Source: Octopus sinensis
Lineage: Eukaryota
DNA length: 64,000 bases
Reading direction: 5' to 3'
Assembly: GCF_006345805.1 (NCBI RefSeq)
Contig: NC_042998.1
Coordinates: 48,112,001-48,176,000, forward strand
The stretch's first letter is position 1; each line of letters begins with the position of its first letter. Under the pieces are notes generated by a model. The model was not told the DNA's origin. It worked only from the letters and a program-made list of their open reading frames with translations, and did no database searches. Shown here piece after piece: positions 1 to 64,000 of this stretch. A program made the position numbers and the translations under genes.

Positions 1-499
1 AAAATAAACATTTCCATTAATTTACCCACATGTAAATCCCAATACTTTATTTCATCTATTTATTTTTTATATTATTTCATTTCCCTTACTGTTTATTTCA
101 CATGTGACTTATTTTTCTGGTTTAGAAAGTAGATGGCTTTCACAAATGTTATTTGCTTATTATTGGAACGAGTTGTTTACAGTCTTTTCTTCTCATCCTC
201 CCAACCGCTACAGTAATATTCCTTGCCTATGGACATAACACAATGGCTGCTGAAGCCAGCGAAGAATTCTCTAAGTCAAGCATGGGCAACCTTCATCAGG
301 CAGGCAGCACTACTAAAAGAATTCAAGGTGATTTTTATAAACCTTATTTTCTTAGTGAGAAGCCATTCAAATTATTCCACAAGCCTCAGACTGCCCAAGA
401 CTGCTCTAAGTGGTTGCTCTACATGCTGGAAAGAGCAGCCAAATATTTCTCAAACCACACAGAAGAAATGACACATTGGATAATGCAGTCAATGTAGTC

Positions 500-687
500 T
501 TTTATCTTTTACCCTTTACCTGTTTCAGTCATTAGACTGCAGCCCATGCTGGGGCACCACACTGAAGACATTTTCATTGAATGAATCAGCCCCAGTACTT
601 ATTCTACTGGTTTCTTTTACCGAACTGCTAAGTTATGGGAGAGTAAACACTGCAACACTAGTTGTCAAGTGGTATCAGGGGACGGAC

Positions 688-754
<67 letters not shown>

Positions 755-905
755 GCTTCTTTCCATTTCCGTCTGCCAAATCCACTCACAAGGCTTTGGT
801 CAGCCCGAGGCTATAGTAGAAGACACTTGCTCAAAGTGCCACACAGTAGGACTGAACACGAAACGATGTGGTTGAGAAGTAAGCTTCTTACAACAAACTC
901 ATGCC
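500..905 (-). mobile_element. tRNA-derived SINE family A (internal CA/TA microsatellite, CORE-like ccttgggcaagtgtctt box)
   Basis: Reverse complement aligns by eye with the + strand copies at 13745 and 25733 (head, gtagacggaaactgaaagaagccc, microsatellite, gactgaaacaagtaaaagag tail). Confidence 0.85.
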
Positions 906-1624
906 CGAGCCTAGACATAATCTGAATAAGACATGATGGCCAAGAATGGAATACCTTCAGTCATAAACTTGTTCAACTGAGGTTGACATGCAACTAAAAA
1001 ATAACAACAACAACAAGACAATGACTGGTGCAAGTGTTTTGTCATATAAGAAAGTGTGATGGTTCCTTGGTTTACTGAACGACCTACATACATATTATTA
1101 TAATGGGCATGGTTAGTGTAGAGCTAGTCCCACTCATTCATCCTCCAAACTTGTATTGATTGCTCTGGTGTCACAAGTGCCATGAGCCCAATAGTTATCA
1201 GGATGCAGGATTTTTATGGAGTTACCTTCTCTTAGGTGTGCAGCTAAAGAGGTGAAGGACTTTATTGACACTGAATCTATTAGGGTGTCGGTGAATAATC
1301 TTCTTCCAGAGGCAATTTTGGGATATGATAATTAACTCATAGCTGAGACCCAGACAGGCACTACTACTCTGGGTCAGAGAAGACCCAGGAATAATAATGG
1401 CTAAGACACTTCTTAAAACACTGGAACTCCCAAACTAGGGCCCTACAACTAGATGCAGTTTAAAATCATACCCAAAACATATGGTCTTGCGATGCCTCTT
1501 TCGTTGTTCTTTCAACTCTTATTGTGGTTGACTTGACAAGAACTGAGCACAGAAACACATCAACATCATTTGTCAATTACAAATGAGAGTAATATACTAT
1601 GTCATGTTCATGTGAAGATCAGCG

Positions 1625-1850
1625 AAGGTCTGTGGTTGAGCATTTAGGGTACTGAGCCCACAGTCATAGGCTCAATTCCAAGACTGGATAGCAGATTGAT
1701 TGTATCCTTCAGTAAGACACTTCACTTCATGTTGCTCCAGTTCGTTCAGATGGAAATGAGTACTAGTTGCCAGCTATTGCAGCTCGTTCTCCTTTCAGCT
1801 ATCACATCCTCAATGTCCCTGCGGATGGCCAACGAGATGTCTATATCAGC
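1625..1850 (+). mobile_element. Degenerate SINE family E copy
   Basis: Degenerate head plus ttcatgttgctccagttc module, and similarity to the copy at 55691. Confidence 0.6.
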
Positions 1851-1953
1851 TTGTGACTATATAGGCACCTAAAGTAGTTAGTGAAAGGACAGTACAAGCT
1901 ACAAGGTCAAACCTACTTGCAGGTGATGGATATAAGTTTATTTTTTTAATGTC

Positions 1954-2206
1954 ATGACTGGCTTCAATGCTGGTGGCACATAAAAAGCACCAACCGATCG
2001 TGGCCACTGCCAGCCTCTCCTGGCCTGTAAAAATCACCCTCTACACTCATGGAGTTGTTGGTGTTAGGAAGGGCATCCAGCTGTAGAAACACTACCAGAT
2101 CAGACTGGAGCCTGGTGCAGCCTCCTGGTTTCCCAGACCCTGGTCAAACAGTCCAACCCATGCTAGCATGGAAAACAGATGTTAAACGATGATGATGATG
2201 ATGATG
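1954..2206 (+). mobile_element. 5'-truncated RTE LINE 3' tail (family C)
   Basis: gttaggaagggcatccagctgtagaaac...catgctagcatggaaaacagatgttaaac followed by (GAT)n. Confidence 0.85.
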
Positions 2207-2566
2207 TTCATGTAGCAAGCAACAGAACACAGAGGAGTATCATACATGAAAGGCTAACAGACCAGCCAAGCATTATTCATGAAATGGGGGAGGTGGGGGA
2301 GGTATTCACAGAATACCATGTAGGCAATGTAATTGCAAATTAATTGGTGTTAAAAAATGAAAATAAAAATATACGTAAAAAAAAAAAAAAGCAAGCTAAT
2401 TTTGAGAAATGGTAACAGGATGTAAAAGTAGACCTACTTACCAAAATCCCATCTCACACAAGTCCAACATCCAATGACATCATTACACAAAAACCAAAGA
2501 TTGCGCACCATGAAGAGAGCTTACCATTACCACTGTAAATAAATAAATAAAGAGAAAAACAATACT

Positions 2567-2760
2567 TTAATCCATTAGCATTTAATCCAGCCTTATCTGG
2601 CCCAAATATTCTACCTCTATTATGCTAAAACTGACCAGATCCAGCCTGTTACGCCAACCCTACAATGTCGTTCTAAAATTGATAGGGCATGGTTAATTCG
2701 AAACAATGTGAATAAATAAGCATTATTTTTGATAGAATAATCTGAATGTTAAAGGGTTAA
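2567..2760. mobile_element. piggyBac-like MITE
   Basis: TTAA at both ends; the left ttaatccattagcattta is an imperfect inverse of the right gaatgttaaagggttaa. The right end plus flank is tandemly duplicated (about 2745-2850). Confidence 0.6.
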
Positions 2761-3396
2761 TATTAACGTCATCGTCATCACCATCAACAATAACAATAAT
2801 GTTAAAGGGTTAATATTAACGTCATCATCATCACCATCAACAATATCAATGACCACTTAATCAAGCCAGTGTTGAAGCCTTGATGAAATTACTTGACCTG
2901 CTAGAAATAGTAGGTAAATTTCCCTCAAAAAGCATTGTATCATCTTAAACACAGCGTACTGCCTTATGTAATATAATAATAACAATAATAATAATAATAA
3001 TGAAATTACTGTATACAATGCTCAGGTGCACCACAAGTGTGTATAAAGTATGTAGTCTGATGATATACACTTTGTATGAAAAAAAAAAGAAAAAGAAAAA
3101 AAGCACATTGGGATAATCATGGCTGGAATGCCTTTAATTGTCACTGTTTAATTTGGGTAGACCTAAATGATAATAATAACGGTGGTGGTAGCAATGATGG
3201 TTAGTACAATGACACTACCATCACCATTATCATCATTGTCATTTTTTTTATTCATTTCACATCATCAGCTTATTTTTGAGACTTAGATCCACAATTTAAT
3301 TCATTGCTTCTTCCAATAAGGCAATGAAATATGCTGGCCTGTTCAATGATATCCAGGATATTCTGGTCAACAAGTATGTATATATGTGTCGTTGTC

Positions 3397-3624
3397 TAAG
3401 GCAGCGAGCTGGCAGACACAGCGCGCCGGGCGAAATGCTTAGGGGTATTTCGTCTGTCGTTACGTTCTGAGTTCAAATTCCGCCGAGGTCGACTTTGCCT
3501 TTCATCCTTTCGGGGTCGATAAATAAAGTACCAGTTTCACACTGGGGTCAATGTAATCGACTTAATCCCTTTGTCTGCCCTTGTTTGTCCCCTCTATGTT
3601 TAGCCCCTTGTGGGCAATAAAGAA
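3397..3624 (+). mobile_element. tRNA-derived SINE family B
   Basis: A-box-like tggcag, B-box gagttcaaattcc, central gactttgcctttcatcctttcggggtcgataa; candidate TSD tgtcgttg at 3387-3394 and 3625-3632. Confidence 0.9.
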
Positions 3625-3857
3625 TGTCGTTGACCTTTAGCTCCCCTACACAAGCATTCTCTAAGTCGGCTCTGATCTACTAGACCTATAACCAAGCGCA
3701 TTCCAGCAATGACCATCCTCACTTTTTTTGTATATCCAGCATTACATTTTCTCCACCTTTTCTTAACACAGTGGAGCTTCATATTTAGATATTATTTTTA
3801 GCTAGTCATTGCAATTTTATAGAGACTCTCATAATGACTCTGGTATGTATATGTTGA

Positions 3858-4120
3858 GAAGACACATGGCTCAGTGGTTAGAGCATCAGGCTTACAATCA
3901 TGAGGTTGTGAGTTTGATTCCCAAACCTGACTGTTTGTTGTGTTCTTGAACAAGGCACTTTATTTCATGTTGTTTCAGTTCACTCAGCTGTAGAGATCAG
4001 CAGTGACATTACTGGTACCAAGCTGTATAGGCCTTTGCCTTTCCCTTGGATAACATCGCTGGCATGAGGAGGGGAACTTTCTAGGTGCAATCCCATAGTC
4101 ATTTGTGACTGAAGGAACTC
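3858..4120 (+). mobile_element. SINE family E with internal deletion
   Basis: tggctcagtgg A box, gagtttgattcc B box, tail ctaggtgcaatcccatagtc shared with 24041 and 55691. Confidence 0.8.
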
Positions 4121-4129
4121 TGTGTATAT

Positions 4130-4193
<64 letters not shown>

Positions 4194-4196
<3 letters not shown>

Positions 4197-4437
4197 TCAT
4201 CACCATCATCATCGTTTAACGACCGTTTTCCATGCTAGCATGGGTTGGACGGTTCGACCGGGGTCTGGGAAGCCAGGAGGCTGCACCAGGCTCCAGTCTG
4301 ATGTGGCAGTGTTTCTACAGCTGAATGCCCTTCCTAACGCCAACCACTCCGTGAGTGTAGTGGGTGCTTTTTAAGTGCCACCAGTACAGGTGCCAGGGGA
4401 GGCTGGCAGCGGCCACAATCAGTTGGTGCTTTTTACG

Positions 4438-4438
<1 letters not shown>
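4194..4438 (-). mobile_element. RTE LINE 3' tail (family C)
   Basis: (CAT)n followed by the reverse complement of the family C tail. Confidence 0.85.
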
Positions 4439-4465
<27 letters not shown>

Positions 4466-4468
<3 letters not shown>

Positions 4469-4981
4469 ATATATATAAAACTGTAGTTGTGTGAGTGTCT
4501 GTCTCCTACGATTTAGATTCCTAACTCCTCCCACATTTTGCGGTGCAGTTTAACCAAATTCGGGTATCTTATAGTCGTGATTAATATCGAGCCCGTCTGG
4601 CTATTAGCGCGCGTCTGCGATGAGTCTACGATTTTAAAAATAATTTAACATCATTTTTTATTCCATTTTAATGCATAATTTTTCGTGTGTCGATGGCGCA
4701 GAGTTGGCGTCCATGCTCAAACACCTGCACCTGTGTTTGCTTCTCCCCCTTCTTCCCTCCCTCGTGAAGCTGTGGGGAAGGGAGTGTAAGGAAATCAACG
4801 TCGTAATGCGTTGTCAAGGAGACCAGCGTTCTTTTAGAACAACGACTTCATGGCTTGAAGACACCAAAACAGAAATGGCTAAGAAAGCCCGAATTGGCAT
4901 CTATAAAGGAAGTAACTCTCTAAAAATGCTTATATAGTTATTTCCCTTACAAACCCGAGCAACGCCGGGCGATACTGCTAG
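4466..4981 (+). mobile_element. Non-autonomous Helitron
   Basis: A|TCTATATATATAAAAC 5' end, subterminal hairpin cccgagcaacgccggg, CTAG|T 3' end, no TSD. Confidence 0.85.
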
Positions 4982-5084
4982 TATATATATATATATATGT
5001 ACAAACATTAGTAGAAGTGTATTAAAAATCAGATCCTATAGTTGATGGTATAAAAGGTACACAGGCATATTACACTCCAGGCAA

Positions 5085-5975
5085 AATGCTTAGCCACATT
5101 TCACTTGTCTTTACGTTCTGGGTTCAAATTCCATTGAGGTTGACTTTACCTCTCATCCTTTCAGGACCAATAAAATCCTGAGTACAGTATTTGATGTAAT
5201 CCACTTATCCCCTTCCACAAAATTTCAGGCCTCTTATAGAAAAGATTATTAAACTTCTGTTTAAGGTAGCAACTGGCAGAATTGTTAATACACCAGGTAA
5301 AATGCTTAGCGGCATTTTGTTCATTTTTACATTCTGAGTTCAGATTCCATCAAGGTTGACTTTACCTTTCATCCTTTTATAGTTGATGAAATAAGTACCA
5401 GTTCAGTACTGGGGTCGATGTAACTGACTTATCCCCTGCCCTGAAATTGCTGGCCTTGTGCCAAAATTTGAAATCAATATTTCTACTTGTTAAGGTGGCA
5501 ATCTGGTAGAATCATTAGCATGCCTGGAAAAATGCTTAATGGTATTTCTTCCCGCTGGTATTTCTTAAGGCGGCAAGCTGGCAGAAACGTTAGCACGCCG
5601 GGCGAAATGCTTAGCGGTATTTCGTCTGCGTTACGTTGTGAGTTCAAATTCCGCCGAGGTCGACTTTGCCTTTCATCCTTTCGGGGTCGATAAATTAAGT
5701 ACCAGTTACGCACTGGGGTCGATGTAATCGACTTAATACCTATGTCTGTCCTTGTTTGTCCCCTCTGTGTTTAGCCCCTTGTGGGTAATAAAGAAATAGA
5801 AATAGGTATTTCTTCCTGCTTTACATTCTGAGTTCAAATTCCACCAAAGTCATCTTTACCTTTCATCCTATTGGAGTTGATGAAATAAGTACCAGTTGAG
5901 TAATGGGGTCAATGTAATCAACTTATCCCACCTTTGAAAACGTTGGCCTTGTGCCAAAATTATGAAATCAATATT
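5085..5975 (+). mobile_element. Cluster of tandem/nested SINE family B copies
   Basis: At least four copies of the B body. The young copy at 5567-5804 is flanked by ggtatttctt at 5557-5566 and 5805-5814. Confidence 0.85.
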
Positions 5976-6633
5976 TACAACTCACAAGAAGGAAGTTATA
6001 TAAAACTCTTTGTCTCTCCTCGCCATTCCTTAGTGTTTCTTTAATGTATTACCTATGAAACAAACACTCACTCACCTGCCACCCTAAACAATCTCAGACA
6101 GGCAGATAGAAAGACAAACTGACCAACAGACAGAAGTGTTTTCACATACTAATTAGGTCAGGTAATTTCTGCTGCTGCTAACCAAGAATGATGTTAGTAT
6201 GCTAGCAGGGTATCTCAAAGCAGACCAAATGCACATGCATGCAAAACTCACACACACACACACTCTCTCTCTCTCTCTTTCTCTCAAGGCCAGCAGTTTC
6301 GGGGAAGGGGCGAAGATGGTGAGGCAGGATTTGAGAGAGACTTGACAGCTATTTCTAACAGGTCAAGCGGTTTCATTCAGGTTTTGGTAGGAGGAGAGGA
6401 AATAGTGGTGGAAGTGATAACAGAGAGAGAGAGAGAGAGCAGGAGTGGGAAGTTATTATAATTTCTTTAAAACCCTAAATCAATCACCTACCCTCCTCCT
6501 CCTCCGACCATTACTACTACTACTACTACTGAAATCACCATTCATAATCACTAAGCAAGGATCTTTGATGATGGCTGCAGTTCAAGCAACAGCAGCAGCA
6601 GCAACAACAACAACGAAAAACACAACAAACAAC

Positions 6634-6676
<43 letters not shown>

Positions 6677-7037
6677 TATGTAAGTGTGATACTAAATGCA
6701 TGACATGACAGATGGAGAGAGTGAGAAGTAGATGGTAATAATGCATACATTACAACACCACAAGCACTAGCACTACAACTGCAACCACCACCACTAGCAC
6801 CACTAACAACAACAACACCAATAGTAACACCCTGTTGCCTGACCCCCACCACTCTCCATCTTTCCAACACTGCCAACTGGTGAGTGGGAGACAAAGCTAT
6901 CTCTTTTTTGTTGTTATTTACATATTTTTCAGCATAGAAACAGTGAAGGTTGGTGTGATGGTGATATTGGCACGGCTGATTAACCCCAGGTCAGGCCTGA
7001 CCAAGCAGATCTATAAGAATAATAATCGTCTCTACTG

Positions 7038-7165
7038 TACAAGGGGGTACTGAAAAGTTCCTGGCTTTAAAGGTATAGGGAAAGGCCTGGTTGGAGGCAC
7101 CCAACCTTCCGAGTTCTTTTACAGGGCTTAGAAAAACTGAAGGACCACTGCAATAAGGGTGTGAA
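7038..7165 (+). mobile_element. Mariner-derived MITE fragment
   Basis: TA-CAAGGGGGTACTGAAAAGTTCC mariner-type terminus followed by sequence reading QGLEKLKDHCNKGV, like a mariner C-terminus. Confidence 0.6.
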
Positions 7166-7204
7166 AAAATCATAATTAACTGATTCTCATGCCTTTTCTT
7201 TTAC

Positions 7205-8338
7205 CCAAAGTGTCCAACTTTATTTTTTTTTCCACCAAAACTAATACCATGTGAGCAAAATTCTTTGGGTGATAGATGACACCACCCTTCCTGCACATCC
7301 GTGAAAATTCTCATGCCAGTTGGCCACATCAGTTCCTGGGTATTACACCTAGAGTACAGATGCGTAGTGCATGCTCAATGGATTTTCATTTTCAATGGAA
7401 TTTGTAGTTTTGTGGTACCAGTGCCGGTGGTACCAGTGCCGGTGGCACATACGAAAACCATCCGAACGTGGCCGTAGCCAGTACCGCATTGACTGGCCTC
7501 CGTGCTGGTGGCACGTAAAAAACACCATCCGAGCGTGGCCATTCGCCAACCTCGTCTGGCACCTGTGTCGGTGGCACATAAAATCACCCACTACACTCTC
7601 GGAGTGGTTGGCGTTAGGAAGGGCATCCAGCTGTAGAAACACTACCAGATCTGACTGGCATGGTGCAACCTTCGGGCTTCCCAGACCCCAGTTGAACCGT
7701 CCAACCCATGCTAGCATGGTAAGCGGACGTTAAACGATGATGATGATGATGATGGTGATGATCAAATGCATCAAGCAGAGATATTGCATCAAGTTTTGCT
7801 GAAAGCTTAGCGATACTCAAGCTCAAACCAACCAAAAGATTCAACAGGCTTTTGGCTATAATACTATGGACAAAACTCAGATCAAGAAGTGGTACAACCA
7901 CTTCAAACATAGCCATGCCTCAGTAGAGAGAGAGAGAGAGAGAGACGCAGGCCATCCACAAGACAAAACGAGGAGTAGATTGAGAAAGTTTGGTAAATAA
8001 TCATGGAAGATCATCTGGTAACAATCCAGGAGTTTGCTCACAAAGTGGGAATATGTACAGGACTGGTGCATTCCATTTTAATGGAGGATTTGTGCATGTG
8101 GAGAGTGTTAATAAAATTTGTCTCCAAGGTGCCAGTGGAGCAGCAGAAACAACTCTGCATGGAAATCCCTCGGGACATGCTAGACTGTGCAAACCATGAC
8201 CCAGACTTCATGAAAACCATCAACATTGGTGAAGAGACATGGGCTTACAGTCTCTGCTCAATGAATTTGGTCATCTTGCATGAAAATGAAAATCCAATGA
8301 GCACACACTACATGGCTGTACTCTAGGTATAACAGTTA
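7205..8338 (+). mobile_element. Decayed mariner transposon (N-terminal transposase) with fold-back end
   Basis: 7753-8250 reads ..QRYCIKFC*KLSDTQAQT..IQQAFG..KKWYNHFK..MEDHLVTIQEFAHKVGICTGLVHSILMEDLCMWRV..DPDFMKTINIGEETWAY (HTH plus the GDETW motif). 8251-8338 is an inverted copy of its 5' UTR/start. Confidence 0.85.
7410..7760 (+). mobile_element. RTE LINE 3' tail (family C) inserted in the mariner
   Basis: Repeated gtgccggtggcac units, the gaagggcatccagc core and a (GAT)n tail. Confidence 0.9.
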
Positions 8339-8339
8339 A

Positions 8340-8725
8340 GAACAATACATGGATTGTAGCCAAGCCACCTGTTGTTCTGGGAGCTGTGCTATTGCTCCTG
8401 GCAGAAGTTGTTTTCATCTGAGAAGAACCAGATCATGCCTGGCTCAGCAGGAAGCCTCGGCTTATTTTGAAGTTTTTTTTGCCATCATTAAATGGTTCCC
8501 TTTTGCTTCAGCTGTCAGAATTTGTCCTTTGTGCCTCTTGTATGAATCGTAGCAACGGTCCTCATTCAGGGTCAACATCATGGTAATGACTCCAACACCC
8601 ACCTCTGTTATCAAAGCCTGGATTCGCTTGCTCAGATCTTCCATTACATTGTCCTGCAATTGTTGGATGAATTCCAACATGTGGATGCAGTCAGAATGCC
8701 TGCTGCATCCCTTCCTAGCTTTAAT
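8340..8725 (-). pseudogene. maT/DD37D-like Tc1-mariner transposase fragment
   Basis: RKGCSRHSDCIHMLEFIQQLQDNVMEDLSKRIQAL...EDRCYDSYKRHKGQILT then frameshift PAEPGMIWFFSDENNFCQEQ*HSSQNNRWL. The WFFSDEKNF-like first catalytic Asp motif is typical of this family. Confidence 0.8.
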
Positions 8726-9204
8726 TAGTAAGGTTCATAGAAGCAAAAGCTTCAGTACATATTAACATGTTAGGTTAGACTTTTAGTCCATAGTTTCTAC
8801 AGTTTTCACTGCTATCACCTACTGCTTGGTATTGCAAGCTTTTGGTAAAGCATCAAAATACTTTAATCTTAACCTTTGCATTACCAATCCAATCATGGTA
8901 CAGTTTCTCTAAAACTATTTTCTTTATCTTTTTCATTCTTTCATTTCTTTGATGACTATTTTCCTTGCTTTCATCAAAGAGGAGTCACACGTCATGATAC
9001 TATTTCCTTCAAATTTTGTAATCTGTGACTTCAATATTTTGACTCTTGTTTTGATGTTTATAGTGTTTTGGGAAAGTTTTGTCAAGTTGAAAATCATAAT
9101 TTAGTCTTCAATGCCAAAGAAGGTGGAATCATTTTTATGTGATACAAAAAACTGAGGTGTGTATGCAGTGCCAACTTAACACATGGCCACATTGGACAGT
9201 TTCC

Positions 9205-9450
9205 CGGGAAGGCCTTGTGTGTCTAGGGGTTCAAATCTGATCTATATATGCTGTGACTAGTTGTCAATAAATAAGTACTCCAGGGCCTCATGCATCTAGG
9301 GGTCCAATTCTGATCTAGGAATGCTGTGGCTTGCTGTCAATAAGTAAATAAATACCCTAGGATTCAATGCATTAATTCACCCAGGGGCACCATGGGTTTA
9401 GGGTCCCAATTCCAATCAAGGGTCCAGTGTACTGATTTGCCAATAGGGGA
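9205..9450. repeat. Degenerate ~75-80 bp tandem repeat (2-3 units)
   Basis: ctaggggttcaaatctgatcta..gctgtgactagttgtcaataa repeated as ctaggggtccaattctgatcta..gctgtggcttgctgtcaataa. Confidence 0.6.
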
Positions 9451-10393
9451 GGATACAATGCTGCTAAGACAGTCCTGTGGTTATGCAATTGTTTAAAATT
9501 CTGTAAAATACAATGATAAATAGAATCTCAATAAAGAAAGTAAAGAGAAGTACATATATTCTTGAAGAGATCAACATTTTATTCATTCTAACACAGAAAT
9601 GCTCTGCTGACAGATCAGCCCAGTTATTTAATAAGAGTTAAATAGCTTATTACTGCTAATAACCAACAATTCCCTTTGAACAAATCATTGTCTTCCCATT
9701 TGAAATTATGTTGATTGTCTGCTCTGTTATATCGGCAGACTTGAAGTACTTAAAAATATAGGTGCACCATCCATCTGTCTGTCTGTCAGTCTGTCTGTCT
9801 ACATGTCTGGCTGCAGTGTCATTACACCTCATTTCTAGAACTCCCACTGGTTGCACTGCCTGTGTTAGTATTGAATTTCTATCGACATTTTGTCTGCATA
9901 CTGAATAAGTCTACCTTCCTGCTACCGACCTTGTTCTGCTTGTAGAAAAGAAATACACATACACGCATGCATAGACAAACACACATGCACACACAGACAC
10001 ACACACACACACACATGGAATCAGATAACACACATATACACAAAAACACAAGCTACCTCAAAGAGAGGGGCACAGAAGATGGCTGGGAAATTAAAAGAGG
10101 AAAAATAAAATACCAAGTGTTTGTTTGCATGAGAAAAGACTTGTGGTGAGAATGAATGATGAGAACTGGGTAAACAAGTGTCTGTATGTAAGCTGGGGTG
10201 ACTGCTGGTATTCAGAGTAGAGGTAGGCCAAGGGAAAAAAAAAACTAAAACCTGAAAGGAGGTAGTTAGAGCTGATTTAAGAGACCTAAAACTTGACAGA
10301 GAGAAACTGGTTGAGGGGAGGGCAATGCAAAGAGAGAGAGGCAGATAAAGAAGAAATAAACAAGAGAAGAGGGACGGAGAAAGAGTGAAAAGA

Positions 10394-10434
<41 letters not shown>

Positions 10435-10623
10435 AGAAAATAAGAGGGAGGAAATGAGAAGGAGAGAAAAAGCTATGAAGTAGCACTGCCTAGTTCCGAG
10501 CCAGCATGAAAAAACAGATGTATTCTGGTGCCAATATGTGTGTATGTTATGTTTATTTCATATATATATATATATATATGTGTGTGTATATATATGTATG
10601 TATGTATATAGACACGCACATAT

Positions 10624-10664
<41 letters not shown>

Positions 10665-11969
10665 TATATGTATTATGTGTATGCATGTATGTGTATGCAT
10701 GTGTGTATGTGCAAGTATAAGGCAAAGCTCACAAGCCTTAAATTCTAGATAATAAACCATTATGTACACATGAAATATTTTCTTTGTTTTATTTTTGTTC
10801 TTGTTGTAAATGTTGCATTTATTCAGATGACTTAGTCTTTCTCTTTCTCTCTCTATCTCTCTCTCTTTACTTCTCCCTCTTTCTCTCTCATTCTAGCTGT
10901 CTATCTCTTCGTCTATTTATCTCTTGAAGTTTCATTACTAGTCAAACAATTTTAGGACATTTTGCAAAGCCTCTCATGGCATTTACAATCCTGGCATAGA
11001 TGAGAAATATTTTTCTTTCAAATTCTCTCTCTCTCTCTCTCTCGCTCTCTCTCCCACTGTTAGTTTGACCCTCTCTTCTTTATCTTCTTCTCTCACACTC
11101 TCTTTCCAATCTACTGAAACTTGTAAACTTATCAACAATGTTGCTATGTAATGGGAACTAGGTTCATTGAATTAAGTCATTTTACTGTTACAAAAGCAGC
11201 AGCAGCAGCAGCAGTAGTAGCAGCAGCAGCATTAGTAGTAGTAGTAGTAGTAGTAGGAGGAGGAGGAGGAGGACCAGCAGCATCTATTTCTAACATAAGC
11301 ATGGGACAACAGACTCTGGAGGGATGGTCAGTTAATTGAATTAACCTCAAGTATTTTATCAATCTCCATTTTATCAATCAAACTGCTATATTGTGAGACA
11401 TATAGGTACAAAACTTAAACATTACACGAATTAAACATAACAGACATGCACACAAACATACACATACATATATACATAAACTGTTGAGCAGTAGATTACA
11501 GGTTATGCAATATAACCTGTAGGTTTCATGCCCACTATTGCACTTTGCCGCATTGATAATTTTTCAAACCTATTGGCCAGAGACACAGCCCTTTTATATG
11601 TTGGAGGTATACATGGCCCTAGTTGGCTCGTAATTTGATAAAAAAAAACTGGGATGAAATGTAGTGAAAAGTTATAACATATTGCAGGAGGAAAGAAGAG
11701 TTGCTTCCCATGGATTGATGTCAGCCATTGTTGAAGTGTATCAGTTGAGTGCACAGGCTTAGGAAAGATCTTTAACCTTTTTCCATCCAAGGAGTGTTTT
11801 AACCCAATATTCTACACTTTATTACATATAATTTTACCTTCTTCGAGTTCCACCATGTGTGGTGTGTGTGTGTGTGTTTGTCTGTGTAATGGGGGTGTAT
11901 GGCTTAGTGTCTAGTGTGTTGCATTCTGTCAGGATGGAAAGCAAAAACCAATCTTACTGGAGTTTAAGC

Positions 11970-12052
11970 CAGTCATGGGCAACCTGCAACCCACCTGATG
12001 GTGAGACATGTCTCATGTGGCCCACTTCTTGCAAAATGTTGCTCATGCCTGG
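11970..12052. mobile_element. Miniature hAT-like MITE
   Basis: TIRs cagtcatgggcaac / gttgctcatgcctg; near-perfect 8-bp TSD gtttaagc (11962-11969) / gttgaagc (12053-12060). Confidence 0.6.
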
Positions 12053-13143
12053 GTTGAAGCCCGAAACAGACATATAATTAAACACTGCTAACTTGTCTGT
12101 GATCCCTCTACATCTATTGCTTACATTGGGCACACTGTACAGAGTTACTACCCACTCCTTATTTTTGTGTGTGGAGGTGGGGGCAGTGTTTGTGTATTTG
12201 TATATGGTTGTGTGGTGGAAAAGTTAACTTCCCAAATACAAGGTTTTGGGTTCAACCCCACTGCATAAGACAGGTAACAATCTTCTACAACAGCCCAAGG
12301 TTGACCGAAGCCTTATGAGTGGAACTGATAGAAGGAAACTGAAAGACGCCCATCATGTATCATCATCATCATCTTCAATGCCATCATCATCATTGCTATT
12401 TTGTACCTTGTGGAGCCTATTTTTGCTGTACTCTTATCTTGCACCCTTAACACCCCCTATCATTTACCTATTGCTCACCCCACCTTTCTTCTTTCACGCA
12501 GCTCTTTATTGTTCATAGTCCCACATGTGCTACCAATACTATTCTCATCAATCAGACCCTTGTGCTTCACTAGAGTACATTCTAACTTCCTCCTCTTGTT
12601 CTACCAACCAGCACTCTCTCTTTCTCCTCTGGGTCACTTCTTTTACCACCCTCTAGTCCTTTTTTTATTTACTGTGTACAAAACAAGCTCTCTCCTGTGT
12701 TGAGGCCACAAGAGAACATTCCGTCCTCCACCATCATGCTCCCATGAATGGAGTGAGGAATTACTACTTTAATATCTATGTCATAAAAATACATCCAGTA
12801 TATGTTGTGAAGTGGATGGCAAATAACCGGAGAAAGAATGGAGTTGTGAGGTACTTCTAGTCTTGTCTGGCCAAGGACTACTCAGCGTCTGTAGTGTAGG
12901 TGTCTTGAGAAAATGTACCCAGAACCCTCTGTAAAGTGGTCGGGAACAGAAAGTACATCCAATTATAGAAACAAAGCCAAATGACACATACAAGAAGCAG
13001 TTTATGGAAACAGTAAGAAATGACTCAGACCCTTGCAACCCATCCATCCTGTGCCAGCATGTGAAATGATGATGATGATATACAGATATAGATATGAATG
13101 TGTATGTGTGTGGTGTGTACATATATACATATAGATATATGTA

Positions 13144-13190
<47 letters not shown>

Positions 13191-13224
13191 ATATATATAT
13201 ATAAGTATACACACACACACACAT

Positions 13225-13605
13225 ATTATCTTTTACTTGTTTCAACATAGTACTTTGGCCATGCTGGGACATTATCTTGATGAATTTAGTTGAAGAAATC
13301 AACTCAAATATTAAATTTTTTAAAGTCTGGTACTTACTCTATCAGTCTCTTTTACTGAACTGCTAAGTTATGGAGACATAAACAAATAAAAACTGGTTGT
13401 CAAGCAATAGTTGGAGAAACAAAAACAACACACACACATACATCAGGCTTCCACACAGTTTCCATTTACCAAATTCACTTTCAAGGAATTGGCTGATACA
13501 GGGCTTTAGTAGAAAACATTTACCCAACAACCACACAGAGAGACACAATCCAAAACCATATGGTTTCAAAGAGAGGTTCTTAAGCACACAGCCATACTTG
13601 CACAT
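13225..13605 (-). mobile_element. Diverged SINE family A
   Basis: Same module order as the other family A copies. Confidence 0.7.
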
Positions 13606-13744
13606 AGCCACATACACATAAACCTACATGTCTGTGCATGTGTGTGTGTGCATAGCATGTGCATGTGTCCAAGTGCAATGTATGCATGAATGTTGACATC
13701 CCACAATTATACTTGTCGACATCAGAATGAAATGGTGATATGAT

Positions 13745-14170
13745 AGGTGCAGGAGTGGCTGTGTGGTAAGTAACTTGTTTACCAACCACATGGTTCCAGG
13801 TTCAGTCCTACTGCTTGGCACCTTGGGTAAGTGTCTTCTACTATAGCCTCAGGCCGACCAAAGCCTTGTGAGTGGATTTGGTAGACGGAAACTGAAAGAA
13901 GCCCGTCGTATATATGTATATATATATATATATATATGCGTGTGTGTGTTTGTGTGTCTGTGTTTGTCCCCCACAACATCGCTTGACAACTGATGCTGGT
14001 ATGTTTATGTCCCGTTGCTTAGCGGTTCGGCAAAAGAGACCGATAGAATAAGTACTGGGCTTACAAAAGAATAAGTCCCGGGGTCGAGTTGCTCGATTAA
14101 AGGCGGTGCTCTAGCATGGCCACAGTCAAATGACTGAAACAAGTAAAAGAGTAAAAGAGTAAAAGAGAGA
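13745..14170 (+). mobile_element. SINE family A, near full length
   Basis: Head aggtgcaggagtggctgtgtggtaag, B box ggttcagtcc, internal (TA)n(TG)n, tail (gagtaaaa)n. Confidence 0.92.
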
Positions 14171-14424
14171 GAGTATATGATGTTTACATGCCTTGTTGAT
14201 ATCAAAACCAGTTGCAATACACTTGTGAAAACCAGTGGAACAGTAATGTCCTTTGCAAGAAACATAGGCACGGGTTGACAACAGAAAGGGCATTTAGTCA
14301 CAAAATGCTGTCACTATGTAGTTCTTGTTTCACATGGAAATGCGGAGATTAAATGAGCAATAGTAGTGAGGATTCCATTAATCATAGAAACAGGTTTCAA
14401 ATGTATCTTTATCTTTCATCAATT

Positions 14425-15190
14425 ACCTTTTACTTGTTTCAGTTATTAGACTGCAGCCATGCTGGGGCACCACCTTGAAGAATTCTTCCTTTTAGTTGAA
14501 TGAATCAATTCCAGTATTTGAATCATTTTTTGCCATTTTCTTTAAGCCTGGTACTTATTCTATAGGTCTCTTTGCTGAACTGCTAAGTTACAGGTACATA
14601 AACACACCAACATCAGTTGTCAAGCAGAGGTAGGGTACAAACATTGACACAAAGACACCCCCCCTCCATATATCTATTATATAAAATCCGTTCTGTTTGT
14701 CTGTGTGTCTTCTAGGATCTCGGGCATCCTCCATCCGATTACGCTCAAATTTGATATGTAGATACCGACGGTATCAGAGCGTGTATAAGTCTTGAATAAA
14801 TTACAAAAATCGATTCCAGGTGAGAATGCAATCGATAAGGTGAATAAAATCGTTTTCCATTGGAATAGAAAAAAAGTCTATCTTTATTTCTTCTTTGGCT
14901 GGTGTCTCAAATTTAGGTTAAATCAGTGTTTCTCAAAGGGGAAGCCTATGGGACGGTCGGTCGGACATGTTGTTTTGAGAAAATTTGGTGTAAATGTTTG
15001 ACAACTCAGCACCGTCCATTTACTCGTATATATATATAGTGTGTGTGTGTGTGCATGATGGGCTTCTTTCAGTTTCTTTCTATCAAATCCACTCACAGGG
15101 ATTTGATCCGCTCAAGGCTATAGTGGAACTGAACCCAGAACCATGTGGTTGAGAAGCAAACTTCTTACCACACAGCTATGTCTTGCGCCT
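14425..15190 (-). mobile_element. SINE family A interrupted by a Helitron-like insertion
   Basis: 3' half at 14425-14660 and 5' half at 15030-15190. Confidence 0.7.
14673..15028 (+). mobile_element. Helitron-like element 5' portion
   Basis: A|TCTATTATATAAAATCCGTTCTGTTTGTCTGTGTGTC 5' end; no canonical CTAG 3' end seen. Confidence 0.55.
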
Positions 15191-15434
15191 ATAATACAAT
15201 CCTGGATGCAGCACATTTGCCTTAAAAGAGATGGTCATGGCTGAAACGCTTTTGATCATAGGACTGCTTGACCAAGACTCAACTAACCTAGGGCTAAACA
15301 ACTGTTACTGAAGAAATAAGTAGTAAAAAGTGAAAAAAAAACAAACAAAAAATGAAAAGAAAGTAAAAACAAAACACTAAAATACAGCAGTGTGTGTGTT
15401 TGTGTGTATGTATATGTTTTGCATGTGTGCGCGC

Positions 15435-15476
<42 letters not shown>

Positions 15477-15990
15477 AGGCAAGGAGGACAGGGCAGGGGA
15501 GGAGAAAACATTTCATTGAGGTTCTTCTCAGCTTCCCTTTTTATTCAAAGAGATCAACCACTTCCCCCATTTTCAGACAGGGAGAGTGAAACCCTTTTCC
15601 ATTCAGTAAAGACATAGCGCCGCGCAGTGAGGGTGGGGGAGTAAAAAGCAAAGTACAATGAAGAGGGTGGGGGAGAGACAGGAGGGTGGTATGGGAAGAG
15701 TGGGAAAGTTCTTCATGGATGTTAAGTAAATTAGGGGGCAGGAGTAAGATGGGAGTAGGGGATAACTGTGAAATCAGAAAGATAGAGAGGGATGGACAGA
15801 TAAAGAGGGAGGAGAGAGAGAGAGAGAGTGTATAACAGTGAGACAGACAGAGGCAGATAAAGTATATGAAGAACAGTGGGAACATAAGGTAATATATATA
15901 GATATATATATTGTGTGTGTGTGTACATGTGTGGCCACATCTGTATGTGTGTGAATGCAGCCCTCACCTTCTCTCTCTCCCTCTCTCTCT

Positions 15991-16027
<37 letters not shown>

Positions 16028-16028
<1 letters not shown>

Positions 16029-16141
16029 TCTTTACTCTCTTTTACTCTTTCACTTGTTTCAGTCATTTGACTGCGGCCATGCTGGAGCATCGCCTTTAGT
16101 CAACCAATGCTAGGGGGAAAAACACAGATACACAAACATAT

Positions 16142-16194
<53 letters not shown>

Positions 16195-16352
16195 TACGAC
16201 AGGCTTCTTTCAGTTTCCGTCTACCAAATCCACTCACAAGGCATTGGTCGGCCCGGGGCTATAGCAGAAGACACTTGCCCAAGATGCCATGCAGTGGGAC
16301 TGAACCCGGAACCATGTGGTTGGTTAGCAAGCTACTAACCACACAGCCACTC

Positions 16353-16353
<1 letters not shown>
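16028..16353 (-). mobile_element. SINE family A
   Basis: Aligns to family A with an internal deletion. Confidence 0.88.
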
Positions 16354-16383
<30 letters not shown>

Positions 16384-16531
16384 AATATGTAGAAAAATAC
16401 AAACTGGGACAAGAACATAAAACATTTAGAAGACGATACAAAAAACACGGACGGGACTTTCGAAGCCTTCAATCTTTAGTCAAGAACCGGATCATCCTAC
16501 ACACACACACAAACACACACAAACACACACA

Positions 16532-16587
<56 letters not shown>

Positions 16588-17334
16588 ATGAAGGAAAATA
16601 AGGATTAAATAAATCCAGGCAAATACCTTCTTTACGCACTCTGTGAAAATAAAACTTGGGTAACTAAATTGTCCAGTTAGTACAATGGTGATTAATGTGT
16701 TGTTATTCATTTAGTGTGACATGTAATCAGGTACAATTTGTAAATCCAATGTAGAACAATTATTTTTGGTCTATTAATCACAGAGTATATCAGAAAAAAA
16801 CATGAAAAATGAAGATGCACAATCAATGATTTATTTAGCTTACACATGTTTTGAATAGCCTGATACAATGCAAGCTCTATATATTGCAGGATCAATTAAA
16901 TACACACACTGCAAGCAATGTGCAAGCACTTGCATTGAGCCAAGCTACTTGACACTTGTAGAAGCTAAATAAACCATTGATAATGCATCCTCATTCTTTA
17001 TATTCTCTCTCTGTCTCTCTGATTGTTTAAAACTCACCAAGAAAAATTTTGAAACCACCTGATGAATGACTGCGACTCAAAAATTTAAAGACAGCAGGCA
17101 GGAAACGATCGTAGTGGATATTAATTATATTTTTTAATAATTGTTACATATTTAAATAATATAAATTAATCATATGTATTGGCTTAAGTCTTTCATTGTT
17201 TGATTTGCCTAATAGTGGTTTTGTCTCTAATTTAATATAATATAATATTTTACTATAAAATTGGATTCAATCCTAAATCTGATTTTTCCCTGTAAGTTTG
17301 GATTTATTCCCTAATATTTATTATATATATATAT

Positions 17335-17520
17335 ATATATTATATATATATAAAGGGAGAGTTTACGAAAAAAACAAAAGACAAAGACAGGTGGTGTAGA
17401 CAACAAACAGATGTATTAGTATAACGCTTGGGAAGTGAAAAAGTCATTAACGTTTTAAGCCTATGCTCTTCCACAGAAAGAAACACAGGAAGAAACAAGG
17501 AGAGAAAATAAAGAATGTGT
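17335..17520 (-). mobile_element. Penelope-like terminal-repeat remnant with degenerate hammerhead core
   Basis: Minus strand reads tttctgtggaagagcataggcttaaaacgttaat, a mutated version of the ctgatgaagagc..gctcgaaacgttaa motif. Confidence 0.45.
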
Positions 17521-17574
17521 AGTGCCAGTGATCTATCATGGTGAATATATATATATATATATATATATAATATA

Positions 17575-18741
17575 AAGAGAGAATATTCAGATGTGAATAT
17601 TCATAAAGATATTATTATTGTTAATATTATCTGTGTTAAATATAATATATTGATAATAACAACAAGTATATATAGATGGTTAAAGATATTGAATAGCAAC
17701 AAATAGCTATGAATTTAAATTTAAAATTAGCACTAAACAAAAGGACACACTGGGCATCTACCTTGTTTAGAAATAGGAGTGAAAACCCCAGTGAACCACT
17801 TAAAGAGCACTGAAAATATTACAGAGAACAACTGTAAGTGGGTGAATGGTTAAAGGATTAAAAGCATATCATTAAAGATAGTGCCATTCAGATATTCATG
17901 TACCATGGTTTCAATTTTTGGCTCACGGATCTCAAATGTCTTCAGCATGACTTACTGAGAAGAGAAGATTCAAAACACATTATGTTGAAAACTCTGGTGG
18001 CGTTCTGATTTGTTTTGCACCAAAGCAGAACTGCCTCAGTGCAAAAATTTCAATAAGGAGAGAATATTCAGATGTGAATATTCATAAAGATATTATTATT
18101 GTTAATATTATCTGTACTAAATATAATATATTGATAATAATAAGAATATAGATGGTTACAGGTATTGAATAGCTTACTGTTGTTCTCTGTAATATTTTCA
18201 GTGCTCTTTAGGTGGTTAATTGGGTTTTTGACTCCTATTTCTAAACAGGTTAGATGCCTAGTGTGTCCTTTTGCTTAGTGCTAATTTTAAATTTATAATT
18301 ATTTGTTGCTATTCAATACCTGTAACCATCTATATTCTTGTTATTATTATTATCAATATACTATATTTAACAATAATAAAATCTTTATGAATATTCACAT
18401 CTCAATATTCTCTCCTTATTGAAATTTTTGCACTGAGGCAGTTCTGTTTTGGCATAAAACAAATCAGAATGCCACCAGAGTTTCAACGTGACATGTTTTG
18501 AATTTTCACCTCTCGGTAAATTGTGCTGAAGATATTTGAGGCCTGTGAGCCAAAAATTGAAACCATGGTACACGAATATCTGGATGGCACTATTTTTAAC
18601 GATATCCTTTAAATGGTTTAATCGTATGCCTGCTTACTGTTGTTCTTTGTAATATTTTCAGTGTTTTAGGTGGTTCAATGGGGTTTTGACTCCTATTTCT
18701 AAACAGGTTAGATGCCCAATGTGTCCTGTTGCTTAATGCTA
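17575..18741. repeat. ~460-480 bp tandem unit array with internal inversion
   Basis: Blocks A-B-C-A on + (17575-18173), then B'-A'-C'-B' in reverse complement (18174-18741). Confidence 0.85.
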
Positions 18742-19399
18742 TGTATAATATATGATATAAATATATAATCATTTCAACATCAGATTTCCATGTTTCCATG
18801 GATGAGATGAAATGACAGGACATGATTTAATGGAATATCACAAATAAATGACATCGCTTGTATGATGATGACGACATTTATTTACAGCAAGAATTATAGT
18901 GTCACGACAAAGAGACACAAAGACATATACACATATAATACATAAATACAGCATGTATCTTTTAGCTACTATCCATCAATCCCACTCTCAAGGCTTGGGG
19001 ACCTGCTCAGACTATAGTAGAGGACACTTGCTCAAAGTACCATGTAGCAGAACTGTTACTCTCCTCTCGTAATTTCTTACTAACTTACACACACCCAATC
19101 CTCAGTCAAAGGTGCTAAACACTTAAAAGATTTTGGTGCTCCCCTATATATTTAATTCAATTTTTTTTTCAAAATGAAACAAAATTGACAGTAAGATGGA
19201 AAATAATGTTTACTTTTGTTTACTTTATTTATATTTGAAAAATTTTCTCCTACTTCTTTTTATTTGCAAAGTCATTGATCAGATCCTCACTTTGACATCA
19301 TGAACACTTCGAAATTATATTTCCAATCAGATATTATTTTAGCAAGTTTAAAGTGATTTCTTTTGTGCTGTTAACGATTTACTATTTCTGAGCACTGCC

Positions 19400-19590
19400 A
19401 GCAATTTTGTTTCCTCTGTCTTCCCTTCTCGGGATCTTTCCTTCTCCTTTGTTTCTGACGAAGAGCTCCGCTCGAAACGTTAAACTCTCCTTCTTCCCTT
19501 CTTTCCTGAGCGTCCAATAATACTTTATTTGTTCCACGTCCTCGCGTTGCTGTGTTTTTTTGTGTTTTCTTTTTTGGATTAACTATATAT
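19400..19590 (+). mobile_element. Short Penelope-like repeat carrying a minimal hammerhead motif
   Basis: Homologous to 28235-28415; contains the hammerhead core. Confidence 0.7.
19451..19485 (+). ncRNA. Minimal type I hammerhead ribozyme motif
   Basis: GUUU-CUGACGA-A-GAGC(UCC)GCUC-GAAA-CGU-U-AAAC: stem I GUUU/AAAC, stem II GAGC/GCUC, palindromic stem III. Confidence 0.7.
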
Positions 19591-19682
19591 ATGTAGGTCC
19601 CGGGTTGATTCGGGGTTAACCGAATATATATATATATATATTGATGATTTGTTGTTTTGCCAGCTAAGTAGAATATGCTTTG

Positions 19683-19713
19683 CTGAAGATGTCTAATAAG
19701 GTTGAAACATGTC
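19683..19713 (+). ncRNA. Degenerate hammerhead motif
   Basis: CUGAAGA-ugucu-aaua-agguu-GAAA-CAUGUC; stem II is weak and stem I is not evident. Confidence 0.4.
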
Positions 19714-20039
19714 TCATCCATCAAGATGATTTTAAAGACCCAAGACTTTAATATGCATTGTCCATATTGTCCAAAAATTTCAATTAGAAAACTCATTGAT
19801 TGTTTTGTAAACATTTATGTACCTCAAGAGGGAGATCTTGTTCAGATGATTTTATTTGATAGAAGTTCTATCTCTCATTGCCTTACATATGAATGAGAGA
19901 TCCCGCCAAATATATATACACACATACATATACATATGTGCTTGTGTGTATGTGTAAGGTACATATGTATGTATATATAAATATATTTGTGTGTGTGTGT
20001 GTGTGTGTGTGTTCACACCCATCACATAGTGAGAAAATA

Positions 20040-20608
20040 TCCTTGAAAGGGGGAGTGAAGTCATTGAGAGCTCTTCTCTCTAAACTTGAATTTTTTCCAA
20101 CCTCTCTCCCTCCCTACTATCGGGCTACCCTCCAAAACAATCAACCTCCAACCTTAACCCCGATCCATCCACATCACCTTTCCTTTCAATTTGCTTTCCA
20201 GCTAAGTCCACCCCACCGCGACCACCACTACATATCTTTCTTCATATTAAGTCGCTTTCTCTCCTCTCTTTCTCTAGCTCTCTCTGCTTCTGATCCCCCC
20301 CTACCACCACCAGCATCAGCACCACCACATTTGTTTCACACCACTCCCGACCCCCAAAAAAACTTTCCTGCCCCACACTATCCCATTCACATACATCATA
20401 AGTTTTCTTTTTCTAATTTTTCCTCCTCCTCCTCCCCCTACCCTCTGTTCCTCACATACCTCTTTATATTTTCCCCCCTAACACCACCACCCTCTCCTTT
20501 TCTGTGAAGACAAGTCATGTACCCCACATAGCAAGGCAAGACACCTCACACTCTGACCCTTATAAACTCATCCCCAAACAGCAACTGGACCCAGAAACAC
20601 ACACACAG

Positions 20609-20649
<41 letters not shown>

Positions 20650-20869
20650 ACACAAACACACACACACAAACACACAGAGGTATATTCATACACATACACT
20701 AACATCACATATATTCCTTTACAGAGTACACAGACATACAGGCATACAACATCCACACTCTCTTTCTCTCTCACATACACACACACACACACACAAATAA
20801 CACTGATTCACATAATCATACACACACACACACACATACACATAAAGAGTAAATTAGGTTGTTTATTCC

Positions 20870-20908
<39 letters not shown>

Positions 20909-22222
20909 GTGTGTAGGCCCATATGCACTTGCGCACACATTTGTGAATTCATTTAATGACTTTACAGTGAATGGGGTTAGAGAGAGAAGAGAGAAAAGTA
21001 GAGGCAGTGGAAAAGCATGAAGTAGCCAGAGGAGGGGGAGTGGAGGAGGAGGAGGAGAGAAAAGAGAGAGTACAACAAACAGAATGCATGCCATGGACAC
21101 AACCACCATCACTGTAAATAATGAATATATAAGGAAGGAGGAGAATAGGAAGAGGAAGGAAAAAAAGAAGGGAGAGAAAAAGGGAGATATAGAGAAGAGG
21201 GGACACAAGAAAGTTATGAGAAATGAGATAGAGAGAGAGAGGAGAAGTGCTAGAGTATTAGGTATAAAAGGAAAGGGGAGGGAGTAAAAGGAAGATGAGA
21301 GAGTAAGAAATGGGGAGGAGGGAGGTTTTACAGAATTTGTGAGCAATGAGAAGGAGGAGGTGAAGGAGGAAGCATAAATGAGTGAAAGGGAGGGATAAGG
21401 TTAAGGAGAAACCATAAGAAATGTGAGAAGTTGCAGGTAAAGGAGAGAGAGAGTAAGAGTTTGAAGAGAGGAGGTAAAGGAGAGAGAATAATAGTTTAGA
21501 GAGAGGTGCAGAAGATAAAGGAGAGAGTGTAAGAAATTAAAGATGAATAGGTGAAGAGAGAGAAAGATGATATGAGAGAGGTAGATGGCTGAGGGGAAGT
21601 GGGAGAAATGGGAGAGCAGTGAAAGATAAAGGAGAGAGTGTAGAAAACGAGAAAACTAGAAAGAAGAGAAGAAAATGTAAGAAATGATATGGAAAGAGAG
21701 TGAGACAGAGACAGAGAGAAGGAGAGATAAAATAGGGTGTGAAGAGAAGGAGAAGGCAATGTGGCAAAGCTGCAGAGAAAGGAGTAGGTGAGAAGAGTAA
21801 AGGGTAACAAGCAGACAGATACTGATAGAGTAATAAGTAAAGAGAGAGTAAGAGGCAGAGAAGAGAAGGAAATTGTGATGGAGAGAGAGTAATAGAGTAA
21901 GGTTTATTGGAGTAAAGAGATAAAGATAGAGAAATGAGGGAGGGGGACAGGAAAAAAAAACTGATACTATTGAATAAAAAGCAGCCCTTTACTGTTACCA
22001 CCTTTCATGAATAGGACCTCTACCACAACAACACACATATAGTAAACAATAAGCTAACACACACACACACACACACACACAAATATATATATATGTGTGT
22101 GTGTGTGTGTCTGAAGTATGTAAGGAAATGAAAAGGAGAGTGTAAGAAAAGGGACACAGAAGAGAGGGGGGACTGAGAGTGAGATGGTGTAGGTAAAAGT
22201 TTGAGAGCCATATGTAAGTGCA

Positions 22223-22258
<36 letters not shown>

Positions 22259-23400
22259 AGAAAGGGAGAGAGGGAGAGAAAGGGAGAGAGAGAGGGAGAG
22301 ATGGTGGGGTGCACCAGTATATAAAATAGAGGACTTCCAGTGTGATGCTCTGAAATTTCCCAAAGTGACTTGTAGCATAAGTTGGCTGGCTGGCTGGCTG
22401 GCTGAGTTGACAAGAATGGAAAGGGAGACAAATAGGGAGGGAGAGGAAGAGAAGAAGATACAATACGTAGTTATGAAAGACAGGGGGAGTGAACTCTGTC
22501 TGTCACACACACACACCCTCTGTCATTATTCCTTCACTCACAGTCTTGCTGTCACTTAACACAACTATTACCCCCCCCTGCCGCTCTTACACTGCTGTTA
22601 TAAATCTTTACCTTTTTCTCAATGCCCTTCCATCTCTCTCACCATTTATCCTTCCCTCCCTCCACTCCACCCGTATTTATCTCCCCCTATTGCTATCACA
22701 TTGTCCAACCTGCCCCCTAAAACACACTTTCTCTCTGTCTGTCTCTCTCTCTCTCTCTCACTCTTCCCCCCACCATCATCCCACTTCACATTATATTACA
22801 CAGTTCTTTAAGTTCTTATTACACTCTCCCACTTCTCTCACTCATCCACCCTTCCATTCTATCCTCTAACTCTTACTACCTCTCTTCTCACCTCCCTGCC
22901 ACTCTCTACTTCTATCATTACTTACTCTCTCTAACGACTTGCCAATTCTCTCACACTGCAGTCTCTCTCTTATAGTTTCTAATAACTCTATTTATCCTCT
23001 GTCTATTTCTCCCAACTAAACTCTCTCTCTCTCCCTTAATACATTATGCATGTATCCACCTGACCGTACCAATCTTTCTTTCACATTCCTGGTGTAGGGT
23101 AGGTTTCCAATCTACCCTCTCCCCCCCCCACCGTGATCCTCCTTCCCTTATTCCCTTCACACTATCTGCCTCTCCTCCACTCTTCTGTACAAAACAATAT
23201 TTATCTAACAGAAGACAGACAGATGCTAACACACACATACACACACAGAGGATAAGAGTGAGGGAGAGAGAAGGAGGAAGAGTGAGGGAGAGAGGAGGAA
23301 GAGAGAAGGAAAACGAAAAGAAATAAAAAGCATTCATAGAAGAAGGCAGACAGGGACAGACCATTGACCTTCTTCAACTCTTGTTTTTCACTCCTCCTAC
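20040..23400. repeat. Long alternating CT-rich / GA-rich / (CA)n low-complexity tract
   Basis: Directly visible simple-repeat blocks. Confidence 0.9.
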
Positions 23401-23617
23401 TAGCCTTTTTATCTGTCTCACTTTCCCCTCCCATTAAAAAAAAAATTTTTTTTCTAGTCTTTATAACTTCCGTTTCTTTCATTCTCCTTTTTTTTTTGTC
23501 TCAGGGCAACCCTAAGGCCACCACCATTACCAAAACTACCACCACAAAAGATGTATAGGGCTCCAATTCTGAACACATACATTCATGCAATCTGCATTGC
23601 ATTATGTGGTCCAGAGT

Positions 23618-23937
23618 GAGGGCGCGTGGCTTAGTGGTTAGGGCATTCGGCTCATGATCGTAAGGTTGTGAGTTCGATTCCTGGCGACGCGTTGTGTCCT
23701 TGAGCAAGACACTTTATTTCACGTTGCTTCAGTCCACTCAGCTGGCAAAAATGAGTTGTACTTGTATTTCAAAGGGTCAGCCTTGTCACTCTCTGTGTCA
23801 TGCTGATTATCCCCGAGAACTATGTTAAGGGTACACGTGTCTGTGGAATGCTCAGCCATTTGCACGTTAATTTCATGAGCAAGCTGTTCCGTTGATCGTA
23901 TCAGCTGGGACCCTTGTCGTCGTAACCGGCGGAGTCT
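23618..23937 (+). mobile_element. tRNA-derived SINE: head H1 + CORE-like module + tail T1
   Basis: A box tggcttagtgg, B box gagttcgattcc, gttgtgtccttgagcaagacactt, tail shared with 31856 and 59185. Confidence 0.9.
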
Positions 23938-24040
23938 TTAAGAATGTGGTCCAGTATGCTTCAAGTCTGAGAAAGAGACAGAATGATTATGGATGGAATA
24001 TCACCTTTTTTTTTTTTGATAATAGGGACATGATCAAGGA

Positions 24041-24366
24041 AAGGTGCATGGCTCAGTGGTTAAAGCATCAGGCTCACAATCACGAGGCACCGAGTTCAAT
24101 TCCCAAACTGGCTGTGTGCTGTGTTCTTGAGCAAGACACTTTATTTCACATTGCTCCAATTCATTCACTTGAAGAAAAGAGTTGTGATGTCACTGGTGCC
24201 AAGCTGTATCAGCTTTTGCCTTTCCCTTGGATAACATTAGTGGCATGGAGAGGATAAGCTGGTATGCATGGTCGACTGATGGTCTTCCATAAACAACCTA
24301 GCCCGGACTCGCACCTTGAAGGGGAACTTTCTAGGTGCAATCCCATGGCCATTCGTGACTGAGGGT
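24041..24366 (+). mobile_element. SINE family E
   Basis: Colinear with 55691-56022. Confidence 0.88.
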
Positions 24367-24898
24367 TGGGATGGGGGCCCTCCTTCCTTCTTCATGGGAC
24401 ATGCAATCAGGAGCTGACCCAGAGTTAAACAGGGTCAACAATGTACATTCCCAACCACGTGGTCTTAGGTTCAGCCCTACTGTGTAGTCCCTTGGGCAAG
24501 TGTCTCCAACTATAGTCCCAGGGTGACCAAAGCTTAGTCAGAGGGTTTGGTGGACAGAAACTGAAAGAAACCCATTATATTCTTTTATTCTTTTACTTGT
24601 CTCACTCATGAGACTGCGGTCATGCTAGGGCACTGCCTTGAAGGGTTTAGTTGAACAAATCAACCCTGGGACTTATTCTTAAGTCTGATACTCATGCTAT
24701 TGGTATCTTTTTGTTAAACCACTAATTTACAGGGACATAAACAAACAAACACTAGTTGTTAAATGGTCGTGGGGGACAAACACAAACATAAAAACATATA
24801 CATGCACATGCAGTGATTTAAATAAGAGTTTTGACTGTTATTTCCAGCAAGTAGACATACTTACTATGTCCTTTGATTAATTTTAATCCTTCAGCTAT

Positions 24899-25126
24899 TT
24901 AACCCTTTCATTACTGTATTTATTTTGAGATGCTCTGTGTTTCTTTCAATCACTTTAGATATAACAAAGAATTTAGTAAAATAACTTAGTTATCATTAAG
25001 CTAGTGTTAGGAACATAAATTGTAACTCAGGCTTGGTGGAATATTTTAATTCAAAACTTATGAAAGCAGGACATTTTACCACAGAGCCAGAGCCGGTCTT
25101 GGCCGGGTTAGTAACAAAAGGGTTGC
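24899..25126. mobile_element. piggyBac-like MITE (TTAA-CCCTTT...AAAGGG)
   Basis: Homologous over its full length to 57160-57388. Confidence 0.8.
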
Positions 25127-25293
25127 TTTTTGGGCCTGCAATCACCTATATTACTGATTCTATTAACTCTGGGTTAACTCCTGATTGCATGTCCCTATGA
25201 AGAAGGGAGGAGGACCCCCTTCAGTCATGAATGACTAATGCCTTGTGAGTGAATTTGGTAGATGGAAACTATATGATAGCCTGTGATGTGTGT

Positions 25294-25326
<33 letters not shown>

Positions 25327-25732
25327 CAAGAGAGACTGCATGTAGGTGTCCATGTGTAAGTTTCTGTGTTTTCCCATCCCATCTGTAGACTGGAACAATA
25401 TGAAATAAAGTGCCTTGCTCAAGGACATAATGCACTACGTACTTTCCACTCAGGTAGCAAAAAAAAAAAAATGAGTAGTAACTATATTTCAAAGGGCCAT
25501 CCTTGTCACATTATGTGTTACACTGAATCTCCCCATGAACTACATTGAGGGCACACTGGTCCTTTGAATTATACTATCCAATTTTGTCAACTGAGTGGAC
25601 TGGAGCAATGTGAAATAAAGTGTCTTGCTTAAGAATGCAATGCACTGTCAAAAGTTGAACTCCCAAGCTTATGACCATGAGCCAAATACCTTAACCACAA
25701 AGCCACATGTATGTATGTATGTGTATTTATGT

Positions 25733-26113
25733 AGGCATAGGAGTGGCTGTGTGGTAAGTAGCTTGCTTACGAACCACATAGTTCCGGGTTCAGTCCCACT
25801 GCGTGGCACCTTGGGCAAGTGTCTTCTACTATAGCCTCAGGCCGACCAAAGCCTTGTGAGTGGATTTGGTAGACGGAAACTGAAAGAAGCCCATCGTGTA
25901 TATGTATATATATATATGTACGTGTGTGTGTATATGTTTGTGTCTGTGTTTGTCCCCCCAACATCGCTTGACAACCATAACTTAGCGGTTTGGCAAATGA
26001 GACTGATAGAATAAGTACTAGGCTTCCAAAGAATAAGTCCTGGGGTCGATTTGCTCAACTAAAGGCAATGCTCCAGCATGGCCACAGTCAAATGACTGAA
26101 ACAAGTAAAAGAG
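25733..26113 (+). mobile_element. SINE family A
   Basis: Full head-to-tail match to 13745. Confidence 0.92.
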
Positions 26114-26117
26114 TATA

Positions 26118-26458
26118 GTAGGTGTGTTCAAAAAGTAGCCAACCTTTGGGCATACAAAAAACAAGTTTGTACATTTCACAAATTCTATTTAATCAGCTTG
26201 AAAATGTTTCCCTTGAGAGTTCACACACTTCTCCCAGAGGTTCTACAACTGTTGGTAAGACCTCTGGAAAGCCTTCTCTGGAATGCTATGGAGCTCCACT
26301 GCCATTTTGCTCATAATATCCTCTTATGACACAAACTGTTTCCCTTTCAGCATGGTTTTCTGCTTAAGGAAGAGCCAAAAGTCACACAGCACCAAGTCGG
26401 GAGAGTCGGGAGCCTATCAAAAAAGTGGTATATTGTTCTTGACAAGGAAAATTAGAAT
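26118..26458 (-). pseudogene. Mariner transposase C-terminal fragment plus 3' TIR
   Basis: FLVKNNIPL..PDSPDLVLCDFWLFLKQKTMLKGKQFVS*EDIMSKMAVELHSIPEKAFQRSYQQL*NLWEKCVNSQGKHFQAD*, containing the YSPDL-type motif. Confidence 0.88.
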
Positions 26459-26460
26459 TA

Positions 26461-27046
26461 CGAGGGGCATTCAAAAAGTATCCAACTTTATTTGTTTGCC
26501 GACACTCTCCGCATGCACAAGCCCTCTTTTAAAATGGAATGCACTGATCCTGTCCTCATTCTCACTTTCCTGGATTATTACACAACAATACTCCACGGCT
26601 ATTTTCCCAACCCTTTCAATTGGTCCCTCATTTTGACTTGTGGATGGCCTACTTGAGAGTGCTTCACTGACCACTGAGGTGTAGCCATTTTTGAAGTAAC
26701 TGAATCACTACTTCATCTGAGTTTTACCTATGGCATCATTGCCAAAGGCCTGCTGAATCTTTTAGATGGTTTGAGCTTGTGTATCACCAAGCTTTTGGCA
26801 AAACTTGATGCAATATCTCTGCTCAATGCATTCAGCCATCTTCCATGGAAACGAAAATCCAACGAGAGCGCATTACACATCAGTACTATAGGTGTGACAG
26901 TCAGGAACTGTCATGGCCCACCGGCACAGAAAGTTTCATGGGTGTGCAGGAAGGGTGGCATCACCTCCCACACAAAAGAATTTTCCCCATGCAACATTAA
27001 TTTTCACAGGGAAAAATACAGTCTGATATGTATTGGATGTACCTTG
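26461..27046 (-). mobile_element. TIR-bounded internally deleted mariner
   Basis: TA-CGAGGGGCATTCAAAAAGTATCCAAC terminus and an imperfect partner at about 27015-27046. Encodes MAECIEQRYCIKFCQKLGDTQAQT..GSVHSILKEGLCMRRVSA then joins directly to the TIR. Confidence 0.85.
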
Positions 27047-27634
27047 TGTGTATGTGTTTGTGTGTGTGTGAGTGTGTATGTGTTTGTATGTGTTTATCTC
27101 CCCCACCGCTTAACAATGAATGTTGGTTTGTTTACATCCCCTATAACTTAGCAGTTCAGCAAAGAGGCCAATATAATAAGTATAAGACTCTAAAAAAACA
27201 GTAGGATAAATTTGTTTAACTAAATCCCTTCAAGGCAGTGTTCCAACATGGCTGCAGTTCAATGATTTAAACAAGAAATAAAAAAAAAATACACAAATTA
27301 CCAAACTAAAATTCTTTTTATTTTTCATTTTCTGTTTTTACATTCTGTACCCAAATGACCGTAGAATGAATTGGAAGCATAAAGCACTCTCTTACCTCCC
27401 ACGAAGTTTAGTTCGGGTTGACACTTTTATTGTTTATTTTGTGTTATAGCAAGACTTTTATATTTACGATTTCAGTTCATAATTTCTTAAAATTGAATAT
27501 ATTTCACAACACACCTAGTTACAACTTACAATACAAACAAGTTCTTTGACCGTGGTGCACTAGGAACATTGTGAAACTACATAATTTTGATCCCTTCTTT
27601 CCATCAACTACTAGAAAAGCTATTCATGGAGGTG

Positions 27635-27945
27635 CCCTGGCATTCCGTCAGTTACGAGGGGTCCAGTCGATCTGGTCAATAGAAAAGCCTGCTCATGGAA
27701 TTAACATATAAATGGCTGAGCACTCCACAGACACACGTGTAACCCTAATGTAGTACTCAGGGAGATTCAGTACGACACATGAAGTGACAAGGCTGGCCCC
27801 TTTTATTTTTGGCAGCTGATTGAAACAGAGCAAAATGAAATAAAGAGTCTTGCTTAAGAAAACAATGCCCCACCAGGTATCAAACTCACAACCTTACAAT
27901 CCCAGGCCAAATACCCTAATTACATAGCCACATGCCTTCACTAGA
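27635..27945 (-). mobile_element. Diverged SINE (H1 head + T1 tail)
   Basis: Reverse complement of the ctcagccacttgcacgttaatttc..ccgacggagtgc tail. Confidence 0.65.
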
Positions 27946-28171
27946 AAAGTTATTAGAAACCCTGAAAACTCAGAAGCCTAATAAATCACAGACATAGAAA
28001 TAGGTCTCGGGTTTTAGTCCTGCAGCATGGCAGCTGGTATGAATGTCTTCTACTATGACCTTGGGCTGACCAAAGCCTTGCAAGTGGATTTCATATGCAG
28101 AAACTGAAAGAAGCCCATCAAAAGCATGTGTGTGTGGAAGCCCATTATGTGTGTAGGTGCATGTATATGTG

Positions 28172-28215
<44 letters not shown>

Positions 28216-28234
28216 AAATGTGACTGCATGTGTA

Positions 28235-28415
28235 CCGTTGGCAATTTTTTTCCTCCGTCTTCCCTTCCTTGGATCTTTCCTTTTCCTATATTTCTGATGA
28301 AGAGCTCCGCTCGAAACGTTAAATCCTCCTTCTTTCTTTCCTTTCTTGAGCATCCAATAACACTATACTTGTTCCACATCCTCACGTTGTTGTGTTTTCA
28401 TGTTTGGATTAATTA
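28235..28415 (+). mobile_element. Short Penelope-like repeat carrying a minimal hammerhead motif
   Basis: Homologous to 19400-19590. Confidence 0.7.
28290..28324 (+). ncRNA. Minimal type I hammerhead ribozyme motif
   Basis: AUUU-CUGAUGA-A-GAGC(UCC)GCUC-GAAA-CGU-U-AAAU; stem I AUUU/AAAU. Confidence 0.7.
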
Positions 28416-28694
28416 TATATATATATATAATGTACTGATCCGTGATAGAGAATTCAACAAAAAAAGTGCTCCATCTGGTGAGAGATAAATATTATGTATT
28501 TAAAGGTCACAATACATGTATTAAAGCGCTACTAATAGTTTCATATGTTGAAAAAACTCCAATATAATCCAGTATAGGTCTTCTTATCAGTTTTATAATT
28601 ATTTAGGGTTGCAGTAACTTCTGCCTCATATATGATAGATTTAGTCATACACCGTTGGTCAAGTGGACAGGATCCTGGGTCGCAATGTATATAA

Positions 28695-28925
28695 TCATCA
28701 TCATCATTATGAACATTTAACATCTGTTTCCTCCATGCTGGCATGGGTTGGGCAGCTTGACAGGCAAAGCCAGGGGCTGCATCAGGTTCCATAGTCTGTT
28801 TTGGCTTGGTTGCTATGGCTGGATACCTTTCTTAATGCCAACCACTCCACAGAGTTTACTGTGTGCTTTTTACATGGCACCATCACCAATGCTTTTTACG
28901 TCGCACCAGCACTAACACCAATACT
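28695..28925 (-). mobile_element. Diverged RTE 3' tail (family C)
   Basis: (CAT)n, ccatgctggcatgggttgg and cttcttaatgccaaccactcc. Confidence 0.7.
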
Positions 28926-29944
28926 TTTTACATGGCACCTTGGTTTTAGTATTTCAATCTTGTTGTGGTGGGCGGGTCTTCTCAAGTACAGCAATTCACC
29001 ACATACCTCGGCCCTCTGTCATCACCTTCATAAGGTTCAGTGTTTTGAGATCAGCCTTCAATACTTCATCCCATGTCTCCCTGGGTTTCCATCTTCAACA
29101 ACTTCCTTCCACTTTAAGTAACTGGCACTTGTTTATGAATGATTAACTCGAAATAATATGAATAAATAAGCGTTACTTTTGACAGAGTAATCTGAAGGCT
29201 AGAGTGTTAAAGCCCAATAAAAACTCACATAGGCCCAAACATTCTTGATATCACAAACAAACAAACTAGATGAAGTATGAAAAAAAATAGTGTTTAACTG
29301 TTCTACAAATACTGTTTGGTTCCATGCCTCAAAACCTGTTCATATATTCAGCATTTCCTCAACTCCTTAAGTTTGCAGAATTGGCTTGTCTTGGTGACAC
29401 TATTTCGAAATAAGTTTGTTAATAAGAGAGAACATTATTATGAAGGATTTTTCACAGATGCACAAGCAACATGATCCAGATCTTGGGAGTGTGATTTGGA
29501 GAATCTGACCTCTAACCACAGTGTTTTAAATTTTGTGGTGTCTTCATCTCAAAGCCTCTAGACATACTATGAAAGAGAAGTGGTGGTCTTTGTTTCTAGA
29601 TGTTTAATAGGGAATGTACCTTGTTACTTGCCAACACAGAAATACACATATACATATGCATATACATGTATGTCTGCGACATACCACATGTATACATGTG
29701 TGTATGCAAAAAGAAGTGCCTTGTTGAAGGACACAATGCAATGCCTGGTCCAGAAATCAAATCCATGATCTCGAAATCATCAGTTCAACACTCTAGTGAG
29801 AAGACCATGCACTTTCAGAGTAAAGAGCTGCAGAACAGGACACACATAGGCATGGCATCTGGCCAATACAGAGGAATAGCAATGTTCATGTACAAACAGT
29901 AAATTCAATCCCTGTACCTAATGATTGTCAGCTTAACACCATAA

Positions 29945-30180
29945 CCTATTTCTTTACTACCCACAAGAGACTAAACACAGAGAGGACAAATAAGGACAGA
30001 CAAAGGGATTAAATCGATTACATTGACCCCAGTGTGTAACTGGTACTTAATTTATCGACCCCGAAAGGATGAAAGGCAAAGTCGACCTCGGCGGAATTTG
30101 AACCCAGAACGTAACGGCAGATGAAATATGGCTACGCATCTCACCCGGCATACTAAGGTTTCTGCCAGCTCGCCGCCTCA
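29945..30180 (-). mobile_element. SINE family B
   Basis: Reverse complement of the 3397 copy. Confidence 0.9.
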
Positions 30181-30951
30181 CTAGGCCATGTACCTCTGGA
30201 GTACACAGTTATAGTAAAGAAGGCAAAACAACACACAAACACAACACTCATAGATCTGACATTTAGCCAAAGCAAAGAAATAGCAATGTTAATCTACAAA
30301 CAATACATTCAATCCATCATGGATTATGTCAGTCCTACTTAGGCTCTCCAAATCTCTCTTGTAACAAATAACAAAGAACACAAAACAGAGTGTTTTTGCA
30401 TTATCAAAGGTTGTGTATAAAGCACACCCACAGATCACTTGGATACTGAGGTGCAGATACAAAGGACTACCCAACTACGAAAAACTATGCCATTTTATGT
30501 TTACAGTCCCCTTCAAACATATAAAAACACACTCCAGAAAACTACTATAACATGAACCAACAAGTTATCCTCTCTGCAGTCACTGACTCTACAAGAAATA
30601 ACAACCAAATAACCTTCATCACGTGATGCATTTTTAAGAATACATCTGATAATATAGTATAATGTAATATAATATAATAGGGTCTGAATGAAGACTCTCT
30701 GAAAAACAAATTTAAGAAAAGGACAGGACAATCATGGGCCCTTTGGGCATAGATCTGTTTGACAAAGTACCCAAGAGCTTTGTTCAAACTTGTCTCTGCA
30801 AATTACTTTTCAGCTGGGGTTCTTGACCATTTTTTTTATCTTTGGACCCCTTTGATTACATTTTATTCTAGTTGACCTCTACCATAGCCTGTCTGTTGGC
30901 CAATTGTCTGTCAGCCAAATTTCCGAGTACTGCCAAAAATTACTGTCACCA

Positions 30952-31454
30952 GAAGTGCTGAGTTCTAATTGTGGAGGGTACCTGTGGAAAGGGGCAAACC
31001 TAGGAAGATGTGGGACGAAGTGGTGAGAAAGGATCTTCAGATGCTGGGCTTCACTGAGGAAACAAGGGACTGGGAGATGTGGTGATTTGCAGTACTTGAA
31101 AAGACACGTCAAGCTAAGCAGAATTGCTGTCTTCCATGCATACAGGCTTGTCCTTTCAGGTGCCAGTGCCACTTAAAAAGCTCCTGTGCCAGTGCTGCAT
31201 TGATGCATCCATGCTAGTGGCACATAAAATGCACCCAGCTGTAGAAACCATGTCTGGACGGCTACCTGCTAGCCAGCTCCATGTCAAACCATCCAACACA
31301 GGCCAGCATGGAAAGCGGATGTTAAATTACGAAGCCATAGAAACTATGCCAAAACAAATAGGGAGCCTGAACAGCCCTTCAAGCCAGTCAGCTCCTGTTA
31401 AACCATCCAACCCATGCCAGCATGAAAAGCAGATGTTAAACAATGATGATGATG
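30952..31454 (+). mobile_element. RTE-clade LINE 3' end: ORF terminus plus 3' UTR
   Basis: VEGTCGKG/KPRKMWDEVVRKDLQMLGFTEE.TRDWEMW*FAVLEKTRQAK, followed by family C sequence and (GAT)n. Confidence 0.8.
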
Positions 31455-31699
31455 TTAGTCATGCCAAATCACCAGCATCCAAATAACCACACCAAGTCAT
31501 CTCATTCCATTAAGGTAGTCTTACATAGTTCTAAAACAAGACAACATTGGTCACAACCTGAAATGTCTGCTTGATCAGGGTTGCCCTAGGATTCAACAAT
31601 AACAACCATCACTGCACATAATTTTGTTCAGTGTGGACCTCAATCAGAGAGAAGAGCAACAGATCGGGATCTGTGAGTCTGTAGATCACATCTAGTTAT

Positions 31700-31848
31700 T
31701 TAGTTGGTTACCTATGTGCTATGTCTAGTTGGTTAACTATGTGCTATGTCTAGTTGGTTAACTATGTGCTATGTCTAGTTGGTTACCTATGTGCTATGTC
31801 TAGTTGGTTAACTATGTGCTATGTCTAGTTGGTTACCTATGTGCTATG
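31700..31848. repeat. 25-bp minisatellite, about 6 copies
   Basis: Unit ctagttggtta(a/c)ctatgtgctatgt. Confidence 0.95.
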
Positions 31849-31855
31849 CTATTGT

Positions 31856-32233
31856 GGAGGTGCAATGGCCCAGTGGTTAAGGCAGCGGACTTGCAGTCGT
31901 AGGATCACGATTTCGATTCCCAGACCGGGCGTTGTGAGTGTTTATTGAGCGAAAACACCTAAAGCTCCACAAGGCTCTGGCAGGGGGTGGTCGCAAACCC
32001 TGCTGTAACCTTTCACCACAACTTTCTCTCACTCCTTCTTCCTGTTTCTGTTGTACCTGTATTTCAAAGGGCCAGCCTTGTCACACTCTGTGTCATGCTC
32101 AATCTCCCCAAGAACTACGTTAAGGGTACACATGTCTGTGCAGTGCTCAGCTACTTGCACGTTAATTTTACAAGCAGGCTGTTCCGTTGATCGGATAAAC
32201 AGGAACCCTTGTCGTCATAACCGACGGAGTGCC
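31856..32233 (+). mobile_element. tRNA(Arg)-like-headed SINE family D (head H2 + tail T1)
   Basis: ggaggtgcaatggcccagtggtt...ggtttcgattccc head; colinear with 59185. Confidence 0.9.
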
Positions 32234-32255
32234 AGAAAAAAAATGTCTATTTGAA

Positions 32256-33255
32256 GCTCAGAGAAAGAAAAGACAAGTTCAATCATTTTGATTTTATGGA
32301 TGACCTAAAATCTATGGATAAGATGAAAATCAGCTGAATTCAGTGATTCAAACAGTGCATTGCTTTAGCACAGATATCAAAATGGAATTTGGACAGAAAA
32401 AGTTTGGAATGTTGATTCTAAAAAGAGGTGAAGGCCAACAAGAGGCTGGCGAAAAGTTGCCCACAGGAGAGGTAGTAAAAAGAATAGATAAGGATGGATG
32501 CAAGTATCTTGGAATTTTAGAAGTTGACAAACTGATGGAAAGCCAAATGAAAAAGATATTCTCTCAGGAATATTACAGAAGGCTAAGTTTGATTTTGAAG
32601 ATTAAATTGAATAGGAGGAAGAAGTTCCAAGAAAAAAATTCATGGGCACTTATTCTCTTGAGTTATGGAGTAGAAGTACTACAATAGTGAACAGAGAAAC
32701 TACAATCCTTAGATAAGAAAACAATTAAATTACTGACAAAATATGCTGTGTTCCACCCTTCCACTCATAAAGTGATGTTAACAGGCTATACCTTATGAGA
32801 AAGAAAAGAAGGCAGGGATTGATAAGTTGTGAGGATTGTTTTCAGACCAAGGTAAACAATACTGTTTGTTGTATAAAGAATACAAAAGAAGCATTACCAG
32901 TAAAAATAAAATAAAGAAAGCTGCCCTATCACATATGGAAAACAGTCAAGACAGGATGAATTACAAAATAAAGACAGAAGCAAAGAAGGGAAAGTAACTG
33001 GGAGGATAAGAAGATGCACGATCAGTTCTTGAAAGATCTATCAAAGGATGCAGACCAAGGTACAGCATACCAACAAACATTAAGAACTAACTACATCACC
33101 CATAGAATTGATCATGCAGTAGAAACAGATAAATGCAGAATGTGTGGTGAAACTGGAGAGACAGTGTGGCATATTTTTAAGCAAATGCTGCAAATTAATC
33201 TGGAGAGAATATATAAAAAAAGGTATGACAGTGTCACCAGAATGATGCAGTCCCC
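32256..33255 (+). pseudogene. R4/Dong-clade (RLE-type) non-LTR retrotransposon ORF fragment
   Basis: FMDDLK..QTVHCFSTDIKMEFGQKK..CKYLGILEVD..EYYRRLSLILKIKLN; later HDQFL..LRTNYITHRID..DKCRMCGETGETVWHI..KRYDSV (RT palm/thumb plus CCHC knuckle), with stops and frameshifts. Confidence 0.85.
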
Positions 33256-33583
33256 TTGAAACGAGAAACTCCAACTAGGGTCAATCAAGGAACCCCACCA
33301 CTGATCCACAAAAGGTATGAGCCCTCCCACCTGCTCTCCAATCAATAGGAACATTCTGAGAGTGGGGCCATTCACTCTAACCATTTTTGTCACGGTCACC
33401 CATCTTTCCACAAATTCACTGGGAGGCAGCACTTTCCTCTCTACTTTCACTTTCCTTTCCAAGCAGAACTTAAAAAAGTTGACGAGAGCTTTAAAAATAA
33501 TAGTCATTTCAAATTTTGGCACAAGGCCAGTAAGTTCAGGGAAGGTGGGGAGTAAGTTGACTACATTGACCCCAATTTTTTTT

Positions 33584-33888
33584 TTGTTGTTTGTTCCTTC
33601 TTGAGTCATGCCTGGCTTATAAGGGCCGGTTTCCCGGTTTCTTGGCGTATAGGTTCTCCGCCTGGACGGGACACTGGTCCATCACAGGTGAGCTGCAAGA
33701 TACAGGAGGAAAGAGTGAGAGAAAGTTGTGGCGAAAGAGTCAGCAGAAGTTTCGCCATTACCTTCTGCCAGAGCCACATGGAGCTTAGGTGTTTCGCTCA
33801 TAAATACACACATCATCCAGTCTGAGATTCGAACCCGCGATCTCTCGACCGCGAGTCTGCTGCTCTAACCACTAGGCCATGTGCCTCC
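33584..33888 (-). mobile_element. SINE family F (head H2 + V-domain-like tail)
   Basis: Shares its head with family D; tail cacctgtgatggaccagtgtcccgtccagg..aaaccggcccttat; matches 63046. Confidence 0.88.
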
Positions 33889-33892
33889 ACAT

Positions 33893-34380
33893 ATTGACTC
33901 CAATGTTCAACTGGTACTTATTTCATTGACTCCAAACCCCCGAAAGGATTAATGGCAAAGCTGACCTCAGCGGTACAGCTAAGCATTTTGCCTGGCATAC
34001 TAACAATTCTGCCAGCTTGCAGCCTTAGTTTTAAAAACAATAATAATTATTTCTTTATTGCCCACAAGGGGCTAAACATAGAGGGGACAAACAAGGACAG
34101 ACAAAGGGATTAACCCTAATACATCGACCCAGTGCATAACTGGTACTTAATTTATCTACCCTGAAGGGATGAAAGGCAATAATAATAACCATTCCTAATT
34201 TTGGCACAAAACCATTAGTTTTGAGGGGAGGAGATAGTCAGTTATATCAACTCCAGTATATGACTGGTACTTTATTTTATTGACACCCAGAAGAGATAAA
34301 ATGCAAAGCTGACCTCAGTGGGACTTGAACACAGAACCCCCCCAGGATATAAAGTGCCTGAAGAAATGCCTCAAAGCAAT
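33893..34380 (-). mobile_element. Several degenerate SINE family B copies
   Basis: Repeated ggatgaaaggcaaag and ctggtactta motifs. Confidence 0.7.
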
Positions 34381-34389
34381 TTTGTCTGA

Positions 34390-34917
34390 TACACTCCTCC
34401 ACCCACCACCACCACCACCACCACCACCACCACCACCACCACCACCACTACCACATTCACTTCATTGTCTCTTCTACAACCTTTAATTCCCTCCTCGCCC
34501 ACCCACCCACCCACCAACTATACCATTCACAATCTCTGCTACCACAATCTCTCTACCACCATAGCACAGCTTTAAATTCCTCCCACAATACCATTCACAA
34601 TCTCTATCATCCTAAACCCTAACCCTAAGAACTACACCCACCCCCTCCCCGCCGGCACCACCACCACCACCACCACCACCACCACCACCACCTAAACCAC
34701 CACCACAACTATCTCCACCATCACCTGGCCCTGCCACCACTGTCTTCAGTTTCTCCACAGTTTATATGTCTGCCCTCCCCTCTCATATTCCCTTACCCCT
34801 TGATATCTACTTTACACTTAGACTTTTTCACCCAATCACCAACCCTTTCATGGAAAGGGCTGCCCTCACTCACTCTCTCTCTCTCTCTCTCATGCACTAA
34901 TACACACATAATCACTG

Positions 34918-34979
<62 letters not shown>

Positions 34980-36830
34980 ATACATATATGTACACATACC
35001 CTACTCTACTTCAGCTTGCCAGCCCTTCCCCTCAGCATGAACAGGGCTACCCTGCAACCTTCTCACACACACACAACACACACACACACACTCATACACC
35101 ACCCCACCTTCCCCACCCTAAATCAATCTGATGATGGGTCTTTCTCCCCCCTCATCTTTCTGCCAATAGCACTCTGCCGCCGCCACCACTGCCGCCGCCA
35201 CCACCACCGCCGCCGCCACCACCACCATCATCACCAACATCTTCACCCCCACAATTTCTATTACCACCACCACCACCACCACAACACTACCATCACCAAC
35301 ACCAACATCATCATTATCACCACCACCACCACCATCACCATAACTGCTGCTGCTTCCACCACCCCACATCCAACACTAGTACCAGCCCTTAGCACCCCCT
35401 GGTTCCCTCCCCTACTGCTCCCCACCCCCATACATCTTCTCCTTACCAGGAATGTGGAGCATGTGATGCCTTATGTTCTGCTATTTTAAGTTGACCCACT
35501 GATCCCATATGGAAAAAGGCAATGAGAAGGTGGGTGAGTGGAGGGAGGGGGAGAGGCGAATATTTTGGGTAGGAAGGAAAAATGGAGGAGGGAGGGAGGG
35601 AGGAAGTCATAGGTAGATGAGTGAGTGGGAGGTGTAGCATCAGTGTGGGAGTGGGGTTGGATGGGGAGGAAGGTTAAGAAGGAGCACAGAGAGAGAGAGA
35701 CAGGGGGTAAGAGAGAGAGAGAGAGACAGGTTGTAAGAGAGAGGGATGGGAGGGTAAGAGAGAGAGAAAGAGACAGGGGGTAAGAGAGAGACAGGATGTA
35801 AGAGAGAGAGAGATGGGGGGTAAGAGAGAGAGAAAGAGGCAGGGGTAAGAGAGAGAGAGAGACAGGGGTCAGAGAGAGAGAGAGAGAGAGAGAGACAGGG
35901 TGTAAGAGAGAGAGAGAGAGAGCCAGGGTGTAAGAGAGAGAGAAAGAGACGGGGTAAGGGAGAGAGAGACAGGGTGTAAGAGAGAGAGAAAGAGACAGGG
36001 GGTAAGGGAGAGAGAGAGACAGGGTGTAAGAGAGAGAGGGACAGGGTGTAAGAGAGACAGGGTGTAAGAGAGAGAGAGACGGTGGGGTAAGAGAGAGAGA
36101 TGGGGAGGGTAAGAGAGAGAGAGACAGGGTGTAAGAGAGAGAGAGCAAAGAGGGGTTGTTGCTGTTTCAAAGCTTTTAAACCAAGGAAGGTAGACAGAGC
36201 TAGAAGGTGGCATAGACTGTGCACAGTGGTGGTGAGAGATAGAGTAACTGTGGTTGTAGTGTTGGTGCTAGTATGATTATCTAGTGGTGCTGGTAGTCTG
36301 GTGGTGGCGGTAGTGTAAAATGTGAGGTAGTCTACGTTGCAGTAGTGGGGGCAGTAGCGATGTGGTGTGGGGTGGGGGAAGAATAGTAGGTCTTGTGGCA
36401 GTGGTGGTGGTGAAGGTGATGGTAGTGGTGGTGACTGCAGTGGTAGTAATACTGGTGGTGTAGTAGAAATAATGTCAGTGGTGTAGTTAGTGTTAGTTGT
36501 AGTGGCTAAGTGTAACAGTAGCCATAGTGGTGCTGGTAATGGTGGTAGTAGTGAGTGGTGATTGTGGTGACGGTGGTGGTGACAGTGGTGGCGGTGGTGG
36601 TGCTGGTGATGATGGTGGTGGCAATTGATATGGTGATGAGGATGGCGGTAGCAGTGGTGATGGCAGTATAATATAGTGTATCTATAGTAAAGTGTGGGTA
36701 GTAGTAGTTGATGATAGTGATGGTGGTGGTGGCGGCAGAGATAATGTAACTATGGTGTAGTATTGCTGATAGTGGTTAAATGTTATAATAAACCTGGAGA
36801 TGGTGGTGGTAGTGGTGGTAACCATGGTTA
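34390..36830. repeat. Low-complexity block: (CCA)n-rich, GA minisatellite (gacagggtgtaagagagaga), (GGT)n-rich
   Basis: Directly visible. Confidence 0.9.
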
Positions 36831-36854
36831 CTTATTACAGTAGTAACTATATTC

Positions 36855-37450
36855 TTTTCTACTCTAGGCACAAGGCCTGAAATTTTGGGGGAGGGGCCAG
36901 TCGATTAGATTAGCCCCAGCATGCAACTGGTATTTAATTTATTGATCCCAAAAGGATGAAAGGCAAAATCAACCTCGGCGGAATTTGAACTCAGAACATA
37001 AAGACAGACAAAATACCCATTTCTTTACTACCCAAAAGGGGCTAAACACAGAGGGGACAAACAAGGACAGACAAATGGTTTAAGTCAATTATATCGACCC
37101 CAGTGCGTAACTGGTACTTATTTAATCGACCCCGAAAGGATGAAAGGCAAAGTCAACCTCGGTGGAATTTGAACTCAGAACATAAAGACAGACAAAATAC
37201 CACTAAGTATTTCGCCCAGCATGCTAATGTTTCTGCTTTAATATAGTCACTACTATAAGGCAGCGAGCTGGCACACCGGGCAAAATGTCTGTCTTTACGT
37301 TCTGAGTTCAAATTCCACCGAGGTCAACTTTGCCTTTCATTCTTTTGGGGTCAATAAATTAAGTACCAGTTGCATACTGGAGTCGATCTAATTGGTTGGC
37401 CCCTTCTACTAAAAATTTCGGCCCTTGTGCCTAGAGTAGGAAAGAATATG
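36855..37450. mobile_element. SINE family B copies in inverted arrangement
   Basis: Two minus copies (36855-37235) and one plus copy (37258-37450). Confidence 0.85.
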
Positions 37451-37502
37451 TACTACAGCAGAGGTTCTCAATCAATTTTTATCTATGGACCTCTTTGATT
37501 TG

Positions 37503-38220
37503 GAAGATGCAGCATGGCTCAGAAAAAAGGATAACTGCAGCCACATCAATGTGCCTGAATTGGATGCCGTACTAAAGGGCATGAACTTGGCACTGAGAGT
37601 GGGAGACTACATGTATTGGAAATTCGAACTGATTCAGCCACAGTAAGAGGGTGGGTGGCATCCGTGATCAGCAATCAAAGAAGAGTCTGCACAAAGGGAG
37701 GCATGGAAATGATAGTGAATCAGCAGTTAGGAATCCTCAGAGAGGTGACCACTGAGTTTGGCTTGAAATAAAAGGTAATGTTTGTGCCTTCAGAAAAGAA
37801 TAAGGCAGATGTGCTAACCAGGGTGAAAAAGCCTTGGTTGGTAGGTGGCAGAGGATGTACAGAGTGTGGTGGCTGCAGCATGTTGCCTGGTGGGCTCAGA
37901 GCTGAGGGGGTTGCACAGCATGCACCATGTGAGTGTAGACAGGACTCTATTCCTGGCCAGGAAAGTGGACCCTAATGTTACCAGGGAAAGTGTTCGGAAA
38001 GTGGTGCGGAGCTGCGACAGATGCCAGTCTATAGACCCTGCACCAAGTGTGCATGAGACAGGAAGGATTTAGGTTAGAGAAGATTGGAAGAGGTTGGCGA
38101 TAGATGATTCATTATCAGGGAAGGCAGTACCTCTCAATGGTTGACTGTAGGCCAGGACGGATGGCAATATAGAAGGAAATTAGGACGGGTGCTACGGCTG
38201 AAACTGTAGAGGTCCTAAAT
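37503..38220 (+). pseudogene. LTR retrotransposon (Ty3/Gypsy-like) pol fragment: RNase H plus integrase N-terminus
   Basis: EDAAWLRKKDNCSHINVPELDAVLKG..EIRTDSATV..NKADVLTR (RNase H E/D/D residues); LHSMHHVSVDRTLFLAR..SCDRCQSIDP (HHCC); WKRLAID. Contains stops and frameshifts. Confidence 0.85.
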
Positions 38221-38224
38221 GTGG

Positions 38225-38362
38225 CATTCAGAAGGACATCCAGCCATAAAAACCACATCAAACCTGACATTTGGGCCTGACATACCTCTGTGGCTTGTCA
38301 GATCCTATCAAACTCATGTCATCATGAAAAATGGATGTATGATGATGATGATGATGATGATG
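38225..38362 (+). mobile_element. Short diverged RTE tail (family C)
   Basis: gaaggacatccagccataaaaacc and a (GAT)n end. Confidence 0.6.
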
Positions 38363-39908
38363 GTAACGAAGATGGCAATGATGACCAAGCACCACTAAAT
38401 GCAGTTAAAGCTAGGTGGCAGTACTAAACAGTATTACATGATAGACCTATCTCAGACTGACCCCATCAAAAGAGGGTCCAATGGTGTTTTATTGTGATAC
38501 CATTAATAAAAAGGCTTGGTGTTTGTGATATTGGTACAGGTACTTGCAATGCTGTCTTAACGAATGGGAACATTGGCCAATTGCTCAGAAGTCCTACAGG
38601 TGTAGGAACCCAATGCTCAATCCATGTATACTATACTTGTGTATGCAGTGGCCCCAATCTGTTGCTTTATCCAGGGAGCTACAATACTGTCAAGACAACC
38701 CTGAATACTAGAAGTGGTTGTACTAATGATGATCAATGGAGTTTATTGCCTTAATGGTCTCATGGATAAAGGTATTTGTAAGCAGTAACATATATAAAGG
38801 TAGCGGTTTCAATCTCTGCCAGGAATCACAGAGGGAGTCTTACAAAATTATTTTCATTTCATTGGAGTGCATCTGACCACTGAATGCAACAAGATGATCA
38901 TTATTATGTTACTGCCTCAAGATTGTGATAATGGTTTCTTGGCCCTGTTGTTTACTGAATAACAAGGTCAGTTCTGCATTGAGTAAAACTGTAACTATTT
39001 TTATGCCACTCATAAACTATTCATTTCATAACTGATCCCCTCACTAACTTTCTTTCTTTGCTTCCTGTGGCAGGATGGATAGTATGTACGTTAATCTTTG
39101 CCATGAATCAACTGGAATGCTGAAGGTAGTTTCTAAGATGCCATTCTTTCTACCATTCTTTCTGGTATTCTGCCACAAGAGAACGAGGAAGGATGGGAGA
39201 GGGGGGGGAGGAAACCTGTTATAGGCATTAATGAGAAAGAAATCTCTCCATTCAACAAGACATCACACACAGACTAAAGACCCTTTACTACAACCTGTTC
39301 AAAGGCAGAGTAGGTAAACTGGGAAAATTTATTGGTTGGACAGTCCAGACTAACTTTTGCTTTGTGGGTACAGCTTTATAACAGAATTGAAAAAGTGAGA
39401 GAGGGAATAACAGAAAGCTAGAGAGTGTATTTTCTTTTTGTTGTGTGTGTGTGTTATGTGCAGCCATGAAGGTACTTACTGGTCCTGTGTGGTCTGCTAG
39501 AAGAAGAGGAGGTGGAAGAAAAATAGAACAAGAACTAGAAGCATATACGGTGTAGAGTAACAGAAATTGGGAATGTATGTAAGATTATGGCAGTGAAAAA
39601 AGTCAGTGCTTGTCAGAGGTTAACTGGCTGGTTGTGAAGAAACAGAAAGAGAGTAGTATACAGCTATGTCTGATTAGCTGTGTCCCTAAAATTCCCCCAT
39701 CATGTCAGTCCTAACCCCCAAACTACAGTGATGATCTACCCCTACTCCACCCCCACTGCCACTACCCTTGGCATCCTACAACTCTCTCTTTCTCTCTCTC
39801 TTTCTCTGGCTCTCCCTAACTCTGCACAATCAAGTAGTTTTGAAGTAGCCACCTAGTTCATCTGTAGAGGGGTAGAGAGAAGGAATAGAACAAGAATATA
39901 CATATATA

Positions 39909-39963
<55 letters not shown>

Positions 39964-40165
39964 ATGTATGTATGTAAAAGAGGGGAGGGAAACAGATTGT
40001 AACAGAGTGGAGATCAGAGGGGTTGAGGCCGGGCGGGCTGGGGAGTAAAGGAAGACAGTGATGGGGTCAGGAGTGGGGTGTAGGAAAGGGAATAAGAGAA
40101 AACAATTTTCTCCTCTCTGTATATGTTAGTACTTGTCAACTGTATTTGTGTATGGTTTGTATATA

Positions 40166-40256
<91 letters not shown>

Positions 40257-40323
40257 GCATGCACGCATGTTAGTGCTTGTGCAAATGATTGTAAAATCCT
40301 TCATGGTTGTATGTATGTATGTA

Positions 40324-40359
<36 letters not shown>

Positions 40360-40734
40360 AGAGTGTACTACTAGTAGTGTCTATTATTTGTGTGTCTCAG
40401 CTATTTTGTAGCTTATTTCTTTATCAGTAGTTTCATGAATGTATGTATAGATGTGTGTGTGTGTGTGGTGTGTGTGTGTATGAAGTAAAAAGAGAGAGAG
40501 AGAAAAGGAAAGAGAGAGTGTATGCTGTAAAACTTTACATATTAGGAAGTGGGTGTATATTTACAGAATATTTGTGTATGGATGGGTATTTGTGCATGCA
40601 TATGTGTGTGTGTGTGTATGCATACACACACATACACATATATTGGTGAGGAGGCATGGCCCAGCGGTTAGGGAATTCTACTCATGATCAGGAGATCGTG
40701 GTTTCAATACCTAGACTGTGTAATGAATTGTGTT

Positions 40735-40879
40735 CATCATCATCATCATCGTTTAAGGTCCGCTTTCCATGCTAGCATGGGTTGGACGGTTCAACTGGGG
40801 TCTGGGAAGCCCGAAGGCTGCACCAGGCCAGTCAGATCTGGCGGTGTTTCAACAGCTGGATGCCCTTCCTAACGCCAAC
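40735..40879 (-). mobile_element. 5'-truncated RTE 3' tail (family C)
   Basis: Minus strand gttggcgttaggaagggcatccagc...ggaaagcggaccttaaac(GAT)n. Confidence 0.9.
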
Positions 40880-40889
40880 AAATAATGGA

Positions 40890-41010
40890 ATGCTTACAGC
40901 ACCTAGGTTTCCCAAGCGGTCACCCATCTAAGTACTAATTAGGCTTGATGTTGCTTAACTTCGGTGATCAGACGAGAACCGGTGCTTACAACGTGATATG
41001 GCCGTAAGGC
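40890..41010 (-). rRNA. Full-length 5S rRNA copy (probable pseudogene)
   Basis: Minus strand GCCTTACGGCCATATCACGTTGTAAGCACCGGTTCTCGTCTGATCACCGAAGTTAAGCAACATCAAGCCTAATTAGTACTTAGATGGGTGACCGCTTGGGAAACCTAGGTGCTGTAAGCAT. About 120 nt; helix I CTTACGG/CTGTAAG pairs; box A and box C are recognisable; apparent CpG-decay changes. Confidence 0.95.
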
Positions 41011-41402
41011 GATTGAGTTTGTCCTTGAGTATTCTTGAACAAAACACTTCATCTCACATTGCTCAGCGACCACTCCAACACCTGACATGTGGTACACAGT
41101 GCAACTGTTCAGACAACATCGATTTGAGGTCGGAAGTGAGCCGATGTGCAGCACGAACATTTGATCACGATAAACAAATCATTTGTGCACGTCATTTGGC
41201 AAGCTGAACGCTGATACGTCATCTTCGATGGGGGAGTCCATCATACATAGGCACAAAAATGGTTGTAAGGTAAGATGTCTGCTTCGCAACTACATGGTAT
41301 CAGGTTCAGCCCCACTGTAGGGCACTTTGGGGAAGTATCTTCTACTATAGCCTCGGGTTGACCTAAACTTTGAGTGAATTTGGTAGACAGAAACAAAGAA
41401 GC

Positions 41403-41815
41403 AGCAAGCTGGCAGAAATGTTAGCATGCCGGGCGAAATGCTTATCAGTATTTCATCTGCCGTTACATTCTGAGTTCAAATTCTGCTGAGGTTAACTTTG
41501 ACTTTCATCCTTTCGGGGGTCGAGAAATTAAGTACCAGTTACGCACTGGAGTCAATGTAATTGACTTAATCCCTTTGTCTGTCCTAGTTTGTCCCCTCTA
41601 TGTTTAGCCCCTTGTGGGTAGTAAAGAAATAGGTATTTCATCTGCTGTTACGTTTTGAGTTCAAGTTCCGCTGTGGTTGACTTTGCCTTTCATCCTTTTG
41701 GGGTCGATAAATTAAGTACCAGTTATGCACTGGGGTCGATGTAATCGACTTAATCCCTTTGTCTGTCCTAGTTTGTCCCCTCTATGTTTAGTCCCTTGTG
41801 GGCAATAAAGGAATA
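41403..41815 (+). mobile_element. Tandem SINE family B pair inside a family A head
   Basis: The second copy starts at ggtatttc (41632). Confidence 0.88.
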
Positions 41816-41844
41816 AGAAACTGAAAGAAGTTCAATCATGTCAA

Positions 41845-42038
41845 TAGCATTGGTGCTGGTGCCACATAAAAAGCACCCAACTGCTCTATAAAGTGGTTGG
41901 CATTAGGAAGGGCATCCAGCCATAGGAACCATGCCAGAACAGACAATGGAGCCCAGTGCGGCCATCAGTCTTACCAGCACTGGCCAAATTGTGCAACCCA
42001 TGACAGCATGGAAAACAGATGTTCAGTTATGATGTTGA
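41845..42038 (+). mobile_element. RTE 3' tail (family C)
   Basis: ggcattaggaagggcatccagc core. Confidence 0.75.
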
Positions 42039-42206
42039 TGTGGCTGTGTGGTAAGAAGCTTGCTTCCCAACCACATGATTCCAGGTTCAGTCTCACTGTG
42101 CAGCACCTTGACAAGTGCCTTCTATAGCTCCTGGCTGAACAAAGCCTTGTAAGTGGATTTGGAAGACAGAAACTAAAAGAAAAGAAGCCCATTGTATATA
42201 TACTCA

Positions 42207-42284
<78 letters not shown>

Positions 42285-42534
42285 TGTGTGTGTCTTTGTG
42301 TCTACGTTTGGCCCCCATCCACCGCTGGAGAACTGGTGTTGGTGTGTTTAAGTTGCCACAACTTAACTATATAGCAAAAGAGGCCGACAGAATAAGTACC
42401 AGGCTTAAAAAAACAAAACAAAAAAATGTGCTGGTGGTGGGGTTCAATCCATTCAACTAAAAATTCTACAAGGTGGTGCCCCAGAATGGCCGCAGTTTAC
42501 TGACTGAAATAAGTAAAAGATATAAGATAAAAGA
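42039..42534 (+). mobile_element. SINE family A with expanded (TG)n
   Basis: Family A module order. Confidence 0.8.
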
Positions 42535-42821
42535 ACTCTGAACATGGAATACAACCCTAACTTCCATAGCATATGGTAGTTTCTTTCAGAAGGAGTAGAT
42601 AAAAATCAACTAAAAACCTTTGGAAACAAGGCCCCAACATGGCAATAGTTCAATGAAGAAACTAGTCAAAATATGAAAAAAAACTTCTTTTTTTTCTTTT
42701 CGTACTACATGTCATTAGAGTTATGTCTTGCCTGAAGAAGTAGCTACATGCAAGGGTAATGCTAGCCACTGGACCAGCCAGTGGGTGTGTGTGAGTGTGC
42801 GTGTATACTTTCATTATTTGA

Positions 42822-43506
42822 TTCTATTACTTGTTTCAGTCATTTGACTGCGGCCATGCTGGAGCACCACTTTGAAGGGTTTTAGTCAAAGAAATCGACA
42901 TCCCCAGGACTTTAAAGCCTAGTACTTATTCTATCAGTCTCTTTTACTGAACTGCTGAGTTATGGGGATGTAAACACACCAACACTGGTTGTCAAGCAGT
43001 GATGGGGGAGGGGGCAAAAACACAGACACAAAGACACACATACACATATATATACCTATACATAGATATATATACATATACATATATATGTATATATATG
43101 ACAGGCTTCTTTCAGTTTCCATCAATCACACCCACTCACAAGGTTAGCCTGAGGTTATAGTAGAAGACACTTGCCCAAGGTGCCATGCAGTGGGACTGAA
43201 TGAATGCAGAACTATGTGGTTGGGAAGCAAGCTTCTTATTTCTTTATAGCCCACAAGGGGCTATACACAGAGGGGACAAACAAGGACAGACAAACGGATT
43301 AAGTCGATTATATCGACCCCAGTGTGTAACTGGTACTTATTTAATCGACCCCGAAAGGATGAAAGGCAAAGTCGACCTTGGTGGAGTTTGAACTCAGAAC
43401 GTAGCGGCAGACGAAATACCACTAAGCATTTCGCCCAGCGTGCTAATGTTTCTACCAGCTCACCACCTTAAGCAAGCTTCTTACCACAACACTAGATCTG
43501 TGCCTA
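42822..43506 (-). mobile_element. SINE family A with a nested family B copy (43239-43469)
   Basis: 14-bp TSD aagcaagcttctta at 43225-43238 and 43470-43483. Confidence 0.88.
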
Positions 43507-44129
43507 TATATATCAGAATATCAACCACACCATCAGATGCTGGTCACAATGCACTTCCATTTCTGACTTGATTGTGCAATTTTTTCCATCTTCAACAGCG
43601 ACATCATCATCATCGTTTTGATACCCTCCTTTTCTATGCTTGCATGGGCTGGACAAAACTACATTGGAACAGAGTTTCTATGACTGGATGCTCTTCTTGA
43701 TGCCAACTGTCACTTGCTTCCAAGGAACATAATACGGAAATAATCCCTTAGTCTCTAAAAAGCAACAAGTAGCCCAGACATGGTTATGTGAGGATACAGA
43801 AACGAATGATACCAAATGAATAAGCATTCGTTTATGCAGATCGCACAACACATCAAGAAACCCATACGTACCAAGGCAGTGAAATGCAAGGAAGCAACAC
43901 AGACAGCAAGGCCTTTGTTTACAAGCAACAAACATATAAGGTGAGAGAAATATGAGCGTTCTTACACACACATACATATCAGGATTTTTTCAGTTTCTTT
44001 TGATCAAATCTAGTCACTAGCTTTGGTCTGCCAAGGGCCATTGTAGAAGGCATTTATCTAAGGTACCATGCAAGGAGACTGAAACCCAAACCATGTGGGT
44101 GGGGATACAAACTTCTCAACCACACTGCC

Positions 44130-44162
<33 letters not shown>

Positions 44163-44194
44163 TATGTATACATATATACATAAATATATATCTA

Positions 44195-44423
44195 AAAAGC
44201 ACCATCCAACCGTGGCCGTTTGCCAGCCCCGTCTGGCAACTGTGCCAGTGGCATGTAAAAAGCACCCACTACACTCACGGAGTGGTTAGCGTTAGGAAGG
44301 GCATCTAGCCATAGAAACACTGCCAGATCAGACTGGGCCTGGTGCAGCCATCTGGCTTCCCAGACCCCAGTTGAACCGTCCAACCCATGCTAGCATGGAA
44401 AGCAGACGCTAAAGGATGATGAT
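44195..44423 (+). mobile_element. RTE 3' tail (family C)
   Basis: Family C core and tail. Confidence 0.88.
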
Positions 44424-44440
44424 ATCTCTCTCTCTCTCTC

Positions 44441-44502
<62 letters not shown>

Positions 44503-44513
44503 CACACATACAG

Positions 44514-44558
<45 letters not shown>

Positions 44559-44584
44559 AACATAGACAGCTGTGCACAATGTGT

Positions 44585-45105
44585 TACCAATAGGGAAAAG
44601 TATAATTGTCCCTAAATGTGACTAAGAGTGTTAAAACACCTACATAGCTAGAAATAAGAGCTAAAATGTTTTAATGTTGTTTTTAAGGCACGTAATTGTA
44701 TACATATATACTGACAAGGACTGTAATTGCCCGAAAACACCAGTCAAGAATTCCTTATATTGATCAGTCAGTTTTGGTTATTTCTGTAGCCTTACCAATA
44801 AGGACCACTCAATTCAGCTGATTCCTGACTTAATTCTCTACCAGTATAGATGTATTCACTGTAAAAATCTATGGATGATTTAGCAAATTGCTAATGTGGA
44901 TAGAAAAAATTAATATAGACAGCCATATGCAGCGTTTTACCAAAGAGGAAAACTATAATTGTAATTATATGTGACGAAGGGTGTTAGAACAACTATATTG
45001 CTAGAAATAAGAGCTAAAAAGCTCTGACGCTGTTGTGAAAGCACATAATTGTATACATATATACTGACAGGGACTGTGATTGCCTGAAAATAGCAGTCGA
45101 TACAC
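44585..45105 (+). repeat. ~165-bp direct repeats with degenerate hammerhead cores (Penelope-like)
   Basis: 44585-44750 versus 44940-45105; each contains ctgac(aa/ag)ggactgt(a/g)attgcc(c/t)gaaaa..cagtc. Confidence 0.55.
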
Positions 45106-45155
45106 ACACACAAGAAAATGAGATGACAAATGAATAAGCAATAATCATAAATATA

Positions 45156-45399
45156 AATAAATGTGCCTTTTTAAAGCCTAACCAGGCTCATGGGCCCGAT
45201 TTCAATGGCGTATGCGTTCCCCAGCTGGACAGGACGCCAGTCCATCACAGCGTTACTCATTTTTGCCAGCTGAGTGGACTGGAGCAACGTGAAATGAAGC
45301 GTTTTGCTCAAGAACACAACGTGTCGCCTGGTCCAGGAATCGAAACCACAATCTTACGATCATGATGCTGACACCCTAACCACTAAGCCACGCATCTCC
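45156..45399 (-). mobile_element. SINE: head H1 + CORE-like module + V-domain-like tail
   Basis: Minus strand ...ccactcagctggcaaaaatgagtaacgctgtgatggactggcgtcctgtccagctgggg... Confidence 0.85.
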
Positions 45400-45580
45400 A
45401 CAAGCAATCATCATATGATCTTCATTAGCTTACCGCTGTTTCTGCCATAAGATGCAGTGGACTTGTAGTTGATATTCAAATACACACACATACACACATA
45501 TATATATAGACAAACACACATATATATATCTTGACCAGAAGCCATCTTAAATTTGTCTCAAATCCCTCACTCTCATCCTG

Positions 45581-45632
45581 ATATCTGATGAGATGGGTCC
45601 ATCCTGTGTGTCCATGAAACTTTAAGTCATAT
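45581..45632 (+). ncRNA. Hammerhead ribozyme motif with GUC site
   Basis: AUAU-CUGAUGA-G-AUGGG(...)UCCAU-GAAA-CUUUAAG-UC-AUAU: stem I AUAU/AUAU, stem II AUGGG/UCCAU, stem III ACUU/AAGU. Confidence 0.6.
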
Positions 45633-45722
45633 GGAACTGAGTCAAACTGTTATTAAAAGCATATGTAACGCCAACCAAATGTGTTGAGTGCCACTCCCTT
45701 TTATTTGTCCACTCCCACATGT

Positions 45723-45763
<41 letters not shown>

Positions 45764-46134
45764 TATATACACACATCTTTTAATCTTTTACTTGATTCAA
45801 TCATTGGTGTGTTGGTGTGTGTGTCTGCGTGTGTGGGTGTATGCATGTATGTGCAAGTATATGCATGTGTGTGCAAGTGAGTGTATATTCATGAAACAAG
45901 GAATGTTTTAACATATAGGTTGATGTGTATGTATAGCCCTGAGATAAGTGTGCATATGACTGTGTGTGTATGTGTGAGTTGTGTGAGAGAGAAAGAGAGA
46001 CAGGCAGACAGATTAGAATGACAGATAGACAGAAAGAGAGAGAGAGAGAGAGAGAGTCAGACAAACAGATAGAAAGGAAAACAGACAGAGAAAGTCTGCT
46101 CTGTGACTTTTTTTTTTAAGGGAACAGTGAGGCG

Positions 46135-46169
<35 letters not shown>

Positions 46170-46447
46170 GAGGTGGGTAGGTGTGAGAGGAGAGTCAAAT
46201 TGAGAAAAGGAGTTTCTGACTGTGGAAACAAGGGCAACTATGCAGCACTATGAGTTGTTTGATGTGATTTTTTAAAAAGTTTTTCCATACGCGCACACGC
46301 GCACTCTTTCAGACCCCCCCCACCACCACCACCACCACACACCTTTCCTCTCATCTGACGACTCTCTTAGTTTCTACCTCCCTTTCTCGTTTCTGAAGTT
46401 CACTCACACTCTATCTCTCTAAACTCTCTAAAGCCAACCATACTCTT

Positions 46448-46663
46448 CTTTTACTCTTTTACTTGTTTCAGTCATTTGACTGTGGCCATGCTGGAGCACC
46501 ACCTTTAGTCGAGCAACTCGACCCCGGGACTTATTCTGTGTAAGCCCAGTACTTATTCTATCAGTCTCTTTTGCCGAACCGCCAGGTTACGGGGACGTAA
46601 ACACACCAGCATCGGTTGTCAAGCAATGCTAGGGGGACAAACACAGACACACAAACATACATG

Positions 46664-46717
<54 letters not shown>

Positions 46718-46866
46718 TATGATGGGCTTCTTTCAGTTTCCGTCAACCAAATCCACTCACAAGGCTTTGGTCGGTCCGAGGCTATAGTAGAAGACACTTG
46801 CCCAAGGTGCCACGCAGTGGGACTGAACCATGTGGTTGGCAAGCAAGCTACTTACCACACAGTCAC
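46448..46866 (-). mobile_element. SINE family A
   Basis: Near full length with low divergence. Confidence 0.92.
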
Positions 46867-47264
46867 CAGTCACTCACTTCCTAGCGCTCTTTCTCACACT
46901 CTTACTCTCCTTACCTTTTTAAACCCCCTCTCTCCCTCTCTCTCTGGTTTCCTATCTCTTTCTTTCAGTCTCTCTCTTCCTAGCTGTCTTCCTCTCACTT
47001 TATCTCTCTCCATCATTTCTTGACTCTCCATTTTCAAACTCTTCTTTCAGCTTTCATACATTTTTTCATACTTCCTCAGTTTCATCTTCTTTCATTCTCA
47101 TCTCTCTCTTTCTCACTCTGTATGTGCATGTCTATGTGTGTGTGTGTGTGGTATATATACATACATATGCATATGTATGTATATAGTCATCCCCCTTATT
47201 CACAATAACTCTTTCTTTTTCATCTCCCAGTTCCTTCTTGTCTTTCAATCTGACTCTCATTCAT

Positions 47265-47301
<37 letters not shown>

Positions 47302-48594
47302 CTCTCTCTCTCCTTCTCTCTCTCCTCTCCCTCTCTTCCTTTTCCTATCTATCTATCTATCCATCCATCCATCTATCTTAACTCATTCAATGCATCTCTC
47401 AGTTTATCTTGCTTTCTCTTTCTCTTTCTCTCTCTCCCCCCTCTCTCTCTCTCTTAATCTTCTTTACCACACCCCCTTCTCTGCCTGTCCTTCCTCATCA
47501 ATCTATGTATGTGCATGGGTATTTTAACCATTGGCACTTGCTCCTATGATTATACACAAACACATACACACACAAATAAGCATACATGTATGTAAGTGTG
47601 TGTGTGTTCTTCTTTCTGGTGGGTACTTGTCTGAAAATCCTATTGAGCGGAGAGGTTTACAGTGATAATGTGGGTAGGTGGTTTGATAGAAGGTTGGGAA
47701 ATATTTGGTGGCGGGAGGGTCCAAGAGTGGATGTGTGTGCATGTGTGTGTATGTGTGTGCGTGTGTGTGTGTGCGCGTGTGTGTTTGGACACAAGTATGG
47801 GTTGTCAGTTGGTGAGCTGGGTGGCAGAAGTATTCTGAGGTGGTGGGCTGGGGTGGGTAGTGGATATATTGGGGGAGGGGAGGGTGTAAGGGATGGAATG
47901 AAACTATTCAAAGTTAAAAAAAGATTAGCTCAGAGAGGAATCAGTCCAGAAAAAAAAATAAGGTTTAAAAAAAGAAAAAAAAAATTAGGTGCACCCCTCC
48001 CTTATGCCTACATGCCTCCTCCCCAGGAAAAAAATGATAAAATGCACTTAAAAAGAATAGAAAAATAACTGTTTTTACATTCTTTCACACTAGAAGACAT
48101 TAAATGTTTCGTTTCATTGCTTTTCTTCTTTATTAAAGTCCCCAGAAAATTTGGCAATTGTAAGGGTCTGAGATATGCAGCAGAGTTGAAAAAAACCCTT
48201 TGATTAACTGAGATTATTCATGCAATTAGTGGACATAACCTCCCGGCAAATTGTTTAAAGTCTTAGTTTGGTTGTGTAGTAAGAAGTTTTCTTTTCAACT
48301 AGATGGTTCCGGTTTCAGTTTCTATAGCTCTGGGCCGACCAAAGACTTGTTAGTGGATTTGGGAGAAGAAAACTGAAAAAAGCTAGCCATAAGAATGGCT
48401 ACAAAAGAACTGTAGTTAATTTTTTTTACTTAACTCTTCAAGGCAGAGTCCCAGAACGGCTGCAGTCCAATGATTGAAACATGTTAAACAAGATAAATGC
48501 TAAATGATAGTCAAAGGAGATAACTCTAAAACTATCAGCTCATAGGATTTTTTGGAAAATAAAGATAAATGGAAGAGGATTTTGCATTTAAAAC

Positions 48595-49219
48595 TAAGTG
48601 GCTAGTATGAAAGCAATGGACATGTTTCAATATTATTATGCCTCTTCAGTGAAGATTATTTGGCTTAATTTGCAACACTTGGAAGTGATCAATATTCAAG
48701 ACCCTCTTCTTTATAAAAGTCTCCACAAAGTTTGGCTTTAGTTGATGCAAGACAATGGTATAGATTTGACATATGTAATAACAACAGAAGAAAAACTTTG
48801 GTTAACTGGGATTATCTATGCAATTAATAGACAAAACCTCCCAATAGGAGGTTGTTTAAAATCTTAAAACGATCAAACCAGTATGTAAGAAATTCCTCTC
48901 CCTCTTTCTTCCTCTATTAATGAAAAATAAACTATCTAGGAGGAAAAAAAACTATAAATTATTTTTCTCCAGAAAAATTGTCTGACTTCATAAAATGTTG
49001 AATTTTTGTTTAATTTATTTGTCTCAAGTTATACCAAGCTGCTGATTTTAAAGAAAGATAAAATAGGCGCAGGATTAGCTGTGTGGTAAGTAGCTTGCTT
49101 ACCAACCACATGGTTTCAGGTTCAGTCCCACTGCGTGTCACCTTGGGCAAGTGTCTTCTACTATAGCCTCAGCCCGACCAAAGCCTTGTGAGAAGATTTG
49201 GTAAGCAGAAACTGTCGTA

Positions 49220-49264
<45 letters not shown>

Positions 49265-49870
49265 GTATATATGTGTGTGTGTGTGTGTGTGTTTGTCCCC
49301 CCCAACATCACTTGACAACTGATGCTGGTGTGTTTATGTCTCCGTAACTTAGTGGTTCGGCAAAAGAGAATAAGTACTAGGCTTACAAAGAATAAGTCCT
49401 GGGGTCGATTTGCTCAACTAAAGGCAGTGCTCCAGCATGGCCACAGTCAAATGACTGAAACAAGTAAAAGAAAAAAAAAAAGATGTAGTACTGTATATGC
49501 CTACCAATGACAAATGACTTTAAGAATCTTATAATGTGTAGAAAAAGAAATTAAATGTGTATTCTCTGTACACTTTCTTTACTCTTTAATATAAATTCTA
49601 AAGTTTCAAATCTATCTCAAGTAAATCCATAAGAGATTGTCTCCCTTATAATAATTTAACACCAGAGGGTGCACCAAGAGTTTAAATAATATCAGCTCAC
49701 AAAAATTCTAGGAAAATAAAGCAATGAATATAAGAGTAGATTTTGTATTTGGAACCATATGGCTGTGAGTAGCAGTGGACTTGTTTCAATATTATTGTGC
49801 CTCTTTAGTGAAGAATATTCAGCATAGTTGGCAACACTTAGAAGTGATCAGTATACATCCATAAAGCTCT
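48595..49870 (-). repeat. Diverged direct repeats (48595-48720, 49760-49870), each with a hammerhead-like core on the minus strand
   Basis: CUGAAGA-ggcau-aaua-auauu-GAAA-CAUGUC at 48619-48649 and a mutated copy at 49778-49808. Confidence 0.5.
49065..49472 (+). mobile_element. SINE family A
   Basis: Family A head and tail. Confidence 0.9.
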
Positions 49871-49924
49871 ATCCAGAACATCCTTCATCCCCCTGTATTG
49901 CCAATCAGTACGTTTTACCTATTG

Positions 49925-50150
49925 CTTTACTACCCACAAGGAGCTAAACACAGAGAGGACAAACAAGGACAGACAAACGGATTAAGTCAATTATATCGAC
50001 ACCAGTGTGTAACTGGTACTTATTTAATCGACCCCGAAAAGATGAAAGCAAAGTCGACCTCAGCGGAATTTGAACTCAGAACGTAACCGCAGACGAAATA
50101 CCACTAAGCATTTCGCCCGGCATGCTAACATTTCTACCAGCTCACCGCCA
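49925..50150 (-). mobile_element. SINE family B
   Basis: Reverse complement of the B consensus. Confidence 0.9.
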
Positions 50151-51141
50151 ATCAGTACCTTTTACCCTAATCTTCTCACCAAACTTGTATGTATTAATGA
50201 TTATCCTTCCACCATTCACTACATTCTACTTTATACCATTCCCAATGTCTAGTCATCTCTAAAAGAGAAAGAGAGAGAGTGGGAGGGGGGAAATATATTT
50301 GAAGACAAAGAAATTCATTGAAAATTATTGCATTCGGCATGGTTTGTGTAATATACACCTCTCTCAGGCTTGATAGAGAAACTAGACAGCTTCAACCCAG
50401 GGCAAAATTCTTCCAAATGTCAAAACTATGAACATATTGACCAAGGGCATTTCAACCATGACCATCCAGTCTTTCATTCAGCTGTAGTACATCTAAGACA
50501 ACATCATAAGCAAATTTCCCTTCTCTTCTTTTTTTCAAAATGTAATTTCGAGGATATTTAACTGTTATTTCTAGGAAGTCAAACAATCTTAGCAATCCAG
50601 TTGTTTGACTTCCTAGAAATAACATATAAGGCAATGATTTGTAACGGTCTTTTGAAAGTACGTGTGTGTGTGTGTGTGTGTGTGCATGAAGAGAAAATGA
50701 GAACAAAAAACATAAAATCACCCTTAAACACATACATACTGGACCCTATGAACATGCACACACATATAACACCTACGCACCAATACACCAATGCATATTA
50801 TCACTAGCCCTGTCTCTCTAGGTCCCTCTTTCTCTCAAAAAAGGCAATGAACTTATATATTTACTCAGGATTTATGTCAACAAGCATGGAATGCTTAATT
50901 AGTACCCAGTCTTGTTTTTTGGTTTTGTCTTGTGTTTATTCTGTTTTTTTTTTTGTCATGTCCCTTCCGCTTTCTCTCTCAACTGTTAAAAGCCCCATTA
51001 TAAAATGTAGATGAAGAAGGGAGATAATGCATGATAACTTGTAGCGATTAGTATTAACAACAAACAAATACAAAACTTCTAACAGAAGGTGCTTCTGCTC
51101 CTCACCTGTATTTATATAGATGAGCATAATGTATATTTTAA

Positions 51142-51516
51142 CTAGCAGTATCGCCCGGCGCTACTCGGGTTTGTTTTGGATTTTTGTTGGAATTTTTGAA
51201 AAGTAAAAATTTTGCATTATGTAGCTTGTTATTCTCTTTAAGTGAACATTTTTCTGGTTGAAATACACCAAAAAATGGCGACAAAACAGTAAAAAAATCA
51301 TAAAAAATAGGGATTTTCATAGAAAAAAAGCACCTTTTTGATGTAAATAATTTTTGGTCTTAATATGGTCCGATTTGAATTTTAGGAAGAGCAAGCATTC
51401 TTCTATCATACTCTCAATTTTGGTCAACTTGTGCCACAGGGTCTCGGAGGAGATAGTGTTAGTTGAAGGCTACCAAACCTGCCATACACAGACAACTTCA
51501 CCTTTATATATAGAGA
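51142..51516 (-). mobile_element. Non-autonomous Helitron
   Basis: Minus strand A|TCTCTATATATAAAGG ... caaacccgagtagcgccgggcgatactgCTAG|T. Confidence 0.85.
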
Positions 51517-51564
51517 TAAAATGTGCATTAGCACGTTTAATGTAGTAAAATAAAGAAATATAAT

Positions 51565-51968
51565 CTTTATCCTTTACCTTATGTTTGTTTCAGTCAGCGG
51601 ATTGTGGCCATGCTGGGGCACCACCTTGATGAGTTTTAGCCAAATATATCAAACCCAGTACTTATATTTTTAAATGTTGGTGTTTATTCTATCGGTCTCT
51701 TTTGCTGAACCACTAAATTATAGGGATGTAAACAAAGCAACACCAGCTGTCAAGCAATGGTAGGACACAGACACAAAGTCACACACACACACACACATTT
51801 ATACAATGGACTTCTTTCAGTTTTCTACTATCAAATCCATTCACTAGGATCTGGTTGGCCTGGAGCTAGAGTAGAAAACACTTGCCCAAGGTGCCAAGCA
51901 GTGGTACTGAACCTAGAACCATGTGATTAGAAAGCAACCTTCTTACCACACAGCCACACCTGTGCCTA
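51565..51968 (-). mobile_element. SINE family A (diverged)
   Basis: Family A module order. Confidence 0.8.
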
Positions 51969-52226
51969 TTACATAAAATTGTATTTAACATATCAGGAGT
52001 TGTTTTCCTTGCATTTTTTCATCTGAATTAATGATTCGGATAATGATTGTTTTCTCATCACAAGTGCAATTTTAATTACTCGTTTACTTATTCCAACTAT
52101 TAGTCTACAGCCATAACGAAGCACAACTTCGAAGAGTTCCGTCAGTTAAATTGACCACCAATAGATTTTATTCTCTGAATCTTGTTTTCCCAACTTGCTA
52201 AATTACAGGAGAATAAACAATACTGT

Positions 52227-52470
52227 GGAGCATGTGGCTTAGTGGTTATGGTGCTGGACTCATGATCATAAGATTGTGGTTTCGATCCCTGGACTAGGTG
52301 ATCCATCGTGCTCTTGAGCAAAGCACTTCATTCCACGTTGCTCCAGTCCACTCAGCTGTAGAAATGTGTTTAGCCTGGACAGGCATGGGCCCCACCCACC
52401 AGGCTTTCTCACCCAAGACATGCTGCAGTGCCCCAATGACTCCCAAAGGGTTAAGGGACTTGTATTTGCA
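52227..52470 (+). mobile_element. SINE: head H1 + CORE-like module + distinct tail
   Basis: tggcttagtgg, ggtttcgatccc, ttgctccagtccactcagctg, then a tail not seen elsewhere in the window. Confidence 0.75.
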
Positions 52471-52842
52471 ATAATAAACAACACTGATTGTCAAGTGACA
52501 AAAGCCAAACACACACCATCATATATATATCAAAACGAAGAGGGATTAATAAGGGATTAGTAATCCAGGTAAAATACTTCTTAGGCTCTCCATAGATAAA
52601 GATACACCAGGCTAACAAAAAGGTTTTCTGATAAGTCTTGTACTCCAGGTAATTCAAGGCTTTGGAGAAAATAACTTTCGGCTGCTGGTTTGCTATATTT
52701 TCAGTCAATCATGAAATGAACCGCCTTGGCCAAAGATACAATGCACCAACCAATCTGGGAATTGAACTCACAATATTACATTCATAATCTGAACAGCCTA
52801 ACCACTAGGCTAAATGCTTTCATTTACTGTGGGTTTTGTAGA

Positions 52843-53215
52843 TACAGGGTAGGGAAGCAAAATTGCTTTAAAAGTTACACTGATATTTCACAGCAAATGA
52901 TATGAAATTCAATGCAGACCAAAGAATACATTTTCAGCTAATAATAAACTCTTTTTTTTTGCAGGAATATTGGAACAAACCCCAAAGCGTGTATGATCTG
53001 GTCCATACACAAGTCAATCCAAAGAGGATCTCAAGCATAGTCAGAGTATCCTTACATGCAGTTTATAATGTCAAGAAGAGAATGGACATGGGCAATGGCA
53101 TTCAAAGGAAGTCTGGCAATGATGGGGCCCAGCAAGAAGTGGAATAAGGCTTCATCAACACCCTCAAGTTCAAAATTTCAATAAACCCAACCACATCCAC
53201 ATCTATATTCAGTAT
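52843..53215 (+). pseudogene. maT/DD37D-like transposon 5' end and N-terminal transposase remnant
   Basis: TA-CAGGGTAGGGAAGCAAAA terminus; VYDLVHTQVNPKRISSIVRVSLHAVYNVKKRMDMGNGIQRKSG..FINTLKFKISINPT. Confidence 0.7.
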
Positions 53216-54156
53216 TTCAGGTAAGTTTATATCGTTGAATATTAGAATGAGATCATTGGGAATGGCTGACTGGATATTTAATCTGTTTAGGTGACAGTGC
53301 TTTTTGACACTGAAGGTATGCATACATACACACACATGCATGTACATATACAAGTAGAGAGATAGAGAAGGAGGGAGGGGTGAGAAAGACCTTATACATA
53401 CAGACTAGATACTCACACTGAGAGAGAGAGAGACACTAAAGCATTTGATGTCAGATAAGTCAGCATTGAATCAGTGATGTCAAATAGGTAATGCCAAAAC
53501 AGCTGTGCCAAAATGTCTCACCCACTGAATATGATGACTGATTGTATTTTGGTGTTATTTGGTATTGCTAGTAAGAAGGGAGGTGGAAGACTTGGTTGGT
53601 GCTACTTCTTGTCTATTTGTGTAGAATGGAGTTTCTAGCTGGTTTCATAGGGTTGGAGCTGTGCAGCTATATATGGTGGAAAGAGGTGACTGCACTGTCA
53701 TGTACCTACAAGTAGTTGGTGAAGGAGAAACAAAGCAGATGACGTGTTGCCTTACAAGTAGTTAGTGAAGGAGACACATTCAGATGACCTCTTATTAACG
53801 GCAAATATTTGAGACAATGTGAAAAAGTTCAAGAGAGACTCAAGTGATTTTTTAGGTGTCCTATATTGGCATCTACACTGATTTAACCCAACAGACTGTG
53901 CTATAAGCACCTATTTAATAGAATGTTCAGACTGATAAATAAACATAATTTCCATCATCAGCATTTTCCTTTACGTGCACATATGTACGTGTGTGTGTGT
54001 GTGTGTGTTATGTCACATTTGGTTTTAATGAAAAATGTCTGTTGCTGCTGAGCCTTTATGGGAATTGAAGAATGGCGGTAGTTGTTACGCTTCAGAATTA
54101 TATTTGACAAGGAAGTGAAAAAAAAGAGGAAAACGACCATCCAGAAAACTTACATT

Positions 54157-54248
54157 TTTTTCTTCTACAATCTTTACCCAACTCCACAACTTTAAAGCCT
54201 TTTTTTTCTTCTACAGTCTTTACCCAACTCCACAACTTTAAAGCCTTT
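54157..54248. repeat. ~45-bp tandem duplication
   Basis: ttttttcttctaca(a/g)tctttacccaactccacaactttaaagcc twice. Confidence 0.9.
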
Positions 54249-54834
54249 TTAATTTATTTATGCTTTTTGAAAGAAAACATGATTTCGTGGAAAATATCTT
54301 AATCCTATTTTGTGAAACTATTATAATTAATGAATTTATTATTTAATTAAAAATAAATGTATTTTGATGTTGGAGTGTAGATTGTACACCAAAAGCATTC
54401 TATACTAATCAGTATAACACCTATAATTGAGTGCTATAGTCTTTCAGACCCCTCCCTAATTTATACTAGATTTATTACCAGAGTTGACTATAAGAAATAA
54501 TTGGATAATAATCCAAAGTTAGAAAATTAAAATTATTCTGTAGTTTGTCTTTAGAAATGAACTCCAAATATTTTCAGAAAATGATTCCAAAATGTGACAG
54601 TCTGTTTATTCAGTATTGTCAAACATTTTAGTGATGACCTCCAAATGTTATTCTGTTAGGACAAATGTGAAAATGGATAATAACTTTGTGAGCTTAATGC
54701 ACCACATATAGATAAGAAAATATAAGAACTAATGAATACAGAAGGTCTGTGATTTACATGATGAAGGAAATAAGAAAATGGGCAAGTAACTCCATATAAA
54801 TATTTGGGTATGAATTGAAATAAAACACTATTCT

Positions 54835-55110
54835 TTTATTCTCTTATTCTTTTATTTGTTTCAGTCATTTGACTGCAGCCATGCTAGAGTACCACTTGAG
54901 CGAATCGACCCCAGAACTTATTCTTTGTAAGCCTGGTACTTATTCTATCGGTCTCTTGCCGAACCGCTAAGCTATGGGGACTTAAACACACTAGCATTGG
55001 TTGTCAAGTGATGTTGGGGAAACAAACACAGACACACATAAATATATATATACAACGGGCTTCTTTCACTTTCCGTCTACCAAATCTACTCACAAGGCTT
55101 TGGTTGGCTT
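54835..55110 (-). mobile_element. SINE family A (headless)
   Basis: 3' two-thirds of family A. Confidence 0.85.
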
Positions 55111-55224
55111 ATGTGTACCTATATTGAAAACTAGAAACAAATATTGAAGACTAAAAACAAAAAGCAAATATTTTTTTCGAAGAATCAAAAACTTAAAAGC
55201 AGATTTTTAAATCTTTAGTAGTGA

Positions 55225-55400
55225 CAAAAGGTGGTGAGCTAGCAGAATTGTTAGCACGTTCGGCAAATTGCTTAGTGGTAATTTATTCGTCCTTATATTT
55301 TGATTTCAATTTACACAGAGGTCGACTTTGCCTTTCATCCTTTCAGGGTCAATAAAATAAGTTCCAGTTGAGTACTGGGGTGCATGTAATCGACTTAACT
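55225..55400 (+). mobile_element. SINE family B (3'-truncated)
   Basis: B head and central module. Confidence 0.75.
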
Positions 55401-55690
55401 ATTCCTGGGTATAAGTATAAGAAAACAAAACTGCATCCCTCTACCAAGCGATGCTGAGCCAGTGTAACAGAGTAGACTCATCAAACCAGTATGATCTCCA
55501 GCTCAATGTCAAAGCCTCCACATCAGACTGTGGTTGGGGGAGATGACTTCATCCCGCAGTGGACTGAACATAGTCAATCTAATCTAATCTGATCCAACTA
55601 GTGACAAGAAATGTAATTGTGAGTAACAACTAATGTTCATTAGCAACCATAACAGTATGTGGTTTTATACTACCATAATGGCACTTAGTG

Positions 55691-56022
55691 AAGGTGCATG
55701 GCTCAGTGGTAAGAGCATCAAGCTTACGATCGTGAGGTTGTGAGCTTGAATCCCGGATCGGGCTGCATGTTGTGTTCTTGAGCAAGACACTTTATTTTAT
55801 GTTGCTCCAGTTCATTCATCTGTAGAAATGAGTTGCGAACTCACAGGTGTCAAGCTGTTTGGGCCTTTGCCTTTCCCTTGGATAACTCTGGTGGCGTGGA
55901 GAGGGGAGGCTGGTATGCATTGGCGAATGCTGGTCTTTCATAAACAACCTTGCCTGGACTTGTGCCTGGGAGGGTAACTTTCTAGGTGTAATCCCATGGT
56001 CAGTCATGACCAAAGGGGGTCT
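55691..56022 (+). mobile_element. SINE family E, full length
   Basis: A/B boxes; TSD aatggcactt at 55677-55686 and 56029-56038. Confidence 0.92.
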
Positions 56023-56329
56023 CAGCTCAATGGCACTTCATTGGTTAGAAGAAATAAACAGATATGATAATAGAGAGTCACATAACTTCATGAGTTGTTG
56101 AGTAACAACTGACATCTTTGTAGTAGCTTTTCAGCCAAATTAGCCTTGTAAACTACACCTCTAAGTTAAAGCCATCCTTAGCTGTGGACTCAATACAGCA
56201 CTAATGATGGGATAGCAGGAAACTAATCCTCTTTTCAACCTGAACAGATTTGATATTCACTGAGAGAATATTACAGAATGAATGTCTGACAGATAATTTA
56301 GAAGAATCTGCGAAGACATGTTGGGGCAA

Positions 56330-56668
56330 GCGAAATCGAAATCGAATTGAACCAGCCAGGATCCCTGGTCTGGTGGTACGTGGCCGATGCCAGCGCCGCC
56401 TCGACTGGCTTCCGTGCCGGTGGCACATAAAATACACCAATCCGACCGTGGCCGTTGCCAGCCTCGCCTGGCACCTGTGCAGGTGGCACGTAAAAAGTAC
56501 CCACTACACTCATGGAGTGGTTGGCGTTAGGAAGGGCATCCAGCTGTAGAAACATTGCCAGATAAGACTGGAGCCTGGTGCAGCCTTCTGGCTTCCCAGA
56601 TCCCCGGTCGAACCGTCCAACCCACGCTAGCATGGAGAACGGACGTTAAATGATGATGATGATGATGA
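56330..56668 (+). mobile_element. RTE 3' tail (family C)
   Basis: Family C core and a (GAT)n tail. Confidence 0.9.
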
Positions 56669-56670
56669 TA

Positions 56671-56907
56671 AAGCTCTACAATACTCTCAATCGAAGGAGA
56701 GGAGCTTTCTCCATCCGGGTTGCGGATCCATGGAACAAGCTGCCAGACGAGATGGTGAAGATGCCGATGACCGCTTTGTTCAAAGCCTCCCTTGACCTCA
56801 AGTGGCCTGAACTCTTTACATGAACACCACCCTGTACTTAACTCCATGTCCCCCTACATGGCCTTGCTATTTGCTTTTGAGCCAAATTAACTAACTAACT
56901 AAATAAA
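56671..56907 (+). mobile_element. CR1/L2-like LINE 3' end
   Basis: NRRRGAFSIRVADPWNKLPDEMVKMPMTALFKASLDLKWPELFT* (FS.RV...WN.LP motif), short UTR, (TAAC)n tail. Confidence 0.8.
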
Positions 56908-57159
56908 CATCAATAAAACCATAGCAAAGGCAGAACTTCAGCTAATGTTTATTACAACAAACTATGAACAGAAGAAGATGGCATTTTATATGCTCCAGTT
57001 CAAAAGACAAATAATTAATAGTATTGTGGATGTTTATAATAATGAATGCAGTAAATTGATAATCAGAGCAAGAATTCGAAATTTAGAAGAAACAATATTT
57101 TATTTACAATTCAAATCTGAAGTAAATGTACTTTATAACAAAATATTATTATTATCTCT

Positions 57160-57388
57160 TTAACCCTTTCATTACTGTATTCATTTTGAGATGTTCTGTG
57201 TTTCTTTTAATTACTTTAAATATAACAAAGAATTTAGTGGCAAAACTTAGTTATCATTAAGCTAGTGCTAAGAACGTAAATTATGACTAAGGTTTGGTGG
57301 AAGATTTTAATTCAGAACTTATGAAAACAAGACATTTGTACTACAGAGCCAGAGCCAGTTTCAGCCAGGTTGGTATCAAAAGGGTTAA
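57160..57388. mobile_element. piggyBac-like MITE
   Basis: TTAA-CCCTTT ... AAAGGG-TTAA; paralogues at 24899 and starting at about 63968. Confidence 0.85.
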
Positions 57389-57392
57389 CCAA

Positions 57393-57606
57393 GGCAGTGA
57401 GCTGGCAGAATTGTTAGCACACTGGACAAAATGCTCAGCAGCATTTTGATTACCTTTACGTTCTGAGTTCAAATTCTGCCAAGGGTGGACTTTGCCTTCC
57501 ATCCTTTTGAGGTTGATAAAATAAGTACCAAATGAGCACTGGGGCTGATGTAATCAACTAGCCCTTTCCCCTGAACTCGCTGAGCTTGTAGCAATATTTG
57601 AAACCA
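57393..57606 (+). mobile_element. SINE family B variant
   Basis: B head and module with an alternative tail. Confidence 0.85.
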
Positions 57607-57701
57607 TTATTATCTCTTTAACCACGAGTGATGTTGTGACCTTAATGTGCAGGGTGCATCACTAAGGACAAAATCACAAAGGACTAAAAGTAGTAAATGA
57701 A

Positions 57702-58004
57702 TACTCTTTTACTTGTTTCAGTCATTTGACTGTGGCCATGCTGGAGCACTGCCTTTAGTCGACCAAATCGACCCCAGGACTTATTCTATTGGTCTCTTTT
57801 GCCGACCGCTAAGTTATGGGGACGTAAACACAGCAGCATCAGTTGTCAAAACACACAAACATACATACATACGTATATATATACGCTTTGGTCGGCCTGA
57901 GGCTATATTAGAAGACACTTGCCCAAGGTGCCACGCAGTGGGACTGAACCCGGAACCATGTGGTTGGTAAGCAAGCTACTTACCACACAGCTACTCCTAC
58001 GCCT
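57702..58004 (-). mobile_element. SINE family A with internal deletions
   Basis: Family A head and tail. Confidence 0.88.
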
Positions 58005-58309
58005 ATAGTAGGAATAGTTTATTATGTTGAATTTGTAATCTTTATCTTTTACTTGTTTTAATCATTTCAGTCATGGCCATGCTACAACACCACCTGGAAC
58101 AGTTTAGTTGAACAAATCAACACTAGTACATAGCTTTAAGGCTGGCAATCTTCCAGTCTCTTTTGCTGAATCACTTTTGACAAGGTGAGTGAGGAATAAA
58201 ATGGAATAAAATTTCATTTTTAATAATTCCAATATATCAAGATTAAAAAACAATAGCTTCTTCAGGTAGCATGAGAAAGTTCTCCTAGTCAGTTGTATGT
58301 TAATTTCAT

Positions 58310-58460
58310 ATATGTATGCATGCATGCATGCATGCATGCATGCATGCATGCATGCATGCATACATACATACATACATACATACATACATACATACATACA
58401 TACATACATACATACATACATACATACATACATACATACATACATACATACATACATACA

Positions 58461-58490
<30 letters not shown>
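58310..58490. repeat. Compound microsatellite (CATG)n-(CATA)n
   Basis: Directly visible. Confidence 0.95.
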
Positions 58491-58493
<3 letters not shown>

Positions 58494-58686
58494 GATGAGC
58501 TTCCACTCAGTTTCTAACTACTAAATCAACTCACAAACCATTGGTCAACCCAGGGCTATAGTAGAAGACACTTACCCTTGGTGTAGTGCAGTGGGACTGA
58601 ACTCAAAATCATACGGTTGCAAAGCCAGATTCTTAACCACACAACCATGTCAGTGCATGTTAATATGACCTTTTTTTACTCTGCAT

Positions 58687-59013
58687 CAAGGGTTCTTGAC
58701 CATTTTTTATCTATGGGCCCCTTTGATTACTATTTCATTCTGGTGGACCTCCATAACTATTCAATGTCTAAAAACTATTTTTATAGAAACTTTTTTCCAA
58801 ATTCCTATTTTGTTTTTCACACATTAACTTGTGTAGGTTGAACTAAATAAAATGTTAGAGAAAGAAACTTAGCAGTTTACTGCAATACATACCAATACAT
58901 ATATCTAAAGCAGAATTTTTACAGGAGCTCTTAAAATACAATTTTGGATCTCCAACTCATTATAATGTTGCATAGACCTCAAATCTTATATGAACCCCAA
59001 TTGAGAGCAACTG
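58687..59013. mobile_element. hAT-like MITE
   Basis: Left caagggttcttgacc and right attgagagcaactg; related left ends at about 30814 and 37459. Confidence 0.55.
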
Positions 59014-59184
59014 CTGTATCTAAGCAATTATAAAACACACAAGTCAATACAAATTCACATCAGAATCATGTGGAGATGAGTAACGGTAATGCAATAAAAC
59101 CAAGTGACCAATGAAAAAATATTTTAGAAAAAAAAGAGGCACAAAAAATTTTAATGTTTAGCAATGTGGTAATATACGAAAGAT

Positions 59185-59563
59185 GGAGGCACAATGGCCA
59201 AGTGGTTAGGGCAGCGGACTCGCAGTCGTAGGATTGCGGTTTCGATTCCCAGACAGGGCGTTGTGAGTGTTTATTGAGCGAAAACACCTAAAGCTCCACG
59301 AGGCTCCAGCAGGGATGGTGGTGATCCCTGCTGTACTCTTTCACCACAACTTTCTCTCACTCTTACTTCCTGTTTCTGTTGTACCTGTATTTCAAAGGGC
59401 CGGCCTTGTCACTCTCTGTGTCACGCTGAATATCCCCGAGAACTACGTTAAGGGTACACGTGTCTGTGGAGTGCTCAGCCACTTACACGTTAATTTCACG
59501 AGCAGGCTGTTCCGTTGATCGGATCAACCGGAACCCTCGTCGTCATAACCGACGGAGTGCTTC
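59185..59563 (+). mobile_element. SINE family D, full length
   Basis: tRNA-like head with ctcgc loop; TSD atacgaaaga at 59174-59183 and 59565-59574. Confidence 0.93.
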
Positions 59564-59896
59564 CATACGAAAGACATCATTTGCATGTTTATATAGTATG
59601 TTTTACATAACACAGAATATAGCTCAGGATTTTTGATTTGCATAACAATATACATTAACACTTTCAGTGGTCCCATTGACAGCTATGAATTATTAAGGGT
59701 GACATCTTTTAGCCAAGTGTCCTTTATAACAGCTTAGTAATTGATCAACAGACGGCCCTCTCGCCACCCCCACCCCCACTATATACACACCATTCTGATT
59801 GTCTCTAAGCATCTTTGCTTACTAAGCATATTTGTTTACCTTCCCTATCATTATTTTTCTTTAGTTCAGTGATTTAATTATATATGTACATATGTA

Positions 59897-60235
59897 TACT
59901 CTTTTACTTGTTTCAGTCATTTGACTGTGGCCAAGCTGGAGCACCACCTTTAGTCGAGCAAATCGACCCTAGGACTTATTCTTTGTAAGCTTAGTGCTTA
60001 TTCTATTGGTCTCTTTTGCCGAGCCGCTAAGTTACGGGGACGCAAACACACCTGCATTGGGGGGACAAACACAAACACACAAACATATACATATATATAT
60101 ATATACATATATACAATGGGCTTCTTTCAGTTTCCGTCTACCAAATCCATTCACAAGGCTTTGGTCGGCCCGAGGCTATAGCAGAAGACACTTGCCCAAG
60201 GTGCGATGCAGTGGGACTGGACCCGGAACCATGTA
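59897..60235 (-). mobile_element. SINE family A
   Basis: Family A module order. Confidence 0.88.
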
Positions 60236-60759
60236 AGTATATATATGTATGTATGTATGTATATAAACACACACACACATATAAGCACCTTAGCTGCCTA
60301 TATGTCACAAAGTGACATTACTTCTCAATACTTCATGGTGGAATTCTCACCACTCTACAGAACAATTCAGTTTGATAAGACCAAAAGCCATTAAAGACTC
60401 AAGAAGTGGAACTACTAATTCTGGTTCCATCAAGAATTAAGCATTAAAATCTTTGATTATTTAAAGATTAAAAAGATGTTTAAATGTTACCAAGAGAACT
60501 ACATTTATTACAAAGATTTGCAGAACACTGTAAGCCTAGTCACAAATTATAGAATATCAAAAAAATTTTTTGAATGCTTATTTTAATGATGTACATCAAA
60601 CTAATTTATTAGTTTGAGTAACAAAGCCTTTTTAGTTCAGAATTATACACTGACTGACATTGAGTACATGAGGGATATTAACGCACAAACATTAATTTGT
60701 GTGTGTGCATAGGCATACATATATATAGATATATACACATATACATTTATATATATACA

Positions 60760-60920
60760 TTTATGAATTTCCTGTATATATATATATATATAATATATAT
60801 ATATATACACATATATATATTTCCTGTATATATATATATAAATATATATATATATACATATATATATTTCCTGTATATATATATATATAAATATATATAT
60901 ATATACATATATATATTTCC

Positions 60921-60951
<31 letters not shown>

Positions 60952-60962
60952 TTCCTGTATAT

Positions 60963-61008
<46 letters not shown>

Positions 61009-61022
61009 CATATATATATTTC

Positions 61023-61061
<39 letters not shown>

Positions 61062-61343
61062 AGATAAGAAAATGGAGAAATACATCTAAATCAAATATCA
61101 ATTACCAGATAATACTCAATCACATACTTTATTAAACCACCACATAAGAGACTGTAGGGTTAAACATAAAAAAATATATATATATATATTTCCTGTATAT
61201 ATATATATATATATAATATATATATATATATACACACACACACATATATATACACATACACACATATTTGCATATATTCATACATATATATATATACATA
61301 TGTACGTATATCTGCATGTATAGGTATACATGTGTGTGTGTGT

Positions 61344-61388
<45 letters not shown>

Positions 61389-61400
61389 CATATATGTAAT
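60760..61400. repeat. AT-rich minisatellite with recurring TTCCTG anchors
   Basis: ttcctgtatata recurs about 7 times within (TA)n. Confidence 0.9.
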
Positions 61401-61810
61401 ACACACATACACATACACACACAAAAGATATGTTTTAAATACCTACAAACATTCATAAAATACTTGAGATATGGAAATATATATTTAGATGGCAGATGCC
61501 AACTAAGTATTACTGTTCTGCAAGCTCATGATTATCAATGCCACTTCCATCACACACTTCAACGATGATATATGAAAGGATAATGATAAAGATGATGGCT
61601 GAAGAAAAACATGCAAGTAACTCTAGTCATTTAGTGAATTCTTTTAATGAGACAATATTCATGTCTATCTACAGAGAAGTACTGTTGTGGGTTTTCTTTA
61701 TCTTACGCACTAGATATTTCAGTCAACCTCTGTACACTACTACAGTCAAGGACAGGGCTCTTGTGGTAGTTCAACATGCAAGGAACAGTAACTAAATCTT
61801 CCTTAATTCA

Positions 61811-61910
61811 TAAACAGCAGACCTCATCAATTTATGTTTCATTAGAGAATAGCAGACATCATCAATTGATGTTTCATTATAGAATAGCAGACATCGTTAA
61901 TTGAGGTTTC
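61811..61910. repeat. ~35-bp tandem repeat, 2.5 copies
   Basis: agcagacatcatcaattgatgtttcattatagaat unit. Confidence 0.85.
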
Positions 61911-63045
61911 AAAAATTTTACATGGATGTAGCTATCATCAAAGAAAAATGAACATTTTACAGCACTTTTCAAATGCAATTATAAATTTTATTGCGTGTGA
62001 GACTAACAATTATTATAATTTTTGTACTTTTTTTAAAGTTAAAATAAGTGTAAAAATTACCCTTAAGGAAAAAAGATATATTTTTCCCATTTAGTAAATA
62101 CATTTATGCAACCCTTTCCTATTATGAAATAGCTAAAGCACAGCATTCCAACGTAAAATAGGAAGGTTACATAAGATAGTATAGTCCTGTATCTATAAAA
62201 AGTTAGATGGTCACTGCTGGAATGTCTTTGATCATGTGTTTGTTCAGTCAAAGCTGATCTGGGAGCTAAACAACAACAACAAAAAAAAGGTACACACTTA
62301 TTCTATCAACCAAGAAAGAATGACAGGCAAAATTATCCCTGCCGAGTTTTAAGCCCAGAATGTTAAGGAAAAGAACTAAATACTGTAAAGCAAACATCAA
62401 GTAAAGCACTCTACTTTTCCTATCATTCCATTGACTAGACTTAAGACAAACTTATAAAAATGACACAAGGCTGTTATAAGCTTGCCTATTATTTATATCC
62501 CACAAGCCCACTTGCTGAAACCAGTAAATGAGACCATTGCAGTATCATAGCATTCTTGTTATACTATTTATTGCCATGGACTTAAGAATCATTATACTAC
62601 GCTTTGTTCAGTTTAATTTCCTTTGTGCACAAGGTGCTTAGATGGCCTTATCTGATCTTGTCAAGTCGAATTCAGCCCTTTTGATACTAATCTGCCTGAG
62701 ACTACCCCTGCTTCCTTGATACACACTTTTGTAATACAAACTTCCTTGAAGTGATCTAAATTAAAAGCTTCAAGTAAAATTTCAAGTTCATTCATTTCAA
62801 ACAGCGTTTTATTGATTTCTTCATTATTTTCAAAATTAATTGAAACAAAGGCAGTATATTTCAACAAAAAATATGTTAGCAAAAAGATCAAATACTTTAT
62901 TTCAAATTTTCTTTGACCAATTTGTCCTGTATGCATCAGCCAATAACTAATGACAAGTTGCATTCAGCATTTCAACCAATTAACACTCAACCTGCCACAT
63001 CTAACAGACTACATCCAACTTATTTCTCTCTAATTGTTGTAAATT

Positions 63046-63330
63046 CTAGTGGTTAGAGCAGCGGACTCGCGGGTTCAAATCTCAGACTGGTTGATGTGTG
63101 TGTTTATGAGCGAAAACACCTAAGCTCCATGCGGTTCCGGCAGAAGGTAATGGCGAAGTTCTGCTGACTCTTTCGCCACAACTTTCTCTCACTCTTTCCT
63201 CCTGCATCTTGCAGCTCACCTGTGATGGACCAGCGTCCCGTCCAGGTGGGGAACCTATACGCCAAGAAACCGGGAAACCGGCCCTTATGTGCCAGGCATG
63301 GCTTAAGAAGGAACAAAACAAAAACAAAAA
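63046..63330 (+). mobile_element. SINE family F
   Basis: Reverse-complement match to 33584-33888; (caaaa)n tail. Confidence 0.88.
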
Positions 63331-64000
63331 TTGTTTACATCTAACTTGCAAAAAAGAAATCAGAATGATTGTCATCAATATAAATAGCAGTCCTCTAAAG
63401 TTCTACCTCTACATTTGGACCTAAAACTATATAATCACTACTGCCATCTACAGTTCTAGTTCTGCTAGGACTTATCTACTTCTTTCAGAGAACCTGCAGA
63501 ACTGCCAACATTCATTAAACTGTATTCTACTCCAACATATCTACAAAGAGATTTCCCCAATGCTATTTACAGCTCCATTATTAGCATCAGCTGCTTTCTA
63601 CCAGCATACCACTCCGGTTACTATAAACCTTGATACATCCCTGCATTAATACTTTTTAATCAAGCCCACTCAGCTGTAAATTTGAACTCAGAATCAGAAT
63701 AAATAGTGTATGACATTCAGTCCAATGCTCTAAAGACTGATAATTATAATTCACTACCTTAAACAGTAGACTGAATTTGTAACAATTTAACAACACCACC
63801 AAGTCTTTGGATGCCTTCATGGAGACCACATTGTTGCAAGCATTTAAGCCAGGTCTAAGGTGCAAGGTATCAACATTTCTGTTCTTTTAGCTCGACAATC
63901 TGGGAGGTTCTGCAGAAAGGTTACAGGTGCTCTGACTTCCAAATCTAAGACCTAAAAATATCTTTTAATTAATCCTTTCGTTACTGTATTTATTTTGAGA

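What the first reader, a model, noticed from the sequence alone, without database searches (positions are those of the whole stretch)
40646..41250. 5S rRNA fused to an RTE LINE tail, inserted as one block into a SINE (SINE3-like chimera)
Seen: on the minus strand a complete ~120-nt 5S rRNA (41010-40890) is followed after about 10 nt by the last ~145 nt of the RTE 3' UTR and its (GAT)n tail (40879-40735). The block splits a tRNA-SINE whose head ends at 40734 and whose body resumes on the other side. An imperfect candidate TSD abuts both ends: gaattgtgtt (40725-40734) and gattgagtt (41011-41019), the latter directly next to the 5S 5' G. Known: 5S head plus LINE tail is the architecture of SINE3 elements, and template switching makes small-RNA/LINE chimeras (e.g. 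U6-L1 in mammals). Inference: this is either a one-off RTE template-switch product or a member of a cephalopod 5S-derived SINE family. I do not know of a described 5S-RTE SINE in octopus but cannot search.
Basis: partly seen in the sequence, partly recalled or inferred. Interest (0 to 1): 0.75.

Follow-up and report, generated by a model that had tools for sequence, protein, structure and literature searches.

The report
5S rRNA fused to RTE tail
A reverse-transcribed copy of 5S ribosomal RNA joined to the last 145 bases of an RTE-type jumping gene sits inside an older SINE; the structure is real, but this is the known way 5S-headed SINEs arise, so it is a tidy example of an ordinary kind.

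Summary
On the minus strand lies a full-length 5S rRNA (41010-40891; Rfam 100.6 bits). An 11-nt linker TTCCATTATTT follows, then a 145-nt LINE 3' end finishing in (GAT)n (40879-40735). Five other young copies of that tail in the window continue upstream into LINE 3' UTR. Two old copies keep an ORF end, so the focal tail is a 5'-truncated LINE tail. The 276-bp block interrupts a tRNA-type SINE between head and conserved core. It is bracketed by an imperfect 9-10-nt duplication (p about 0.02). The 5S and the tail are similarly decayed (about 2%), and the block starts exactly at 5S +1. Both points fit one RNA-mediated insertion.

I could not decide whether this is one copy of a 5S-headed SINE family or a one-off template-switch chimera. 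No tool here reaches cephalopod DNA, and every search was empty.

The literature lowers the novelty. SINE3 families with RTE tails are described (HaSE3, CoeSINE5, SINE-1_Pmo). The giant squid has about 24,000 5S-derived loci. A curated Octopus vulgaris library lists four "SINE/5S" families (9.8 Mb).

I favour family member (0.55) over one-off (0.3). Interest is low to moderate.

The parts
40645..40734 (+). Host SINE, 5' part: tRNA-like head (box A/box B region) up to the insertion point
   Evidence: Aligns to the heads of intact copies at 45401, 23616, 52235, 3848, 55685 and 24046. ARAGORN calls no tRNA, as expected for a diverged SINE head.
40725..40734 (.). Candidate target-site duplication, copy next to the (GAT)n end (GAATTGTGTT; sense orientation AACACAATTC)
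   Evidence: 7/8 anchored match to the other copy, p about 0.023.
40735..40879 (-). 5'-truncated 3' end (145 nt) of an RTE-type LINE, ending in (GAT)n at 40735-40750
   Evidence: 87-95% identical to five other copies that extend further into the 3' UTR. Old copies at 28690-29010(-) and 30969-31500(+) keep an ORF C-terminus upstream of the same tail.
40880..40890 (-). 11-nt linker TTCCATTATTT between 5S and tail. Best reading: the 3' trailer of the pol III 5S transcript, ending in a U run. Origin not proven.
   Evidence: It is not homologous to the RTE UTR (A1). It is the only T3 run in the block and there is no T4. It also resembles the downstream flank ATTCATTA.
40891..41010 (-). Full-length 5S rRNA sequence, slightly decayed
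   Evidence: Rfam 100.6 bits, model 1-120. 30/34 pairs canonical. C16.A65 and C18.A62 sit in CpA context.
41011..41019 (.). Candidate target-site duplication, copy abutting the 5S 5' G (GATTGAGTT; sense orientation AACTCAATC)
41020..41246 (+). Host SINE, 3' part: conserved core (TTCTTGAACAAAACACTTCATCTCACATTGCTC...) and body. The end coordinate is approximate.
   Evidence: Aligns to the cores of intact copies. Unrelated repeats start at about 41247. About 14 extra nt (TTTGTCCTTGAGTA, 41018-41031) occur relative to relatives.

Best explanation
The 276-bp block (41010-40735, minus strand) is a dead retrocopy of a composite pol III RNA: 5S rRNA, a short trailer and the 3' end of an RTE-type LINE. 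That is a SINE3-type element mobilised by the RTE machinery.

Proposed mechanism: a master copy is transcribed by RNA polymerase III from the internal 5S promoter. Transcription runs through the weakened T3 stretch and into the LINE tail. The RTE protein recognises the shared 3' tail and (GAT)n repeat. It nicks the target and primes reverse transcription there. It copies tail, linker and 5S to the RNA's 5' end and integrates the cDNA with a 9-10-nt target duplication. Here the target was an older tRNA-type SINE, hit in antisense orientation.

Shown: the parts, their order and orientation, the exact breakpoint, truncation of the tail relative to LINE copies, interruption of the host SINE, start at 5S +1, and similar decay of head and tail.

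Inferred: that the template was already a chimeric SINE transcript, meaning a multi-copy family exists. Also inferred: pol III read-through, the RTE partner, and that the linker is the 5S trailer.
For: Architecture.

RNA-mediated, single block: the upstream flank abuts 5S nucleotide +1 with no spacer DNA. The TSD is anchored at both ends of the whole block (p about 0.023).

Similar age of head and tail: 3 private changes in 145 nt of tail (A1). Three transition-type broken pairs in 120 nt of 5S, two of them in CpA context.

Transcribable in principle: no T4 terminator inside the block; the first T4 lies 203 nt downstream.

LINE origin of the tail: two old copies run ORF end, UTR, tail, and are 50% identical at the peptide level, E=2e-11. 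RTE LINEs end in microsatellites or TGA repeats (PMC9115989, PMC3272025).

Family prior: A. dux has about 24,000 5S-derived loci, 'many likely SINEs'. The O. vulgaris curated library has 4 'SINE/5S' families covering 9.83 Mb. That is about 225 bp expected per 64 kb, against 276 bp seen. The same architecture has amplified as families elsewhere: HaSE3, CoeSINE5, SINE-1_Pmo.
Against: No second copy of the junction was seen, and none could be looked for. All searches for cephalopod DNA were empty.

The head is a complete 5S with a high model score. It shows no excess of changes beyond neutral decay. It is followed by a trailer ending in a T run. This is what a fresh 5S primary transcript captured by template switching would look like.

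The tail's closest relative (c7607) is a LINE-type fragment, not a 5S-headed copy.

The published 'SINE/5S' class is not described at sequence level. Its 'recently active' members average about 6 kb, which is not SINE-like, and shared tails could inflate its coverage.

The organism was not verified with tools.
Confidence: 0.55

Rival explanations
1. One-off chimeric retrocopy. During target-primed reverse transcription of an RTE RNA, the reverse transcriptase copied the last 145 nt. It then jumped to the 3' end of a nearby 5S primary transcript (5S plus an 11-nt trailer ending in U's) and copied it to its 5' end. The result is a single U6/L1-style chimera that never amplified, or at most a proto-SINE.
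For: The 5S is full-length and in sense orientation, 5' of a 5'-truncated LINE 3' end, and the block is flanked by a TSD. These are the hallmarks listed for U6/L1 chimeras.

The head is indistinguishable from a functional 5S plus about 2% neutral decay.

The linker ends in a T run, as a pol III transcript would.

The tail belongs to a subfamily whose other member in the window is a LINE fragment.

Only one 5S is present in 64 kb.
Against: Base rates. One-off small-RNA/LINE chimeras are rare per genome, whereas cephalopod genomes are reported to hold thousands of 5S-derived loci and annotated 5S-class SINE families.

Human 5S/L1 chimeras are mostly antisense and truncated, unlike this one.

Nothing in the window contradicts this reading directly.
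Confidence: 0.3
2. Two independent insertions at the same spot. The RTE tail inserted first into the SINE with a roughly 14-nt duplication AAC(T/A)CAATTCATTA (plus TTT filler). A 5S retropseudogene then landed inside the upstream duplicate. The reverse order is also possible.
For: The linker resembles the downstream flank just past the TSD (ATTCCATTA vs ATT-CATTA). The unanchored local score of 6.5 is reached by only 3.6% of random placements. As a result 'AACTCAATC'+'TTCCATTA' reads like a split copy of 'AACACAATTCATTA'.
Against: It needs two retropositions within 14 nt. It needs a tail-less 5S insertion with almost no TSD of its own, plus extra unexplained bases (TTT, an extra T and C).

The repeat is not anchored at the tail's boundaries; the anchored score for tail-only is 0.

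Head and tail show the same low decay.

Statistically it is no stronger than the simple whole-block TSD.
Confidence: 0.08
3. DNA-level origin: a dispersed ('orphon') 5S gene or a fragment of a 5S array moved by recombination, with an RTE tail that happened to insert beside it. The 5S might even be functional.
For: The 5S scores like a genuine gene and keeps a recognisable internal control region (the comparison with Xenopus boxes is from memory).
Against: The flank abuts 5S +1 exactly, and the host SINE sequence continues on both sides, so no spacer DNA came along.

Three helix pairs are broken by transition-type changes.

There are no tandem 5S units.
Confidence: 0.03

Closest known systems
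SINE3 families with RTE-derived 3' parts: HaSE3 (Helicoverpa armigera), CoeSINE5 (coelacanth), SINE-1_Pmo (python)
   Same: 5S rRNA-derived head in sense orientation, followed by the 3' end of an RTE-type LINE. HaSE3's partner HaRTE1.1 ends in TGA trinucleotide repeats, the same repeat as (GAT)n in another register (PMC3272025; PMC5786205).
   Different: Those are consensus families with many copies. They usually have a diverged head and an extra body (HaSE3 shares a body with HaSE1; CoeSINE5 and SINE-1_Pmo also carry RTE 5'-UTR pieces). Here a complete, barely diverged 5S joins the tail through only 11 nt, and the copy number is unknown.
Small-RNA/LINE chimeric retrocopies (U6/L1; 5S/L1) formed by template switching or RNA ligation
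   Same: The small RNA lies 5' of a 5'-truncated LINE 3' end, in one TSD-flanked insertion. In U6/L1 the small RNA is full-length and in sense orientation (PMC11838501).
   Different: Those are made by mammalian L1 with poly(A) tails. Reported human 5S/L1 chimeras are mostly antisense and truncated at 5S loops. Here the LINE is RTE-type with a (GAT)n end, in an invertebrate.
Cephalopod 5S-derived repeats recorded in genome papers
   Same: About 24,000 5S-derived loci in Architeuthis dux, 'many likely SINEs' (PMC6962438). A 'SINE/5S' class of 4 families, 9.83 Mb, in the Octopus vulgaris library (PMC13282606 supplement).
   Different: No sequences, junctions or LINE partners are given there. Whether those families have this 5S-linker-RTE tail structure is unknown.
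Plain 5S rRNA retropseudogene
   Same: Starts at +1, full length, slightly decayed, dispersed.
   Different: A plain pseudogene has no LINE tail. Under SINEBase criteria, extra non-RNA sequence separates SINEs from RNA pseudogenes (PMC3531059).

Membership tests
SINE (SINEBase definition, PMC3531059), class SINE3 | Short (<1 kb), interspersed, non-tandem repeat | tested here: met
   The block is 276 bp, a solitary insertion inside another repeat, with no tandem 5S.
SINE (SINEBase definition, PMC3531059), class SINE3 | At least 60% identity to 5S rRNA over at least 60 nt (5S-derived head) | tested here: met
   Full-length match to the Rfam 5S model, 100.6 bits, positions 1-120.
SINE (SINEBase definition, PMC3531059), class SINE3 | [quoted passage not shown] | not testable with these tools
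   No cephalopod genome is reachable. Junction and 5S-end scans of the metagenome, genome and viral collections returned 0. ORF-based look-ups were empty. There is only one copy in the 64-kb window.
SINE (SINEBase definition, PMC3531059), class SINE3 | Extra module beyond the RNA head: a LINE-derived region and simple-repeat tail shared with a partner LINE | tested here: met
   The 145-nt tail is shared with LINE 3' ends in the window and ends in (GAT)n.
SINE (SINEBase definition, PMC3531059), class SINE3 | Transcription by RNA polymerase III from the internal promoter through the whole element | not testable with these tools
   Only indirect evidence: the 5S internal control region is recognisable and there is no T4 terminator within the block.
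U6/L1-type chimeric retrocopy (one-off) | Full-length small RNA, sense orientation, 5' of a 5'-truncated LINE 3' end | tested here: met
U6/L1-type chimeric retrocopy (one-off) | One pair of TSDs flanking the whole chimera | tested here: inconclusive
   The 9/10-nt duplication is imperfect, p about 0.023. A competing unanchored repeat has p about 0.036.
U6/L1-type chimeric retrocopy (one-off) | Junction unique in the genome, or independent chimeras with different breakpoints | not testable with these tools
   Same limitation as for copy number.
RTE clade of non-LTR retrotransposons (source of the tail) | Single ORF (EN+RT) grouping with RTE in RT phylogeny | not tested
   No RT domain is attached to this tail in the window. 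Only the last 40 or so codons survive in two old copies. Homology searches with them found nothing.
RTE clade of non-LTR retrotransposons (source of the tail) | Short 3' UTR ending in a simple (often trinucleotide) repeat instead of poly(A) | tested here: met
   All young copies end in (GAT)n. This agrees with RTE descriptions in PMC3272025 and PMC9115989.

The most novel reading that the evidence does not exclude
The block is a single-copy 'SINE at birth': a one-off chimera made when an RTE reverse transcriptase jumped from its own RNA onto the U-tailed 3' end of a 5S primary transcript. As far as I found, it would be the first documented small-RNA/RTE chimeric retrocopy in a mollusc. It would preserve the exact founding junction, with the terminator shortened to T3 and the 5S head intact, from which 5S-headed SINEs are thought to arise.
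Probability: 0.3. Interest if true: 0.45.

Novelty: new member of a known kind. Interest (0 to 1): 0.25.

Why it matters
If this is a family member, it gives a concrete sequence and junction for the so far undescribed '5S' SINE class of octopus genomes. It also links that class to an RTE partner, which is useful for repeat annotation in genomes where SINEs and RTE LINEs are the dominant and reportedly active repeats.

If it is a one-off, it shows that RTE-type enzymes, not only mammalian L1, make small-RNA chimeras. It would also capture the proposed founding step of SINE3 families.

Either way it extends known biology and does not change it.

Tried and rejected
(1) Copy counting by DNA. I ran exact-pattern scans for the junction and for the 5S 3' end in metagenome contigs, genome contigs and viral contigs. 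All returned 0. A tail 19-mer scan of genome contigs gave one chance hit (L001) and one fish-like LINE contaminant (L002), neither cephalopod. These nulls say only that no cephalopod DNA is in those collections.

(2) Copy counting by protein. Exact look-ups of two junction-spanning ORFs found nothing. A homology search with the 51-aa junction ORF found nothing.

(3) Getting octopus loci through annotated TE proteins.

(4) Pfam on window ORFs gave only a weak Mos1 HTH.

(5) Literature. No paper prints the tail motif or a cephalopod 5S gene with flank. Walker & Doolittle 1983 and Albertin 2015 are not held. The term '5S-RTE' appears in no paper.

(6) The L002 LINE C-terminus gave only a weak similarity to the octopus ORF end (E=0.004), so it was not used as evidence of clade.

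(7) I considered a functional orphon 5S gene and rejected it (see rivals).

(8) I did not run the search of protein representatives. The word-indexed search of the same collection had found no shared words even for the abundant tail part, so a hit was very unlikely.

Full report
WHAT IS THERE

Reading the minus strand from 41010 to 40735 gives three abutting pieces.

(a) A 120-nt 5S rRNA. Rfam's 5S model matches 41009-40891 end to end (model 1-120) at 100.6 bits against a gathering score of 38. With the preceding G the gene spans 41010-40891. It is the only 5S-like sequence in the 64-kb window by BLAST. The same holds in a permissive covariance-model scan at E<=10, whose other hits are microsatellite noise against miRNA models.

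(b) An 11-nt linker, TTCCATTATTT (40890-40880).

(c) A 145-nt sequence, GTTGGCGTTAGGAAGGGCATCCAGC...AAACGATGATGATGATGATG (40879-40735).

THE TAIL IS A TRUNCATED LINE 3' END

The 145-nt piece recurs five more times in the window at 87-95% identity. A 28-mer from it is found 6 times against 0 expected. All other copies carry homologous sequence further upstream: tandem-like 'GGTGGCACGTAAAAAGCACC...' units ending in '...CACTACACTCACGGAGTG'. They are 5'-truncated at different points, as LINE copies are.

Alignment A1 shows that the focal copy loses homology exactly at GTTGGCGT, where the linker and 5S take over.

Two older, more diverged copies (28690-29010 minus; 30969-31500 plus) still show the end of an ORF before the UTR and tail. 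The peptides are '...KPRETWDEVLKADLKTLNL...W*IAVLEKTRPPQQD*' and '...RGKPRKMWDEVVRKDLQMLGFTEE...W*FAVLEKTRQAKQ'. They are 50% identical, E=2e-11 pairwise. So the tail is the 3' end of a protein-coding LINE.

I accept the label 'RTE-type' for three reasons. The element ends in a trinucleotide repeat rather than poly(A). RTE elements are described as ending in microsatellites or TGA repeats (PMC9115989; PMC3272025). RTE is the most abundant LINE group in Octopus vulgaris. It is not confirmed by RT phylogeny: no RT domain is attached to this tail in the window, and homology searches with the ORF end found nothing.

THE BLOCK INTERRUPTS A SINE

On the plus strand, 40645-40734 is a tRNA-like SINE head. 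41020 onward is the conserved core 'TTCTTGAACAAAACACTTCATCTCACATTGCTC...'. Joined, the flanks align across the join to six intact relatives in the window. From my own knowledge this core resembles the Deu domain; I did not test that.

The block lies antisense to the host. Relative to the relatives, which are only about 65% identical, the focal SINE has about 14 extra bases (TTTGTCCTTGAGTA) just right of the insertion. This is a near-duplicate of the core's start, and I cannot explain it.

ONE EVENT OR TWO?

The upstream flank abuts 5S nucleotide +1, with no spacer DNA. That is the mark of a cDNA copied to the 5' end of an RNA.

The sequences abutting the two ends of the whole block are AACTCAAT-C and AACACAATTC in sense orientation. 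An anchored match this good arises in 2.3% of 20,000 random placements of a 276-bp element in the window. No anchored duplication flanks the 5S alone or the tail alone.

Decay is alike in both parts:
- The tail has 3 private differences in 145 nt from its subfamily (A1). It is 95.2% identical to its closest relative, c7607.
- The 5S has 30 of 34 consensus pairs intact. Three of the four exceptions are C.A or A.C, one transition from a Watson-Crick pair. Two of them (C16.A65, C18.A62) have the A after a C, as CpG decay would give.

With about 2% divergence, roughly 1.6 broken pairs are expected, so 3 is not an excess (my estimate). All this favours one RNA-mediated insertion a few million years old. 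The dating is a rough scaling of the JC-distance calibration quoted in PMC13282606.

One observation clouds this. The linker also resembles the downstream flank just past the TSD (ATTCCATTA vs ATT-CATTA). That is an unanchored score reached by 3.6% of random placements. This allows a two-step history, with the tail inserted first with a 14-nt TSD and the 5S later landing in the upstream copy. It also allows a target-derived filler. I rank these low because they need more events and leave extra bases unexplained. The native 5S gene's 3' flank would settle it.

HOW IT MOST LIKELY WORKS

An RTE-encoded protein nicked the host SINE and primed on the (GAU)n end of an RNA. It copied 145 nt of RTE tail, then the linker and the whole 5S. 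The cDNA was joined with a 9-10-nt target duplication.

The template was one of two things:
- (i) An already chimeric pol III transcript from a master 5S-tail element, meaning a SINE3-type family.
- (ii) Two RNAs joined on the fly, when the reverse transcriptase jumped from RTE RNA to the U-ended 3' terminus of a 5S primary transcript.

The linker ends in TTT, and the block contains no T4 run. The first T4 on the sense strand is 203 nt downstream. A copy like this could therefore in principle be read through by pol III into the tail, which a SINE master needs. This is inference, not a test.

FAMILY OR ONE-OFF?

The window cannot say, and no tool here reaches cephalopod DNA. The following were all empty:
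- exact scans of the metagenome, prokaryote-genome and viral collections;
- exact ORF look-ups;
- three protein homology searches.

One tail 19-mer hit, L002, is a fish-like LINE contaminant in a mycoplasma MAG.

For a one-off:
- the head is a complete, essentially undiverged 5S plus what looks like its trailer;
- the tail's nearest relative is a LINE fragment.

For a family, the published base rates count:
- about 24,000 5S-derived loci in the giant squid, 'many likely SINEs' (PMC6962438);
- a 'SINE/5S' class of four families covering 9.83 Mb in a curated O. vulgaris library (PMC13282606 supplement).

The second figure implies about 225 bp per 64 kb, essentially one such element per window. 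One-off small-RNA/LINE chimeras number only tens to hundreds per genome in mammals.

Caveats:
- That class is not described at sequence level.
- Its 'recently active' members average about 6 kb.
- I did not verify the organism.

I put the family reading at 0.55, the one-off at 0.30, two independent insertions at 0.08, and a DNA-level or orphon-gene origin at 0.03.

COMPARISON WITH WHAT IS KNOWN

A 5S head plus an RTE-derived tail is an established SINE3 architecture. Examples are HaSE3 in Helicoverpa, whose partner ends in TGA repeats, CoeSINE5 in coelacanth, and SINE-1_Pmo in python (PMC3272025; PMC5786205). SINE3 is said to have arisen independently many times (PMC10886601).

A full-length small RNA 5' of a truncated LINE tail in one TSD-flanked insertion is the U6/L1 pattern. 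5S/L1 chimeras are also known, though mostly antisense and truncated (PMC11838501).

Against SINEBase's criteria (PMC3531059), the element meets those for size, 5S identity and the extra LINE module. The copy-number and pol III transcription criteria could not be tested.

No paper I could search describes an octopus 5S-RTE SINE by sequence.

VERDICT

The finding is real and correctly dissected. It is a new example of a known kind, not a new kind. Interest is 0.25. It would rise to about 0.45 if it proves to be a single-copy founding chimera.

Noticed in passing
L002:1100-1180 (JBOFZK010000057.1, Metamycoplasmataceae MAG) vs window 40845-40885: The start of the octopus tail (GTGGTTGGCGTTAGGAAGGGCATCCAGCTGTAGAAAC) shares an exact 19-mer and about 30 nt of similarity with 'GGGTTGTGTTAGGAAGGGCATCCAGCGTAAAAAC' in a 1.5-kb contig. 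That contig is plainly eukaryotic (fish-like) LINE contamination. There the motif lies about 190 nt upstream of a LINE endonuclease ORF start and downstream of another LINE ORF end. This may be a conserved LINE/SINE domain shared across phyla; from memory it recalls the V-SINE/DANA-type core, which I did not verify.
   Followed up: partly
window 28690-29010 (-) and 30969-31500 (+): Two old, diverged RTE-type 3' ends retain the last 40 or so codons of the ORF (KPR(E/K)xWDEV..DL..L...W.(I/F)AVLEKTR) followed by UTR repeats and the (GAT)n tail. They are the only link in the window between this tail and coding sequence.
   Followed up: yes
window 41018-41031: The host SINE has about 14 extra bases (TTTGTCCTTGAGTA) directly beside the insertion, compared with six relatives. 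They form a near-duplicate of the adjacent core start (TTCTTGAAC...). This could be a subfamily feature, a small tandem duplication, or a by-product of the insertion.
   Followed up: partly
window 40880-40890 vs 40715-40728: The 11-nt linker resembles target sequence just beyond the TSD (ATTCCATTA vs ATT-CATTA; p about 0.036, unanchored). The origin of the linker (5S trailer or target-derived filler) is unresolved.
   Followed up: partly
window 32322-33256 (+): A degraded LINE of another clade: a post-RT region with 'CKYLGILE' and a C-terminal 'CRMCGETGETVWHI' zinc-knuckle-like motif, spread over three frames. There was no Pfam hit and no database homologue at the sensitivity available.
   Followed up: partly
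window 7607-8330 (+): A young RTE tail fragment (7607-7751, the closest relative of the focal tail) sits next to a mariner-like remnant. That remnant has a weak Mos1 HTH_48 match (22.5 bits, below the cut-off) and the text 'DPDFMKTINIGEETWAY'.
   Followed up: partly
window 1987-2213 (+): The tail copy at 2057-2203 appears flanked by an imperfect 8-9-nt duplication (ATGTCATG / ATGTTCATG). This suggests that short, slightly decayed TSDs like the focal one are usual for this LINE family. It was judged by eye only.
   Followed up: no
window-wide, e.g. 10560-10700, 28140-28230, 58300-58420, 61220-61420: Dense (TG)n/(TA)n/(CT)n microsatellites give many sub-threshold 'miRNA' hits (mir-297, mir-466, mir-3149 and others) in the permissive Rfam scan. 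All are below gathering scores and should be ignored.
   Followed up: yes
PMC13282606 Table 1 and Suppl. Table 1: The Octopus vulgaris library also lists 'U' and 'U-L1' SINE classes (snRNA-headed elements or chimeras). Its 'recently active' 5S class is 7 insertions totalling 42 kb, about 6 kb each, which is odd for a SINE. That may reflect 5S rDNA units or composite consensus sequences.
   Followed up: no
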